Source: Acidobacteriaceae bacterium
GTDB taxonomy: Bacteria > Acidobacteriota > Terriglobia > Terriglobales > Acidobacteriaceae
Length of the DNA stretch: 64,000 nucleotides
Assembly: GCA_036509515.1 (NCBI GenBank)
Contig: DATCFM010000099.1
Coordinates: 7,063 to 71,062 of the forward strand
Reading direction: 5' to 3'
The first letter of the stretch is position 1, and the number at the start of each line of letters is the position of its first letter. A program made the position numbers and the translations under genes. Below the pieces are notes generated by a model. It ran no database searches. It saw only the letters and a program-made list of their open reading frames with translations, and was not told where the DNA came from. Shown here in pieces: positions 1 to 64,000 of the stretch.

Positions 1-131
1 GCGCAAGCAATGTTCTTAACACCGTGCAGTACGGTGGCATCGACACGACGGTGTCCTCGGCCAACTACGGGCAGGTGACCAGTGCGGCTGCGATGCGCTC
101 GCTGCAGGTGCAGGCACGGTACAGGTTTTAG
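1..131 (+). CDS. 3' end of a probable TonB-dependent receptor / Oar-like outer-membrane protein (partial)
   Basis: Frame from base 3 reads ASNVLNTVQYGGIDTTVSSANYGQVTSAAAMRSLQVQARYRF* (TAG 129-131). Alternating beta-strand ending in Phe is the usual outer-membrane beta-barrel C-terminus. Confidence 0.7.
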   Translation, partial: ASNVLNTVQYGGIDTTVSSANYGQVTSAAAMRSLQVQARYRF

Positions 132-140
132 AGGATCGAC

Positions 141-2369
141 ATGCGGAGTGAGAAGCATATGAAACGAATCGCAATCGCTGTAGCGACAACGGCTATGACT
201 CTTGTCGCGCTTGCGCAGCAGCCGGCCCCGCCGAATGCGCAGACGCAGTATGACCAGGCCGCCGCTCAGCAGCGCGCGCAGGGTGGTTATACGTTGAGCG
301 TGAACGCCAACATCGTTCTGACCAACCTCGTTGTGCGCGACAAGAAGACCGGAGCGCTTGTCAAGGGACTCAAGGCGAGCGACTTTCAGATCTTTGAAAA
401 CGGCAAGCCGCAACACGTCGCGAGCTTCGACTACGAAAATGTGGATGAGGCCGCCGCGCTCGCGGAGAAGTCCACCGTTGCGGGCAAGGCTTCCATCGCC
501 GATCTGCTGGAGCACAATCTCGCTGCAAGCCCCGCGCAGCTGAAGGACCATCGGCTGATCGTGATGTTCTTCGACCTGAGCTCGATGCAGGATGAGGACA
601 TCGATCGCGCGGTGGACGCGGCAACCAACTACGTCAACAAGCAGATGCAGCCGGCCGACCTGGTCGCCATGGTGAGCATGTCCACCGGTCTGAGTCTGGA
701 CCAGGACTTCACCACAGATAAGACTGCTCTGCTGCGCGTGCTGGCGCGCTACAACGGCAGCGACGAGAGCGGGTTTGCCAGTGGCGGGACCGGCTCGACT
801 GACGCCACGGCGGACGATGCATCGAGCTTCGCCGCTGACGATACGGAGTACAACAGCTTGAACACGGATCGCGAGCTGCTTGCGATTCGGACGATCGCCA
901 AGAGTCTGGAGCGCGTGGACCAGCGCAAGTCGATGCTCTATTTTTCAGGCGGCTTGACAGGCAATGGCATTGAGAACCAGGCTAGTCTGCGTGCTGCAAC
1001 CAACGAAGCGGCGAAGGCCAATCTTGCCATTTACAGCGTGGACTCACGCGGTCTGCAGGCGCTGCCACCGGTTGGAGATGCGAGCCAAGGCAGTCTGCGC
1101 GGAAATGCGTCGTACAGCGGAGCGGCTGTGCAATCGCAGTTCAATGCGAACTTCGGCTCGCAGGAGACGCTGGCAACGTTGAGTTCCGACACAGGCGGCA
1201 AGGCGTTCTTCGACTCCAACGATTTCAGCCCCGCCTTTCAGCAGGTGCAGAACGATACGGAGGCGTATTACATTCTTGGCTTTCACTCGACGGACAAGCG
1301 GCGCGATGGAGCTTATCGCCATCTGACGATCAAGGTGAATCGCCCCGATGTGAAACTGGAATACAGGCCCGGGTATTATGCGCCGGCCGACTTCCAGCAT
1401 CAAAAAACAGAAGACCGGGAGCTCGCTTTGCAGGAACAGATGCACAGCGACCTGCCGGCTACCGATGTTGCACTCTACCTGCAGGCGCTCTATTTCCGGG
1501 CCGTCAACTCCCAACACAATAATGATCTGTATGTGCCGATCAGCCTGATCGTTCCGGGGTCGCAGATTCCGTTTGCGAAGGTCAAAGATCAGGACAAGGC
1601 GAGCCTGGACATCCTGGGACAGGTGCGCGACGCACAGGGCATCGCGGTCGGCAATGTTCGCGATACCGTGAAGCTTGCGATCGACCAATCGCAGCATGTC
1701 GAGCGAAAGAATATCGAGTACTCGACGGGCTTTGCGCTCGCGCCTGGGCGCTACCACCTGAAGTTTGTCGTGCGCGAAAACCAGACTGGAGCGATGGGCA
1801 GCTTTGAAACCGACCTGCAGGTGCCCGATCTCAAGAAGGTCCCGGTGAAGCTGAGCTCGATAGTACTCGCGAGCCAGCGCACGCCGACCAAGGATAAAAA
1901 TTCTCTTAATCCTCTGGACCGCGATGGCGTGCTATGGGTGCCCAATGTCGCACACGTCTTTCGTCAGGACCAGCACCTGTATCTTCTGTATGAGTTATAT
2001 GACCCAGCCAAAGAGAAAGGCGCGGCCACACCGGCAGCTTCACCAGGATTGGCGCGTCGCGAGAGCAGTCCGGTGCGGGTGTTGACGAGTATGGAGCTGC
2101 TTTCCGGCGGCGTGAAGGTGTATGAGACGCCGTTGGTCACCTCGCAAACGTTGAACGACCCACAGCGCGGGGGCGTGGCGTTTCAACTCGATGTGCCGTT
2201 GAGCCAACTGAAGCCGGGTACTTACGTCTGCCAGATTAATGTGATCGACGATGCGGCGGCCAGCTTCATCTTTCCACGAGTGGCGCTGCGCATTCTGCCA
2301 CCCATTGCTCATCCGGCCGTGCCTGCGACAGCAAGTGCCAGCGGAGCCCAGGCTGCGAGTCTACGTTAG
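141..2369 (+). CDS. VWA domain protein (Acidobacterial VWFA-related), exported
   Basis: Signal peptide MKRIAIAVA (alternative start 159); N-terminal VRDKKTGALVKGLKASDFQIFENGKPQ motif; MIDAS-like FDLSSM; YYILGFHST...RPGYYAP. Confidence 0.85.
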   Translation: MRSEKHMKRIAIAVATTAMTLVALAQQPAPPNAQTQYDQAAAQQRAQGGYTLSVNANIVLTNLVVRDKKTGALVKGLKASDFQIFENGKPQHVASFDYENVDEAAALAEKSTVAGKASIADLLEHNLAASPAQLKDHRLIVMFFDLSSMQDEDIDRAVDAATNYVNKQMQPADLVAMVSMSTGLSLDQDFTTDKTALLRVLARYNGSDESGFASGGTGSTDATADDASSFAADDTEYNSLNTDRELLAIRTIAKSLERVDQRKSMLYFSGGLTGNGIENQASLRAATNEAAKANLAIYSVDSRGLQALPPVGDASQGSLRGNASYSGAAVQSQFNANFGSQETLATLSSDTGGKAFFDSNDFSPAFQQVQNDTEAYYILGFHSTDKRRDGAYRHLTIKVNRPDVKLEYRPGYYAPADFQHQKTEDRELALQEQMHSDLPATDVALYLQALYFRAVNSQHNNDLYVPISLIVPGSQIPFAKVKDQDKASLDILGQVRDAQGIAVGNVRDTVKLAIDQSQHVERKNIEYSTGFALAPGRYHLKFVVRENQTGAMGSFETDLQVPDLKKVPVKLSSIVLASQRTPTKDKNSLNPLDRDGVLWVPNVAHVFRQDQHLYLLYELYDPAKEKGAATPAASPGLARRESSPVRVLTSMELLSGGVKVYETPLVTSQTLNDPQRGGVAFQLDVPLSQLKPGTYVCQINVIDDAAASFIFPRVALRILPPIAHPAVPATASASGAQAASLR

Positions 2370-2446
2370 CCGCGGGAGAAGTCGTATGATCGTTCGTACG
2401 CTGCCGAAGAATCGGCAATGAAGCTTGTTTAGAAGAGGAATAGTTC

Positions 2447-3541
2447 ATGCAGGTCGTGCACCGATTCCTTGCTCTATTGCTCGCGTTGACTCTGCCGTCA
2501 GCGGCCCTTTTTAGCCAGACAAGTCCGCCTGTCTCTCCGACTGCTGAAAATCTCATCACGTTGAAGGTCACTGTCGATGCCAAGGACGGCAAACCTGTTG
2601 AAGGTCTCAGCGTGGCTGATTTCAAGGTTCTTGACAACAAGAACCCGGAACCGATCGTCTCCTTTCGGGCACTCACGGGACAACAAGCTCCGACCGAGGT
2701 CATTGTCGTACTCGATGCACTGAACCTGCCCTATGGGCGGGTTAGTTACGCTCGCCAGCAGATTGAGCAGTTCCTTTCCGCGAATGACGGCAAGCTCTCT
2801 CATCCGACGAAACTCGCTGTGCTGCAAGACAATGGGTTGCGAATCCAGCCGGACTTTACCACCGACGGAAACGCTCTGCGAGAATCCTTGGACGCCTATG
2901 GCGTTGGGCTGCGGAGCATTCCCCGGTCCACTGGCTTCTATGGCGCCGTCGAGCGGTACCAGATTTCGTTGAATGGCCTTCACCAGATAGTGGCGCACGA
3001 GGTTAAACGCCCGGGCCGCAAGCTGATTCTGTGGGTGTCGGCCGGATGGCCGCTGCTTAGCGGGCCAGAGGTCGACTTGAGTACAGCGCAACAAAGCGGT
3101 CTGTTTGGCAACGTCGTGGCGCTCTCCACGGAGATGCGGCAAGGCCAGATAACTCTGGATGCTGTGAATCCGATCGGGGCTTCTGAGGATGTCAGTCAGA
3201 CGATTTACTACGAGAATTTTCTGAAGGGCGTTCGCGACGCCAAGCGGGCTGAAATCGGGGATCTCGGCCTGCAGGTGCTGGCTGTGCAAAGCGGTGGCCT
3301 GGTGTTGAATGGAAGCAATGACGTTGCGGGTTTGCTGAAGCGCGCCGTCGAACAGACCGAGGCGATTTACGAGCTGTCTTTTGCCCCCGCTCCGGGCGAA
3401 CATGACAATGAGTACCACCAGATTCAGGTGCAGATTGCGAAGCCTGGATTCACCGCGCACACCAGCAGCGGCTACTACGCCCGGCCGAAATATTCCCTGA
3501 CGGAGAACCAGAAGCCTTTGAATGTTGTTCCAACGAGATAG
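2447..3541 (+). CDS. VWA domain protein (Acidobacterial VWFA-related), exported
   Basis: Signal peptide; DGKPVEGLSVADFKVLDN motif; VVLDALN; PGRKLILWVSAGWP; YELSF..GYYA. Confidence 0.85.
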   Translation: MQVVHRFLALLLALTLPSAALFSQTSPPVSPTAENLITLKVTVDAKDGKPVEGLSVADFKVLDNKNPEPIVSFRALTGQQAPTEVIVVLDALNLPYGRVSYARQQIEQFLSANDGKLSHPTKLAVLQDNGLRIQPDFTTDGNALRESLDAYGVGLRSIPRSTGFYGAVERYQISLNGLHQIVAHEVKRPGRKLILWVSAGWPLLSGPEVDLSTAQQSGLFGNVVALSTEMRQGQITLDAVNPIGASEDVSQTIYYENFLKGVRDAKRAEIGDLGLQVLAVQSGGLVLNGSNDVAGLLKRAVEQTEAIYELSFAPAPGEHDNEYHQIQVQIAKPGFTAHTSSGYYARPKYSLTENQKPLNVVPTR

Positions 3542-3634
3542 CCGAATGCCCCTCTGCCAGCCTTCTTGGGTCAAATCCGCTTGACGTTGGCGCCTTTTGA
3601 GAGGAAGATTGTGGATTAATCAGGAGTGTCGAGT

Positions 3635-4528
3635 ATGCGTACCCGCGCACTTTCGCTCGCCTTCACTTTGGCTTTCCTGCCGGCGCTCGCGGCGGAAGCC
3701 TCCGCTGTGCCCCCGCAACAGCCTGCACCTCTTACCTCGGCCAGCGAGCGTGCGCTGTTGCACAACAGCCCGGATTGGGCCCTGATCGCCCCGCACTTAC
3801 CCGATCCTGCGATCGCGACGGCGGCTCAACTTGAGACCGTCGGCGATGTGTTGCGTGCACGCCGCTTTCCGGAAGATGCGCTGGATTACTACGGCTATGC
3901 GATGGCTCGCGGCGGCGATGTGAGCACACTGCTGAACAAGATGGGCATTGTGCGGTTGGAGCTTCGTCAGGTGGATCTGGCGCGCACCATGTTTCTTCGC
4001 ACTGTCCGCGCACACAAGAAAGACGCCGGCGCGTGGAACAATCTTGGCGTGGCTGAGTATGCGGGGCATGACTTTCATTCGGCGGTGCGTGACTATAAAC
4101 GCGCCTGTAAATTGAACAAGCGTTCGGCGGTCTTTCACTCGAACCTGGGCCTCGCCTATTTTGAGTTGGGAGATATGGATGAATCTCGCGCGGAGTTCAC
4201 GCAAGCGCTGAAGCTCGATCCGTCGATCATGACCGAAGAGGATGGCGGTGGAACGACGGCGCACATCGTCGGCTCGCACGACTATGCCGGACTGTGTCTG
4301 GAGATGGCAAAGCTTTATGCACGGGATCACGATGTACCCAGGATGCTTTACTGGCTGGCAAAGGGGAGCGATGCCGGGCTGAAGCTGCACGATGCGGTGC
4401 ATGACAACGCGGAGTTGAACCTGTACGGCAAGGACCCGCGTGTGGTGTTGCTGATTGCAAACGAGGCCCAGCTTCACGGACGTACGGTTGCAGCAGCCAA
4501 GCCCCCCAGTTTGGGAAGCTCGCACTAA
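3635..4528 (+). CDS. Tetratricopeptide repeat protein, exported
   Basis: Signal peptide; TPR-consensus helices (AWNNLGVAEY, FHSNLGLAYFELG). Confidence 0.85.
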   Translation: MRTRALSLAFTLAFLPALAAEASAVPPQQPAPLTSASERALLHNSPDWALIAPHLPDPAIATAAQLETVGDVLRARRFPEDALDYYGYAMARGGDVSTLLNKMGIVRLELRQVDLARTMFLRTVRAHKKDAGAWNNLGVAEYAGHDFHSAVRDYKRACKLNKRSAVFHSNLGLAYFELGDMDESRAEFTQALKLDPSIMTEEDGGGTTAHIVGSHDYAGLCLEMAKLYARDHDVPRMLYWLAKGSDAGLKLHDAVHDNAELNLYGKDPRVVLLIANEAQLHGRTVAAAKPPSLGSSH

Positions 4529-4743
4529 TCGTCTATTGACGGCCGATCGAATGGACAGTGGCGGCAACCCGAGTTGCAGCAGTAGCCGCGCTTGCGATGG
4601 TATGCCGCGGTGAAAACGAGATTCGAACCTTCATAATAGAAGTCCTCCGGCGCAAGCGGTGCGGTGTCAGCTTCTTTTTGCGTAGCGTCTTCGGGGAGCG
4701 GCCTCCTCTTCGAAGGGTTCTCGATCTCGGTGAACTTCAGCAT
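4525..4743 (-). CDS. Small Cys-rich DUF5522-like protein
   Basis: FYYEGSNLVFTAAYHRKRGYCCNSGCRHCPF motif. Confidence 0.75.
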   Translation of the reverse strand: MLKFTEIENPSKRRPLPEDATQKEADTAPLAPEDFYYEGSNLVFTAAYHRKRGYCCNSGCRHCPFDRPSIDD

Positions 4744-4786
4744 CGCTTCCCGGTTTCATGCTACGTAGAATCTTGTTCCGCTGTCA

Positions 4787-7700
4787 TCAGTTGGCTGCAA
4801 GATCAGCCCAGAGTTGCCGCGGTTGAAGAGCCAGATCGGGCGGCAACGATATCGCTTCCACGTCGCGTCTAGGAGGAGACTCTTCGGCGTGGGCGTAGCC
4901 GTTGCGAAAGACAACCTGACGTCCAGGAATCGCGGGAATGCGATCACCCGGCACGAGAACTCCTAAAAGATTGATCGGGTCGGTGGCGGCAACCGGAATT
5001 ACTGCATCGCACACCCGAGAGCGTACCGCGCGAAGAGCGTCCGCAGCTTCAGGCAGGGCGAACTGCTCGCCGAATGGGCCTGTAACGAAGCGGCCACCGC
5101 GGATCTCGCCACGCGCCTCGAGACGGCGCAGCATCGGCGCCAGATCGCGCCAACGGGGCGCGTTCGACTCCCGCGCCAGCAACTCGCGGAAGAGTACGCC
5201 ATAGCGGGCAAGAAGAATGTGGGCGTGCGCTTCGAGTGCGGCATCAGCATGCTTCGCGGCATCGATGATGCGTTCTTTCTCTTCTTCGCTTGCATGTGCA
5301 AAGTGCTTCGTGCTCTTCGCATGCGAATGGATGAGCGGCGAGGCCGGATCCCAGAGCAGCGACCAGCGGCCCGCTGTTGTGCGGGCGGCTGCACGCTTGC
5401 GCAGGCTGACCGCAGGCGTCTGCGCCATGGCCGCGGATTTGCGCCGCGGGTCCATCATGGCGCGAAGCTGATCGAAGCCGTCAGCGGAGGCGAGACCTGC
5501 CGTAGCGAGTTCCCAGAGCGCCGTGGTTGTTTGCAGCTTGCTGAGGCCGGAAAGCCGCTGCAGGTCTGCAGTAAAGCTCGCGCCGCGCTCGGCAAGCAGG
5601 GACCGCAGCTGCTGCGCCTCCGGGGAGAGGGACTGCGCCAGCGTGATCTCGTCGATGCATTTGCCGGCAAGCGTCGCGTGAAGCCATTCGGCCGACTCGC
5701 GCAGGAAGAAGGTGATGGGGGCGGCCGAAGTTGGAATGACGCGGCGCGGAGCTGAAGCGCACCGCGGTGCGCCTTCTTCACGCGCGACGGTTTTGAACCA
5801 TGCAGGATGCGGCGACAGCCGGCCCCAGCCGACGATGCCAGCGAGGCAAAGGTTGTCGAGCCAGTGCGGATCGTAGTGAGCAACGCGCGCCGGCAAAAGC
5901 GAACGCTCCCACTCGACGGCGGGGGCCTCGAAGCCCTCAAGCTGTTCGATCGCTGCGAGTACGCCTTCTTCGCCGGTAAGTTGTGCGGTCGGCTCCTGAT
6001 TGGGCGCGAGGTGCTGCCAATCCAGAAGCCAGCGCATGAAGACATTCACAGGGACGGGTTCTGTACGCTGGCGAAGCGAACGAAGCGTAAGCCGATGAAT
6101 GCGCTGCAGGATGCGGCGTTCGCACCACTCGATCTCAAACGGCGCATCATCCGGAGGTTTGGGACATTCAAAGACGCCGCGCATCGCGAGTCCCTGCATC
6201 TCCGTTGCGAGCAGCGCCTGGTGCAGCGAGCGCGGAGGCAGATGGACGATCGCGGCGAGCTGCGCAGCGGTCATCGGGCCAAGTATTTGTAACCAGCCCT
6301 GCACAAGCTGGCTAGTTGCACCCTCAGGCGAGGGGTTTTGTTGATTGTCAGCGGCTGCTGTGCTCTCGCCGACGGCACGCAAAAACTCCGGCCAGAGCTT
6401 CGCGGCATCGTCGAAGTGTTCAGTAGCAATCCAGGCTAGCTCGTTATCGATGGCAACGGCTTTCGCGCGTCCCTGCTTTTCCAGTCGCTCGAAGAAGAGA
6501 GACCAGTGTTGTGTGCTGCGAGAGTTCACGGCGGCTGCGGTCTCTGCGAATGCGAGTGGCAGCGCAATCAAGGAAAGCAGCAGATCATGCAGCTCGTGCT
6601 CATCGCGAATGTCGGGCCAGAGCTGTTCGCGAACCGCATCGATGGCCGCCTGGTCGAGATGGCCCGAGCCTTTGGTTACAGCATCGGGCAGCGTTCTGCG
6701 GAGCGTGACGGCGCGCGCACGGCGAGCCTCGGCGCCGGCTTCATCGAGAAACGCATAGGGCATTGCGTTAACAAGCTCATGCGCGAACTGCGAAGGAACA
6801 GGCGTGTCGACCGCCAGGCAGCGGATGGCACCCGATGCTATTCCTCGCAGGACTTCGTTGAGGCCGTCAATATCCATGGCCTCGGAAAGCGTGTCGCGCA
6901 TGACCTCGCGGACAAGCGGGTGATCCGGGATGACGATGTCGCCGACCATTGTCTCGGGACATGCGGACGCGTGCGGAAAGACGCTGGCGAGAAGATCGTC
7001 GGAACGCGTCCGCTGGATCTGCGGAGCCACGCGCTTGCCCTTCTGCATCCGCAGCAGCTGCAGGCTGCGGCCAGCAGCCCAGCGCCAGCGGTTCTTAAAG
7101 AGCGGCGACGGAATCGCGGCCTGCTCCAGCAGATCGCGCGCGGTCTGTTCGGTGAGGAACTGGAAGACATCGCTCAACGGAAAGCTATGCTGCTCGGCGA
7201 GCGAGATGTTGATGCCGTTGTCTGTTGCGGCCGCTTGCAGCTCGAAGTTGAAACCGCGGCAAAAACGTTTGCGCAGCGCGAGGCCCCAGGCCTTGTTCAA
7301 ACGACCACCGAAGGGCGCGTGCAGAATGAGCTGCTGGCCTCCGCCTTCGTCGAAGAAGCGCTCCGCGATGATCGTTGTCTTGGTGGGTACAGCGCCAAGC
7401 GTGGCACGGCCAGCGACGATGTAGGCGATCAGTTGCATCGCTGCGGAGGCCTCGATACAGCACTCGTCTTGAAGCCACGCAGCGCAGGCGGCGACCTCAC
7501 GATTCGTCGCGTGGACGTGCGAAGGCACGACGCCTCGCGTGCGGCTGTCGATCTCGGCGCGCAGATCGGAGACTCCATCGCAGAGAACTTCGGTGCGTTG
7601 CGGCGCCTCGCCCTCCCAGAACGGAATGCTTGGCGGCGCGCCATGCGCGTCTTCGACAAGGACCTTCCCCTGCGGCTCGATGCGCAGGATGCGCCAGCTC

Positions 7701-9391
7701 GTGTTGCCGAGAAGGACGACGTCGCCGGGCGAAGAATCGACCGCGAAGTGTTCATCGAGCGTGGCGATCTGTACGTTCTCCGGTTGCAGCATCACAGCGA
7801 AAAGCGACGTGTCGGGAATCGCGCCGCCGTTGGAGAGCGCGATCATGCGTGCGCCGCGGCGGGCGTGCAATTGGCCTTGCACGCGGTCGCGAAGAAGATA
7901 GGCGCCATATCGACCGCGCGTACTCTCAATGCCGTTGTGCAACAGCGCGAGCAGCTCTTCGAAGCCCTCACACGTAAGGTCGCGATACGGCCATGCTCGA
8001 CGAAGCACGTTGTACAGCGCCTCTTCTTCCCATGACTCCGCCCCGCAGGCCGCCACGATCTGCTGCATCAGAACATCGATCGGCGCGTCGGGAACTTCGA
8101 GGCGGTCGAGTTCGTCGGCGCGCATCTTGCGAACCAGCGCGGCCTGCTCGAGAAGATCGTCGCGCGTAGTTGCGAAGAGCCGGCCTTTGGGGATCGCTCC
8201 GCGCCAGTGCCCTGCGCGGCCGATGCGCTGCATTGCAACCGAGACCGCCCGCGTGGTGGCAATCTGGCAGACGAGATCGACAGTGCCGATATCGATGCCG
8301 AGCTCCAGCGAAGCGGTCGCGACGAGAATGCGGATCTTGCCGTTCTTCAATCGTTGTTCCGCGTCCAGCCGCAGAGCGCGCGAGAGGGATCCATGATGCG
8401 CGGCAACCGTATCACCACTAAGTCGTGCGGCCAACTCGAAGCTGATCTTCTCCACCAACTTGCGGGTATTAACGAAGACCAGCGTCGAACGATGTTCGAG
8501 TGCCAGCGCAGCTAAACGGTCGTAGACTCCGGTCCACATGGAGGTTGTGGTCAGCGAGCCAAGTTCTTCAGCGGGAACTTCGATGGCGAGATCGAGTGAG
8601 CGGCGCTGGCCGACCTGCACGATCGTCGCAGGCTTGCGATCGGGCGATGAGCCAGTGAGGAAATTAGCAACCAGTTCGATCGGGTTCTGCGTCGCGGAGA
8701 GCCCTATGCGCTGTGGCGGCTTACTCAAGCCGATGAGCATCGCGCCCGGAGAAAGACGGTTCTCGCCGCATACCAGCGCATCGAGGCGTTCCAGCGAGAG
8801 CGCGAGATGCGAGCCGCGCTTATCGTCGGCGATGGCGTGAATCTCATCAACAATGACCGTCGAGACGCGCGTAAGATTCTGCCGCGGTTTGCCCGCGGTG
8901 AGCAGGATATAGAGCGACTCGGGCGTGGTGACCAGAATGTGCGGCGGGTTCCTGAGCATCGCCGCGCGCTCTTTAGCGAGCGTATCGCCCGTGCGAACGC
9001 CGGCCCGAATCTCGGGACAAAGAAAACCTCGTGTGAGCGCAAGCTGTTGGATTTCGCGCAGAGGTCCTTCGAGGTTCTTCTGCACATCGTTGGATAGCGC
9101 CTTCAGCGGCGACACATAGACGACGTGCGTGTGCGGAGCGAGCCTTCCTTCGAGCGTTGCGCGCAACAGTTGGTCGATGCAGACGAGGAATGCAGCAAGC
9201 GTTTTGCCCGAGCCGGTGGGCGCGGAGATCAGCGTCGCTTCACCGCGAAGAATTGCGGGCCAGCCGGCGATCTGCGGCTCAGTAGGCGTACGGAATTTGG
9301 TGGTGAACCACTCCTGCACCAGCGGGTGTGCCCAGGCCAGCGCCGGGTGGACTGCGGTGCTCTCGGCGGGCGCGCTGGACTCGACAATCAT
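4787..9391 (-). CDS. lhr: Lhr-family ATP-dependent DEAD/DEAH helicase
   Basis: APTGSGKT, VDEIH, GLSAT, SLELGID, QRIGRAGH motifs; C-terminal LARYG...LEARGEIRGGRFV...GEQFALPEA typical of long Lhr. Confidence 0.9.
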   Translation of the reverse strand: MIVESSAPAESTAVHPALAWAHPLVQEWFTTKFRTPTEPQIAGWPAILRGEATLISAPTGSGKTLAAFLVCIDQLLRATLEGRLAPHTHVVYVSPLKALSNDVQKNLEGPLREIQQLALTRGFLCPEIRAGVRTGDTLAKERAAMLRNPPHILVTTPESLYILLTAGKPRQNLTRVSTVIVDEIHAIADDKRGSHLALSLERLDALVCGENRLSPGAMLIGLSKPPQRIGLSATQNPIELVANFLTGSSPDRKPATIVQVGQRRSLDLAIEVPAEELGSLTTTSMWTGVYDRLAALALEHRSTLVFVNTRKLVEKISFELAARLSGDTVAAHHGSLSRALRLDAEQRLKNGKIRILVATASLELGIDIGTVDLVCQIATTRAVSVAMQRIGRAGHWRGAIPKGRLFATTRDDLLEQAALVRKMRADELDRLEVPDAPIDVLMQQIVAACGAESWEEEALYNVLRRAWPYRDLTCEGFEELLALLHNGIESTRGRYGAYLLRDRVQGQLHARRGARMIALSNGGAIPDTSLFAVMLQPENVQIATLDEHFAVDSSPGDVVLLGNTSWRILRIEPQGKVLVEDAHGAPPSIPFWEGEAPQRTEVLCDGVSDLRAEIDSRTRGVVPSHVHATNREVAACAAWLQDECCIEASAAMQLIAYIVAGRATLGAVPTKTTIIAERFFDEGGGQQLILHAPFGGRLNKAWGLALRKRFCRGFNFELQAAATDNGINISLAEQHSFPLSDVFQFLTEQTARDLLEQAAIPSPLFKNRWRWAAGRSLQLLRMQKGKRVAPQIQRTRSDDLLASVFPHASACPETMVGDIVIPDHPLVREVMRDTLSEAMDIDGLNEVLRGIASGAIRCLAVDTPVPSQFAHELVNAMPYAFLDEAGAEARRARAVTLRRTLPDAVTKGSGHLDQAAIDAVREQLWPDIRDEHELHDLLLSLIALPLAFAETAAAVNSRSTQHWSLFFERLEKQGRAKAVAIDNELAWIATEHFDDAAKLWPEFLRAVGESTAAADNQQNPSPEGATSQLVQGWLQILGPMTAAQLAAIVHLPPRSLHQALLATEMQGLAMRGVFECPKPPDDAPFEIEWCERRILQRIHRLTLRSLRQRTEPVPVNVFMRWLLDWQHLAPNQEPTAQLTGEEGVLAAIEQLEGFEAPAVEWERSLLPARVAHYDPHWLDNLCLAGIVGWGRLSPHPAWFKTVAREEGAPRCASAPRRVIPTSAAPITFFLRESAEWLHATLAGKCIDEITLAQSLSPEAQQLRSLLAERGASFTADLQRLSGLSKLQTTTALWELATAGLASADGFDQLRAMMDPRRKSAAMAQTPAVSLRKRAAARTTAGRWSLLWDPASPLIHSHAKSTKHFAHASEEEKERIIDAAKHADAALEAHAHILLARYGVLFRELLARESNAPRWRDLAPMLRRLEARGEIRGGRFVTGPFGEQFALPEAADALRAVRSRVCDAVIPVAATDPINLLGVLVPGDRIPAIPGRQVVFRNGYAHAEESPPRRDVEAISLPPDLALQPRQLWADLAAN

Positions 9392-9469
9392 GGCTCATTG
9401 TAGCGCGCGCTTCGTGCTTTCTTCGCCTGCGTCGAGCCAGCGTACAGTGGAGGTTTGGGAGGCACCGAC

Positions 9470-9853
9470 ATGGAAGTGTTTCGCGCAGCGGAGAGTACGG
9501 CAAACCGCGGGCCGGCCGAGTGGTTCACGGGTGAGGTCTGGATTCAGCCCGTGCTGGGAGCGGATGCCTCGTCGAGCTTGCGGAGCGCTGTTGTTTCGTT
9601 TGCAGCGGGGGCACGGACGGCATGGCATACACATCCGCGCGGCCAGATGATCTACGTGGTGGGTGGCATCTGCCATGCACGAAAGGAAGGCGGCGAGGTA
9701 CAACATCTCAGCGCCGGCGATGTGGCCTGGTTCGCGGCCGGTGAGAAGCACTGGCACGGCGCTGCTCCCGGCAGGCCGATGGTGCATCTGGCGGTCCAAG
9801 AGGCTGACGAGCACGGCCAGGTCGTGGTGTGGATGGAACACGTGGCAGACTAG
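9470..9853 (+). CDS. Cupin domain protein
   Basis: GARTAWHTHPRGQ and GEKHWHGA cupin motifs; GGAGG RBS before ATG 9470. Confidence 0.9.
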   Translation: MEVFRAAESTANRGPAEWFTGEVWIQPVLGADASSSLRSAVVSFAAGARTAWHTHPRGQMIYVVGGICHARKEGGEVQHLSAGDVAWFAAGEKHWHGAAPGRPMVHLAVQEADEHGQVVVWMEHVAD

Positions 9854-9859
9854 CGCGAG

Positions 9860-10456
9860 TTACATGTTGCCCGTGCCGATGTCGGCCAGTTTCGCTTCGC
9901 TGTTCTCCGGGTCGAGATACTGCTCGATCGTCTGGTTCAAAACGCCGCGAGCAGTGAGGATGAAATCGATAGCATCGCGACCGCCGCCGTAGCCGCCCGA
10001 GTTGGGCGTGACGTAGTGCGCCATCGCCTTCACCTGCGGGCGCGCGTTGGCCGTGGCAATGGCAAAGCCGACCTTGCGCAGAACCGGGAGATCGATGATG
10101 TCGTCGCCGACATAGGCGACTTCCTCTAGCGTGCAGCCCTCGTCGGCAATGAGGTGATCCAGCGCCTGTGCCTTGTAGTGCTGGCCCTGATAGAGATGAT
10201 CGATGCGAAGATCGCGCGCGCGGATCGCGACAACCTGCGACTGACGCTTGGTGATCCATCCGATCTTCAGACCAGCGACATGAGCCAGGGCGATGCCCAT
10301 GCCGTCGTGTGCGGAGAAGCTCTTAACTTCAGTTCCCTTCCCGTCTGGAGCGGGGATGATGGTGATGCTGCCGTCGGTGAGGACACCATCGACGTCGAAG
10401 AGCAGCACCTTGATGCGGCGGGCGCGGTCTTCAGGAGAGAGTGCGGAATCGGTCAT
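9860..10456 (-). CDS. kdsC: KdsC/YrbI-family HAD phosphatase (KDO 8-phosphate phosphatase)
   Basis: FDVDGVLTDG, HDGMG, YVGDDIID motifs. Confidence 0.88.
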   Translation of the reverse strand: MTDSALSPEDRARRIKVLLFDVDGVLTDGSITIIPAPDGKGTEVKSFSAHDGMGIALAHVAGLKIGWITKRQSQVVAIRARDLRIDHLYQGQHYKAQALDHLIADEGCTLEEVAYVGDDIIDLPVLRKVGFAIATANARPQVKAMAHYVTPNSGGYGGGRDAIDFILTARGVLNQTIEQYLDPENSEAKLADIGTGNM

Positions 10457-10483
10457 AAGGCTGATGATACAAGCGGGCATATG

Positions 10484-10519
10484 CATGAACGGCGAGCCGA
10501 AGGTCGACTCGCCGTCATG
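10484..10519 (-). terminator. Stem-loop downstream of the YXWGXW gene, possible terminator
   Basis: CATGAACGGCGAG...CTCGCCGTCATG imperfect inverted repeat; U-tract weak. Confidence 0.4.
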
Positions 10520-10543
10520 GTTCAGTCGTGCATGCAGGGTAGG

Positions 10544-10840
10544 TCAGCGACGCCAGTGGCCTTCAACCCAGAAGTAGCCACGAGGGCCATTGCGCCAGTG
10601 TCCAGGCACCCAGCGTGCATGGCCATACGGCGGTTCAGCATAGCGGCCGGGGACCCAGACGTAATGGGCGCCATCCCAGCGGTGATAACCAGGCTGCCAG
10701 ACCCAGCCGCGGTGAGGCGCCACTGGAATCACTTCGTGAGGACGAGGCGGTGGTGGCCCGATGCGGACAAAAATCTGTGCTCCTGCCGTGGTGACTGCCA
10801 ACAGAGCCCCAAAAGCGGCGGTAAGCAATTGCTTTCTCAT
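10544..10840 (-). CDS. YXWGXW (WXXGXW) repeat protein, exported
   Basis: Signal peptide; WVWQPGYHRW, YVWVPGRY, RWVPGHW, FWVEGHW repeats. Confidence 0.9.
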   Translation of the reverse strand: MRKQLLTAAFGALLAVTTAGAQIFVRIGPPPPRPHEVIPVAPHRGWVWQPGYHRWDGAHYVWVPGRYAEPPYGHARWVPGHWRNGPRGYFWVEGHWRR

Positions 10841-10995
10841 TGAGATAGTCCCTCCAGGGGCAATTGCCCCGTGTTATTGGCTCAGACGCAAGGCCGGAGT
10901 CGGAAGTTGTTGTGGAAGCTGGAAAATACGAGGTCGAAAGCAGCAAGCGATAGCAAATAATAGGGCGCGGATTGGGGAACCGGCAAGGACAGAAC

Positions 10996-11034
10996 TCCAC
11001 CTAAAGGTGGAATAAGATTCAACCTTATTGGTGA
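10996..11034. promoter_or_regulatory. Probable NarL/LuxR-type response-regulator binding site (7-2-7 palindrome plus degenerate second copy)
   Basis: TCCACCT-AA-AGGTGGA perfect palindrome at 10996-11011; TCAACCT-TA-TTGGTGA at 11019-11034. Lies between the divergent YXWGXW gene and the two-component operon. Confidence 0.6.
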
Positions 11035-11143
11035 AGACATCTCAGCCGGATGGCACGATCATCTAGTCAAGCTTTCTCGCAGCGTCCCAGAGGGACGCTG
11101 TATTTTTTTCTGCAATAGACCCCCTACATGCTCCTCCCGCTCT

Positions 11144-14100
11144 GTGCCCGCGTCAATCGGCGCGCCCTATAATACGAATGCTCCTCCTTCATACGTGAAC
11201 GAATGGTCCAAGGGCGGTGGTGAGCCGGCATTAGCGCGCCGGTCTCTTCCGTGTCTTGAACTCGTTCTGCTGGTCTGCACGCTGGCGTGGTTCGGTTGCG
11301 GCGTGGCCCGCGCCCTGAATCCGCATAAGCCCCTGAACCACTATTCCCTGCAGATGTGGAGCACCGACAACGGGCTGCCGCAGAACTCAGTTCACTCCAT
11401 CCTTCAGACATCCGACGGCTTCCTTTGGCTGGGAACAGAGGGTGGCCTAGCCCGCTTTGATGGCTATCAGTTCCGAATCTTCGACCGCCAGAGTACTCCG
11501 GCATTACCGGGCGATGACATCCGATGCCTGCTTGAAGACAAGTCAGGTGCGCTCTGGGTCGGCACAGCGTCCGGTTTGGCGCGACTTAAAGACAACCGCA
11601 TACAGACGTTCTCCGGCGCCAGCGGTCCACCGGCAGGTGCGGTGCGCTCGCTGCTGGAGACAAACGATGGCCGCCTGTGGGTTCTTACTGCCGACGGTCT
11701 CGCCGTAGCCGCCGTCCGAAACGTCGATCCCGCCCGGATCAGCTTCCATACGTTTTCTCAGGCCGATGGGATGTCGAGCGCGACCGTCCTCTCCATGGCA
11801 AAGGACGCGAACGGCGGCCTCTGGGTTGGAACTTCAAACGGCCTGGACCGCATCGTCGGCGATCGCGTAGAGCGTGGACCAGCGGCGCTTGCTGGAATCA
11901 GCATCGATCTTCTCGCCAATGAGGCGACCGATGTGCGCGCGCTCCTGATCGTTACCCCCGACAGCCTGATGAAGCTCGAAGACGAGACCTTGACGAGCCT
12001 GACCAGGCGCGATCTGCTGCCGACCGGGGGTATTCGCTCGCTGCTCGCGACAGGCAAGGGAATCTGGGCCGTGGGCCGCGACAGCGCAACGCTGATTCGA
12101 CCTGATGGAACCGTCACCTTTGCTGCCGGACACGATCTGCCCGGAACGCAGATCACGACTATCGCTGAAGACAGGCACGGCGCTGTATGGATCGGCACGA
12201 ATGCTGGGCTCGCGCGATTCTGGAATGGCCGGATGGAGAGCGCGCCGGGCAGCGCGACAGACTCAGCCGCGGTGCTTGCGATCTATGAAGACCATGACGG
12301 CGACCTGTGGGTTGGCACCGAAACCGGTGGAGTCAGGGTCCTGCGCGACCGCATGTTTCAGGTCGTTGGCGGATCTCCTGACCCGATGGAGGCGCCCGTC
12401 ACCTCCGTTCTGCAGACGGCGGGCGGCGATCTATGGATCGGAACAAACGGTGGCGGGGTTACCCGCATCGGGCAGAACAAGACCCAGACATTCACAAGCA
12501 AAGATGGGCTGACCAGCGACACGATTCTCGCTCTCGCGAGTGACCATGCGAACTCCCCCGACCTCTGGGTAGGAACGCCGGACGGACTGAACGTCCTGCA
12601 TGCCGGCCAGTGGAAATCGCTCACCTCGGCAGATGGTCTCGCCGATGACCTGGTGCGCTCGCTGCTTGTGGCCAGCGATGGCGCCGTCTGGATCGGTTCA
12701 CGGCACGGCGCTACTCGATGGAAGGACGGCCAGGCCACGATCATGACGATGGCGCAAGGACTGGGCAGTGACCTTGTGGGGCCCATGCTGCAGGATGCGG
12801 GCGGAGACATCTGGATTGGAACCTCCGGAGGACTGGCGCATCTGCACGCGGGCGCATGGCGCAACTACACCACAGCCGACGGCCTGCCTGGCAACATCAT
12901 CACGTCTCTCCAGGCGAGCGCACGCGGAGGTCTTTGGGTAGGAACAGCGCAGCATGGCCTCGCGTACTGGGATGGCTCACACTTCTTCAGCTTTTCAGAC
13001 TCAACAACGATGCCGCGCCAGATTTATGGGCTGCTTGAGGATGGCGCCGGTTCTCTGTGGCTAACGTCGGACCACGGAATCTTTCGCATTTCCATCGCCG
13101 ACCTCGACAGATTTCGCACCAACCCGCGGAGTGAGATCGCCGTCGTTGCCTATGGAACAGCCGATGGGTTGCCGACGGTCGAGACCGAAGGAGTCGGCTA
13201 TCCCTCAGCCTGGAGGATGAACGATGGCAGGATCTGCTTCGCAACGCGACGCGGCGTCGTTATAGCCGAGCCTTCCACTTCTCCGGCAAGCGAAACTGCC
13301 CCACCCGTCGAACTTGAACAGATCACCGTTGACGACCACGCCGTCACACGCGAGCAGATCGCCTCGCTGGCGCCGGGGCCTTCGCACTTCTCGTTTTCGT
13401 TCGCCGGCATTCACCTCGCAGCACCGCAGCGCGTGCAGTACCGATACATGCTCAAGGGCGTCGACAAAACATGGGTCGATGCGGGCACGCGAAGAACTGC
13501 TTATTACACCAGCATTCCGCACGGCCGCTATGTGTTTCGTGTCTCGGCGCGCAATGCGGGCGGACCCTGGAGCCAGCCGGTAGACCTTCCGCTGGAACTT
13601 CGGCCGCACCTCTATGAAACTGTCTGGTTCAAGTTGCTGCTCGTAGTCCTGTTCGCTTGGCTCTGCTTCGTTTTGTACGGGCTTCGCGTGCGCACGCTGC
13701 AGAGCAGGTTTGACGCAGTCAGCGCGGAGCGAAATCGTCTTGCACGCGAGATCCACGACACGCTGGCCCAGAGCTTCGTCGCCGTCTCCGTTCGTCTCGA
13801 AATCATGTCACAGATGTTGCGAAGCTCGGATGGAATCGATACCTGCCGCGAGCAGCTGAATCAAGTCCGTTCGATGGTGCGCGACAGTCTGGCCGAGGCG
13901 CGGCGATCGATCTGGGACCTGCGCTCGGAGGGAATCGATGCCCAAAGCTTGCCCGCGCGGCTAGCCGGCCTCGTACAGGAGACCCGATCGAAGATTCCTG
14001 ACACTCAGCTCGAGACGACCGGAACCTATCGGCCACTGTCACAGCCCATGGAAGACGAGCTTTATCGCATCGCCCAGGAGTCCGTGACCAATGCCGCCCA

Positions 14101-14365
14101 CCACGCGCAGGCCAACACGCTGCGTCTACAATTGAGTTACGAATTGGACAGTCTCTCTCTTCGGATTTCCGATGACGGACGTGGATTCGCGATCGAGCAA
14201 GCTCCTTCCCGCAAGGACGGCCACTTTGGTTTGACAGGCATTCAGGAGCGAGCCCGCATTCTGGGTGCAGACGTGAAGTTCGAAAGCGAACCCGGCCAAG
14301 GAACCAGCGTCAACGTGCACGTGCCGTTGCCGCGCGATACTAAGACCAGAAAAGAGCCGACCTGA
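11144..14365 (+). CDS. Sensor histidine kinase with beta-propeller (Reg_prop) and Y_Y_Y domains, HisKA_3 type (true start may be slightly downstream)
   Basis: Repeated DGxLWxGT propeller motifs; YRYMLKGVD..W Y_Y_Y domain; TM helix; ERNRLAREIHDTLAQ H-box; DDGRGF, GHFGLTGIQER. Confidence 0.92.
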   Translation: MPASIGAPYNTNAPPSYVNEWSKGGGEPALARRSLPCLELVLLVCTLAWFGCGVARALNPHKPLNHYSLQMWSTDNGLPQNSVHSILQTSDGFLWLGTEGGLARFDGYQFRIFDRQSTPALPGDDIRCLLEDKSGALWVGTASGLARLKDNRIQTFSGASGPPAGAVRSLLETNDGRLWVLTADGLAVAAVRNVDPARISFHTFSQADGMSSATVLSMAKDANGGLWVGTSNGLDRIVGDRVERGPAALAGISIDLLANEATDVRALLIVTPDSLMKLEDETLTSLTRRDLLPTGGIRSLLATGKGIWAVGRDSATLIRPDGTVTFAAGHDLPGTQITTIAEDRHGAVWIGTNAGLARFWNGRMESAPGSATDSAAVLAIYEDHDGDLWVGTETGGVRVLRDRMFQVVGGSPDPMEAPVTSVLQTAGGDLWIGTNGGGVTRIGQNKTQTFTSKDGLTSDTILALASDHANSPDLWVGTPDGLNVLHAGQWKSLTSADGLADDLVRSLLVASDGAVWIGSRHGATRWKDGQATIMTMAQGLGSDLVGPMLQDAGGDIWIGTSGGLAHLHAGAWRNYTTADGLPGNIITSLQASARGGLWVGTAQHGLAYWDGSHFFSFSDSTTMPRQIYGLLEDGAGSLWLTSDHGIFRISIADLDRFRTNPRSEIAVVAYGTADGLPTVETEGVGYPSAWRMNDGRICFATRRGVVIAEPSTSPASETAPPVELEQITVDDHAVTREQIASLAPGPSHFSFSFAGIHLAAPQRVQYRYMLKGVDKTWVDAGTRRTAYYTSIPHGRYVFRVSARNAGGPWSQPVDLPLELRPHLYETVWFKLLLVVLFAWLCFVLYGLRVRTLQSRFDAVSAERNRLAREIHDTLAQSFVAVSVRLEIMSQMLRSSDGIDTCREQLNQVRSMVRDSLAEARRSIWDLRSEGIDAQSLPARLAGLVQETRSKIPDTQLETTGTYRPLSQPMEDELYRIAQESVTNAAHHAQANTLRLQLSYELDSLSLRISDDGRGFAIEQAPSRKDGHFGLTGIQERARILGADVKFESEPGQGTSVNVHVPLPRDTKTRKEPT

Positions 14366-14992
14366 ATGCCTGCGCCGATTCGATTGCTCGTTGTCGATGA
14401 TCACCCCGTTGTACGGGGTGGACTGGTTGCGTTGCTGGGCACAGTTGAAGACATGACGGTCGTCGCCGAAGCCAGCGACGGGCGGGAGGCATTCGAGCAA
14501 TACAGCGTGCATCAACCAGATGTCACGCTTATGGACCTTCGGCTGCGCAATGTCGGAGGCGTGGAGGCAATTCATCTCATACGCGCGGAGTGGCCTCAGG
14601 CGCGCATTATCGTACTCACTACCTTTGACGGCGATGAAGATATCTACCGCGCCATTCAGGCCGGAGCCAAAGCCTATCTGCTTAAAGGCATGTCGGTTGA
14701 AGAGCTCATCAGCACGATTCGCAGCGTGCACCAGGGAAAGGTGCGAATCCCTGCCGCCATCGCGGAGAAGCTCGCCGGGCGTATGGCCGGCCCGCAACTG
14801 ACCGGCCGCGAACTCGAGGTTTTGGAAAGGATTGTGCGGGGGCGCAGCAACAAGGAGATCGCGAGCGACCTCACCATCTCCGAGGCCACCGTGAAGACCC
14901 ACATCAACAATCTTCTGTCCAAGCTTGGCGTGGACGACAGGACAGGAGCTTCGACAGCTGCTCTTCAACGCGGAATTGTGCACCTGGACTGA
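14366..14992 (+). CDS. NarL/LuxR-family response regulator
   Basis: VVDDHPVVR, LMDLRL receiver; LTGRELEVL...SNKEIA...TVKTH HTH. Confidence 0.95.
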   Translation: MPAPIRLLVVDDHPVVRGGLVALLGTVEDMTVVAEASDGREAFEQYSVHQPDVTLMDLRLRNVGGVEAIHLIRAEWPQARIIVLTTFDGDEDIYRAIQAGAKAYLLKGMSVEELISTIRSVHQGKVRIPAAIAEKLAGRMAGPQLTGRELEVLERIVRGRSNKEIASDLTISEATVKTHINNLLSKLGVDDRTGASTAALQRGIVHLD

Positions 14993-15027
14993 GTCGAACA
15001 ATAATTCGGCCGGAAGGACGAGAGACG

Positions 15028-15600
15028 ATGCTACTGAAGCAGGGGATCAAACGCGCAGCGGATAAGAGGAAACCGATCGCCGGGCAGCGATCTGTTTGGG
15101 TCATCCTGATGCTTCTTGCGCTGAGCATCGGCGTGGCTGCGGCGCAGGGCACCGAGGCTGATTGGCGGCAGGCCACCCCGAAGGAGCTGCAAGCGCTTCT
15201 GCCCGCGCGCGCCACGGTGGTGAAAGAGCATATCGAAACAGAGATGCGAACCGCCTCCGGCATAACCGATGGCCATGGCCGATTTATCGCAGGCGTGGTG
15301 CTGATTACCGCCGGCTACTCCGCCGACGGCAAGTATTCGCACTACTTCGTCGTGCAGGTACCGCTGCAGGTCGGCCAGCTTTCGCTTGCGCCCGGTGAGT
15401 ATGTCTTCGGCTGGCAACGTGACGGCGACGCGCTCGACGTGCACTTCTACGACGCTGCCACCGGCGCTCTCCACGGCGACGCGAAGGCGATGCGCATTCA
15501 GGGTGACACACGTGTGGAGTCCTTCAAGATCTGGCCCATGCAATCCAAATCGCTCATCCAGATCGGCCGCTTCGGCATTCCCTACCATCTGCAAAAGTAG
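15028..15600 (+). CDS. Hypothetical exported protein
   Basis: Clean ORF with host-like codon usage and hydrophobic signal-like N-terminus, downstream of the response regulator. Confidence 0.7.
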   Translation: MLLKQGIKRAADKRKPIAGQRSVWVILMLLALSIGVAAAQGTEADWRQATPKELQALLPARATVVKEHIETEMRTASGITDGHGRFIAGVVLITAGYSADGKYSHYFVVQVPLQVGQLSLAPGEYVFGWQRDGDALDVHFYDAATGALHGDAKAMRIQGDTRVESFKIWPMQSKSLIQIGRFGIPYHLQK

Positions 15601-15627
15601 CGCGGCTCAGGTCCGGGTTTCTCTATC

Positions 15628-16551
15628 TTAAGTCAGCAGATAACGCAGCAACGCCATTCGCACATAGAGCCCATTGCGCGCCTGTCGAAAATAGGCCGCG
15701 CGCGCGTCCTGATCGACCTCCGGAGAGATCTCTGTCGTGCGTGGCAGCGCGTGCAGGATGATTGACTGCGGCTTCAATGAATCCGCCACATGAAGATCGA
15801 TGCGATAGGAGTCCTTGACGGCCTCGTACTCTGCCTCCGAGTCGAAACGCTCGCGCTGCACACGCGTGACATACACCACATCCGCGGGCTGCACGCGCGC
15901 CAATCGCGTCGTCTCCGCGAAGCGCGTGTCGGCCGCCTGCAACATCTGAATGTACTTCCCCGGTAGCCGCAGCTGCGGCGGCGAGATCAGCGTCAGTGAA
16001 ATGCCCGGCGCACGGCAGAGGAACGGAAGGAGCGAATGGATCGTCCGCCCATTGCGCAGGTCGCCAACCAGCGCGATGTTCAAATCCTCCAGCCGTCCGA
16101 GCTCCCTGTGAATCGTGTAGACGTCAATTAGTGCTTGCGTCGGATGTTCGCCTGCTCCATCACCTGCATTGATGATCGGCACAGGGGACGCAGCCGCCGC
16201 AATCGCCGCCGTTCCCACCTGCGGATGCCGCAGCACGATCGCATCGGCATATCCGCTCACCACGCGGACCGTGTCGGCGATGGTCTCGCCCTTCGAAGCC
16301 GATGAGTTGTCGAGCGCATTCTCCGCGGTGAGCACGCCGCCGCCAAGCTTCTGCATCGCAGCCTCAAACGAGAAGCGCGTGCGCGTGCTCGGCTCATAAA
16401 ACATCGTCGCAAGAATGCGCCCACGCAGCGGATGCTCCAGCACGCGAAGTTTATCTTCCTGCTCCAGCGTCGCAGCACAGGCAAATAATTCATCGAGGAA
16501 CTCGCGATCGACCAACTGCTGCGCGCTGATAACGTGACGAAGCTTGTTCAT
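15628..16551 (-). CDS. pyrB: Aspartate carbamoyltransferase catalytic subunit
   Basis: FYEPSTRTRFSF, NAGDGAGEHPTQAL, TRVQRER, HALPR motifs. Confidence 0.95.
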   Translation of the reverse strand: MNKLRHVISAQQLVDREFLDELFACAATLEQEDKLRVLEHPLRGRILATMFYEPSTRTRFSFEAAMQKLGGGVLTAENALDNSSASKGETIADTVRVVSGYADAIVLRHPQVGTAAIAAAASPVPIINAGDGAGEHPTQALIDVYTIHRELGRLEDLNIALVGDLRNGRTIHSLLPFLCRAPGISLTLISPPQLRLPGKYIQMLQAADTRFAETTRLARVQPADVVYVTRVQRERFDSEAEYEAVKDSYRIDLHVADSLKPQSIILHALPRTTEISPEVDQDARAAYFRQARNGLYVRMALLRYLLT

Positions 16552-17807
16552 CGGCCTGTAGCCCCCTCCGCTTGTGTATGCACTCGTCCGCGCACTATCG
16601 TATGCCGCACGCTGCCGGGAAAGGTGAAGCCTTCAAACGGCGACCACCCGCATTTGGTCCTCAGCGATTCGCGCGTAACCGTGTAGGGGGTTTTCAGATC
16701 GAGGATCGTCAGCGAGCTCGCGTACCCAGCCTCGATTCGTCCCAACCCTCGCCCAAAGCTCTTCGGTAAAAACTCACCCACAAATTTGCCCGGATTGAAC
16801 GAGCACACCCGCGCGATCTGTTGTGCTGAAAATCCATGTTCGGCCATCAACCACGATGCAAACGCTCCATATGTATCCAGATGCGGAACGCCGCTCACGC
16901 CCTTCTGCTTCTCCGCCATCGTGTGCGGCGCATGATCGGTCGCGAGATAATCGATCGCTCCCGTGCGCAGCGCTTCAATCATGGCCAGCCGGTCGTCGCG
17001 CCCGCGCAGCGGCGGATTCATCTGCAGCCACAGCCGGTTTTCGTCCGTCAGCATTGTGTCGTCGAAGAACAGGTGATGCGGCGTAACCTCGCAGGTCACG
17101 CGCACTCCACGCGCCTTGGCAGCGATAACATCCCGTAGCCCTTCACCCGTCGAGAAATGACAGAGCTTGCCTGCAAGCTCGTAGCGTTCGATCAGCTGCA
17201 GCGCAAAGCGGGTCGCCGAGACCTCCGCTCGCGCCGGCCTCCGAGCCTCATGCGTCCTCGCGCTCCGGCTCGCATCGAGCACCAACGGATCTTCGCAATG
17301 AAAGCTGACATTGCAGCCACGGTATCGCGCGATCGTCTGCTCAAGCTGCTCTGGCGAGGAGAAAAAAAGGTCGCCCACCGACGGCCCCATAAAGGCCTTG
17401 TATGGAACCTCCCGCGCGAGCGGCCGCGTCCCCGGCCCGATGCCGCCATACAAAGTGATGTGGACCTCGGCATGCGCCGTCAGCCGCTCCTTGGCCGCAT
17501 AACTCGCATCATCGATCGGCGCGATCGGATTGTTCGGCATGTCCGCAAAGTGCGTGACACCTCCATGAATCGCAGCCGCCGAAGCGCTCGCGAAATCTTC
17601 CTTGTAACTCTCGCGTCCACTGACATCCTCACGCGCATGCACATGGAGATCGCCGAATCCGGGAAAGAGGATGCAGTCAGCCGTATCGAGATCGCTGCGC
17701 CCCTCAACGCGTCCAACGTGTGAGATCAAACCTGTGTCCGTATCAATCTCAATCGCACCATCGAACTCCTCGTCGTGGTTCGCGATGTGGCCCTCAATTC
17801 GCAGCAT
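16548..17807 (-). CDS. pyrC: Dihydroorotase
   Basis: DLHVHARE, DMPNN, HCED, CEVTPHHL, NPPLR, TDHAPH, KCGWSPFEG; ATG 17807 overlaps the pyrF end. Confidence 0.9.
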   Translation of the reverse strand: MLRIEGHIANHDEEFDGAIEIDTDTGLISHVGRVEGRSDLDTADCILFPGFGDLHVHAREDVSGRESYKEDFASASAAAIHGGVTHFADMPNNPIAPIDDASYAAKERLTAHAEVHITLYGGIGPGTRPLAREVPYKAFMGPSVGDLFFSSPEQLEQTIARYRGCNVSFHCEDPLVLDASRSARTHEARRPARAEVSATRFALQLIERYELAGKLCHFSTGEGLRDVIAAKARGVRVTCEVTPHHLFFDDTMLTDENRLWLQMNPPLRGRDDRLAMIEALRTGAIDYLATDHAPHTMAEKQKGVSGVPHLDTYGAFASWLMAEHGFSAQQIARVCSFNPGKFVGEFLPKSFGRGLGRIEAGYASSLTILDLKTPYTVTRESLRTKCGWSPFEGFTFPGSVRHTIVRGRVHTQAEGATGR

Positions 17808-18615
17808 GCGCCGCCTCCCGCGCTGCATTGATCTCGTCGCGCAGCGTGCGCGCCGCCTCCGCAGGATCATCGCCAAAGATGATCGAACGCGATGCGCTGA
17901 TCAGCAAACCTCTTCCCTGCGCATCCAGTCCAGCCGCAACCGCGGCACGCAGATCGCCTCCCTGCGCTCCGATGCCGGGCACAAGTAACGTAGTGTGCGG
18001 CGCGATCTCGCGGACTCGCCGCATCTCTTCCGGATACGTGGCTCCAGTCACCAGCATGCAGTTGCCATCGATATCCCATACGCGGCTAACCTGTTCAGCT
18101 ACAGTCAGCCAAAGCGGGCAGCCCTCAACATCGAGATCCTGAAACTCACCCGCGCCCGGATTCGATGTACGACAAAGAACGATGCACATCTTGTCGCGCC
18201 GGCTAAGGAACGGCTCGAGCGCCTCGCGGCCAAGATACGGATGCAGCGTCACCGCATCGAAGCCCATGCGATCGAAAATCTCTGCAACATATCCCTGATT
18301 CGTGTTCCCAATATCGCCACGCTTCGCATCGCAGATCGTCACCAATTCCGGGTGACGCGCACGAACGTAGTCGATCGTGCGCTCCATCTCGGCAACTCCT
18401 TCCGCTCCCCGCGCCTCATAGAAAGCTGCATTCAGCTTGATCGCCGCTGCAAACTCCGCCGTCTGATCGACAATCCATTCTCCAAAACGCAACTGCGGCA
18501 ACGCATGCTCGCTAAAGCGTTCAGGCAGCTTGCTCATCTCCGGATCGAGCCCGACGCACAACAACGAATTCGCGGTCTCCACCCGGCACGCCAGCTTGAT
18601 TGCGATCACATTCAT
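17794..18615 (-). CDS. pyrF: Orotidine-5'-phosphate decarboxylase
   Basis: LCVGLDP, DAKRGDIGNT, CRTSNPG, PGIGAQGG, SRSII; ATGA overlap with pyrE. Confidence 0.95.
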   Translation of the reverse strand: MNVIAIKLACRVETANSLLCVGLDPEMSKLPERFSEHALPQLRFGEWIVDQTAEFAAAIKLNAAFYEARGAEGVAEMERTIDYVRARHPELVTICDAKRGDIGNTNQGYVAEIFDRMGFDAVTLHPYLGREALEPFLSRRDKMCIVLCRTSNPGAGEFQDLDVEGCPLWLTVAEQVSRVWDIDGNCMLVTGATYPEEMRRVREIAPHTTLLVPGIGAQGGDLRAAVAAGLDAQGRGLLISASRSIIFGDDPAEAARTLRDEINAAREAAHAAN

Positions 18616-19262
18616 CCGGGTTCCCCGATCTGCTTCCGCTGTATCGCCCAGCCGTGCGGATCGTGCAGCCACGCTGTAACGCTAGCCGCCTGCGCTGTCG
18701 TCACCACGTTCTGGCCTAGCGCCAATTCCAGCACCTCACCAAAACTCGTCAGTGTGTGCAGTCGCACACCGGCGCGCTCAAACTGCTCCATCGCCTCAGG
18801 AAAGCGGTAGCTGATAATCGCGAGGCAATCCGTAACGATGCCACCCTCCGCACGCAACGCGTCAACGCCGGCAAGGCTGCTGCTGCCTGTCGTCACAAGA
18901 TCTTCGATCAGCAACACCTGCCGATCCGCCACATCGCCGCCTTCGACGCGCCGCTTCGTTCCATGCTCCTTCGCCGCCTTGCGAACGAACACGGAAGGTG
19001 TAGCGGTCGCAAACCCCAGCGCCGCGCTATGCGGAATGCCGGCGGATTCAATGCCGCCGACGATTTCGAAGCTCAGATGCGCCTTGCCGATCAGCTCCAC
19101 AAAGCCTTCGATCACCTGGCGCCACTCGCGCGGAAAGAAAGGAAAGCGACGGTTGTCACAATAGACCGGCGAAAGAATGCCGGACTTGAAAGTAATAGGA
19201 TCGTCCGGCCGAAAGCTCACGCCTCCAACGGTCAGCAGCGCCGCGGCAATCGCGTGACTCAC
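18612..19262 (-). CDS. pyrE: Orotate phosphoribosyltransferase
   Basis: KSGILSPVYCDNR, VRKAAKEHG, IEDLVTTGSS PRPP motif; GTGA overlap with the upstream gene. Confidence 0.93.
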   Translation of the reverse strand: MSHAIAAALLTVGGVSFRPDDPITFKSGILSPVYCDNRRFPFFPREWRQVIEGFVELIGKAHLSFEIVGGIESAGIPHSAALGFATATPSVFVRKAAKEHGTKRRVEGGDVADRQVLLIEDLVTTGSSSLAGVDALRAEGGIVTDCLAIISYRFPEAMEQFERAGVRLHTLTSFGEVLELALGQNVVTTAQAASVTAWLHDPHGWAIQRKQIGEPG

Positions 19263-20332
19263 CGCTGCGCCTCCTTGATCTCCTGCGCCAGCCTCGGATT
19301 CCACATCGCCGCCGTCGCCGTCATCGCCGCATCACCGCCTGCCTCGCGATACGCGCCGTAGTCAGCCGCGTCGCTCAACCCTCCAACCCCGATAATGGAA
19401 AACCGCAGCCCCATCTCCGCGCGCAGCCTCGCCAGCCGGCCTGTCATCGCCAGCCCAGCCCAGCGGATCGACCGCCCGCATACGCCGCTTCGCAAACGTC
19501 CTTCGCCCGGCAGCGCCTGCGCTCCGCCTTCATCCACAATCTGCGCGGGCAGCGTGTTGATCGCAGCGATTCCATCCACCAGCGAACCGACTTCGTGCAG
19601 CAGCGCTCGCAGCCGTTCGTCATCGCGGAAATACGCAATTTTGATCACCAGCGGAAGGCTGCCGATCGTCTCGCGAATGTGCTCCACCACCTGCCGCGCG
19701 CGCTCCACATCAAAGCACAGCAGGTTCGCCGTGCCCTCATTTGGGCAACTTAGGTTGGCCTCAATCACCTTGACGCCGGTCTCTTTCAGCAGCCTGGCAG
19801 CCAGCGCGAAGTCTTCAATGTACGCGGCCACATCGCCGTTGCCTGCAGAGGTTCCCTGGAAGCTCGCCACCACCACCTGACCGCGGCGGGCATGCGCCGC
19901 CGCGTCGGCAATATCCGGCTGCCAGAATTCAGGATCGAACGAGGGCACGCCAAACGAGTTCGTAATCGACAGCGGCTCGGTGTAACTCTCGCTGCCAACC
20001 AGCGTCTCCGCATCCAGCCCCAAATCGCCCTTCGGTTTCACCGCGAGCACGTTCGGCCATTCATGCGCCGGATAGCGCCGCGTCCGCACCGTCTTGTACA
20101 CCGGAATATCGAAGCCCTTATCGAGCGCGGCCTTGACAAATCGCCCGTTCAGCAGCGGCCCTGCCGGAATTCCCAGCGGCAGATAGATCTCATGGCCAAG
20201 AAAACTGTATCGGGGTTCGCCAGTCTGCTCGTAGATGCCGGGCTGGGCGAAGAAAGAAAAAGGGCCGCGCTCAAAGTTTTCCAGGTAAGTCCTGGCCGGG
20301 TCGTAAAACGGCTCGGAGAGCATGTCGGGCAA
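19259..20332 (-). CDS. pyrD: Dihydroorotate dehydrogenase-like FMN protein (divergent class 1)
   Basis: GIPAGP, YKT, NSFGVPS, EANLSCPN, AINT, IGVGG motifs; first gene of the pyr cluster. Confidence 0.75.
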   Translation of the reverse strand: MPDMLSEPFYDPARTYLENFERGPFSFFAQPGIYEQTGEPRYSFLGHEIYLPLGIPAGPLLNGRFVKAALDKGFDIPVYKTVRTRRYPAHEWPNVLAVKPKGDLGLDAETLVGSESYTEPLSITNSFGVPSFDPEFWQPDIADAAAHARRGQVVVASFQGTSAGNGDVAAYIEDFALAARLLKETGVKVIEANLSCPNEGTANLLCFDVERARQVVEHIRETIGSLPLVIKIAYFRDDERLRALLHEVGSLVDGIAAINTLPAQIVDEGGAQALPGEGRLRSGVCGRSIRWAGLAMTGRLARLRAEMGLRFSIIGVGGLSDAADYGAYREAGGDAAMTATAAMWNPRLAQEIKEAQR

Positions 20333-20424
20333 TCCTTTTCAATTAAGCGTAGCACGTCCTCAGGCATAGCTCACAGCGCCTTCGAATTCGCATCCAAACC
20401 GAGCTGTCGCATAGTCGGCTCGAT

Positions 20425-21408
20425 TCAGTTCGTTCCCGTAGCAATGCGGATAATTTCCACATTTTCACTACCTTCGAGGGTGTGAGACACATTCGGCTTC
20501 GCAGTCAACACCATCGCGTGCCCCGCCGGAAGATGAACCGATCGTTCGCTGCCCAAACGTATAGCCGCGCCATTCTTCAATGCAATCAGAATCTGCATCC
20601 GGCCGTCCAATCCGAGCGGACGGGAAACTCCACTCGACAGCTCAAAACGATCGACCACAAAGTACGGCGAACGGATCAGCCGCACAAAGCCATCGTGCTT
20701 CACGGGCGCAACCAAACCGGCATTGGTGTGCGCCTTCGTGACCGCCAGCCCTTCCGTCAGGTGCAGCGGCCGCGGCCGCCCGTAGTCGTACAGACGATAG
20801 GTCGTATCGCTGTATTGCTGCGTCTCCAGTATGACCAGGCCCGGCCCTATCGCATGAATCGTGCCGGCCTCGACATACGCCATGTCGCCGGCCTTCACAG
20901 GCAGATAGCGCAGCTTGCTTTCCAGCGTTCCATCGTGAATGGCTCGCTCCATCTCGGCGCGCGTCAACTCTTCACGAAAGCCCAGCGCGAGCTCCGCTCC
21001 GGGCTCCGCCGAGAGCACATACCAGCACTCGTTCTTACCGCGCGGCTGCCCAATCGCACGCGCCTCTTCATCGTTCGGATGCACCTGCACCGACAGCTTC
21101 TCGCGGGGAAACAAAAACTTGATCAGCAACGGAAATTCGCCGCACTCATCCGCGCCAAAGCTCCCCGGCCAGCGCCGCGCCAGCTCGCCCAGAGTCAACT
21201 CGCCCTGCCCTTCGACAACGCACTGCGCCGCTGTCAGCCACGCCTCGCCAATAGGGTGTCCGGGCTTGGGCTGCTCCAAAAACGAGGGGAGCTCCGTGCA
21301 GCCCCAGATGCGTTCCGACAACCAGGGCCTGAGGATCACCAGCTCAGGGGACGCCTGCAAATCCTGTCCACCCTTTAATTCCGCAGCACCACTCTGTCCC
21401 GCCGCCAT
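20425..21408 (-). CDS. manA: Mannose-6-phosphate isomerase, class I
   Basis: RIWG, GEAW, FPLLIK, LSVQVHP, GKNECWY, GTIHAIG, ETQQYSDTTYRLYD. Confidence 0.9.
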   Translation of the reverse strand: MAAGQSGAAELKGGQDLQASPELVILRPWLSERIWGCTELPSFLEQPKPGHPIGEAWLTAAQCVVEGQGELTLGELARRWPGSFGADECGEFPLLIKFLFPREKLSVQVHPNDEEARAIGQPRGKNECWYVLSAEPGAELALGFREELTRAEMERAIHDGTLESKLRYLPVKAGDMAYVEAGTIHAIGPGLVILETQQYSDTTYRLYDYGRPRPLHLTEGLAVTKAHTNAGLVAPVKHDGFVRLIRSPYFVVDRFELSSGVSRPLGLDGRMQILIALKNGAAIRLGSERSVHLPAGHAMVLTAKPNVSHTLEGSENVEIIRIATGTN

Positions 21409-22000
21409 TCACTATTCTCCGCTGTCCCTAGTATGACAGCGGCTCGGCAAATCGAGCGAGAAAGCAAGTTTCGCAGCTATTCACACGCAGCCATCAGCAC
21501 ATCATTGCTGCCGAGTTGCGGATGCAGCCCATCCGCTCCGACGATCGCCCTGTCTCTCTTCGACCCAGGCATCGGCGCCGCAAGATGGCATCCTTCCCTC
21601 CAGGTCTCCTTCATAGGTACGTCGCGCGTTGAGGCTGCGGCGACTATCTTCGTCTGCACCCGACGTGCAGCCTCAACGACGATGGCCCCCGAGGGATTTC
21701 GATCCCGGGCGCGAGGGACGCTTCCCTCCATGGTGGACAGGGTTTACGCTGGAAGTTGTTGGATGGACACCACAAACTGCGGCCGACGGCAGGCCCGCGA
21801 AGATAGCGCGGACGCCGCTGGGATGGCCGTCACTGTGCACGACAGCGGCCGCGCCCAGACCGTCCGCCTGCGCTGAGTCTGCGCTGGGTCCGAGCTGAAT
21901 CCGTGCCAGTTCCCACGCGGCGCGCGGAACCAGTTACTCTTACTTCTGTGCGCCGGGAGCGACGCGCGCCTATCCTCTGCTTGCAACGAAGGAGCACCAC

Positions 22001-23359
22001 TTGGCCGTCCCCGTACGAAATGTAAGCGCGCCCGGCTTCACCGACGACCTGGTTGTGAAAACAGACACGCGCGCCATGTCCGTGGCGACCGGCCTCATCT
22101 TCATGGTCGGGTTTCTCACCTGCCTCAACGACGTGATCAGCCCGCATCTCAAGTCGATCTTCGGGCTCGACTACTCCCAGACTCAGCTCATTCCGTTCTT
22201 TTTCTTCTCGTCCTACTTTGTCTTCTCCTATCCAGGCGGCATGCTGGTGGATAAGGTGGGCTACAAAAAGACGATGGTCATCGGCCTGTTGATCATGGCC
22301 CTGGGCGCGCTTGGCTTTCTTCCCGCCGCGCACCTTGCGCTGTTCCCGGTCTTTCTGGCGGCCCTGGTCGTGCTTGCGGCGGGCATGACCGTCGTTCAGG
22401 TCGCGGTGAACCCCTATATCACCATCATCGGTCCGCCCGCGACGGCCTCGAGCCGCCTCAACCTCGCTCAGGCTTTCAACTCCTTCGGCACGTTCATCGC
22501 ACCGTTCTTCGGCTCGTACCTGATTCTTCGCACGGCGCCCGCAGCGGTCACTCCTGAGCGGCTGCGCTCGATGACCGACGTTGCGCGTCAGGCGTATCGC
22601 GTCGCGCAGGCCTCGACGGTGCAAATTCCCTACATCGCCATTGCGGTTGCGCTGGCGCTGCTGGCACTGGCACTGGCGGCGATCAAGCTGAAGACGACGA
22701 CGGGCGTCTCGGAACACACGCAGGACTTCCGTCCCGGCGCATTTGCCGAAGCGCTCAACAAACCGGACACCATCTGGCAACATCCATGGCTGCTGGCGGC
22801 GGCCGTGGGCATCTTCACTTACGTGGGCGCGGAGGTCACGATCGGCAACCTGCTGATCAACTACATGGGCCTGCCGCAGATCGGCGGACTTCGCGAGGCG
22901 GTCGCAGCGGAGTTCCTGATGGTGTACTGGGGCGGCGCGATGGTCGGCCGCTTTGTCGGATCGGCGGTGCTGCAGAAGGTTCGCACGGCTCCGATTCTGG
23001 GCGGCGCGGCCATCTTTGCTTTCTGCCTGGTGGTAACGACTCTGCTTACGCACGGACATGTTGCGATGGGCGCGGTGCTGGCGGTTGGCCTGTTCAACTC
23101 GATCATGTTCCCGTCGATCTTTACGCTGGGAATTCAGGACCTCGGGCCGCTGACCAGCAAGGGCTCGAGCCTGTTGATCGCGGCGATTCTGGGCGGAGCG
23201 ATCATCCCGGAGATTCAGGGCAAGCTCGCCGACCACATCGGCCTGCATCCGTCGTTCATCGTTCCGGCGGTCTGCTACATCTACATCGCGATCTTCGGGC
23301 TTATGTCGATGCGCCGTCCGGCGGCGCGCAATACTCTCCTTCCCACGGAGCCAGTGTAG
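22001..23359 (+). CDS. FucP/GluP-family sugar MFS transporter
   Basis: About 12 TM segments; QVAVNPY, RLNLAQAFNSFG, YVGAEV, FNSIMFPSIF. Confidence 0.9.
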   Translation: MAVPVRNVSAPGFTDDLVVKTDTRAMSVATGLIFMVGFLTCLNDVISPHLKSIFGLDYSQTQLIPFFFFSSYFVFSYPGGMLVDKVGYKKTMVIGLLIMALGALGFLPAAHLALFPVFLAALVVLAAGMTVVQVAVNPYITIIGPPATASSRLNLAQAFNSFGTFIAPFFGSYLILRTAPAAVTPERLRSMTDVARQAYRVAQASTVQIPYIAIAVALALLALALAAIKLKTTTGVSEHTQDFRPGAFAEALNKPDTIWQHPWLLAAAVGIFTYVGAEVTIGNLLINYMGLPQIGGLREAVAAEFLMVYWGGAMVGRFVGSAVLQKVRTAPILGGAAIFAFCLVVTTLLTHGHVAMGAVLAVGLFNSIMFPSIFTLGIQDLGPLTSKGSSLLIAAILGGAIIPEIQGKLADHIGLHPSFIVPAVCYIYIAIFGLMSMRRPAARNTLLPTEPV

Positions 23360-23401
23360 CGGCTTCTTCCGGGCGAGCTCAGGCGGGCGCTCAGGACCCG
23401 T

Positions 23402-26364
23402 TCAGGGCGTTCGCACCAGCGTGGCCGTGGCGAAGCCCTGCGCTCCGGTTACGGCCGCGATGTTTGTTGTCTCGGGCTGTCCCGGCACCTGGAGCGGCGT
23501 CACCGTCAGCAGACCGTTGGCGTCGGAGATGGCGGAGGTTTTGGACGAAGCGAGCACAGGGCTGGCCGGGCAACGGCCGTTCGCGGGACAGACGCCTTCC
23601 CATGCATTCACTGTTTGATAGAGGGTCACGGCCGCTCCCTGCAAGGGATGACCGTCGGCGTCGGTCACGAGAAGACTGACCGGCGAAAAGTTGGAGCTCG
23701 CTGCGACGGTCTGCGCCGCGCCGCTCGCGACGGAGACATTCCACTGCGAGGCGTCGACGGCGTATACGGTCCAGCTCGCGCAGAGGGATGTCCAGGCGCA
23801 GGCGGAGACTGTGTCGGCGCCGGCGGGGAGGTTCGAGGCCTGCACGGTGACGCTGGCAGTGCCGGCTGCGTCGGTGGTCGAAGTGTTTGTGCTCACGCTT
23901 AAGCCTGAGGCGGCGGTCCAGGTGATTGGCACGTTGGCGGCAGCTGTTCCATCCTGCGTGGCTGCCAGCGAGAGCGTCCACGACGGCGAGGCGCCCGCGG
24001 CGATGTAGCCCGGAGAGTTGACTAAGGCGATCGTGCGCACGGGAGTTGTGTCGTCGATCGTGACTTCGACTGAAGCGCCTCCGCTGACTTCCATCGCCCC
24101 GAGAGTGACCGTGCCGGCCGCGCCGCCGGTGACCGTGGTCTGCACGCGGCCGGTCGAGTCGGTGAGCAGCGTGCATGTCGATTGACCACCGCAGCCGCCG
24201 AAGAATGCGGATCCTTCGTCCACCGAAAGCTGCACCGTCGCGCCGGCGAGGGGCGTCGATCCATCTGGCGTAAAGACCTGCACAGAAAAGGGCGCGGTCG
24301 CGGCGACACCCGTCTCCAGAGAGACAGGGGCCGAGACCAGCTTGATGATGTCGGGCTCGGTGTTTGTGTAGCTAAGGCCGCTCGAGATCGTCGTCGCGCC
24401 ACCGGTGGATGTATCCATCACGGTCAGATCGACGTCGCTGCCGAGGCTAGCGCCGGCGTCCGTGAGGCTGGGCGCACGGGCTACGATCTCGTTTGCGCTC
24501 CAGCTCACGACTGTTGCAGGGACACCATTCACCAGCACACTGTTTCCCTGCCGGAAGCCTTCGCCGCGAATGGTGATCTCGCCACCGCCGCTGCCCAGCA
24601 CGGACGGGCTTACGGTGTCCGCGTACAGCACGCGCGCCTGATAGGCGAAGTCCGGCCTTCCTCCACCGAACTGGTCCGCGACCACGAAGGTGTAGGTTCC
24701 CGCGTTGACGCCGGCCGGCACCTGCAGCTGCGTTACGCCGAGCGCCCAGGCGTTCATCGCGACGGGCGCGGCCGCCACCGTCGGCAGGCCGGAATCGCCC
24801 GCGTTCCAAACGCCGATCACCGGCTGCGCCTTCGCCATGGTCGGCGATCCGGTCTCATCGAGCGCCGTCACCTCGATCGTCCAACTGCGGTTTTGGCGCG
24901 CGGACACGCTCCACCACGAGCTGTGACCCACGGAGCACAGCAAACCGTTCCACCATCCGCTGCTATCCGGGTCCGAGGGACGCGCCTGGGTTCCATCCGC
25001 GCCTGGCGAGCAGCTCGCCGCGGCCTGCGGTGCATTTGCCCAGAAACCTGCTACGCTTCCCGCGCGCGCCGAAAAGTCCGTCATCGAGGCGGAGCCGGAG
25101 GGTGAGACCGGCGGCCTCTGATAGGGTGCGAGCGCATATTCGCCGGTGTAGAGAGGATCGATGGGTTCGGTCGTCATGTACAGGTTCTCGACCCCACTGT
25201 CTGGAACCCGCTGTATGGTTGCGTGCCCCTGGTCCGGGCTCCAGTTTTCTCCCACGTTTTCGCTGGGCGACTCCTTTCCACTCACCGGATTCCCCGTATT
25301 CTGCTGGTACAGGAGGCCCGTCACCCCCGAGGCAATCTGCCAGGGCTCAGCGTTGTTGTGCGATGACAATTGACGGGTCACCACCAGGTTCACCCAACCC
25401 ATTCCCTGCCCAGTAGGGAACAGCACGGCTCCACCGAGATTGACCGCATTGTCCGCGCTCAGCGTCTTCCCAGCTGTCAGGTTGGCGCGGGTCACGGGAT
25501 ACAGCATTGCGAGCACGCTCAGATCGTCGGGCCGAAGCTCGAAAGGATTCGACATGCACTGGTAGCTGTACGCTGCGCAGAGAACGTCGATGGGATGCAT
25601 CACCGGCCAATATTGAATCTCACCCGCGGTCGGCGGTGTCGCTCCGGTAAACAGGTTGTCGTTGAGCTGCGACCAGGCCAGCCCAGTACGCGTCCAAACG
25701 CGCGCTCCACCTGATATTGCATCTGCAACATCTGTTCAGGAGCTGATCCAACACATCGCCCATTCAGGATGATCATGGCGTGCTGGATTGTGCCAGTATG
25801 CCCAAATGAGTCCACGCTCTCCAGGACCCCTGTCTGCCGGCATCCGCTCGGGTCGCTGGCGCCTTCGCCCAGCAGCGTATCGATGATGCTGCCATCCTCG
25901 TCATAGATCACCGCGATGGGAATATTCTGCCAGTTGCTCGCCGAAACGTCTGTGGGAAAGACCACCTCAGTCCCATCGAAATAGGTGTCCATTCCATTCA
26001 CATGCTCGGCCAGCGTTCCTCCTTGCGCGAGCACCAGGCTGGCGGTGGGCACGTTCCACGTCGCCGCCGCCGCAGCGACCATCGCATCCGCCTGCGCATG
26101 CGAAACCGTCTCATTCAGATTGGCCGGATCGGTGTAGTAAAGCAGCGACGACGTATAGAAAGCCATCGGGACACCATCCTCCGCATAGGTCGTGCCCGTA
26201 ACAAACCGGGGCCCACCCGCCTGCGCCAGCGGCGCGCTCGCCGCAAGCACGATCGCAAGCCCAAACACGAGCCCAGGCAGGGGCCAAGACCCCAACCGCG
26301 CGAGGCCTCTTCCGAACTCCTTCAAGCAGGACTCACTGGGCGGCATCGGCGCCTCGCTGCACAA
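23402..26364 (-). CDS. Large exported protein with degenerate matrixin-like domain, IPT/TIG and Ig-like repeats; frameshift near 25680
   Basis: ORFs 25600-26364 and 23402-25603 join if one base is added at ctgggc^tggcc, giving ERAFGRVLGLAWSQLNDN...QYWPVMHPID. IPT motif GGGEITIRGEGF...VVSWSANEIV. Confidence 0.7.
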
Positions 26365-27037
26365 CGACGTTCACCGCGGCTCGCTGTCCCGGCCGCACGG
26401 CAATCCTGACCTGCGGCTGATCCCCAAAACCGGACGCACGCCGCGGCGCCGCTCGGACCGGGGTCGGCAGTGGTCGGCGCGAAGGGCCGCTTCCGCGCAC
26501 CGTCCGCCAGGTCTGCACAAGCTGCACGGCATCCGACAGCGTAATCGCTCCATTGTCCGCATCCGGGAGCGGCTGCCCCACCTGCCGCAGCACGCGCGTG
26601 CTCAGTCGTCGCACATCCAGCAGCGGCGTTCCATCCTTGGCATGCACCAGCGGCACCACGCCCTCGCCGCCGTCGACCGCGGAACTGAATCCAGCCTGGC
26701 TGCTGCGGTGCAGAAACACCATCGCGCGCTCGCCGACGGTATAGCGCCACTGTCCGGGCGGCCACATCCCGGCCCACTCGCGCAGCGTGTAGGTTGGACC
26801 CACCTGCCCCACCACCGGCGTGTCCACGCGAAACACAATCTCAACCACGCTGTCGTGGCGCTGAATCGAAATGACCTGCCCGGCAAAGACGACCGCCGCA
26901 CGCGAAGCCAGATTCTGGAGCGCCGCTCCTACGCTGGGATCCGGCTCAGCCACCGCCTGCGCATTGCTCTTAAGGGGCGCGAACGGCGCGAACACCAACG
27001 CCCATCCCAACCCCGCTGCCACCATCCATTGACGCAT
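26333..27037 (-). CDS. Hypothetical exported protein, probably co-transcribed with the IPT protein
   Basis: Signal peptide MRQWMVAAGLGWALVF; AVVFAGQV...YTVGERAMVFL pattern; overlaps the start of the downstream gene. Confidence 0.7.
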   Translation of the reverse strand: MRQWMVAAGLGWALVFAPFAPLKSNAQAVAEPDPSVGAALQNLASRAAVVFAGQVISIQRHDSVVEIVFRVDTPVVGQVGPTYTLREWAGMWPPGQWRYTVGERAMVFLHRSSQAGFSSAVDGGEGVVPLVHAKDGTPLLDVRRLSTRVLRQVGQPLPDADNGAITLSDAVQLVQTWRTVRGSGPSRRPLPTPVRAAPRRASGFGDQPQVRIAVRPGQRAAVNVVVQRGADAAQ

Positions 27038-27145
27038 CCGCGACTGTCCTCCTACACGACACTCTTCGTCGTAAAGGAGGATTTCGAGCGCCAGCGTCTC
27101 AGACCGGAGCAACCCCTCAAGCCTTCATCCAACTAAGGTTGCATA

Positions 27146-27346
27146 TCAGATCTCCGGATAGAAGTCGAAGAACGCCTCGATGCTAAGCCGAAGCTGCGAC
27201 TCGATCCTCTCGCGACTTCCTTCCAGGATGTGCATCGTTACCTGGGCCTGGTTGCCGTTCTTGAGCTTCACCGGCGCCGCCTCGACGGCCTCGACCTCAT
27301 CCGCCGGCAGCAACCGCATACCATAAACCAAAACCAAATCAGCCAT
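27146..27346 (-). CDS. Small conserved hypothetical protein
   Basis: 66-aa ORF with host-like codon usage, divergent from trxB. Confidence 0.65.
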   Translation of the reverse strand: MADLVLVYGMRLLPADEVEAVEAAPVKLKNGNQAQVTMHILEGSRERIESQLRLSIEAFFDFYPEI

Positions 27347-27415
27347 AGCCCGATCCTACGCCGGCGGTTCCGGACTCGTCTGAACCCATAGCGCACCCTC
27401 TACAATCAAATAGAT

Positions 27416-28372
27416 ATGTCCGAAACCAATGCTGTACGCGACACCGTTATTCTGGGCTCCGGCTGCGCGGGGCTGACCGCCGCCATCTACGCCGCCCGCG
27501 CCAACCTCAAGCCGCTCGTCCTTGAAGGCCACGAGCCCGGCGGCCAGCTCTCCATCACTACGCTGGTTGAAAACTTTCCCGGCTGGCCGGACGGCGTGCA
27601 GGGACCGGAGCTGATCGAGAACATGAAGAAGCAGGCGGCGCGCTTCGGCGCCGAGCTGCGCATGGCGCACCTGGCTTCGGTCGACCTGACGAAGCGTCCC
27701 TTCGAGCTGAGTCTCGGCAAGGAGATCGTGCTCACGCGCTCGCTCATCATCGCCTCCGGCGCGTCGGCGCGCTGGCTCGGCCTGCCCTCCGAACAGGCGC
27801 TGATCGGTTTCGGCGTCAGCTCCTGCGCCACCTGCGACGGCTTCTTCGCGAAGGGTAAAGAGATCGCCGTCATCGGCGGAGGCGACTCGGCGATGGAAGA
27901 GGCGCTGTTCCTCACACGCTTCGCCACCAAGGTCACGATCATCAACCGCAGTGAAAACTTCCGGGCCAGCAGGATTATGCTGGAGCGCGCCATCGCGCAC
28001 CCGCAGATCGAGTTTCTGCACAACACACTGGTCGAAGAGGTTCTCGGCGTCGAGGATAAGGACGTCAAAGGTCTGAAGCTCTTCAACAAAAAGACCGGCG
28101 AGCGCTGGACGCTTCCCGTCGGCTTCATGTTCCTGGGCATCGGCCACCTGCCCAACGCGACGATGTTCCAGGGCCAGATCGATCTCGACGGAGACGGCTA
28201 CATCAAGACCGAGCACAACGTCTTCGTCACCGAGCAGGGCGTGCAGGTGCACGGCGTCTACGCCTGCGGCGATGTGCAGGACAGGCGCTACCGCCAGGCC
28301 ATCACCGCGGCGGGCACAGGCTGCATGGCCGCGCTCGAAGTGGAGAAGTACCTCGAAGAGCTGGGCCGATAA
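27416..28372 (+). CDS. trxB: Thioredoxin-disulfide reductase
   Basis: GSGCAGLTAA, CATCDG, GGGDSAMEEA, ACGDVQD..YRQAITAAG. Confidence 0.97.
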   Translation: MSETNAVRDTVILGSGCAGLTAAIYAARANLKPLVLEGHEPGGQLSITTLVENFPGWPDGVQGPELIENMKKQAARFGAELRMAHLASVDLTKRPFELSLGKEIVLTRSLIIASGASARWLGLPSEQALIGFGVSSCATCDGFFAKGKEIAVIGGGDSAMEEALFLTRFATKVTIINRSENFRASRIMLERAIAHPQIEFLHNTLVEEVLGVEDKDVKGLKLFNKKTGERWTLPVGFMFLGIGHLPNATMFQGQIDLDGDGYIKTEHNVFVTEQGVQVHGVYACGDVQDRRYRQAITAAGTGCMAALEVEKYLEELGR

Positions 28373-28373
28373 T

Positions 28374-30146
28374 TCACCAGCTCAATCGCAGAAGACTGAG
28401 CGACTCGCCGGGCATCGTCAGCGGAAGTGTGGCGACTCCGTCCTTTACCTCGATCCACTGCGGCGAGCTCAGCATCTGCAGTTGACCGGCGCGCTGCAAC
28501 TCCGCCGTCTGCTGCGCGGATGGATGCTGCGGCGAACCCATCGCCTTCCACACCGTATACGCGTTGCTGTGCGTTGCGTCGATGCGGAAGTGCTCCAGCA
28601 GCACACGGCTGCGGTCGCGCGGCAGCCCGGCAATCCGCACCTCAACATCCCTCGCGGGCGCGTCGCGCTCGGTGTCACGGTAGTTCCACACCAGGACCGC
28701 CGCGCTGCGCGCATTGGCCGTTGCAAGCGCGGCGACATCGGGGCCATTTCTTACACCTTGCGAAAGCATTGTGGTCAGCGGCGTTTCGGCGCTGCTGCTT
28801 GCCGCGACCTGCTCGCCTGCAAGCAGTCCCGCCATGCGAAAGAAGTTCAACTCCGGCTTGTCGATGCCGTGGGTTGAGAGCGAGCGGAAGCCCTCAAAAT
28901 AATCGCGCCCCTCGAACTCGAATGACCAGCTCAGCATTCCGATGAGATCGATCCTGTACTTCGCGGTCAGATCGAAGATGCGCTTGTACACAGCCGCGGT
29001 GTACGCCGGATACAGCGTTCCGTTGCGATAGTCGTTGGCCGGATTCATCTTGCTGGAGCAGGCCGCGCATCCTTCCGGATCGGCTTCGCTCAGGATCACC
29101 GGCAGCTTGCGCAGCTTCGGATAGGTGGCGATCAGCGCAAAGCCGCGATCCACATCGTCGAGCTCCTTGTTGATCCCCATCGTCACGTCGTCGCCGTGAA
29201 CCTGCGGCTGCCCCTTGGCGTGAAACGAGATGAAACTCAGCGGCACAGCACCGCCGTCGGCCGCGCTCCTTCCTGTTGCGACGTGATCCAGAAACGTCTT
29301 AAGGAAGGCTCGAGCGCGCTCCCCTCGCGGACCGGTCGTTGCGGGGCCGCCGACGCTCGCTCCTGGCAGCGCCGCGCGAACGCCCGCAACCGCATAGTCG
29401 TAGAGCTTCAGATAGTCGGCCGCGGTTCCGTGCCAGTACTCGATGTCGGGCTCGTTCCAGACCTCGAAGTGCCAGCCCAGCACCTCGTCGCGGCCGTAAC
29501 GCTGGACCAGATGCGCTGTCACCGCGCGCGTCAGCGCCTCCCACTTGCGATAGTCCTTGGGCATGTTGTTCGACGCGCCCGAGAGCACATCGCCTTTGGG
29601 AAACGCCACATGGTAGGGCCGCGCCGGCGTGCCGGCCGCAAGGTCCTGCGGCATAAAGCCAAGCTCCACCATCGGCTTCACACCGGCCGCTTTGTAGCCA
29701 TCGAAGATGCCGTCCAGAATCCTCCAATCGTAGATCGCGTGTCCCTGCGCGTCCTCGCGATAGACGCCGGTCGAACTCCACTTCAAATCTGGCGTCCCGT
29801 TGCCAGAGGTCAGCAGATGATGCACGCGCACAAACACCGGCGCGGGTGTCAGCGCATGCAGTTCGCGCAAAAGCGCCTGCCCACCTGCGGTCGTCGTATA
29901 GTTCGCCTCGTCATAGCCGAACCAGCGATAGATCGGCCGATACGGCGCGATCCTGCTGTTCAGGTCGACGCTGATTTGCACCGGCGCACCGGCATCATCA
30001 GCAGGAGCAGGCGCCGCCGGAGATTGCGCAAACCCCGTGGAGCCGACCCAACCCACAAGCATCGCCGCAATCACGCCGGCCCGTCCCACGCGCGCGACAG
30101 CAGCAGAGCCCGTTTCACTCTTGCCCGTAAACCATCTTTGCAACAT
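28374..30146 (-). CDS. GH39 glycoside hydrolase (beta-xylosidase-like), exported
   Basis: VELGFMP, FEVWNEPD acid/base motif, VGGPA, FISFH, LSEADP. Confidence 0.9.
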   Translation of the reverse strand: MLQRWFTGKSETGSAAVARVGRAGVIAAMLVGWVGSTGFAQSPAAPAPADDAGAPVQISVDLNSRIAPYRPIYRWFGYDEANYTTTAGGQALLRELHALTPAPVFVRVHHLLTSGNGTPDLKWSSTGVYREDAQGHAIYDWRILDGIFDGYKAAGVKPMVELGFMPQDLAAGTPARPYHVAFPKGDVLSGASNNMPKDYRKWEALTRAVTAHLVQRYGRDEVLGWHFEVWNEPDIEYWHGTAADYLKLYDYAVAGVRAALPGASVGGPATTGPRGERARAFLKTFLDHVATGRSAADGGAVPLSFISFHAKGQPQVHGDDVTMGINKELDDVDRGFALIATYPKLRKLPVILSEADPEGCAACSSKMNPANDYRNGTLYPAYTAAVYKRIFDLTAKYRIDLIGMLSWSFEFEGRDYFEGFRSLSTHGIDKPELNFFRMAGLLAGEQVAASSSAETPLTTMLSQGVRNGPDVAALATANARSAAVLVWNYRDTERDAPARDVEVRIAGLPRDRSRVLLEHFRIDATHSNAYTVWKAMGSPQHPSAQQTAELQRAGQLQMLSSPQWIEVKDGVATLPLTMPGESLSLLRLSW

Positions 30147-30202
30147 CTCGAAAGTCTACCGCGCACAACCTCTAGTGACATCTTCGCCGCGCATCGCCTA
30201 CC

Positions 30203-31774
30203 ATGGCCTGCATGACATTTAACAGAGTTGTTCCCGCGCTTCTTCTAGTCCTCACTCTGCCTGCGTTCGCCCAGCGTGGCCGGCGCGGCAACCAGGACAA
30301 CCCGCAGTCCGCTCCTTCTCAGACTCCCGCCGCCGCGCCCGGCGCGCCCGCACCGCCTCCCGGAACACCGCACCAGCCCGCCGAACCCAAGGCTCTGCCC
30401 AATCCTCTGCCCGCCGACAAGTCCGTCCAGCAGACCATCACCGTCAACGGCAAGACGCTCCACTACACCGCGACCGTCGGCACCATCGCCATGGAAGGCA
30501 AGGACGGCAAGCCCACTGCCGAGGTCGTCTATACCGCGTACATGCTTGACGGCGCGCACGACCGTCCCGTGCTCTTCGCCTTCAACGGCGGCCCCGGCGC
30601 GGCCTCCGGCTTCCTCAACTTCGGAGCCGTCGGCCCCAAGCACGTCGCCTTCGGCAACGCCGGCGAGAGCCCCTCCGACCCCGCCACCCTCACCGACAAC
30701 CCCGGCACCTGGCTCGACTTCACCGACCTCGTCTTCATTGACCCCGTCGGCACCGGCTTCTCGCGCTCGCTCGTCGACGACGCCGAAGCCAAAAAACTCT
30801 TCTACGCGCCGACTCCCGACATCGAGTACCTCTCGCTCGTCATCTACAAGTGGCTGGTCAAAAACGAGCGCATGATGTCCAAGAAGTACGTCATGGGCGA
30901 GAGCTACGGCGGCTACCGCGGCCCGCGCATCACGCACTATCTCCAGACGCAGCTCGGCGTCGGCGTCAATGGCCTCTTCCTCGTCAGCCCCTACCTTAAC
31001 CCCGACTTCGGCGACCGCAACCTCTCGCCCATCCCCTGGATGATCACGCTGCCCTCCATCACCGCCGCGCACCTTGAGAACGAGGGCAAGCTCACCCCCG
31101 AGGCCATGAAGGACGTCATCGCCTACGACGAGGGCGAGTACGCCTCCACGCTCATCAAAGGACCCGAGGACCCGGCCGCCACCAACGCCATGATCGCCAA
31201 GGTCACCGACATGACCGGCCTCGACCCGCAGTTCGTCAAGTTCTCCGGCGGCCGTCTCGAGACCAGCGCATATCTCCGCGAGACCCATCGCGAGAAGGGC
31301 GAGATCGGCTCCGTCTACGACTCCAACGTCACCGACCCCGATCCCTTCCCCTACTCGCCTGAGCAGCAGGGCTCCGATCCCATCCTCGAGTCCGGCATGG
31401 CGCAGATCACCCAGGCCATGGTCGACTTCGACACCCGCGTCGTCGGCTGGAAGGTCGACGACCGCTACAATCTGCTCTCCTACGACGTCGGCCGTCTCTG
31501 GGACCGTTCCGGCCCTGACCTCCGCCGCGGCGCCGTCTCCGATCTTCGCGAGGCCCTCGCCGCCGACCCCAAACTCCACGTCGTGATCCTGCACGGCTGG
31601 AACGACCTGAGCTGCCCCTTCATGGGCTCGCTCCTCACCCAGAACCAGCTCCCCGCCACCATCGCGCCACAGCTAACCGTGCACGAGTTCCCCGGCGGCC
31701 ACATGTTCTACACCCGCGCCAGCAACGGCGCCGAACTCCACCAGATCGCGGAACAGACCGTCGAGGCGCACTAA
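30203..31774 (+). CDS. Peptidase S10 (serine carboxypeptidase-like), exported
   Basis: FNGGPG, FIDPVGTGFS, GESYGG nucleophile, GGHMFY. Confidence 0.92.
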   Translation: MACMTFNRVVPALLLVLTLPAFAQRGRRGNQDNPQSAPSQTPAAAPGAPAPPPGTPHQPAEPKALPNPLPADKSVQQTITVNGKTLHYTATVGTIAMEGKDGKPTAEVVYTAYMLDGAHDRPVLFAFNGGPGAASGFLNFGAVGPKHVAFGNAGESPSDPATLTDNPGTWLDFTDLVFIDPVGTGFSRSLVDDAEAKKLFYAPTPDIEYLSLVIYKWLVKNERMMSKKYVMGESYGGYRGPRITHYLQTQLGVGVNGLFLVSPYLNPDFGDRNLSPIPWMITLPSITAAHLENEGKLTPEAMKDVIAYDEGEYASTLIKGPEDPAATNAMIAKVTDMTGLDPQFVKFSGGRLETSAYLRETHREKGEIGSVYDSNVTDPDPFPYSPEQQGSDPILESGMAQITQAMVDFDTRVVGWKVDDRYNLLSYDVGRLWDRSGPDLRRGAVSDLREALAADPKLHVVILHGWNDLSCPFMGSLLTQNQLPATIAPQLTVHEFPGGHMFYTRASNGAELHQIAEQTVEAH

Positions 31775-31792
31775 CTCGTAACTCGAAACTCA
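31772..31792. repeat. Heptamer tandem repeat at a stop codon
   Basis: TAACTCG-TAACTCG-AAACTCA beginning at the S10 stop codon. Confidence 0.6.
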
Positions 31793-31805
31793 CAGTCCAA
31801 ACCCC

Positions 31806-31831
31806 AAGGGCGGCTCGCAAGAGCCGCCTTT
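31806..31831 (+). terminator. Rho-independent terminator
   Basis: GGCGGCTC-GCAA-GAGCCGCC followed by TTT. Confidence 0.75.
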
Positions 31832-31924
31832 CCTGCCGGTCTTGAACTCAGCGGCAGCATCGCTGCGGAGTAGAATTAACGACGTCTTTCAGGCAAATTC
31901 CATGTTGAGTTTCTCGGAGAACAA

Positions 31925-33412
31925 GTGCTGACCTCACAAATATTAGGGGAACTTAGGCTCGGCGAATCAATCGCCGAAACGGATGAAGGACTCGACCGTT
32001 ACTTTGTGAATACTCACACGTTTAACGTTCTTATTCGTGGTGAGAAAGACATCATCGCGGGAGACAAAGGAACAGGTAAAACGGCACTATACCGAATTCT
32101 CAAGAAGCGCGCCCGTGTAGTCGAAGAGCTGAGGACGACGCAAGTCGTAACGGCATTCAACTTGACGGGCAATCCGATATTCCAAGAATTATTGAAAATT
32201 CCCATTCAAGGAGAGGGGCAGTACATTGCATTTTGGAAAACCTACTTCTTGGCATTGGTCGGGAACTGGATGTTGGATCAAGAAGCCATTGTTCGCCAAA
32301 GCAGTATACGGAGAGTTGAGTTTTTCCTAAGTCAAAATAACCTCAAAACTACTGATACGACTCCGAAAGGCGTCTTCTCCAAAATCCTTGCCAAATTTCC
32401 CAAACGATCTCTAAGATCAGCTGAAATTGATCTAGGTATTGCAGAACATGGGATGCCTCATATAAAGCCCAAAGTTGAATACGAAAGTTCAACTGTTCAG
32501 CCTATAAGTTTCTTTGGGGTTGACTACTGGGCTGGATTACAACTGTTAGAATCCTCCCTCAAAGAATCGAATCTTACAGTATGGATTGCGCTCGACCGCC
32601 TCGATGAAGCCTTTCAAGGGTTTCCCGCAGTTGAAATACCAGCGCTTAGGGCGCTCCTCAGAACATATCTTGACCTACGCGAGATCAAGAATTTAGCCGT
32701 CAAGCTTTTCCTTCGAAAGGACCTGTTCCGAAAAATTATATCGGGCGGCTTTGTAAATCTCACACACGTAAATGCCCGAAAGATCGAGATATTTTGGCGC
32801 GATGAAGACTTGAAACACCTCCTCATACGACGGGTACGAGACAGCGAACAAATCTGCGACGAGCTGAGACTTCGCGGTCTTGATAACGACGAGTCGTTCA
32901 CCAAAATCTTTCCCAACAAAGTGTCCCAAGGCGAAAAGCAATCGACGACTTGGAATTGGATTATGTCTCGTATTCGAGATGGTAATGGCGTCATCGCACC
33001 TCGAAATCTTGTTGACCTAGTTGAAAGGGCCAGGGCGGAACAGGTACAAAGCGACCTGATAACGCCGCGTGAGTATCAAGAAGGCACGTCGTTGATAGAA
33101 GCTGAGTCGATTCGCAAAGCTCACAAGACCCTCAGCAAAGAGCGTGTGGAGGACACCCTTTTTTCTGAAGCTGCAGACCTTAGCCAAATATTGGAAAAAT
33201 TTAGACACAAGAAAGCCGAATACGATATCGACGCACTATGTGCTCTTCTCGGGCTAGAAGAGGATTCGGCGAGAGTTGTAGTGAGAGACCTACGAGATGT
33301 CGGTTTCCTCGAAGAGGTAGGCAACGCCTTTAAGGTTCCGATGCTATACCGCGAAGGGTTAAATATCAGACAGGGAAAGGCGAACGGTTCGGAAACTGGA
33401 GATGATGACTAG
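31925..33412 (+). CDS. P-loop ATPase (Sll1717/FunZ-like), AT-richer than host
   Basis: Walker A GDKGTGKT, Walker B WIALDRLDE, KLFLRKDLF, PRNLVDL; composition visibly lower in GC than the flanks. Confidence 0.75.
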   Translation: MLTSQILGELRLGESIAETDEGLDRYFVNTHTFNVLIRGEKDIIAGDKGTGKTALYRILKKRARVVEELRTTQVVTAFNLTGNPIFQELLKIPIQGEGQYIAFWKTYFLALVGNWMLDQEAIVRQSSIRRVEFFLSQNNLKTTDTTPKGVFSKILAKFPKRSLRSAEIDLGIAEHGMPHIKPKVEYESSTVQPISFFGVDYWAGLQLLESSLKESNLTVWIALDRLDEAFQGFPAVEIPALRALLRTYLDLREIKNLAVKLFLRKDLFRKIISGGFVNLTHVNARKIEIFWRDEDLKHLLIRRVRDSEQICDELRLRGLDNDESFTKIFPNKVSQGEKQSTTWNWIMSRIRDGNGVIAPRNLVDLVERARAEQVQSDLITPREYQEGTSLIEAESIRKAHKTLSKERVEDTLFSEAADLSQILEKFRHKKAEYDIDALCALLGLEEDSARVVVRDLRDVGFLEEVGNAFKVPMLYREGLNIRQGKANGSETGDDD

Positions 33413-33461
33413 CCGAGGCGGGTGGCCCACCTACAGAATCTCTCCCGAATCACCAACACCA

Positions 33462-33507
33462 GGGGTGCCCCACCCATGACGACAGCTTGACCGTCGTCAT
33501 GGGTGGG
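33462..33507. repeat. REP-like palindrome (GGGTGCCCCA...GGGTGGG family)
   Basis: CCCACCCATGACGAC-AGCTTGAC-CGTCGTCATGGGTGGG hairpin preceded by GGGGTGCC; related copy inside recG at 50345-50385. Confidence 0.8.
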
Positions 33508-33513
33508 ATTCCA

Positions 33514-34185
33514 CTACGCCCCCGCCAATCGGCCCCTTGCGCGCCTGGCAGCGAAGAGCACGCCAGCCAATCCGGGAAGTAGCAGCAACAGCGAAGACGG
33601 CTCCGGCGCTGGCGCAGGATTCACTAAACACAATCCCGGCTGGCTGAAATCCACAGAGACCTGACCGGCGACGCCCTGACCAAGCGCGGCGGCTTGCGCG
33701 AAGACGCTTAGTTCAACGTCCATTATGAAAGGGACTCCATACTCGACGATCACAGGGCCCTTGCAGGATTGCGCATTTCCGCCATAAACCATCACTGAGC
33801 AGTCGTAGTCTGGACCCTGCTCGGCATACACCTGGTAGTTGAGATCTAAGAATCCAGTTCCAGTGCCGCCGTACAACACATACTCTCCATCAATCTGTGC
33901 TTGAGCCGACCCGGACGCATTGACAGGCGATTCAATGAAAGGATCAAACCCGTCAGCTGAAGCCAGCACGATTCCGCCGAACTGGTTTGCGCTCGCACTC
34001 GCGAAAGATTCCGCATGTATGTCCCCACTCGAAATACTGCAACTTGACTGCGTCGGCCCGAATGAGGAACAGGGCGCTATTCCAGGCACATCTATGGTCG
34101 CGGAAGTTGTGGTGACGACATCGGCCCGAGCCGGCGAAATCCCACCCAGAAAACCCAACAGAACAACGACAAACCCGATCCTCAC
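33514..34185 (-). CDS. PEP-CTERM sorting-domain protein
   Basis: Signal peptide ending ARAD; C-terminal APEPSSLLLLLPGLAGVLFAARRAR. Confidence 0.88.
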   Translation of the reverse strand: MRIGFVVVLLGFLGGISPARADVVTTTSATIDVPGIAPCSSFGPTQSSCSISSGDIHAESFASASANQFGGIVLASADGFDPFIESPVNASGSAQAQIDGEYVLYGGTGTGFLDLNYQVYAEQGPDYDCSVMVYGGNAQSCKGPVIVEYGVPFIMDVELSVFAQAAALGQGVAGQVSVDFSQPGLCLVNPAPAPEPSSLLLLLPGLAGVLFAARRARGRLAGA

Positions 34186-34292
34186 GACGCTCTCCTTTAG
34201 TCGAGGAAGGACTAACCATCAGAGCACCTGTTCCGAGTCCGAGCAACAACTCTCTGGTAACACCAGTGCAGTTACCCCATCCCGACCGAAAA

Positions 34293-34412
34293 TCAACCGT
34301 ACCTGAACCCCGACCTGCTCCGTCCGACCTCGATCATGTACCCATCAGGATCGCGGATGTAGCAGCGCGGCCGTACCGGTCCTTCGGCCCCCGAACTCGA
34401 CTCCCACGACTT
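34293..34412 (-). pseudogene. Duplicated 3' fragment of the VOC gene at 35638-36087
   Basis: 34293-34368 matches 35638-35713 at 69/76 nt (counted by hand) and encodes RCYIRDPDGYMIEVGRSRSGFRYG*; similarity decays with indels up to about 34412. Confidence 0.8.
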
Positions 34413-34571
34413 GACAAAACCCACCCTCGCCCAGGAGCCCTTGTGAGCCCCCCGCGCCACTCCCAACACAACTTGCCTGGCATAGGTCCACCCCTAAGTC
34501 CAATTCCATGAATAATTTGCGCAAAAATAGGGGGGGGGTACCCAGCTCAAATCCCACTCATCCAGGTCCGC

Positions 34572-35561
34572 TCACTGCACCAGCATGGGAATCTCTCGCT
34601 CTATCAGCTCCAGAGTCATCGTGTAGCGAAGCCGCTTTTGCGGACTGTCAGCCTTCTCGGCCATCACGGCCAGCTCGGCCACCGAGGGCTTGATACGCAA
34701 AGGCAAATCGCGCCAATAGTACTTCACATCGTCATGCTTCCAGTCCGCATAGGTGGTCTCCCAGCTTCGTCCGCCTTTAGCCTGGTTGGGAAACACAATC
34801 TCGAACGGTGACACGGGCTCGTCATAGCTTTGAAACCGGCAATCCACAGAACAGCGCAGCTGGTTGGAGGTGCTCAGCGTGGAGCTATGGATCGTCAAGC
34901 TGTGAAAGATCACCACATCGCCTGCATTGATCGGCCCACCCACCCACTCGCCTCCCAGGGCTGTCTCCCGGTTGAGACAGGCGCCGATCTGCTGCATTCC
35001 AAAAAGGTGCGACATCTCCTTGATCTCGAGCGTCCCCTGTCCCTCCAGGCAATCATGCATCGGCATCCACGCTGTATAGCTATCCTGGCTTCCTTGAATT
35101 CCCGAGTGGTCCTGATGCGCATGAAAAACGGCGCCCTCGCAGTTAGGGAAAACCGTCCGTGCAAACGGCTTGGGATGAACCAGAAGATGCGGACCCACAA
35201 GCCGCTTCATCACGCCGGCCAATGCCGGATGATGCGCCAGCGCGTGCAGCCGCTCCAGGCAGAACGCGCGATTGGCAGCTGGCTTATATTTGGGATCTGG
35301 ATCGAAGCACGCCATGGCGGGATTCGCGATGCGGTCCGAGGGCGCGGTCCCCTCCATCGTCCAGCCCTCTTCCGCTGCAATGCCGATCATGTCGCTGAGC
35401 AGCGGCTCCAGGTCCTCTTTCGGCATCAGGTCTCGGATGAAGACGTATCCGTAAGTCTCCATCTCGTTCTTGAGCGATACGGAATCCAGGTCTTTGGCGG
35501 AAATTGTGCGAAAGGCTTTCATCGTGCTCCCCGGAACAACATCTTCGATGTCGCTCAGCAT
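34572..35561 (-). CDS. Phytanoyl-CoA dioxygenase (PhyH)-family Fe(II)/2OG enzyme
   Basis: HQD facial-triad motif (FHAHQD), TAWMPM, GDVVIFHSLTIH, R.SVDCRFQ. Confidence 0.82.
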   Translation of the reverse strand: MLSDIEDVVPGSTMKAFRTISAKDLDSVSLKNEMETYGYVFIRDLMPKEDLEPLLSDMIGIAAEEGWTMEGTAPSDRIANPAMACFDPDPKYKPAANRAFCLERLHALAHHPALAGVMKRLVGPHLLVHPKPFARTVFPNCEGAVFHAHQDHSGIQGSQDSYTAWMPMHDCLEGQGTLEIKEMSHLFGMQQIGACLNRETALGGEWVGGPINAGDVVIFHSLTIHSSTLSTSNQLRCSVDCRFQSYDEPVSPFEIVFPNQAKGGRSWETTYADWKHDDVKYYWRDLPLRIKPSVAELAVMAEKADSPQKRLRYTMTLELIEREIPMLVQ

Positions 35562-35637
35562 ACTTTCCCGGAAGCTCGATATCGTCACTTCTTTGTCATC
35601 AAATTGTCTTATCGTGTCGGCGGGTGGGTTCGCGACA

Positions 35638-36087
35638 TCAACCGTACCTGAACTCCGGCTTGCTCTGTCCGACCTCGATGATGTAGCCGTCAGGATCGCG
35701 GATGTAGCAGCGCCACTCGCCGTACTTATCCAACGGCTCGGTGATGAACTCGGCTCCTCGACTTCGCCACAACGCATAACACGCTTGAATATCCGCAACC
35801 CGGAAGTTCATAAAGCTGCTGATGTGGTCCGGGTCGGGGACGCTGAGCGTGACCGTCGGCTTGTCCGGGGTCGGCCCGCCCCCGACGTTCATAATCATCC
35901 AGATATTCGCAAGCTGAAGGTACCCAGGCGCATTGCCGTCGCCCCTGCACAGAATGCGCGCGCCGAAGACCTTCTCATAGTAATCAAGCGATCGGTTGAT
36001 GTCCTTCACGGTAAGAAAATGCGCGATGCTGATCCCGTCCCGCGGGGGCATCTCATAGCTCTTTTGTTCGACGTTTACGCTGTCCAT
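35638..36087 (-). CDS. VOC/glyoxalase family protein
   Basis: LTVKDINRSLDYYEKVFG, FRVADI, YIRDPDGYIIEV. Confidence 0.88.
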   Translation of the reverse strand: MDSVNVEQKSYEMPPRDGISIAHFLTVKDINRSLDYYEKVFGARILCRGDGNAPGYLQLANIWMIMNVGGGPTPDKPTVTLSVPDPDHISSFMNFRVADIQACYALWRSRGAEFITEPLDKYGEWRCYIRDPDGYIIEVGQSKPEFRYG

Positions 36088-36221
36088 GGACGACTCCAAT
36101 TCCAATACAGAGCCCGTTCGGCAATTAAACACCCCAAAGCCCAGGCGCGCACCTTCTCGTTCCACCCCTGCTTTAAGACTTCCCGATGGCGAACGTTATC
36201 TAATGCAATGGAGATGAAATC

Positions 36222-36886
36222 ATGAACAATTCTGTCGCCATTGTGACTGGAGCAGCCAGGGCATCGGACGTTCCACCGCGATTCGTCTGGCGCGCGATTT
36301 CTCGGCTGTCGTCCTGGCGGCGCGCAATGCCAGCGAACTTGAAGAGGTCGCCGCCGCCGTCAAAGCTGCTGGAGCCGAGGCGCTTCCCATTGCCCTCGAC
36401 CTGAGCCGGACCGAGGCGCCGAAAACTGTCGTCGACACCACACTTCAGCGTTTTGGACGAATCGACGCGTTGTTGAATATCGCAGGCGCCGTTCCACAGA
36501 TCGATCTCTTCGAGATGACCGATGAGCAGTGGAACGCCGGCATGGAGCTGAAGCTCCACGGCGCTCGCCGCTTGACGATTTGGGCATGGGACGCGCTGAA
36601 ACAGGCCCGCGGCTCCGTGGTTTTCATGTCCGGCAGCGCGTCGCTTGATCCCAAGCCGGGCTTCGCCGCCGTGGCCGCGACCGATGCCGCCATTAATGCA
36701 CTCGCCAAGGCGTTCGCGGAACAAGGCATTAAGGATGGCGTTCAGGTGAACAGCATTGTGCCCGGCCCGGTCATGACCGGACGCCGTCGTTTCCAGAGGA
36801 AGCCGGCATCAGCCGCTACGGGCAACCGGAAGAGATCGCCGAACTGCTCGGCTTCATGGGATGGCGGCGAGATCAAAGGGATTTAA
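36222..36886 (+). pseudogene. Short-chain dehydrogenase/reductase, frameshifted and C-terminally deleted
   Basis: VAIVTGA^SQGIG broken by a 1-nt loss near 36253; GRIDALLNIAG and VQVNSIVPGPVMT present; the C-terminus collapses with further shifts. Confidence 0.75.
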
Positions 36887-36959
36887 ATCAGGTGCAAAGA
36901 TGGGGCTTTCCCCGACTAGTTCCTATGAATTCGGCGTGAAATACCAAGCCTGATGCGGC

Positions 36960-38087
36960 TCACAATTCCTCGGGATATGTAGCTGCGAGAAAACGATAGC
37001 CGCATGTCGGGCACCGAATAGGGGCAGCCCTATAACTTTCAGCCACACGAAGTCGCTGCTCACTTGACGGGCAGGTTATTTCGTTCAATGGCCGATTTCG
37101 CAAGGTTCGCCTTCTCAGAGTTCTTGCCAAATACATGGTTTCCTTGGAAAAAGGATTAAGGTAATCCGCATTGAGCAGGATTCTACAGGCATGTAGATAT
37201 GCAAGCATCAGATTCGTCTGCTTAGGAAGCTGAGACTGAGCCAGTTGACATCTATGAAGCAACGGTGCTTTGTCTGACGCTCAATCCTGCTATTCTCCGG
37301 CAGCTCGCGAATCGAAACTAAGTCAAGGGAGAATCGAACGATTACATCGCTCTGTTGTAGCCTCGAATACGACCTCTATACGAGCTAGCATCTCACCGTG
37401 AATATCACACTCGTTGTCAAGAGCTAAATTTCTTGCCCTCAAAACCCTTTCGGAAAATTCTATTCTGCGCACCGCCGTGGGAGACCAGGACTGTCGCAAT
37501 ATAGCCTTTTGCCTGAATGGATTGCTGAGAGCAAAGGTTAGCGAAAATTCTTCAGGGCTAAGATAACCCATATGCGTAGAGGTTACGCTGCGCCTGTCTG
37601 CGAGATAGGTTGTTCTCTCACATTCGCACCCTTCGAGCATAAAGATTCCCAAACCCAGATAGACAGATGCTGTATCCGTGAGCTTCTCATTGGCTAGAGT
37701 ATCGTCCAATTTGATATTGTGGCGGCTCAGATACTTATGAGTAATCTCGTGACAGAGGGTACTGAGAACAACCTCCGGAAATTGCACAATTTTCGTGCTT
37801 AGTTCTATTTGCACCATGTCCGGCGAATCATCTATATGGATCCTCCCTGCAACATTCTCCTCTTGAGAGCGAATTAAAACGATAAATGTGAGATCGCTCA
37901 GATTGAGATGCTGCGCGATGCGTCTTCCAGCCTTTTGAACGGCAATGATCGGATCGTCAGTTGTGGATAGCCGGAACTTCTGAAGGGGTGTTCTTAAACT
38001 GCTTCCAAAAGTGGTTTCCAAAAGGGCAAGACGTTCAATGATTCCAAGAAGTGCATCATTGGAATTGGCTTCGATTACTTTTGGCAT
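36960..38087 (-). CDS. AT-richer HExxH metallopeptidase-like protein with C-terminal zinc-ribbon, split by frameshift(s) around 37260-37370
   Basis: LCHEITH...NEKLTDTASVYLGLG...GYLS in ORF 37323-38087; CPSS..RLRV...CPTCGYRF in ORF 36960-37262. Joining the two is inferred. Confidence 0.55.
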
Positions 38088-38144
38088 CCCGGTCTCTGTG
38101 TGACATGCAATACTACCTGCCGGGTGACCATTTTATGCGCAGCT

Positions 38145-38642
38145 TCATCGCGCATGGGTGGGGTCAGCTGCCGCCAGCAACCCCTTCAAATCCAGCGGCC
38201 CCGTCACCATAGCCAGCTCGCCATCCTTTGTCCGAGGCCACTCCTCCGCCGGCTTGTCCCAGTACAACTCCACACCATTCCCATCCGGGTCGCGCAGATA
38301 CAACGCCTCGCTCACGCCATGATCCGACGCTCCTTCAAGCGGGATCCCCGTCCGCAGCAGCCGTCCCAACGCGTCCCCCAGCTCCGCGCGCGTCGGATAC
38401 ACAATCGCCAGGTGATACAGCCCCGTCGTCCCTGGTGCGGGTGCCGGCCCCTGCGCGCTCTCCCACGTATTCAGTCCGATGTGGTGGTGATATCCGCCGG
38501 CCGAAAGAAACGCCGCGCTGTTGCCCATCCGCTGCGTCACCTCAAAACCGAGAACATCGCGATAGAACGCAATCGCCCGGTCCAGATCGGCGACCTTCAG
38601 ATGAACGTGCCCGATGCGGGCCTGTGGATGAATAGTTGGCAT
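38145..38642 (-). CDS. VOC family protein (catechol 2,3-dioxygenase-like half domain)
   Basis: IGHVHLKVADL, GGYHHHIGLNTW, GLYHLAI, DHGVSEALYLRDPDGNGVELY. Confidence 0.9.
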   Translation of the reverse strand: MPTIHPQARIGHVHLKVADLDRAIAFYRDVLGFEVTQRMGNSAAFLSAGGYHHHIGLNTWESAQGPAPAPGTTGLYHLAIVYPTRAELGDALGRLLRTGIPLEGASDHGVSEALYLRDPDGNGVELYWDKPAEEWPRTKDGELAMVTGPLDLKGLLAAADPTHAR

Positions 38643-38691
38643 CCCTGTTAGATCACCTCTGCGCCATCAGGATTCGGAACCCGACAATAGA

Positions 38692-38715
38692 AAGGCGGCT
38701 CAACCGAGCCGCCTT
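38692..38715 (-). terminator. Rho-independent terminator of rne
   Basis: AAGGCGGCTC-AACC-GAGCCGCCTT hairpin; reads ...CCTTTCTATT on the minus strand. Confidence 0.75.
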
Positions 38716-38725
38716 CCCGCTTTAT

Positions 38726-38753
38726 CACTAACTACTAATCACTAACCACTACC
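38726..38753. repeat. Heptamer tandem repeat after the rne stop
   Basis: CACTAAC-TACTAAT-CACTAAC-CACTACC. Confidence 0.7.
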
Positions 38754-38754
38754 T

Positions 38755-41700
38755 CTAGTGAATATCGAACTGCTCCGGGTGCAGGCTCGGATCGGACTTC
38801 ACCAGGATCGTCTTCCGGCTCATCTCTTCCATCTCCTGCAGCCACTTGCCGCCGTTCGACTTCAGCTGCTTCACGACCTCCGGGTTGACGCGCAGCATGA
38901 TGTCGCCCTTCTCGAGGTGACGATGCATCTTGCGCAGCTCGATGAAGATCTCATTGCAGACCGTGATCGGCGACTTCACCATGCCCGTGCCCGTGCAGAT
39001 GCCGCAGGTCGTCGACAGCGTGCGCTCCAGCGATTGCTTCACGCGTTTGCGCGTAATCGCGACGAGTCCGAAATCATTGAACTGTAGGACCTTCGATGGC
39101 GCGCGATCCTTCTTGAGCTCGTCTTCGAGCGCGATCAGCACCTTCTGCCGGTTCCTGCGCTCGTCCATGTCGATGAAGTCGATGACGATGATGCCGCCCA
39201 GGTCGCGCAGCCGGATCTGCCGCACGATCTCCGGAATCGCATCGAGGTTGGTCTTCACAATCGTGTCTTCAAGCCGCGCCGTCTTGCCGACGTACTTGCC
39301 GGTGTTGATGTCGATCGCCACCAGCGCTTCCGTCTGGTTGATCACAATCGATCCGCCCGACTTCAGCCACACCTTCGAGCGCAGCGCCTTGTTGATCTCC
39401 TCCTGGATGCCGAACTGCTCGAACAGCGGTGTCTCCTTGGAGTAGAGCTTCACGCGCCGGATCAGCGACGGCTGGAAGCGTTGCAGGAAGCGCAGCACGC
39501 GCTCGTACTCGGTCTCCGTATCCACCCAGATGGCGGAGAAGTTGTCCGTCACCTGGTCGCGCAGAATACGCTCGACGAGGTTGAGGTCGTGATAGATCAG
39601 CGCGGGCGATTTCGACGACTCCGACCGCTGCTTGATGTCCGCCCACAGATTGAGTAGGAATCTCAGATCGCTGCGCAACTCCTCCTCGCTCGCGCCCGAG
39701 GCCGCCGTGCGCACGATGAATCCGCCGCTGGCCTCGCCCTTCTCGCTCAACAAAATTTCTTTAAGCCTGCGCCGCTCGGCGTCACTCTCGATCTTGCGCG
39801 AGACGCCGACATGGTTCACCGTCGGCATGAACACCAAAAACCGCCCGGGCAGCGCAATGTGCGACGTGATGCGCGCGCCCTTCTTCGCGATGGGCTCCTT
39901 GGCAATCTGCACCAGGAGCTCCTGCCCCGGCTTCAGCAGATCGCTGATCGCCGGCAGATCGGTGGTCTGCATCGAGTGTCGTCCCGAGCGCCCGCCGTTG
40001 CGTCCGCTGCCCGCGCCGCGACGACTATCGCGGCTGTCGCGCTCGCGGCCACGGCCACGGCCTCTGTCGCGGCCATCGCGACGGACCCGACCGCGTCCGG
40101 GCTCGCGCTCCGTCGAGCTCTCGCCCGCAGGCCGAACTTCACCCTCTTCAGCCTCCGTGTCCGCGCCGTCGGACTCCTCTTCGTCGGCCGCGTCTTCCTC
40201 TTCGATCTCATCCACATCGCTGCCGGCAATCGACTCATCCGCGTCGAGCTCGTCCTCCTCCATCTCCTCTTCGGAGATATCGAAGTCGTCGTCCTCCTCG
40301 TCCTCATCCAGCTCTGCCGCATCCGACCGGGTCAACTGGTCGATCGACATCTCGCGCAGCATCGTCCCAAGATCGGCGTCATGCTCCAGTGTCTCTTCCT
40401 CGTAGTCCTCGCCGCCGGCAGCATGCAGCGCCGGCAACTCGCCCTCCTCATCGTCCATCAACTCCTCTTCGAGCTGCCCGGTCCCTGGCGCGAAGGTCTG
40501 CGGCGACTCCGCATGCGCAAGGTCCACCGACGGCACCGCGCCCTCATCCGCAACCGGAGCGCCCGTCTGTCCTGCTTCCTCGCGCGCAGTCTCAGCCTCC
40601 GGCGTCAGCGGCCACTCCGAGATCATCTCTCCCGTCGGCTGCACCGCCGTGAACTCATGAGCTGGAGTAGCGCCCGCGAATCCATGGCTCTCGTCCATCC
40701 GCACTTCGGCAACGCCTTCCGCGTCGCCAGGCTCGGTCGCCTCGTCCACCGTCCCGCCGTGGCGAAACTCCCGCGGCGCCGCGGCGCCGACGCGATACGA
40801 GGCCGAAGCCTCCTCGCCCGGCTCATACTCGGCGACTGTCTCGTGAAACTCCTCGACAGCTTCCAGCAGATCCTCGCCCAGAGCCGGAGCCTGAGTCTCC
40901 GCCGGCGCAAGATCGGTCGCAGCCTCGTACTTCACGTCCCGCGCAGCCTGATGCTCCAACTCCATCCGCGCCTCGGTCTCCGCCACCTCGAACGCCGGAA
41001 CATCGTCGCTGAACGGCCGCGCACTGGGCTCCGGTTCATGCTGCGAGGTCACCGCGGGCTGAACCGCCTCGGCCGGCGTCAGCGATCTGTCGTGGCTTTC
41101 AAATCTTCCCGATCTTTCCGGTCTTCCAGATCGTTCGCCGCGCCCGGAACGGCCGCGCTGTTCATCGCGCTCCCGCCGCCGCCCGCGCCCGCTCTCGCTG
41201 CCGCCTTCCCTGCCAGATGTCTGCGCATGCGACTCGCGCGATTCCCTTGGCGCCGTCTCTCCGCCGCGATGCCGCGAAAGCGACTCGCCGGGAAGCGTCA
41301 AACCGCCATCCCACGCCGCCGGAAGCTCGAACTCCGTCGAAGGCCGCACGGTCGCCATGAACGGAGCCGCGCTCTCGGACCGTCCCGTGTCAGCACCCCC
41401 GCGCCCGCTCTCCTCACCGCGGCGATACTTCGACAGCGACTCGCCGGGGAGAATAAATGGCTCCGCCGACGCGCTAAGGTCGACCGTCTCCTCTTCGCCG
41501 CCCGCGCGATGCCCGCGCGGCGCAAAGCGCTCACGAATCGACTCCTGCCTCCCCCGAACCGCGTCGCGCCCACCGCGCCCCTCGCGTCCACGCCCAGAAT
41601 CACGCCCGGCCTCACGGCCAGAGTCACGTCCGGCTTCGTGGCCAGATTGGCGCCCAGACTCGCCCCCAGACTCACGGCTCCCGTGGCTGCGCTCCTCCGC

Positions 41701-42273
41701 CGGAGCAGCAACCTCTGCCGGCTCCGCAGGCGCGCCTTCATGGCCGTCCGCGCTTCCAGGACGTCCCCGTCGCCGCCCGCGACGTCCGCGCCAACGGCGG
41801 CTGTTCTCATCACCAGCGGCCTCATCGCCGCCGGCGTCTGCGCTCTCATCACCCTCGCCACGCAAACTCACCGGCTCGGTTTCATCGCCCGCATTCTCCG
41901 CCGGCGCAGCCTTCCCCCGACGCGGACGCTCGCCACGCCCTTCACTGCGTTCCCGTCCTTCGCCTCGTTCGCGGCCTTCATTCCGTTCGCGACGTCCGCC
42001 CGTGCGCGCGCCCTCGCCGCCATCGAAGTCCGCGGCGTCGCCCTGCTCTTCCATGAAATCGGTGATGTAGAGAAACGCATCGCGCTCCAGGCCGACGTCC
42101 ACAAAACTGGACTGCATGCCTGGCAACACCCGCGTTACGCGTCCGTTATAAATCGAGCCCGCGAGCGTGTACTCATTCTCGCGCTCGTAATAAACCTCGG
42201 TGAGTTCGTCCTTTTCAACGATCGCCAGCCGCGTCTCATGCGGCGTGCTGGAGATATAAATTTCCTTTGACAT
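38755..42273 (-). CDS. rne: Ribonuclease E/G with a long disordered insertion inside the S1 domain
   Basis: GSIYNGRVTRVLPGMQSSFVDVG...(about 700 aa R/E/G-rich)...LLVQIAKEPIAKKGARIT; AIDINTG, IRLRDLGGIIVIDFIDM, CGICTGTG Zn-link. Confidence 0.93.
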   Translation of the reverse strand: MSKEIYISSTPHETRLAIVEKDELTEVYYERENEYTLAGSIYNGRVTRVLPGMQSSFVDVGLERDAFLYITDFMEEQGDAADFDGGEGARTGGRRERNEGRERGEGRERSEGRGERPRRGKAAPAENAGDETEPVSLRGEGDESADAGGDEAAGDENSRRWRGRRGRRRGRPGSADGHEGAPAEPAEVAAPAEERSHGSRESGGESGRQSGHEAGRDSGREAGRDSGRGREGRGGRDAVRGRQESIRERFAPRGHRAGGEEETVDLSASAEPFILPGESLSKYRRGEESGRGGADTGRSESAAPFMATVRPSTEFELPAAWDGGLTLPGESLSRHRGGETAPRESRESHAQTSGREGGSESGRGRRRERDEQRGRSGRGERSGRPERSGRFESHDRSLTPAEAVQPAVTSQHEPEPSARPFSDDVPAFEVAETEARMELEHQAARDVKYEAATDLAPAETQAPALGEDLLEAVEEFHETVAEYEPGEEASASYRVGAAAPREFRHGGTVDEATEPGDAEGVAEVRMDESHGFAGATPAHEFTAVQPTGEMISEWPLTPEAETAREEAGQTGAPVADEGAVPSVDLAHAESPQTFAPGTGQLEEELMDDEEGELPALHAAGGEDYEEETLEHDADLGTMLREMSIDQLTRSDAAELDEDEEDDDFDISEEEMEEDELDADESIAGSDVDEIEEEDAADEEESDGADTEAEEGEVRPAGESSTEREPGRGRVRRDGRDRGRGRGRERDSRDSRRGAGSGRNGGRSGRHSMQTTDLPAISDLLKPGQELLVQIAKEPIAKKGARITSHIALPGRFLVFMPTVNHVGVSRKIESDAERRRLKEILLSEKGEASGGFIVRTAASGASEEELRSDLRFLLNLWADIKQRSESSKSPALIYHDLNLVERILRDQVTDNFSAIWVDTETEYERVLRFLQRFQPSLIRRVKLYSKETPLFEQFGIQEEINKALRSKVWLKSGGSIVINQTEALVAIDINTGKYVGKTARLEDTIVKTNLDAIPEIVRQIRLRDLGGIIVIDFIDMDERRNRQKVLIALEDELKKDRAPSKVLQFNDFGLVAITRKRVKQSLERTLSTTCGICTGTGMVKSPITVCNEIFIELRKMHRHLEKGDIMLRVNPEVVKQLKSNGGKWLQEMEEMSRKTILVKSDPSLHPEQFDIH

Positions 42274-42920
42274 TGCTGCTCTGCTTTCCGCCCGCCTGGA
42301 TCTCGTGACCCAATAGCAGGCTGGCAGAACAGGCAGAATCGCGCCCGCGAAACCTCAGTTTCGCGTGGCTGCCCTCCGCTGTACGGACGAGGTATGAGCT
42401 GCGGAGACTGGAGGAAACTTCAGCAAAGAGCTATGCCCCCGGTCGCGCAACCTGCGCGATCCCGAGCATCTGCCATGAGAGAGGACTTCCAGTGTGACGC
42501 TGTGTGCCCGGGGCGCGGTTCTTATGCCCTTCGGCAAAATTCGCCCTGCGGAGTTTGTGACCAACTCAACCTCATCCTGAGGCGGGGTCGTTAGAGCGTT
42601 TCTCCTATTGCTGTGAGCTGGGTGACGCATGCGAGTGCCGTTTTCATTGCCGGAAAACGGCCATAGAACCCGAACCTTCGCTGCACGTCTATAGGAGAAA
42701 TGCTCGAGCCGTCCGCTTGGCTGCATTCTCAAAACCTGTCCGGCCCTCGGAAGTTGATCCAACCTGGCCGGCCTTCTAAAACGATCTTGTGTGACCGCTG
42801 CAACGGGGAAATGGTCCCATCCGCGCAACAGTCAATAAGTTCCGGCTGACCCTTCCGGGCAAGCCGCTGCCTCTAGTATGCACGAAACGGCAAGGAATAG
42901 GAACGGCCACCGACCGGAAA

Positions 42921-43002
42921 GACAGCAGAGATACAGATAGTAGACAGTAGGAACGGCCTGTCTTCCTCTACTGTCCGCTGTCTTCCTGTCTACTGTCTGC
43001 TA
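42921..43002. repeat. Inverted clusters of degenerate heptamers (AGACAGT / ACTGTCT) after the rodA stop
   Basis: gacagca-gagatac-agatagt-agacagt facing ctactgt-ccgctgt-...-ctactgt-ctgc. Confidence 0.6.
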
Positions 43003-44103
43003 GTTCACAAATCTCCCCATCCTTACATTCATCACAATCCCCAGCGCCAGGAACGTAAACAGCACCGACGACCCGCCATAGCTCATCAACGGCAGCGGAA
43101 TGCCGGTCACCGGCATCAGCCCAATGCACATCCCTATATTGATGGCGATCTGGAACGCCAGCACGCCCACAATCCCCATCACCAGCAGCGATCCCGGCGC
43201 ATCCGAGGCCGTCTGCGCGTTCTGAATCAGCCGCACCAGAATCAAGAAGTACAACACCAGGACCAGCATCGCGCCCACAAAACCGTGCTCCTCGCAGAAC
43301 GCCGCGAAGATAAAGTCGGTGTACGGAATGGGCAAAAAGTCTCCCTGTGTCTGGCTTCCCTTGTTCGCTCCCTGTCCCCAGATACCGCCCGAACCTACTG
43401 CAATCAGCGACTGCCGAATCTGATAGCCCGAACCCTTCGGGTCCGAGTCAGGGTTCAGGAACGCATTGATGCGCGCCTGCTGATAAGGCTTCAACCGCTT
43501 GCCCGTCGCGAACCCCAGCCCCGCCAGCATCGCCAGCGCCAGGCAGAGGATCACCGCCTGCTTCCAGCGCATGCCTCCGAGAAACAGCCCCACCACCAGC
43601 ACCGGAAGATAGGTCAGCGCCGTCCCCAGGTCAGGCTGCTTCAGCACCAGCAGCATCGGAACCCCGATCAGCGCGCCGATCTTCACAACGTCCATCCACT
43701 CCATCTCTTCGCCCACGCGCGTCCACAGAAAGCGCGCCGCCGCGATAATCAGTACCAGCTTCACCCACTCCGACGGCTGAAAGTGCAACCCGCCTCCGAG
43801 GTTGATCCACCGCCGCGCCCCCAGCACCTTCTGCCCTACATGCGGAATCAGCACCGCCACCAGCGACACCAGGCAGATTCCATACGCCCACGCCGCAATA
43901 TCCAGCAGCCGGTGATAGTCGATCATCGACATCACGAACATGCACACCAGCCCAACCGCGATGAACTCGATCTGCTTGGTCTGAAAGCCGTGAAACTTCG
44001 TCGTCGCCGTAGCCGAGCGAATCTCCCACACGCTGATCACCGACATCACCAGCACAAAGGCCAGCAGCGTCCAGTCAAAGTCACGGAGTCGTGTTCGCAA
44101 CAT
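43000..44103 (-). CDS. rodA: Rod shape-determining protein RodA
   Basis: GARRWI, QPSEWVK, KQPDLGTA, GSGYQIRQSLIAVGSGG, TDFIFA, PVTGIPLPLMSYGGSS. Confidence 0.96.
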   Translation of the reverse strand: MLRTRLRDFDWTLLAFVLVMSVISVWEIRSATATTKFHGFQTKQIEFIAVGLVCMFVMSMIDYHRLLDIAAWAYGICLVSLVAVLIPHVGQKVLGARRWINLGGGLHFQPSEWVKLVLIIAAARFLWTRVGEEMEWMDVVKIGALIGVPMLLVLKQPDLGTALTYLPVLVVGLFLGGMRWKQAVILCLALAMLAGLGFATGKRLKPYQQARINAFLNPDSDPKGSGYQIRQSLIAVGSGGIWGQGANKGSQTQGDFLPIPYTDFIFAAFCEEHGFVGAMLVLVLYFLILVRLIQNAQTASDAPGSLLVMGIVGVLAFQIAINIGMCIGLMPVTGIPLPLMSYGGSSVLFTFLALGIVMNVRMGRFVN

Positions 44104-44204
44104 GTGCTATTCCTGCCCGTCTTCCCAGATCGCCGCCTGTTTTGTCGCGCGCGCGCCGCTCTCTGTCCTTAGGAATGACACAGTTTCACACTGGGCAACG
44201 ATCA

Positions 44205-44360
44205 GGTACCCCGAGGCTTCAGCCTCGGGTCTCATAGGTCTTGAGAAGAATAGGGCTTTAGCCCTAAGGTTTGCTTTTCTTCCTGGCTGCCATTTTTCAG
44301 CACCTTCTTCAGCCGTGCCATAAGTCGCCGAAAGAGAAGGGGGCTTTAGCCCCTGAGGTA
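44205..44360. repeat. Cluster of REP-like palindromes (GGCTTCAGCC / GGGCTTTAGCCC family)
   Basis: CCCGAGGCT-TC-AGCCTCGGG 44210-44229; AGGGCTTTAGCCCT 44252-44265; half-site CTTCAGCCGTGCC at 44307; GGGGCTTTAGCCCC 44340-44353. Confidence 0.8.
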
Positions 44361-44431
44361 CGACCTCCTCCAACTGAGCACGATTGAGAATCGCCAGCGA
44401 GCAAGTAAGATAATCATGCGAGACGCAACCC

Positions 44432-44647
44432 ATGGACGAACTGGACCGCATCACACACAATCCGGCTGTCATGCAGGGCAAAGCATGCATTCGGGGAATG
44501 CGAGTCACCGTGCGCACGATCGTGGGCCTGATGCGCACAGGCGTAAGCATTGAAGAGGTCCTCGATGCGTATCCATATCTGGAGCGCGAGGATATCGTGC
44601 AGGCGCTGCGGTATGCCACTCTCTCTACACCATCACCGCGCTCCTGA
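44432..44647 (+). CDS. DUF433-domain (putative antitoxin) protein, orphan
   Basis: RITHNPAVMQGKACIRGMRVTV...EEVLDAYPYLEREDIVQALRYA. Confidence 0.9.
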   Translation: MDELDRITHNPAVMQGKACIRGMRVTVRTIVGLMRTGVSIEEVLDAYPYLEREDIVQALRYATLSTPSPRS

Positions 44648-44698
44648 GCACGGATGCAAGCCATCCTCGCATGACGCTCCTGCCGCTCCGCCTGCACG

Positions 44699-46606
44699 CT
44701 ATTGCCCACCTGTAGTAGAGATAGCGGTCGCCACCGTAGGTTCCGGTTTGGGCGTCGAAGCCAGCTTCTGCAGATTGCCCGCCCTCGCCCGCTGTTTGTT
44801 CACAAACGCATTCACCACCTGCGCCGCCAGCCGCGCCGAATTATTTCCCCAGTTGCCGTGTTGCCACAGCACCGCCACCACAATGTCCGGATTGCGCCGT
44901 GGCGCGATCCCAACAAACCACGCATTCGGCTCCGTCTCGTGCCCGTGGCCCGTGGCCGCCAGAGCGGTGTGGCTCATCACCTGCGCCGTCCCCGTCTTGC
45001 CCGCAAAATCAATTCCGTCCAGATGCTCCGCAGCCGCGGTCCCAATCGGGGATTGGGTGACACCCGCCATATCGTCGGTAATGGTCTCCCAGTTCTCCGT
45101 CGTCAGCGGAATCGTCTTATTCCCCGAGCCTGGATATGTCTCGTGGATCGCCTCAAGCTGCTCGGCCGTCAGCTCGTCATCGAAGACCAGATGCGGCCGT
45201 CGCAGCACGCCGCCCGAGGCAATCCCGCTGATCGCGCGCGCCAGTTGCAGCGGCGTCACCTCGATCGCTCCCTGCCCGATGCCCACCGAGATCGTCTCGC
45301 CCGCATACCACTTGTCGTGTTGCGTCTTCAGCTTCCACTCCGTCGACGGCATAATCCCCGCCGCCTCATCCGGCAGGTCGACGCCCGTCTTCTCGCCGAT
45401 CCCGACGCTCTCCGCGTACTTCGCAATCGTATCGATCCCCAGCTTGTTGGCCAGCGTGTAATAGAAGGTGTCGCAGGAGTACGGCAGCGCACTGTGAATA
45501 TCGACCGCCCCATGGTGCTTGTCGCACGCAAAGAAGTGCCCATAGAACGTTGCCCCGCCATTGCACTCCACGTGCATCGTCTGCGCGACGTTCTCCTCCA
45601 GACCCGCGAGCGTCATAATCACCTTGAACGTCGAGCCCGGCGCAAGCTGCGCCTGGATCGCCTTGTTCATCAGCGGATGATCGGGGTTGGTCAGGATCGT
45701 CTGCCAATAGGCGCGGCTCAGCTTCACCGCAAACTGGTTCGGATCGAACGTTGGCCGCGAAACCATCGCCAGGATCTCGCCGGTGTGCGGGTCCATCGCC
45801 ACAATCGCACCCGTCTTTCCCTCCAGCGCCTTCTCCGCGGCCTTCTGGATATCGAGATCGATCGTCAGCCGCAGGTCCTTGCCCGGCACCGCCATCTCCT
45901 CGCCCATCACGCCGACCTCGCGGCCATGCGAGTTCACGATCATATCGCGCGATCCGTCCGTGCCCCGCAGCATCTCGTCATACGTCTCTTCGAGGCCGGA
46001 CTTGCCCACCACATCGCCCGGCGAATAGAACGTATACTTCGACTGGTTCAGGTCCGCTTCGCTCACCTCGCCCACATAGCCGATCACGTGCGCCATGAAA
46101 CCGTTGGGCGGATACAGCCGCCGCTGCTCGTCTAATGTTTCGAGTTCAGGCAGATCGTCGCGATGCGCCGCAATAAACGCCTGCTCATCCGGCGTAATGT
46201 CCTGCTTCAACGGAATCGGCTGATACTTCGGCGCGCTCTGAAAGTGCCGGATCGCCGCCTGGATCTGCTCCACCGGCATGTGCAGCCCGCTGGCAATCAG
46301 CGGCAGATCGGCGTCGAGATTCTTCTGCCCTTCGCGTATCAAAAAGCAGCTCACCGAAGGATAGTTGTCGACGATGATCCGCCCCTCGCGATCGAAGATC
46401 CGCCCCCGCGGCGCCAGCACCGGCACCTTGCGAATCCGGTTCTGCTCTGCCAGCACCCGGTAGTTCGACGCGCCCAGCACCTGCACCCGCCACAACGCCG
46501 CGCCCAGGATCAGCAGCATCAGCGTCACCACATACTGCGCGACGCTCAGCTTCGCCTGCGAAACCTTCTCGCGCCGGCCCAGATTCGAGTTGTCATCGTT
46601 CGACAT
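44699..46606 (-). CDS. mrdA: Penicillin-binding protein 2
   Basis: APRGRIFDR, PGSTFK (SxxK), SCD (SxD/N), GKTGTAQV. Confidence 0.95.
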   Translation of the reverse strand: MSNDDNSNLGRREKVSQAKLSVAQYVVTLMLLILGAALWRVQVLGASNYRVLAEQNRIRKVPVLAPRGRIFDREGRIIVDNYPSVSCFLIREGQKNLDADLPLIASGLHMPVEQIQAAIRHFQSAPKYQPIPLKQDITPDEQAFIAAHRDDLPELETLDEQRRLYPPNGFMAHVIGYVGEVSEADLNQSKYTFYSPGDVVGKSGLEETYDEMLRGTDGSRDMIVNSHGREVGVMGEEMAVPGKDLRLTIDLDIQKAAEKALEGKTGAIVAMDPHTGEILAMVSRPTFDPNQFAVKLSRAYWQTILTNPDHPLMNKAIQAQLAPGSTFKVIMTLAGLEENVAQTMHVECNGGATFYGHFFACDKHHGAVDIHSALPYSCDTFYYTLANKLGIDTIAKYAESVGIGEKTGVDLPDEAAGIMPSTEWKLKTQHDKWYAGETISVGIGQGAIEVTPLQLARAISGIASGGVLRRPHLVFDDELTAEQLEAIHETYPGSGNKTIPLTTENWETITDDMAGVTQSPIGTAAAEHLDGIDFAGKTGTAQVMSHTALAATGHGHETEPNAWFVGIAPRRNPDIVVAVLWQHGNWGNNSARLAAQVVNAFVNKQRARAGNLQKLASTPKPEPTVATAISTTGGQ

Positions 46607-46640
46607 CGGTACTCTCTGTTCTCTGTTCGCTCATCTCTGC

Positions 46641-47165
46641 CTACTCCCGAATCTTGAAGCGGTCCAGCATATAGAAGATCGGGATCGCCACAACCGTCGT
46701 CGCCACTGCGCGAATCAGCTCATGCATCGGTTGTAGATGGACGCTCGCATCGCCCAGAAGTCGTCTCGAAATCAGATACAGCATCCCGCTCTGCAGCAGG
46801 CTGAAGCCGAAGTTCAGCAGCACCCGGCTGATCACGTTGTCCACGTCGATCGCAAATCCAATGCTTGCCGCGATATACCCGACCACGCCCTTGGCAATCC
46901 CATTCACGCCGAACGGGTGTCCCGTCAGCCCATCCTGCAACAGCCCGATCACCGTGCCTGTAATCGTGCCCGAGATAGGATTGCGCCGCGCCACCGCAAA
47001 GAAGATCGTCGCAATCAGCGGCAGGTCAATATACGTAAACTTCGGAAACGTCTTCGGCAGCATCGCCTGCAAAATCAGGCACAGCAGCGGCGCCAGGATC
47101 GTGACCGCCGGGCGAAAGGCGTATTGATCCAGCTCGCGTCGCGAGGTGTAACTGTGCTCAGGCAT
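46641..47165 (-). CDS. mreD: Rod shape-determining protein MreD
   Basis: Hydrophobic; IDLPL, GLLQD; lies between mreC and mrdA. Confidence 0.9.
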   Translation of the reverse strand: MPEHSYTSRRELDQYAFRPAVTILAPLLCLILQAMLPKTFPKFTYIDLPLIATIFFAVARRNPISGTITGTVIGLLQDGLTGHPFGVNGIAKGVVGYIAASIGFAIDVDNVISRVLLNFGFSLLQSGMLYLISRRLLGDASVHLQPMHELIRAVATTVVAIPIFYMLDRFKIRE

Positions 47166-47197
47166 GGGGACCGTCGTGTCTCAGCATAGTTTCACGT

Positions 47198-48445
47198 TTA
47201 CCGCTCATCCGCTTTCGGTGTCGATCCCCCGCTCGTCTGCGGTTGCGCTGCACCACCCTGCGGCTGCGCCGAACCCGACGGCGGCTGCGCTGGCGCACCC
47301 GGCTTCAACTCCTCCGCCGGCGGCGTTGCTCCCGGCGTGTAACGATCAGGATGGACCGCCGGCGTCACCTTGGGCAGTCCCGAGTTCGGCACCCCGGGCA
47401 AGCCTCCAACCTCATCGCTCGGCGTCGCCGCCGCAACCGGCTTCCCATCCGGCCCAATCTGCGGCTTGGCCTGCGTATCGTCGCCGATGCTGGGCAGCTT
47501 CTGCGCCAGCACATCCGCCGCGCGCCTGGTCTCCTCCGCCGTCGCCTCCGCCTGCGCCGCATCCGCCTGCGCCGCCGCGGGCATCGTGCCCGACGTCCCG
47601 GTAATCACCAGCACCTCTTCCAGCCGCGACAGATCCGCCGCCGGCTTGATCACGATCGCCGTATACGGCTGATGCTGCGGGTCTGGCGCAATCGACTCGA
47701 TCGTTCCCACCGGCAGCCCGCGCGGAAACACCATGTCGCCGCCCGAAGTCACCACCGTCTCGCCCGGCTTGATCCGCGAATCCTGCGTCAGGTTATTGAT
47801 CTCCACCTCTCCACTCGACGTCCCGCGCAGAATCCCGCGAATGCGCGACGACTCCAGCAGCACGCCCGCGCCCGAGCTCGAATCATTAATCAGCAGCAGC
47901 TGCGACGTATGCGGAAACACATCGCGCAGCTTGCCCACAACGCCATAGGGCGTAATCACCGCCTGGTCCGGCCGCAGTCCCTCCGACCATCCTTTATCCA
48001 GGTACAGCACATGCGAGCGATCCGATCCGCTGGTTCCAATCACCTGCGCCGCCACCGTCTTCGCAATGTACTTGTGCTGAAATCCCAGCATCGTTTCCAG
48101 CCGCCGTCCCTGCGCCGCATCTTCGGCAAACGCCGCCTGCTCCTCGCGAAGCTCGGTCACCTCCTGCTTCAACTGCTCGTTCTGCCGGCGCGCTCCGCGA
48201 AGATACAAGTAGTTATCCCACACATGGCGCGTGTGCAGGCTCACCGCATGCACCGCGCGCTCGGGCGGCGTCACCAGCGCTACCGTCCATCGCCGCAGCA
48301 GCGTAATCCTCTTCCCATCCGGCGCGCTTCCCGGCAGCGTCCCTTCCACAGGACGCTGCACCTGCACCGCGAGCGCCACTATCTGCAGCAGCACAAGCGC
48401 AATCAGTACCAGGGCGTTTTTAAATCGGACGAAGAAGGAATCCAT
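47198..48445 (-). CDS. mreC: Rod shape-determining protein MreC
   Basis: Coiled coil, AQVIG, LDKG..G, VTSGGDMVFPRGLPVG, LSRLEEVLVI; Pro-rich tail. Confidence 0.93.
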   Translation of the reverse strand: MDSFFVRFKNALVLIALVLLQIVALAVQVQRPVEGTLPGSAPDGKRITLLRRWTVALVTPPERAVHAVSLHTRHVWDNYLYLRGARRQNEQLKQEVTELREEQAAFAEDAAQGRRLETMLGFQHKYIAKTVAAQVIGTSGSDRSHVLYLDKGWSEGLRPDQAVITPYGVVGKLRDVFPHTSQLLLINDSSSGAGVLLESSRIRGILRGTSSGEVEINNLTQDSRIKPGETVVTSGGDMVFPRGLPVGTIESIAPDPQHQPYTAIVIKPAADLSRLEEVLVITGTSGTMPAAAQADAAQAEATAEETRRAADVLAQKLPSIGDDTQAKPQIGPDGKPVAAATPSDEVGGLPGVPNSGLPKVTPAVHPDRYTPGATPPAEELKPGAPAQPPSGSAQPQGGAAQPQTSGGSTPKADER

Positions 48446-48556
48446 CGAGGACAGTCAGCTTAATTTCGAGACATCTATCAGGGTGAGGGCTCTCTCCCAT
48501 TATTTCATTCTGCCGCCCCGTCTGATAGCGCGATATCCCCTGCTAGCATCAAGGCC

Positions 48557-51466
48557 GTGACCCTCGATCTTCGCACCCCGGTCAAGTACGTGAAGCGAAT
48601 CGGCGACCGCATCGCCGCCGGGCTCCACGAACGCGGCATCGAAACCGTCGAAGACCTGCTCTACCACCTTCCCTTCCGCTACGAAGACCGCCTCCATCCC
48701 CGCCCGCTCTCCACCTACCAGCCCGGCGAGATGGCCTCCGTCGTCGGCGAGATCCGCGGCGCCGTCCTCCTCCGCACCCGCTCCGGCGCCATCTTCGAGA
48801 TGACCGTCGGCATCGCTCCCGCTTCTGTTTCTTCCCCCTCCCACAATCTGTCATCTCGACCGGAGCGCAGCGGAGTGGAAAGACCTGCAGTTTCTTCCCC
48901 CTCCCACAATCTGTCATCTCGACCGGAGCGCAGCGGAGTGGAGAGACCTGCAGTTTCTTCCCCCGACGCGACAATCCCATCCTCCCCAGGCAACAACCCG
49001 GGCGCCCCAGCCCGCCCTGAGCGCAGTCGAATGGGTCTCGATTCTGAGACGTGGGTTTCCACAGATGCCACTGCCAGCGCCAAAGGCGCGCAACATACCA
49101 GCCTGGGGCGCAGCCCCAGGAACACGCCATTAACAAACGACCCGAGGGCTGAAGGCCCGGTGCCATCTGGAGCGTCGATGTTCACCGAACCCTCCATGGC
49201 CGGTCTTCTACAACCGCCACCCATCCTCGAAACCATCAAATGCCTCTGGTTCCACGGCGCCTACCTCAAAGACAAGCTCCGCCCCGGCCAACGCATCGCG
49301 CTCTACGGCAAGCTGGAGGGCTCGCGCTCCGGCAACGCCCTCAACGCCCCTCCCGGCAGCACCAAGTTCAAGATGGTGCAGCCGATCTTCGAAATTCTCC
49401 CCGACGCCTCCGCCACAGGTGACGACGCCGAGTTCACCATGCTCGAGATGGGCCGCATCGTCCCTGTCTACCCCTCGCTCGGCGGCACAACTCCCTGGGG
49501 AGCCAAGCTCACCTCGCGCTGGCTCCGCCGCGTCCTATGGACAATCTTTCGTGAACTAAAAGAGAACAACATCCGCGCCGACGAAACGCTTCCGCGCGCA
49601 CTCTGCGAGCGCCTCGGCCTTCCCACGCGCATGGAGGCGCTCGAAGCCGTGCACTTCCCGCCCGCCGGCACATCGATGACGGATCTCATGTCCGCGCGCA
49701 CGCCCGCGCATCGCCGTCTCATCTTTGAAGAGCTCTGGTACCTCGAGCTCGGCCTCGAGCTCAAACGCCGCCGTCTCCGCGAGCGCGAAGGCACAGCCTT
49801 CCTCACCAACGACAAGGTCCGCGAAGCCCTCAAGCAGGTGCTTCCCTTCAAACCCACCGCAGCCCAGAAGCGCGTCCTCGGCGAGATCGTCGCCGACATG
49901 CGCGCCCCGCGCCCCATGCGCCGCCTGCTGCAGGGCGACGTCGGCTCCGGCAAAACCATCGTCGCCTTCCAGGCCGCATTGGTAGCCATCGAAAACGGCT
50001 ATCAGGTCGCCCTCATGGCCCCCACCGAGATCCTCGCCACGCAGCACTTCCTCTCCGCGCGCAAACTCTTCCGCGACGTTCTCTCCCCCAGCAAGCAGCG
50101 TCCCTATCGCCTCACGCTGCTCACCGGCTCGCTCGACGACCGCGCCAAGCGCGAAGCCCGCGCCCGCATCTTCCGCGGAGAGACCGATCTCGCCATCGGC
50201 ACCCACGCCCTCGTCGAAGAGAAGGTCGACTTCCATAACCTCGGCCTGGTCATCGTCGACGAGCAGCACCGCTTCGGCGTCCAGCAGCGCTTCAAACTCA
50301 TGCGCAAGCAATCCACTGGCGAACCCGCGCGGACGAATACGAATCCGGGTGCCCCATCCGTGACAGCTTCATCATCACGGGTGGGATCAGAGAATGTCTC
50401 AGGTCACACAGGTCTGGAACCCGACACCCTCGTCATGACCGCGACGCCCATCCCCCGCACCCTCGCGCTCACCCTCTACGGCGACCTCGAGGCCAGCGTC
50501 CTCGACGAGCTTCCCCCCGGCCGCACCCCCATCGTCACCCGCCGCATGCCCGAAGAACGCTCCAGCGAGGTCTGGGACTTCGTGCGCAAGCAGGTCGCCC
50601 TCGGCCGCCAGGCCTACATCGTCTACCCCATCATCGAAGGCGAGCGCGATGACCAGCCCGAGCTCGACTTCGCCCACGACGAACCCACCGATCCCTCCCA
50701 CCCGCTGTCATCTAGACCCTCAACAGATCTGTCATCTCGACCGGAGCGCAGCGAAGTGGAGAGACCTGCAGTTCGTTCACGGCGCAACAAAACTCAAACG
50801 GCACGCGCGGCGGCCCCACCGTCGACGCGCAACAAACGCTCTCCCACCCGCACCAGACTCCGCTCCGCCTCCGAGATGTTCGACGAGCTCCAACACGGCG
50901 CTCTGCACGGCCTCAAACTCGGCCTGCTCCACGGCCGCATGTCCGCTGACGACAAGGAGGTCACCATGGCCCGCTTCCAGCGCGGCGAGATCCAGGTCCT
51001 CATCGCCACCACCGTCATCGAGGTCGGCGTCGACGTCCCAAACTCCACAGTGATGGTTGTTGAACACGCCGAACGCTTCGGCCTCGCCCAGCTCCACCAG
51101 CTCCGCGGCCGCGTCGGTCGCGGCGCCGCCAAAAGCTACTGCGTCCTATTAACAGGTAGCAAAATCTCGCCCGAAGCCGAGCAGCGCCTCGATGCCATGA
51201 TCCAGACCCAGGACGGCTTCGCCCTGGCCGAGATCGACCTCAACCAACGCGGGCCTGGGGAATTCTTCGGAACCCGCCAGGCCGGTCTGCCCGAGTTCCG
51301 TGTCGCCAGCCTCACCCGCGACCGCGATCTTTTCGAATTGGCCAAGGCCGAAGCCGCACACTTCGTCGAAGCCCCCGACCCCGCCACCACCCCCGCCGAG
51401 CGCGAGGCCATCTGGGCCCGCCTCAAACACCAATGGCAGCGCCGCTACGGCCTCGTCGAAGCCTGA
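48557..51466 (+). CDS. recG: ATP-dependent DNA helicase RecG, enlarged by in-frame repeat insertions
   Basis: LPFRYEDR, RLLQGDVGSGKT, MAPTEILA, DEQHRFGV, MTATPIPRTL, EVGVDVPN, QLHQLRGRVGRG, DGFALAEIDL..RGPGEFFGTRQAG. Confidence 0.96.
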   Translation: MTLDLRTPVKYVKRIGDRIAAGLHERGIETVEDLLYHLPFRYEDRLHPRPLSTYQPGEMASVVGEIRGAVLLRTRSGAIFEMTVGIAPASVSSPSHNLSSRPERSGVERPAVSSPSHNLSSRPERSGVERPAVSSPDATIPSSPGNNPGAPARPERSRMGLDSETWVSTDATASAKGAQHTSLGRSPRNTPLTNDPRAEGPVPSGASMFTEPSMAGLLQPPPILETIKCLWFHGAYLKDKLRPGQRIALYGKLEGSRSGNALNAPPGSTKFKMVQPIFEILPDASATGDDAEFTMLEMGRIVPVYPSLGGTTPWGAKLTSRWLRRVLWTIFRELKENNIRADETLPRALCERLGLPTRMEALEAVHFPPAGTSMTDLMSARTPAHRRLIFEELWYLELGLELKRRRLREREGTAFLTNDKVREALKQVLPFKPTAAQKRVLGEIVADMRAPRPMRRLLQGDVGSGKTIVAFQAALVAIENGYQVALMAPTEILATQHFLSARKLFRDVLSPSKQRPYRLTLLTGSLDDRAKREARARIFRGETDLAIGTHALVEEKVDFHNLGLVIVDEQHRFGVQQRFKLMRKQSTGEPARTNTNPGAPSVTASSSRVGSENVSGHTGLEPDTLVMTATPIPRTLALTLYGDLEASVLDELPPGRTPIVTRRMPEERSSEVWDFVRKQVALGRQAYIVYPIIEGERDDQPELDFAHDEPTDPSHPLSSRPSTDLSSRPERSEVERPAVRSRRNKTQTARAAAPPSTRNKRSPTRTRLRSASEMFDELQHGALHGLKLGLLHGRMSADDKEVTMARFQRGEIQVLIATTVIEVGVDVPNSTVMVVEHAERFGLAQLHQLRGRVGRGAAKSYCVLLTGSKISPEAEQRLDAMIQTQDGFALAEIDLNQRGPGEFFGTRQAGLPEFRVASLTRDRDLFELAKAEAAHFVEAPDPATTPAEREAIWARLKHQWQRRYGLVEA
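48827..48962 (+). repeat. 63-bp tandem repeat (x2) containing a CTGTCATCTCGACCGGAG...GGAGAGACCTGCAGT element, in frame in recG
   Basis: Units start at 48827 and 48890, differ at 1 nt, and encode VSSPSHNLSSRPERSGVERPA twice. Confidence 0.92.
48998..49055 (+). repeat. GGGTGCCCCA-family palindrome with a nested GCCCTGAGCGCAGTCGAA element, in frame in recG
   Basis: CCGGGCGCCCCA-[GCCCGCCCTGAGCGCAGTCGAATGG]-GTCTCGATTCTGAGACGTGGG. Confidence 0.65.
49076..49159 (+). repeat. AGCGCCAAAGGCGCG...CCTGGGGC..GCCCCAGG palindromic element plus AGGGCTGAAGGCCC, in frame in recG
   Basis: 49076-49120 matches the intergenic copy 51470-51514 at 41/45 nt. Confidence 0.88.
50345..50385 (+). repeat. GGGTGCCCCA-family palindrome in frame in recG helicase domain 1
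   Basis: CCGGGTGCCCCATCCGTGACAGCTTCATCATCACGGGTGGG; same ends and ACAGCTT loop as 33462-33507. Confidence 0.8.
50705..50772 (+). repeat. Third CTGTCATCTCGACCGGAG element plus partial copy, in frame in recG helicase domain 2
   Basis: 50729-50772 nearly identical to 48911-48954 (LSSRPERSEVERPAV); partial CTGTCATCTAGACC at 50705. Confidence 0.9.
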
Positions 51467-51469
51467 CCA

Positions 51470-51514
51470 AGCGCCAAAGGCGCGCCACATACCAGCCTGG
51501 GGCAACGCCCCAGG
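51470..51514 (+). repeat. Intergenic copy of the AGCGCCAAAGGCGCG palindromic element
   Basis: Starts 3 nt after the recG stop; two hairpins GCGCC-AAA-GGCGC and CCTGGGGC-AAC-GCCCCAGG. Confidence 0.88.
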
Positions 51515-51516
51515 TT

Positions 51517-51588
51517 GGCACTGTTCATGCCATCAGTCTCCGCAAAGCCACCCGAGAGGAGCAAAGACGCTATGCCAAAGAGTCCTAA
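51517..51588 (+). pseudogene. C-terminal remnant of a BrnT-family toxin
   Basis: Reads GTVHAISLRKATREEQRRYAKES*, matching the BrnT terminal ISxRKAxxxE..Y motif; overlaps the start of the BrnA-like gene. Confidence 0.7.
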
Positions 51589-51834
51589 ACCCGACGCCGA
51601 AAATCCGGAGTGGACTGCGGAACGATTTGCCCGCGCCAAGCGTCTCCACGAGATGCTCTGGAGGTGCAGCGAGCGTTTGCCCGCAAGAAGCGCGGACCGC
51701 AGAAGTCCCCGGTCAAGAAGCTCACCACCATCCGCCTCTCTCAGGACGTCCTCGCGGCTCTGCGCTCCAAAGGCCGCGGCTGGCAGACGCTTGCGGATGA
51801 GACGCTGCGCAGTGCTTTCGTGAAGGAACGCTAA
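51572..51834 (+). pseudogene. BrnA (DUF4415) antitoxin, frameshifted near 51657
   Basis: MPKSPKPDAENPEWTAERFARA... continues in another frame as ...RGPQKSPVKKLTTIRLSQDVLAALRSKGRGWQTLADETLR. Confidence 0.8.
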
Positions 51835-51954
51835 CGCAGAAATCCGTCCGCCCAGGATTTCCACAGCACATTTCCACAAGGAGAGAGGGCGACGGCAAAT
51901 GCCTCGCCTGACTCCACGTTTTCATCCATGCGTTCACCAGCGCTGGTCCACAAA

Positions 51955-52389
51955 TTATCCAGCCGCAGCCACCACGGAATTCTCCACGGAAGCCGCCACC
52001 ACGTGCTTCTTGGGCCCGCGCTTGCGCGCCACCAGAATCCGTATCCGGTCCAGCATCTCCGCTGCCGTGGACGCTCCCTTGGGCAGAAACGCATCCGCGG
52101 CCGAGGCCCGGTCGAAGTTCGAAACCGTGCCCGAAACCAGCATCGTCGGCAGCCCCGGATGAACCTGCTTGGCCCGCCTAACCAGCTCATTGCCATCCAT
52201 TTGCGGCATGATCAGGTCGGCCAGCAGAAGATCTACCGACCCCGGCATCGCCCCGCGCAGATACTCCAGCGCCTCCGCCGCCGTACTCATGGCCAGCACC
52301 CGGTAACCGCGCGTCTCCAGAAAGAACTTCCGTACCGATAGAACCTGCTCATTGTCTTCCACACATACGATCGTCTTGCGAGGGCGCAT
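51955..52389 (-). CDS. Single-domain (CheY-like) response regulator
   Basis: IVCVEDNE, LLADLIMPQMDG, FLPKG. Confidence 0.88.
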   Translation of the reverse strand: MRPRKTIVCVEDNEQVLSVRKFFLETRGYRVLAMSTAAEALEYLRGAMPGSVDLLLADLIMPQMDGNELVRRAKQVHPGLPTMLVSGTVSNFDRASAADAFLPKGASTAAEMLDRIRILVARKRGPKKHVVAASVENSVVAAAG

Positions 52390-52599
52390 TGTCTTCTTCT
52401 CTCCCACCGGTGGTTTCCGGCTTCTGTCGTCCTGCGTGCGGGGGCGTTCGCACGGGAGAACCCTTTCCAGGTCTCTCGTACGTTCAGCCGCACAGAGGCT
52501 TTGGCGAGCTCGAAAGCTCTCCTCAGTCCAGCGCTAAGTTGTCCGAAATCAGGCGAAAATCTTACGCCGCCAAGCTTTGTTCCCGGCAGCGACTTGCTG

Positions 52600-52628
52600 A
52601 GCATACGGAGGGGAACCCTCCACGGCAA
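52600..52628 (-). promoter_or_regulatory. Sigma70-like promoter of the response regulator
   Basis: Minus strand TTGCCG-17 nt-TATGCT, about 210 nt upstream of the ATG. Confidence 0.55.
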
Positions 52629-52709
52629 CAGCGAAATTCCAGCGAAAACGCAGCAACTTCAACCTCGCGCATCCACCGCAATCTGTGGACCCCGCATCCC
52701 CGTTGCCCT

Positions 52710-53675
52710 TTATGGCTCTCTGGCCTGTGTAAATCTGCGGTAAACGGGCAGGAAAAACGCGCCGTCTGCAACGAGGATGGTGCGGCCCGAAACCGTAATG
52801 GAACTCACGCCTTCACCCTGCCGCACCGCCCGGATGATGATGCGGCTTGGCCGGCCGATCTCAACTCCTTGCCGCAGCACAACTTCCTGTCCCGATTGTG
52901 CCCATCCATGGCGCACCATCCACGCGATCGCACATCCCGCCGCCGATCCCGTCGCAGGATCTTCTCCGGAATAGAACTGCATACGCGCACACCACACGGC
53001 TTTGGCATGGCTATGCTCAGAACGCGCCTCGTTGTCGGGGTTGTCCGGCGCAACGCAATAGAACCATCGAGTTTGCTTTGAGCGGAGCCATTCACAGGCC
53101 TCGCGCTGCGGGATCGCAAGCCGTTGGAGTGCTCCCAGCTTCAGCCCCACAATACAAAATGGATTTCCCGTCGAAATCGTCTGCGGTTCGGCGCCTCCCA
53201 GCAGATCGTGTTCCTCCAATCCCAGGATCCGCGCCACCTCTGCGCGCTCGTGAACCTCACCGAACACCGCGTCGTTTTGCCACATCGTCGCAAAGACGCC
53301 CTCGTCGCCAGCCATGGGCTGCTGCAACCGAACTGTAATCGGGCCAATATTGAGCCTTAGATTGAATTCGCTTGCGCCCTGCAACGGCGCATAGCTCTTA
53401 TAGAGCCAGCTTGCGGTTCCGAGCGTCGGATGTCCCGCGAACGGCAGCTCTTCCTGCGTGGTGAAGATGCGCACGCGCACGCCCTCACGCCGCTCCTGCT
53501 CCGGATCGCCCGAGGGCAGTACAAAGGTGGTCTCCGACAGGTTCGTCTCGCGCGCGATCGCCTGCATTTCAGTCTCGGAGAGCCCGCGTGCATCGTGGAC
53601 CACGGCCAGCGCATTTCCTTCCAGCGGCCGCTCCGCGAAGACATCCAGAATCGAGTACTCCAGCCTGCGTTTCAT
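52710..53675 (-). CDS. PhzF-family isomerase
   Basis: DVF..GNALAV, NLSETTFV, RIFTTQEELPFAGHPTLG, EDPATGSA, QGVEIGRPS. Confidence 0.92.
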   Translation of the reverse strand: MKRRLEYSILDVFAERPLEGNALAVVHDARGLSETEMQAIARETNLSETTFVLPSGDPEQERREGVRVRIFTTQEELPFAGHPTLGTASWLYKSYAPLQGASEFNLRLNIGPITVRLQQPMAGDEGVFATMWQNDAVFGEVHERAEVARILGLEEHDLLGGAEPQTISTGNPFCIVGLKLGALQRLAIPQREACEWLRSKQTRWFYCVAPDNPDNEARSEHSHAKAVWCARMQFYSGEDPATGSAAGCAIAWMVRHGWAQSGQEVVLRQGVEIGRPSRIIIRAVRQGEGVSSITVSGRTILVADGAFFLPVYRRFTQAREP

Positions 53676-54083
53676 GCAGTTGAGTTTAGCCAGCCTGCGT
53701 TTTCAGTGCCGACGCCTTGCATCCGGTTGACATCCTTTTGCCACCGCCGTACCTTGGAGACAGCCGCAAGTGGGGCCAACTGCTTCCATGCTGGTGCGAC
53801 GGCGCCAGCGGCGGTAAAGATTGAGAGACGCGATCCAGATGCTCCGCCTGACCATGTTCGTTCACCTTTGCTGCTGTGGCTGCTGCTGCTGTTGCTGCGG
53901 CCCGATGCGGGTGAGCGGATGAGTAAGTCGAGGCGATAAGCCAGCAACGATCGACCCTCAGAACCCACCCAAGCCAACGCCGGGTGGGTCTTCTACTTAA
54001 CGCTCCCAACCGGCTCTTCTTCAAACCCAGCGATTTTGCTGATTCAACTTCGAATATCTCAGAAATAAGGCAGGTACAAGAAA

Positions 54084-54740
54084 ATGTCACTTCGTCTCAA
54101 TGATGTAGCTCCTGATTTCACCGCCGATACCACCCAGGGTCCCATCCACTTCCACGAGTGGATCGGCGACGGCTGGGCCGTCTTCTTCTCGCATCCCAAG
54201 GACTTCACGCCGGTCTGCACCACGGAGCTCGGCGCCATGGCCAGCCTGCAGGACCAGTTCGCCCAGCGCGGCGCGAAGATCCTCGCTCTCTCCGTCGACC
54301 CCGTCGACAGCCACGCCAAGTGGGCCAAGGACATCGAAGACGTGGGTGGTCATAAGGTGCGATATCCCATCATCGGCGACCCCGAGTTGAAGGTAGCCAA
54401 GCTTTATGACATGCTTCCCGGCGATGCGGGCGACAGCAGCGAAGGGCGCACCCCCGCACTGAACGCGCCTGTGCGTTCGGTCTTCATCATCGGACCGGAC
54501 AAGCGGATCAAGCTCAATCTCACCTACCCGATGAGCACCGGACGCAACTTCGACGAGATTCTGCGCGCGCTCGATTCCATCCAGCTCACCGCGAAGCACA
54601 AGGTCTCGACGCCGGCGAACTGGAAGCAGGGCGACGACATCATCATCGCGGGCACCGTCTCCAACGAAGAGGCCGACCGGATCTTTCCGGGCTTCAAGAC
54701 GCTGAAGCCTTACATCCGCACTGCAGCCCAGCCACAGTAA
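54084..54740 (+). CDS. 1-Cys peroxiredoxin (Prx6 type)
   Basis: FSHPKDFTPVCTTE, YPMSTGRNFDEILR, TPANW. Confidence 0.95.
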   Translation: MSLRLNDVAPDFTADTTQGPIHFHEWIGDGWAVFFSHPKDFTPVCTTELGAMASLQDQFAQRGAKILALSVDPVDSHAKWAKDIEDVGGHKVRYPIIGDPELKVAKLYDMLPGDAGDSSEGRTPALNAPVRSVFIIGPDKRIKLNLTYPMSTGRNFDEILRALDSIQLTAKHKVSTPANWKQGDDIIIAGTVSNEEADRIFPGFKTLKPYIRTAAQPQ

Positions 54741-54755
54741 CTGTTATTGCCTACT

Positions 54756-54794
54756 CCGTCTCGCGGCGTGAGCCTGCCTCAGGCTGCGAGACGG
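54756..54794 (+). terminator. Long stem-loop after the peroxiredoxin gene
   Basis: CCGTCTCGCGGC...GCTGCGAGACGG inverted repeat; no U-tract. Confidence 0.4.
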
Positions 54795-54846
54795 TGAAGA
54801 GATTGGACTTCGGTTGCAATGGCATCAGAGGCCACTGCAACCACGA

Positions 54847-54922
54847 GCACCGGTGGCGAAGTGGCTAACGCGCTGGTCTGCAAAACCAGTATTCGCCGGT
54901 TCAATCCCGGCCCGGTGCTCCA
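54847..54922 (+). tRNA. tRNA-Cys(GCA)
   Basis: Acceptor GCACCGG/CCGGTGC, anticodon arm CTGGT-CTGCAAA-ACCAG, T-arm GCCGG-TTCAATC-CCGGC, U73, encoded CCA. Confidence 0.95.
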
Positions 54923-55416
54923 GCCTTCGCAAAATATTGCTCTTGACTCGCAAATCCCACAAAGATTTGAACATTTGAAAGAATTCCTTTCGCCTCAACG
55001 AATCGTTTGCAGTCTCGTGAATACAGTAGCCGAATAAGTTTGACCGCATCGAATAACTCCTACATCTCAAGTGAAAACTTTTTGGGAAAGCAGGCAACTC
55101 ACGATCGCCCGAAGTGAGTTTCGCCTTGCTGGGCGCGGCTTTTCTGCGCATCCCTTGTGCGCAAAGAAGGCCGATGTTTTCCCACAGCCAAAGGTTGCTC
55201 ACGATCAAAACGATTCCAAGTCAAATACGCAAAGCTCCCTTTGCAAGGACCTTTCGTTCGTATACTGACTACCATTGCCCCCGGGCCTCCACCTCTGTGG
55301 ACTGACGTGGTTTTTCTGTCAGCTCTATGCAGGTTTGTCGTATTCCCGCCGCCAGATGGCACTCGCTGACATTTGTTTCTCGGCAAATCCATCTCCTCTT
55401 CCGAGGTATATCGCGC

Positions 55417-56493
55417 ATGCGTATTGCATCTGTTGCAACCGCTTACCCTCCGTATCGCTATTCTCAGTCACAGATTACTGGGGCGCTTAAAAACGTCTGG
55501 CAGAACAAACCCGCCGAATCCAAACTCCTCGATCGCGTCCACTCCAACTGTGGTGTGGAGTTCCGTCACCTCATGTTCCCCATCGACAGCCTGGGACGCT
55601 TCTGCGGCTTCGGCGCATCCAACGATGCCTGGATTGAAGGGGCACTGAAGCTCGGCCAGCAGTCGATTCAAACCGCGCTTGATCGTGCCGGGCTTACTGC
55701 CGCCGACATCTCCGCGATCTTCTTTGCCTCGACCACCGGCATCGCGACGCCCAGCATCGATGCCCGGCTCACCAACCTGATGAACTTTCCAAAGAACATC
55801 AAGCGCACACCGATCTTTGGTCTGGGCTGTGTCGCCGGAGCTGCCGGTATCTCCCGGGCAGCCGACTACGTCCGGGCCTATCCAAAACAATATGCGATTC
55901 TGCTGGCAGTAGAACTCTGCTCTCTCACCTGGCAGACTGACGACTTCTCGATGGCAAACCTCGTCGCCACGGGCCTCTTCGGCGACGGCGCCGCCGCCGT
56001 TGTCCTTGCCGGCGATAAGACGCCTCACGGCCGCTCAGCAAAAAAAGTAGGCAAACCCTGCCCTCGCGTTCTCGATACACGTTCCACTTTGTATCCCGAC
56101 ACGGAACACCTCGTCGGATGGAAGTTCAAAGACAGCGGCTTCAACGTCGTCCTCTCCGCAGAAATTCCCGAGCTGGTCAACAAATACCTGCGGTCCAATG
56201 TCGATGCTTTCCTTGCGGATAACGACCTCTGTGTCGAAGAGATCTGCAGCTTCATCTTTCATAGCGGCGGCCCCAAGGTCCTCGAAGCCATGGAGAGCAG
56301 CCTTAATCTGCCCCCCAATGCGCTGGCCGCCTCCTGGAACAATCTTCGCGACGTTGGTAATCTGTCCTCCGCCTCGGTTCTCTCGATCATGGAGGACTAC
56401 CTGATGAATCGTCCCGGAAAACCGGGCTCTCACAGCGTTCTCGCGGCGATGGGGCCCGCCTTCTGCTCCGAACTCGTACTGCTTCAGTGGTAA
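55417..56493 (+). CDS. Type III polyketide synthase (chalcone/alkylresorcinol synthase-like)
   Basis: FGLGCVAG (Cys), VELCSL, LFGDGAAA, HSGGPKVL (His), GNLSS (Asn), AMGPAFCSE; GAGG RBS before ATG 55417. Confidence 0.92.
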   Translation: MRIASVATAYPPYRYSQSQITGALKNVWQNKPAESKLLDRVHSNCGVEFRHLMFPIDSLGRFCGFGASNDAWIEGALKLGQQSIQTALDRAGLTAADISAIFFASTTGIATPSIDARLTNLMNFPKNIKRTPIFGLGCVAGAAGISRAADYVRAYPKQYAILLAVELCSLTWQTDDFSMANLVATGLFGDGAAAVVLAGDKTPHGRSAKKVGKPCPRVLDTRSTLYPDTEHLVGWKFKDSGFNVVLSAEIPELVNKYLRSNVDAFLADNDLCVEEICSFIFHSGGPKVLEAMESSLNLPPNALAASWNNLRDVGNLSSASVLSIMEDYLMNRPGKPGSHSVLAAMGPAFCSELVLLQW

Positions 56494-56521
56494 TTGTTTC
56501 GTAGCCTCAGAGTCGCTTTGG

Positions 56522-57089
56522 TTAACCTTTGCGCTCTTTGATGTGGCGCGTCGTCGCTTGCTCATTCAACAGCACATGCACATTCTGGGACTTGAACTTG
56601 CCGTACTGCGGATTCAACAGAACATCCGCAAAGCTCTTTGCATCGCTGGCCGTGTAACTGAGCGGTGGAATGACCTTGTTCTCAAACGAGGCAATGCCAA
56701 CAATGAGAGCCCATTTTCCCGCGGGCGCTCCAGCGGGGCGCCGCAAGTACGAACGGAGCCAGCCGCTCCGTCAGAGCATCGGAGGGAACCATCTGCGCTT
56801 GCCGCATCGCATAGGCCGCCACAGGCGCGTGTCCCAGCTTGCTCTCTACCAGCGAACGGTGATACCAGGCTTCGCCCAGGTCGCTGCAAAGCTCGATCGC
56901 ACGCTTTAGAAGCTGGTTGGCATCTTCGAGCTGACCCGGTCCGCTGTCGGCCTGCACGCGCTCCAACGCCTGCACAACAAGGTCCTTGCCCGCGCCGCAA
57001 CGTGCCTGCGCAGGCGCCTGCGTACACCGGATGCCTGCGCCTAAAAGCGACAGAACCAGCTTGGAAGGAAACCTTTGCATTACCGCCAT
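56522..57089 (-). pseudogene. Truncated TPR + caspase-like (peptidase C14) gene
   Basis: TPR-like segment (EAWYHRSLVESKLG), then after a frameshift KWALIVGIASF...LSYTASDAKSFADVL...VHVLLNEQATT, which stops before the His/Cys dyad. Confidence 0.7.
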
Positions 57090-57199
57090 GATTCCCGGAT
57101 ACGCTGCGTGAACATGATCTCTCTTGCGATCACGGCGATGTATGATGACTGGCCGCCGGTCCGCGAGCACGTGTCTTCATCGCCGCCAGCACACGGCCG

Positions 57200-57930
57200 T
57201 CCACTCCGTGTTCCGTCAGGGCAATTTGTCCCTGCACGCTCAAGTCGAAGTGCACTCTTGGCGCATGGTGGATTGTGTCGAGGATATTGGCCTCATCGTC
57301 TCCAGCGACTCCGGGGCACGTGCCCAGAGCTTGCTCCCCATGAACTTGACCGGTTCATCGAGGCCGCCGCCGCGCGCAAGATTAACCTCCACCTGCTCGC
57401 TTGTGTTTACCAGATGCGATCTGCATCGCCGCATCCTGAATCGCCTTGTTGTGCAGCTCCATCGGGGTCGGCGGAGTATCATCCGCGCTCGAGCCTTTGG
57501 TCATGTGATCCATCGAATGCGTCACGGAGTGCAGAAATCCGCTATTCGAGCTATTGTTGTTGGCTTGTGTGACGTTGAACTCCTGGTCATAGTTCGTCTT
57601 CACGTTATCGGCAGCAACTGATCGGCCGTTACGCGCATTTGCAGCCTTGAAGCCGACTGTCATCAGAGCTGTGACCCGCTCCATGTACTGAGGCTGCGCA
57701 GGCTTGTTTTTATTCCCGAAGGTCATCATCGATTGTGCTGTCCGTTGCGGCGCCGGCTGCGAATAGCTTGTAATCGTGCACGTGATCACCGTATCCGGAT
57801 GCATATCCTCGGCCCGCAATTTGGGATCATTGCGCAGCAGGATATCTTCGAGATCGGGCTTCAGGGTTGTCGACGATTTACTTCCGCGGCGCCCGTGGTC
57901 TGTTTCTTCGAGCCAGTGAGGTTACTGAGA
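57200..57930 (-). pseudogene. Fragmented exported protein, possibly CsgG/lipoprotein-like
   Basis: Protein-like segments in successive frames (DILLRNDPKLRAEDMHPDTVITCTITSY...AAMQIAS / HLVNTSEQVEVNLARG); boundaries approximate. Confidence 0.4.
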
Positions 57931-58685
57931 AAGCCACGGCCGTGAACGCCGGTGACCGAAGACGCCTGCGTCGCCGGCACAAAGCAATTCCAGAAATGAC
58001 TTGGAATCGTGCTCACCCTGCGGTGGCGCACCCTCGTCAGCCTGTTGCAGTGCGGTGATCACACTTTCCGCGAGCGATGGTCGCGCGGTAAAGAGGCCGG
58101 CTAGAGCCCCGTGTAAAAGTGTGTGCTGGAAGAATTCGCGTGGACTGGCATTCATGATCCATGTCCTACCTTTGTCTCGTAATCAGAAACACAACAAACT
58201 GTCAAGTGTTTCGCCTGATACCTAAGAGACATTCTTCCGAGGAGAAAATCTAAAAGCATCTCGCTGCGGATTAATGGGATATGGACTTCTTCAGCCTCGG
58301 CGTCTCAGCCGGCATCGGTGGCGAATGGGAGGCATGGCCGCTGAGATATATCCTCGTGCGAGACATCTTCATTTAGATGAAATCCACATTCGCCATGCGG
58401 CGATCCCTCGCCGTCCGTCCTTACGCGCCTTGATCGATACAATGAACTCGCAGAGATTCAGGCAGAAAACCGTACAATGGCACTATCTTTGGGGTGAGAT
58501 TGCCTAAAGGAATGCCTGCTCACTGCAAAGGCTGAGCCCACTACCACTTATGTGCTGTGGCGCTTTGGGTTCGAATTGCCGATAACCGAACTAACGCAAA
58601 TGAACGAGATCCCCGCGCGGTCTGTAAAGAGTTCGAGCCACCCGCAGGTTCCTCTCTTTCCATAACTTTCGAGCTCTGCCGGCCT

Positions 58686-59864
58686 ATGGCAATTCAAATC
58701 ATTCTCATTCTCGGTGCAGGTGTCCTGGCATGCGGCAGCCTCGGTTTGCTCATCGTCCGTTTCAGCAATCCTTTGCTGCGCGGGCTGGGTTGGCTGGGTG
58801 CTTCCTTCGCCGCGGGCGCGGCCGGATCGGCTCTGCTCGCCTGCCATGGCCATCTTTCGGACCTGGTTACCATTGCCCTCGCTGATGTCCTGGTGCTCGC
58901 CTCGTTCGTTCTGCTCAACGTCGCCGTGCTTGAGCTCTCCGAGAAGGCATCGCTGATCCCTTCCTTCGGAATCGCCCTGCTTGTCCTGCAAGCCAGCGCG
59001 GACCTGGCCATGATCTACACACCCTCCAATCTAGGGCCGGGCAGGATTCGGGTTCTTATCGCAGGCCTGCTGATCGCCGCAGTCTGCACGCAGGTTGCCT
59101 GGGATCTCCTCCGGATGACGCGGAGAACCATTCGCTCCGCTGCATGGTTCACCGCCACTTTGCTGATCCTCTTCATGTTCTACAACGTCGTCCGTTCTCT
59201 GGCCGTCGGCCTGGGGATCCTTCGCGAGCCATTGATCCTGTACCGCGAAGAGGCCATTACCTTCGGTCTCTTCATCGCGGTCGCGCTGGGCATCGCCTTC
59301 GGCTTCTTCTGGATGACAACCTCAATGCTGACTACCGGCCTCGAACAGATGGCCAGCACAGATCCGCTCACCCGTATCTACAACCGCCGCGTCTTCCAGA
59401 TGTGGTGCGAGAAAGAGCTTATCCGCGGCCAGCGCACGGGTACGCCCTTTTCAGTGCTCATGGTGGACCTCGACCACTTCAAGCAGATCAATGATTGCTT
59501 CGGCCATCAGGCCGGCGACCTCGCCCTCTGCGCAGTGGTCGAAAAGATGCAGGACTCTGTACGCGGCATCGACGTCCTGGGCCGCTGGGGTGGCGAGGAG
59601 TTCGCGGTCCTTCTGCCCGGCGCTGCCGCCGATGCTGCGCTTCTCGTCGCGCAGCGCGTTCGCCGCAACATCGAGCGCATCCTGTTGCCCGGCACGGGCA
59701 TCCGCAACGGCGAGCGGGTGCAGATGATCAGCGTCACCGCCAGCGTCGGCATCGCCACCTATCGTGGCGTGGACGACACTGTCCACACCATGATGGAGCG
59801 GGCTGATATGGCGCTCTATCAGGCCAAAGCGGCCGGCCGCAACTGCGTGCTCGCCACAGCCTGA
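58686..59864 (+). CDS. Membrane-bound diguanylate cyclase
   Basis: About seven TM helices; DPLTRIYNRR, DLDHFKQIND..GH..GD, RGID I-site and RWGGEEF, ALYQAKAAGRN. Confidence 0.92.
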   Translation: MAIQIILILGAGVLACGSLGLLIVRFSNPLLRGLGWLGASFAAGAAGSALLACHGHLSDLVTIALADVLVLASFVLLNVAVLELSEKASLIPSFGIALLVLQASADLAMIYTPSNLGPGRIRVLIAGLLIAAVCTQVAWDLLRMTRRTIRSAAWFTATLLILFMFYNVVRSLAVGLGILREPLILYREEAITFGLFIAVALGIAFGFFWMTTSMLTTGLEQMASTDPLTRIYNRRVFQMWCEKELIRGQRTGTPFSVLMVDLDHFKQINDCFGHQAGDLALCAVVEKMQDSVRGIDVLGRWGGEEFAVLLPGAAADAALLVAQRVRRNIERILLPGTGIRNGERVQMISVTASVGIATYRGVDDTVHTMMERADMALYQAKAAGRNCVLATA

Positions 59865-60022
59865 CCCCGATAAATCGATCTCCCGACTCCTGCATCAAAA
59901 CCCAGCGCTACGTCCTGGCCGATGTTCTCCCTCGCACCACCGTTCGTCGGCAACGCGGTCTCGGTCCACAGTTCACGGCACGCAAATCCAGGACACTCGG
60001 CTATAATCGAATCCACCCCGCA

Positions 60023-60115
60023 GGAGAGTTGGCCGAGTGGCTGAAGGCGGCGGTTTGCTAAACCGTTATAGGACCAAAAGTTCTATCGGGGGTTCGAATC
60101 CCCCACTCTCCGCCA
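60023..60115 (+). tRNA. tRNA-Ser(GCT)
   Basis: GGAGAGT/ACTCTCC acceptor, anticodon loop TTGCTAA, long variable arm, GGTTCGAATCC, G73-CCA; TATAAT at 60002-60007. Confidence 0.96.
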
Positions 60116-60321
60116 CTCCTTCCTTTGAAAATGACTGAGCGTCTCCCGTTGAGCTGAAAAGCTCTGAATCCTGGGGTATTTGCGACTATTTGACGACCTG
60201 TCCTCTCAGGGAGAGAGCTTCCTGTCTCCTGTCGGCCCTGGCAAGCCGGATATTCTCCGATTCGGCAAATCGGAGAAACCGGCCATTTTGCCGTACCGGC
60301 GGAGAAAACCGGGCTGGATGC

Positions 60322-60657
60322 TTCCGCGACCAACTCCGCCAGATCAAGAAGCTCGGCAGCATGCAATCCATCCTCAAGATGCTCCCCTCCGTCGGCCCCT
60401 TCGCCGGCATGCAGCAGGCCGCCGCCAACGTCGACGAGTCGCACTTCACCCGCATCGAGGCCATCATCAACTCCATGACCTCCAAGGAGCGCCACAACTC
60501 CGCCATCATCAACGGCAGCCACCGCAAGCGCATCGCCCTCGGCTCCGGCACCACCGTGCAGGAGGTCAACAACCTCCTCCGCCAGCACACCCAGACGTCC
60601 AAATGCTCAAAGGCATGGGCAACGGCCTCACCGGCGGCATGAAAGCCCAGCAACGGG
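60322..60657 (+). pseudogene. ffh: Orphan 3' fragment of signal recognition particle protein (M domain)
   Basis: FRDQLRQIKKLGSMQSILKMLP...RIEAIINSMTSKER...IINGSHRKRIALGSGTTVQEVNNLLRQ; no NG domain or start codon; frameshift near 60600. Confidence 0.88.
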
Positions 60658-61065
60658 TTACTATCGCAAAAGCAAGGCAAACAAAGATTCGGAAGATAAC
60701 ATTTGCCAGCGCAACCGGAGTGATGATTTGGCGAGTCGCGAGCTACGAAGATTGTTCGAAGCGATAGGACAGCAAGATTGGGGCGCTGCGAACCACTCCG
60801 CAGAAAAGCTTGCAGCCGCAGAAGCCAATAGAGGGCCCCGGGCCGGGATGCGCTTTTTAGGATAAATCGCGGAACTGGCACCTAACCGCTCTCGATAACT
60901 GCTTTGCCCTGTCAACCGAAAGCTCAGCACGGAGCAAGCCGTCCGATTTGTCCTCTGGAGTGCGGTTAGACACAGCCCGGGAGCCTTCTCCTATTAGAAT
61001 TGTGTCAAACCCATATCAGAGAGTTCGGACGTCCGAGGTCTATTGGGATCTGAACCGAGGCTTGC

Positions 61066-62932
61066 ATGCGACGCGTACTGCTTAAAAATATTCAGGCCAA
61101 TAGCGGCTTTCTCGAAAATGTCATGGTTCCGTTCTCAAAGCAGCTGACGTGCATAATCGGTGCCAGAGGGACCTGCAAGTCCACAGTTGTTGAATCCGTT
61201 AGGTTTGCGTTCAATTTGGATCGAACACTCATCGCGAAGATTACTGGCGGCGAGGGAATGATTTCGAAAACGCTGGGCTCGGGAAGCATCAGATGTGAGG
61301 TTGAAGTCGTTGAAGACGGCACGTCTTCGCAATATGTGATCGAACGCGAGATCGGCAGCGAACCCCGTGTGACCCGCGACGGCACCAGGGACTCATTGGC
61401 CCAGGACATTCTCCACGAGATTGAAATTTACTCCCAAGGAGCATTGCAACAGATCGCCTCAAGTGATCGGCCAGAACTTCGGCTGGAGCTCATCGACCGT
61501 CCGCACCGAACCGCGATTGAAGGCCTACGCCGAGAGACGAAAGAACTAGTTTCAGATCTCAAGGCAATTGCGCCCAACTGAGGACGGTCCGCAGCGAACT
61601 CGAAAGAAAGCGCGCGGAGATCAAAGAACTTCACCAACTTCGACTCGAACTCGGAAGCGCAGCCGAAAACAGGCCGCGGCTGCCTCCGACCCTCGAAGAA
61701 CAGCATGCGGTTTTCATGCAACGACAACGGTTGCTCGAACTATTGAACGAAATGCAGACGAACAACGACGCGCGATTTCCGACACGGCGGTCGTGCTCCG
61801 CAATCGGGAGTCGGTTGAAACGCTGCGAGAGGTTTGCAGCAGGATTTCTCTACCCGAAACCGAACAGGCGACGCTAATTCTCGAACAGTTGCGATCGCAG
61901 ATAGAGCTCGCAGCCGATTTGCAGCAGACGCTCGCACTAATACCAGTAGCGGTACTCGCGGCCGAACTCTCTACGGCTTTCGAAAGAGCCAATGAGCAGT
62001 ACTATCAGCAGCGACAACAGCAACAGACAGTCACAGAGTTTCTCAAACGCGAAGATGTGGTTCGCCGCCGAGTAGCTGAGCTGGAGAAGGTCGAGCGTGA
62101 GGTTACGCAGCTTTCAAAATCTAACGGTTTGCTTCGGAGCAAGAGAGATGATGCCAGAACACGGATCACATATTTGCTGAACCAGATTTTTGAGTTCCGA
62201 GTTGAAGAGGCCGACAAGATCAACAACGAATTCGGGGATGTTGTGCTTCTTACCGTCCGGCGAGGGGCGCATTCGAAGCCCTATGCAGATCGCGTCTCAG
62301 AGCTGCTCGCCGGATCAAGAACGCGTTCGCAAGAAGAAATCGCGAGAGAACTCGCGACCGCTCTCCCGCCAGTCGGGCTACTCACTGTGATCGAGGAAGG
62401 CGACGCCCAGCGCCTTGCAAATCTGCTCCAAAGGGACCTAGGTCAAATGAATCGTGTCGTGACGTACCTCCGGGACCATCCAGATCTTTACGAGCTTGAC
62501 GGGCAGCTGTTTGAGGACTCACTGGAAATCACGATGTTTGACCATGGTGTCCCTAAGGCTGTCGAGCATCTCTCGGAAGGACAACGTGCGACTGCGCTAC
62601 TACCCTTAATCCTGCGGGAAGGAACCTGCCCACTCATCGTAGACCAGCCGGAGGATGATCTCGACAACAGCTTTATCTTCCAAGTATTAGTGAAAAACAT
62701 AGCCCGAATCAAGCCCGTGCGACAACTCGTGTTCGTGACACATAACGCGAACATTCCGGTGCTCGGTGACGCCGAACAGATAGTGGTAATGCATATGGAG
62801 CGCCCTGACAAGGCAGCCACGCCACGCCTCGGGGACCTAGACGAACGGAAGGGCGACGTCCTTGAGCTCCTGGAGGGCGGGAAAGAAGCCTTCGAACATC
62901 GGGAGGAGCGGTACCGCCCGCTAATCAAGTGA
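61066..62932 (+). CDS. SMC/ABC-type coiled-coil ATPase (TrlF/Ppl-ATPase-like), two single-base frameshifts
   Basis: IIGARGTCKSTVVE Walker A, YSQG Q-loop, LSEGQR signature, IVDQPEDDLDN Walker B/D-loop, FVTHN, LEGGKEAF..R. The bridging frame QLRTVRSELERKRAEIKEL...LLELLNEM links the two ORFs at about 61571 and 61755. Confidence 0.8.
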
Positions 62933-63528
62933 AGACCGATTTGGACCAGCAACTGCTCGGCTTACGCCGTTCATTCGAGGATGCCCTACCCACGATAGGT
63001 ACTGTACGTGGTCAGCTGATCGCGGACTTCCTCAATGCCCTTGACTCTTCATCCCTTGAAAACTCAGAGCGCGAATCGCGACTGGCCGCTATCTATGCGA
63101 GAGCCGACCTTGGCATCACTGACTACGTACAAATCATAGAAGCAGGGCTGCGACTTCGAAATATTATCCTTCGGAACGCCCTCGCACAGTTGCTGCCACC
63201 ACAGTTCAAATCCAAGATCTTTCCGGCCACGCAACCGACAACGGTACCGGGCGCGGCAACAGCGTCCGTCATTGCAGAGCTCCAAATAGTGCAAGCTTCA
63301 ACGGTTCCGGGCGAGGCAATCGCCCAAGAAAACTTTGAGCCGCACTCAGACGTGCTTATTTTTGTCGACCACCGACGAGCCAGCGATGAGCAGTCTGATT
63401 ATCTCGCGTGGATTGGTGCCTCTCCGCTGTCCATCGACAAAGGATATGGATTTGGCATTGTCGACGAACCCAGGAATATGTGCTGTGCTCGTATCGTCCT
63501 CCTTTTTGGCGCCCATGAACGAAATTGA
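62929..63528 (+). CDS. Hypothetical protein translationally coupled to the ATPase
   Basis: GTGA overlap with the ATPase stop; AT-richer; no recognisable motif. Confidence 0.65.
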   Translation: MKTDLDQQLLGLRRSFEDALPTIGTVRGQLIADFLNALDSSSLENSERESRLAAIYARADLGITDYVQIIEAGLRLRNIILRNALAQLLPPQFKSKIFPATQPTTVPGAATASVIAELQIVQASTVPGEAIAQENFEPHSDVLIFVDHRRASDEQSDYLAWIGASPLSIDKGYGFGIVDEPRNMCCARIVLLFGAHERN

Positions 63529-64000
63529 GCAGCGCTGTCTGGTTAAAATACTCGCGCTATTCTCGACGTTCGCATGGCTTCGGTTTGAGGACTCAAGACT
63601 GATCCCTTCAAACGTTGACGTGATCGAAATAGTCCGCGACGCCCGGTGTCGAACCTTGCCACCAGATAGCTTGTCAATCCTATTCAGCAGCGTTCCTTTG
63701 CAGCAGAGAGAGCTGGAATACGTTGAGGGCGCAAGAAACCGATTGAACAGCGGAAGACCACGTGGGCTCTTTACACCGGGGGATTTTACTGATGCTGAAC
63801 TTGATCTGCTTGGGGCAGCGATGGCAGCCTACTCTCGACATCGCCACTTCGGCGCAAAGGTGGAGTTGACCTCCGTCAGAACAAGCTTCCTGCAAGGCGT
63901 AAAAAAGGGCGCAAGAGTGGCCTTGGTGACGGTCAACGATCTCCGGATACCGATCATTGTCAAGATTTCCCAAAAAGACCTTATCTTAGGCGAGGCGAGC
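63515..64000 (+). CDS. Partial ORF running off the window; end resembles a kinase/phosphotransferase N-lobe
   Basis: ATG 63515, 162 open codons: MNEIEQRCLVK...QGVKKGARVALVTVNDLRIPIIVKISQKDLILGEAS (G-loop-like, hhVK, helix-C Glu). Confidence 0.55.
   Translation, partial: MNEIEQRCLVKILALFSTFAWLRFEDSRLIPSNVDVIEIVRDARCRTLPPDSLSILFSSVPLQQRELEYVEGARNRLNSGRPRGLFTPGDFTDAELDLLGAAMAAYSRHRHFGAKVELTSVRTSFLQGVKKGARVALVTVNDLRIPIIVKISQKDLILGEAS

What the first reader, a model, noticed from the sequence alone, without database searches (positions are those of the whole stretch)
48810..50860. recG is a landing pad for several families of palindromic repeats, all inserted in frame
Seen: this RecG is 969 aa and keeps all helicase motifs, against 693 aa for E. 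coli RecG. Most of the excess is in three blocks: a wedge-domain loop (about 48810-49230), between DEQH and TAT (about 50305-50420), and after YPIIEG (about 50640-50860). These hold three copies of a CTGTCATCTCGACCGGAG element, two GGGTGCCCCA-family hairpins, one AGCGCCAAAGGCGCG element and a GCCCTGAGCGCAGTCGAA motif. Two families have intergenic siblings in this window (33462-33507; 51470-51514, 41/45 identical). Known parallel: Rickettsia palindromic elements insert in frame into housekeeping proteins. Inference: repeated independent insertion of unrelated mobile hairpins into one DNA-junction helicase points to a hotspot or a tolerated peptide-creation route. The hairpins might also act on recG mRNA. 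I do not know of this being described for Acidobacteriota.
Basis: partly seen in the sequence, partly recalled or inferred. Interest (0 to 1): 0.88.

Follow-up and report, generated by a model that had tools for sequence, protein, structure and literature searches.

The report
Mobile hairpins piled inside RecG loops
In this soil/peat Acidobacteriaceae bacterium, small repeats from three unrelated families sit in frame in three predicted floppy loops of the DNA-repair helicase RecG and in about 40 other genes, and they nearly all point the same way relative to unusual local patches of strand base bias, which likely helps decide which genes collect them.

Summary
Observation confirmed. recG (48557-51466, 969 aa) carries six repeat elements plus a truncated one, all in frame, in three loops predicted to be disordered. 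The core is 669 aa in 29 of 32 genus orthologues; loop length and repeat content differ even between 95%-identical relatives. recG is not a unique target: 34 of 72 copies of the main family lie in frame in 29 ORFs (polA, dnaX, priA, gyrA, hem genes and others). polA is hit in as many relatives (7 of 20 each), but recG stacks more copies (28 vs 9). Each family brackets its own small enzyme gene in relatives: an Ssn-like GIY-YIG nuclease or one of two Y1/HUH transposases. One element is Rfam Acido-Lenti-1. 383 of 386 assignable repeats lie on the locally C-rich strand of tens-of-kb skew patches, and 29 of 34 coding copies use one polar reading frame. Best reading: tolerated selfish insertions, as with Rickettsia RPEs; recG is a sink with several permissive loops. 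Translation and mobility are untested. The scan earlier noted in-frame repeats, Acido-Lenti-1 as a REP, and skew-aligned repeats on other DNA.

The parts
48557..51466 (+). recG, 969 aa, open frame with helicase motifs I, II, III, VI
48809..49225 (+). Loop A (aa 85-223), between two beta-strands of the wedge domain; 3-139 aa across the genus; predicted disordered
48848..48892 (+). F1 element copy 1 (TGTC-tagged; family brackets small GIY-YIG genes in relatives), read as LSSRPERSGVERPAV
48911..48955 (+). F1 element copy 2, tandem 63-nt duplication with copy 1
   Evidence: family D1
48998..49056 (+). F2 element (GGGTGCCCCA type; family brackets a second Y1/HUH class in relatives) with the GCCCTGAGCGCAGTCGAA module nested at 49014-49031
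49076..49120 (+). F3 double hairpin; matches Rfam Acido-Lenti-1 (RF01687) on the minus strand above the gathering score; family brackets a Y1/HUH transposase gene
49145..49159 (+). F4 hairpin, found with F3 beside the same Y1 genes
50309..50416 (+). Loop B (aa 585-620), between motifs II and III; 8-141 aa across the genus; predicted disordered
50345..50387 (+). F2 hairpin element in loop B
50642..50857 (+). Loop C (aa 696-767), helicase domain 2; conserved DDQPELDFA head then variable part; 30-167 aa across the genus; predicted disordered
50705..50718 (+). Truncated F1 head
   Evidence: sequence; similar partial heads precede other coding copies
50729..50773 (+). F1 element copy 3
51470..51514 (+). 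Intergenic F3 / Acido-Lenti-1 copy just after the recG stop
33462..33509 (+). Intergenic F2 sibling

Best explanation
RecG here carries in-frame copies of three unrelated repeat families in three loops predicted to be disordered, most likely as tolerated selfish insertions spread by small single-strand-DNA enzymes rather than as a recG-specific device. Shown: each family is multicopy and, in relatives, brackets its own enzyme gene (F1 a roughly 100-aa GIY-YIG nuclease; F2 and F3/F4 two classes of Y1/HUH transposase). Copies lie almost only on the locally C-rich strand. Coding copies of F1 are nearly all sense and in one polar frame. The same few loops are hit again and again in relatives, in recG, polA and priA. 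Inferred: (1) the enzymes nick the hairpins as ssDNA and new copies arise with fixed strand polarity; (2) most insertions in genes are purged, and survivors keep the frame, encode a Ser/Pro/Arg/Glu-rich peptide and fall in an existing surface loop; (3) recG is the heaviest sink because it has four permissive loops, lies sense-on-C-rich strand in the loaded lineages, and each insert widens the neutral target for nested and tandem copies; (4) the inserts are translated and leave the helicase working.
For: Core constancy vs loop turnover: 669 aa outside the variable segments in 29 of 32 full-length genus RecGs, total length 784-1037 aa. G001, G012 and G035 are 95-97% identical in the core but differ in loop length (A 80/36/69, B 86/58/141, C 64/167/64) and family content. 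27 of 72 distinct RecG genes had pattern hits in loops: 83 hits in 30 kb of loop vs 10 in 150 kb of core. AlphaFold pLDDT is under 50 at model positions 89-210, 584-615 and 697-759; top fold match is RecG 1gm5. Genome census: 64 of 389 motif hits are intragenic, in 44 ORFs; 59 in 40 after a hairpin filter on F2. F1: 34 of 72 intragenic, 33 of 34 sense, 29 of 34 in the LSSRP frame. All three sense frames are mostly open in intergenic copies (25, 30, 26 of 31). Core length is a multiple of 3 in 26 of 32 coding vs 12 of 31 intergenic copies (p 8e-4). The sister family F1b reads TGA in the equivalent frame (sequence) and is intragenic in only 7 of 93. Enzyme links: F1-type repeats within 200-300 nt of 27 of 29 small GIY-YIG loci, on both sides in 17, vs about 0.04 expected per 500 nt; F3/F4 beside 28 of 30 Y1 class-A loci, including G000's own; F2 beside 12 of 17 further Y1 loci, all 12 of one class. 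Polarity: 383 of 386 assignable hits on the C-rich strand, genes split 878/928. In relatives whose polA or priA is G-rich the inserts are antisense. RecG length correlates with C-rich synonymous skew (rho -0.64, 31 genomes, kin not independent).
Against: No expression or proteomic evidence. Mobility is inferred from flanking only; no empty-versus-filled allele pair at nucleotide level was found (closest relative is 92.5% identical in the core). In G000 the only small GIY-YIG gene is flanked by a sister repeat type, not F1, and no F2-class Y1 gene was found among 3 PF01797 matches (assembly 76% complete). F1 does not match the published degenerate SRM pattern (0 of 3 copies). The frame bias could partly reflect target-site phase: AATCTG lies in frame 0 in 369 of 425 coding occurrences. 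Intergenic F1 between co-directional genes is also sense-biased (23 vs 5). Some loop inserts may be inherited from a shared ancestor (F1 in loop C of G000, G032, G025). Gene calls are from my own codon model. Positions 48873-49092 are not bridged by a listed contig. The skew correlation was absent for polA and priA length (rho -0.05, 0.18).
Confidence: 0.75

Rival explanations
1. recG is a targeted hotspot: the insertion machinery prefers this locus, for example through ssDNA structure or protein contact.
For: recG is the most loaded ORF of the assembly (8 motif hits; next 4, 3, 3). It has 28 hits vs 9 (polA) and 4 (priA) in 20 shared genomes.
Against: Genomes with at least one hit are 7, 7 and 4. 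Three unrelated enzyme systems would need the same target. G015 has 110 exact F1 copies but none in its G-rich recG. Hits in recG come in nested and tandem clusters at three sites.
Confidence: 0.07
2. The inserts are adaptive: the peptides or mRNA hairpins tune RecG and other replication/repair proteins, as Di Nocera et al. speculated for REP-tagged repair genes.
For: DNA replication/repair families make up 8 of 38 annotated host ORFs vs 0 of 75 length- and strand-matched non-host genes at the same Pfam cut-off (Fisher p 1e-4). One peptide frame dominates.
Against: No insert is conserved: content turns over between 95%-identical relatives, and many orthologues have none. Orientation tracks DNA skew, not transcription. 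Most hosts are unrelated enzymes (hem, pur, trp, tRNA modification). Low expression or modular structure could explain the enrichment (inference). The controls came from only 20 genomic windows.
Confidence: 0.1
3. The sense and frame bias comes from target-site choice (a short word that falls in one codon phase) rather than from selection on the peptide. This is compatible with the rest of the best explanation.
For: The bases upstream of F1 are similar in coding and intergenic copies, and AATCTG and CTG are strongly phase-biased in genes.
Against: It does not explain the near-absence of F1 from the half of genes on the G-rich strand (1 of 34), nor the excess of core lengths divisible by 3.
Confidence: 0.2
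4. The inserts are an assembly artefact, or are removed from the RNA or protein.
For: Repeats break assembly graphs; 48873-49092 is not bridged by a listed contig.
Against: Contigs cross the loop B and C junctions and both ends of loop A without differences. Independent assemblies, including single-contig chromosomes (G018, G020, G025), show in-frame inserts at the same loops. Frame preservation argues for translation.
Confidence: 0.03

Closest known systems
Rickettsia palindromic elements (RPE; Ogata et al. 2000, 2002, seen only as summarised in PMC10969869 and PMC3184786)
   Same: Multicopy palindromic repeats fused in frame inside conserved housekeeping genes, with a recurring peptide, and variable among relatives.
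   Different: Elements here are about 36-70 nt cores, not about 105-150 bp. Three enzyme-linked families stack in one protein. The host is an Acidobacteriaceae genome from peat/soil-type samples, not a Rickettsia. Strand polarity to skew patches is not described in what I read.
Intragenic GTAG/CGTC REPs (Di Nocera et al. 2013, PMC3733652)
   Same: TGTC/CGTC-tagged hairpins; intragenic copies, often in DNA replication and repair genes (uvrA/B, polA, recBCD, dnaE2); grouped inserts of 43-82 aa; acidobacterial Y1 genes flanked by TIRs are mentioned.
   Different: F1 is longer and less perfectly paired than the CGTC-1 to -4 families. recG does not occur in the main text or the 4 supplements searched; Acidobacteria are named only for Y1 transposase genes. 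That paper found no enzyme for CGTC repeats; here F1 brackets GIY-YIG genes.
Ssn nucleases and their NTS/SRM repeats (Chenal et al. 2025, PMC11893778)
   Same: A small single-domain GIY-YIG gene bracketed by directional TGTC/CGTC hairpins. The supplement lists ssnA homologues in some Granulicella, Edaphobacter and Terriglobus genomes.
   Different: F1 fails the published SRM search pattern. 47% of F1 copies are intragenic vs 2% of NTS in N. meningitidis. Mobilisation by Ssn is a hypothesis in that paper too.
REPtrons (RAYT/TnpA-REP with REP/REPIN; PMC3733652, PMC6006769) and Rfam Acido-Lenti-1 (RF01687; PMC2864571)
   Same: F2 and F3/F4 bracket Y1/HUH genes and are dispersed without them. F3 passes the Acido-Lenti-1 gathering score.
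   Different: Acido-Lenti-1 is catalogued as an RNA of unknown function; here it behaves as a transposase-linked DNA repeat and lies inside a coding frame. In G000 copies are mostly polar singletons rather than inverted doublets.

Membership tests
RecG helicase | Scores above curated RecG model cut-off | tested here: met
   NF008168 792 > 718 and NF008165 772 > 711; TIGR00643 641 is below its 659.4 cut-off
RecG helicase | Wedge domain plus two helicase domains, motifs intact | tested here: met
   (model; top hit 1gm5)
RecG helicase | Junction-unwinding activity | not testable with these tools
   needs purified protein
RPE-like protein-coding repeats | Multicopy repeat with both intergenic and in-frame intragenic copies | tested here: met
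RPE-like protein-coding repeats | Insert absent or different in orthologues | tested here: met
RPE-like protein-coding repeats | Located where the fold is predicted to tolerate it | tested here: met
   (prediction only; low pLDDT is also expected from shallow alignment in loops)
RPE-like protein-coding repeats | Insert present in the expressed protein | not testable with these tools
   no RNA or proteome data available in session
RPE-like protein-coding repeats | Sequence homology to RPE-1 to -10 | not tested
   no RPE sequences fetched
Ssn-related motif (SRM) | Brackets a small single-domain GIY-YIG gene | tested here: met
   27 of 29 loci in the genus; the exact F1 type in 8 of them
Ssn-related motif (SRM) | Matches the published degenerate SRM pattern | tested here: not met
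   0 of 3 recG copies
Ssn-related motif (SRM) | Cognate GIY-YIG gene in the same genome | tested here: inconclusive
   G000's one small GIY-YIG is flanked by a sister repeat type; assembly 76% complete
Ssn-related motif (SRM) | Protein belongs to cd10448 and cuts the repeat as ssDNA | not testable with these tools
   no CDD library; needs assay
CGTC REP families 1-4 | 5' CGTC/TGTC tag | tested here: met
CGTC REP families 1-4 | 8-9 bp stem with 4-5 nt loop | tested here: not met
   longer, interrupted stem with a variable inner hairpin
REPtron repeats (F2, F3/F4) | Bracket a Y1/HUH transposase gene | tested here: met
REPtron repeats (F2, F3/F4) | GTAG foot and assignment of the enzyme to a RAYT subclass | not tested
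   no subclass profiles run
Rfam Acido-Lenti-1 | Covariance-model score above gathering threshold | tested here: met
   43.7 and 39.9 bits vs 37

The most novel reading that the evidence does not exclude
The polar repeats and the skew patches are one system. Strand-specific nicking at these hairpins (or a replication mode that they mark) creates tens-of-kilobase domains of extreme strand-asymmetric mutation that ignore gene direction and a simple two-replichore layout. The same polarity then feeds one family of disordered peptides into replication and repair proteins, RecG above all, so that a gene's position in a domain predicts how its protein grows.
Probability: 0.15. Interest if true: 0.9.

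Novelty: new variant of a known kind. Interest (0 to 1): 0.6.

Why it matters
It extends protein-coding palindromic repeats to Acidobacteriaceae at high density (about half the copies of one family lie in genes) and links each family to a candidate enzyme. It offers a natural experiment on how new protein segments are filtered: a sister repeat with a stop in the favoured frame is mostly excluded from genes, and sister genomes refill the same loops with different families. It gives a first controlled test, in one genome, of the old remark that REPs favour DNA replication and repair genes. The near-absolute alignment of eleven repeat patterns with patchy, gene-independent GC skew is a clue both to how REP-like elements spread and to an unexplained chromosome property of this genus. 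In practice these loops inflate protein lengths and can mislead start-codon calls.

Tried and rejected
No RNA holder was listed for the stretch; this says nothing about expression. No contig covered 48969-49063 at 97% likeness; a hole proves nothing. Transcription-coupled orientation was rejected as the primary rule: antisense intergenic copies and antisense inserts in G-rich genes still lie on the C-rich strand. A simple two-replichore explanation of the polarity was not supported: skew changes sign repeatedly over 20 sampled 12-kb windows of the complete chromosome G015, and F1 is on the + strand on both sides of dnaA. Which strand is leading could not be fixed from marker genes in G000. Rfam gave no match for F1 or F2 at E <= 1. 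Rfam gathering hits missed G000's own Y1 locus, although the motif pattern is there. The script missed most Y1 genes through an over-strict motif and was replaced; one search failed for polA and was replaced. Rows dropped: of 38 genomes with a RecG match, G028 (frameshifted in the assembly), G008, G017, G031 and G059 (partial) were left out and G002 was used as partial. Three F2 host ORFs were dropped as chance matches and three host ORFs were not scanned, giving 38 of 44 for the functional test. Ogata et al. 2002 was not held. No complex prediction was run, as no binding claim is made.
Full report
Observation. The ORF at 48557-51466 is 969 aa, passes two curated RecG cut-offs and keeps motifs I, II, III and VI. 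Against the 693-aa solved RecG the alignment breaks at three places. These are loops A (aa 85-223), B (585-620) and C (696-767). They hold three F1 elements (CTGTCATCTCGACC type; two in a 63-nt tandem), two F2 elements (GGGTGCCCCA type, one with the GCCCTGAGCG module nested), one F3 double hairpin followed by an F4 hairpin, and a truncated F1 head. In the 2.67-Mb, 76%-complete assembly motif patterns found 72 F1, 57 F2, 34 F3 and 10 F4 copies, against 0, 8, 0 and 0 in a simulated genome. Public contigs cross the junctions of loops B and C and both ends of loop A without differences, but none listed bridges 48873-49092, and the best run may be the source sample. The nearest named records are Acidobacteriaceae, many labelled Granulicella or Bryocella; the runs holding half or more of the stretch are peat metagenomes.

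Orthologues. All 36 same-genus genomes searched have recG. In 29 of 32 full-length proteins the part outside the variable segments is exactly 669 aa, while loops A, B, C and a fourth site vary over 3-139, 8-141, 30-167 and 11-96 aa. Of 72 distinct RecG genes from the genus and its neighbours, 27 had repeat-pattern hits in loops: 83 hits in 30 kb of loop against 10 in 150 kb of core, the latter looking like chance. The closest relative, G032 (92.5% core identity), has other families in loops A and B. G001, G012 and G035 (95-97% identical) differ in all loops. F1 in loop C of G000, G032 and G025 may be inherited. The AlphaFold model has pLDDT under 50 over the three loops, with loop A between two wedge-domain strands; its top structural match is RecG 1gm5. 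Hydrophobic residues are 8-16% of the loops vs 33% of the core.

recG is the heaviest case, not the only one. With my own codon-model gene calls, 64 of 389 motif hits lie inside 44 ORFs with coding signal on both sides; 59 in 40 after a strict hairpin filter on F2. Hosts include polA, dnaX, priA, gyrA, polX, a DinG-type helicase, an AddB-like protein, ligD, ribonucleotide reductase, purL, glmS, anthranilate synthase, metG, ffh, obg, RNase R, trmD, rlmN, ispE and hemE/H/G. recG has 8 motif hits, the next ORFs 4, 3 and 3. In 20 genomes with all three genes, hits are 28 (recG), 9 (polA) and 4 (priA), but genomes hit are 7, 7 and 4. polA and priA have their own recurrently filled loops. DNA replication/repair families are 8 of 38 annotated hosts vs 0 of 75 non-host genes matched for length and strand class at the same cut-off (p 1e-4). 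The controls come from 20 windows only, and expression was not controlled.

Filter on coding copies. F1 is intragenic in 34 of 72 copies (29 ORFs); 33 are sense and 29 read LSSRP...ERPA. The other sense frames are as open in intergenic copies. Core length is divisible by 3 in 26 of 32 coding vs 12 of 31 intergenic copies. The sister family F1b has TGA in the equivalent frame and is intragenic in 7 of 93 (p 4e-9). This fits selection on a translated polar peptide. A phase-biased target word is a partial alternative (AATCTG is in frame 0 in 369 of 425 coding occurrences). Intergenic F1 between co-directional genes is also sense-biased (23 vs 5), and 5 of the 38 'intergenic' copies lie in the extended frame of a called gene.

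Candidate enzymes. F1-type repeats lie next to 27 of 29 small GIY-YIG loci of the genus, on both sides in 17, often inverted; about 0.04 would be expected from control loci. This is the architecture of Ssn nucleases and their SRM repeats (PMC11893778: abstract and sections 7, 8, 10, 12, 17 read; 12 of 14 supplements searched). F1 fails that paper's search pattern, and G000's single small GIY-YIG gene is flanked by a sister repeat. F3/F4 lie next to 28 of 30 loci of one Y1/HUH class, including G000's. F3 is Rfam Acido-Lenti-1, above threshold beside 8 of 20 such loci and in 0 of 20 other loci, 17 of them polA. F2 lies next to 12 of 17 further Y1 loci, all 12 of a second class. That these enzymes spread the repeats is inference.

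Polarity. 383 of 386 assignable hits (389 examined, 3 ambiguous) lie, as written, on the C-rich strand of the surrounding 10 kb, while genes split 878 to 928. Synonymous-site skew reaches 0.7-0.9, is independent of gene direction, changes smoothly over tens of kb within contigs, and is higher near repeats (mean 0.57 within 3 kb, 0.30 beyond 18 kb). In the complete chromosome G015 the sign flips many times and sampled repeats follow it; in G003 skew is weak and repeats are mostly inverted pairs. Orthologues change sign between relatives. Heavily loaded recG genes are C-rich (rho of length with skew -0.64 over 31 related genomes), G-rich ones are short, and inserts in G-rich polA or priA are antisense. 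Recent inversions on an ordinary replichore skew remain a possible cause; I did not test synteny.

Mechanism. The likely chain is: strand-polar spread of ssDNA hairpin repeats by their own nucleases or transposases (inferred); purge of most coding insertions; survival of frame-keeping, polar-peptide copies in permissive loops (pattern shown, selection inferred); snowballing by nesting and tandem duplication in recG, which has four such loops (nesting shown).

Known work. In-frame palindromes are known from Rickettsia (seen through passages of PMC10969869 and PMC3184786; the primary paper was not held). Di Nocera et al. 2013 (PMC3733652: abstract, sections 6, 15, 16, passages, 4 supplements searched) report intragenic REPs, many in replication and repair genes, do not mention recG, and name Acidobacteria only for Y1 genes. 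Acido-Lenti-1 is listed as a probable RNA (PMC2864571, passages) and as of unknown function in a 2026 preprint (one passage). PMC6006769 (passages) ties Y1 enzymes to lagging-strand ssDNA. Eight searches (listings only unless named above) showed no paper on coding repeats in Acidobacteriota or recG, nor on skew-aligned repeats; subscription journals are mostly not covered, and two unsearched supplements of PMC11893778 could bear on the SRM assignment. The scan's own notes hold like cases on other DNA, and none for this genome.

Verdict. A real, RPE-like phenomenon in a new phylum, with recG as a tolerant sink rather than a special target. The frame filter, the three enzyme links and the strand polarity make it a variant worth following. 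Interest 0.6.

Noticed in passing
G000 contigs C34, C118, C15, C99, C105, C64; G015 windows L270-L289; window 1-64000: GC skew is extreme at synonymous sites (up to 0.9), independent of gene strand, and patchy over tens of kb with sign changes; it flips between orthologues of close relatives. All repeat families align with it. Cause unknown.
   Followed up: partly
window 49076-49120 and 51470-51514; G000:C82:15458-16166: Rfam Acido-Lenti-1 behaves as the repeat of a Y1/HUH transposase class.
   Followed up: yes
G000:C112:5152-5454 (L052) and C30:8497-8748 (L053): Two more Y1 genes, each flanked by its own repeat families (F5/F7 and F5/F6). None of these families was classed as intragenic in G000, but F5 and F6 occur in RecG loops of relatives.
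   Followed up: partly
window 50642-50683: Loop C begins with a DDQPELDFA motif conserved across the genus. It resembles a sliding-clamp-binding motif (label recalled, untested).
   Followed up: no
G000 genome-wide; L003 and L012 RecG loops: Several 7-base tandem repeat families occur in G000, and 7-mer arrays lie in frame in RecG loops of G025 and G036.
   Followed up: no
window about 51515-51834: A small gene downstream of recG appears split over two frames; it looks like a BrnA-type antitoxin (label recalled, not scanned).
   Followed up: no
G000:C82:943-8540 (L073-L076): Five F1 copies lie within 8 kb, four in consecutive ORFs including hemE, hemH and hemG, about 7 kb from a Y1 gene.
   Followed up: partly
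G000:C38:17056-19767 (L056): The second most loaded ORF (4 motif hits, about 900 aa) has only a weak match to a mycothiol amidase-type model.
   Followed up: partly
G003: F1 forms inverted doublets about 130 nt apart (REPIN-like) in this genome, which has weak skew, unlike the polar singletons of G000 and G015.
   Followed up: partly
L032 (G028): recG is split over two frames in this assembly; sequencing error or real frameshift not resolved.
   Followed up: no
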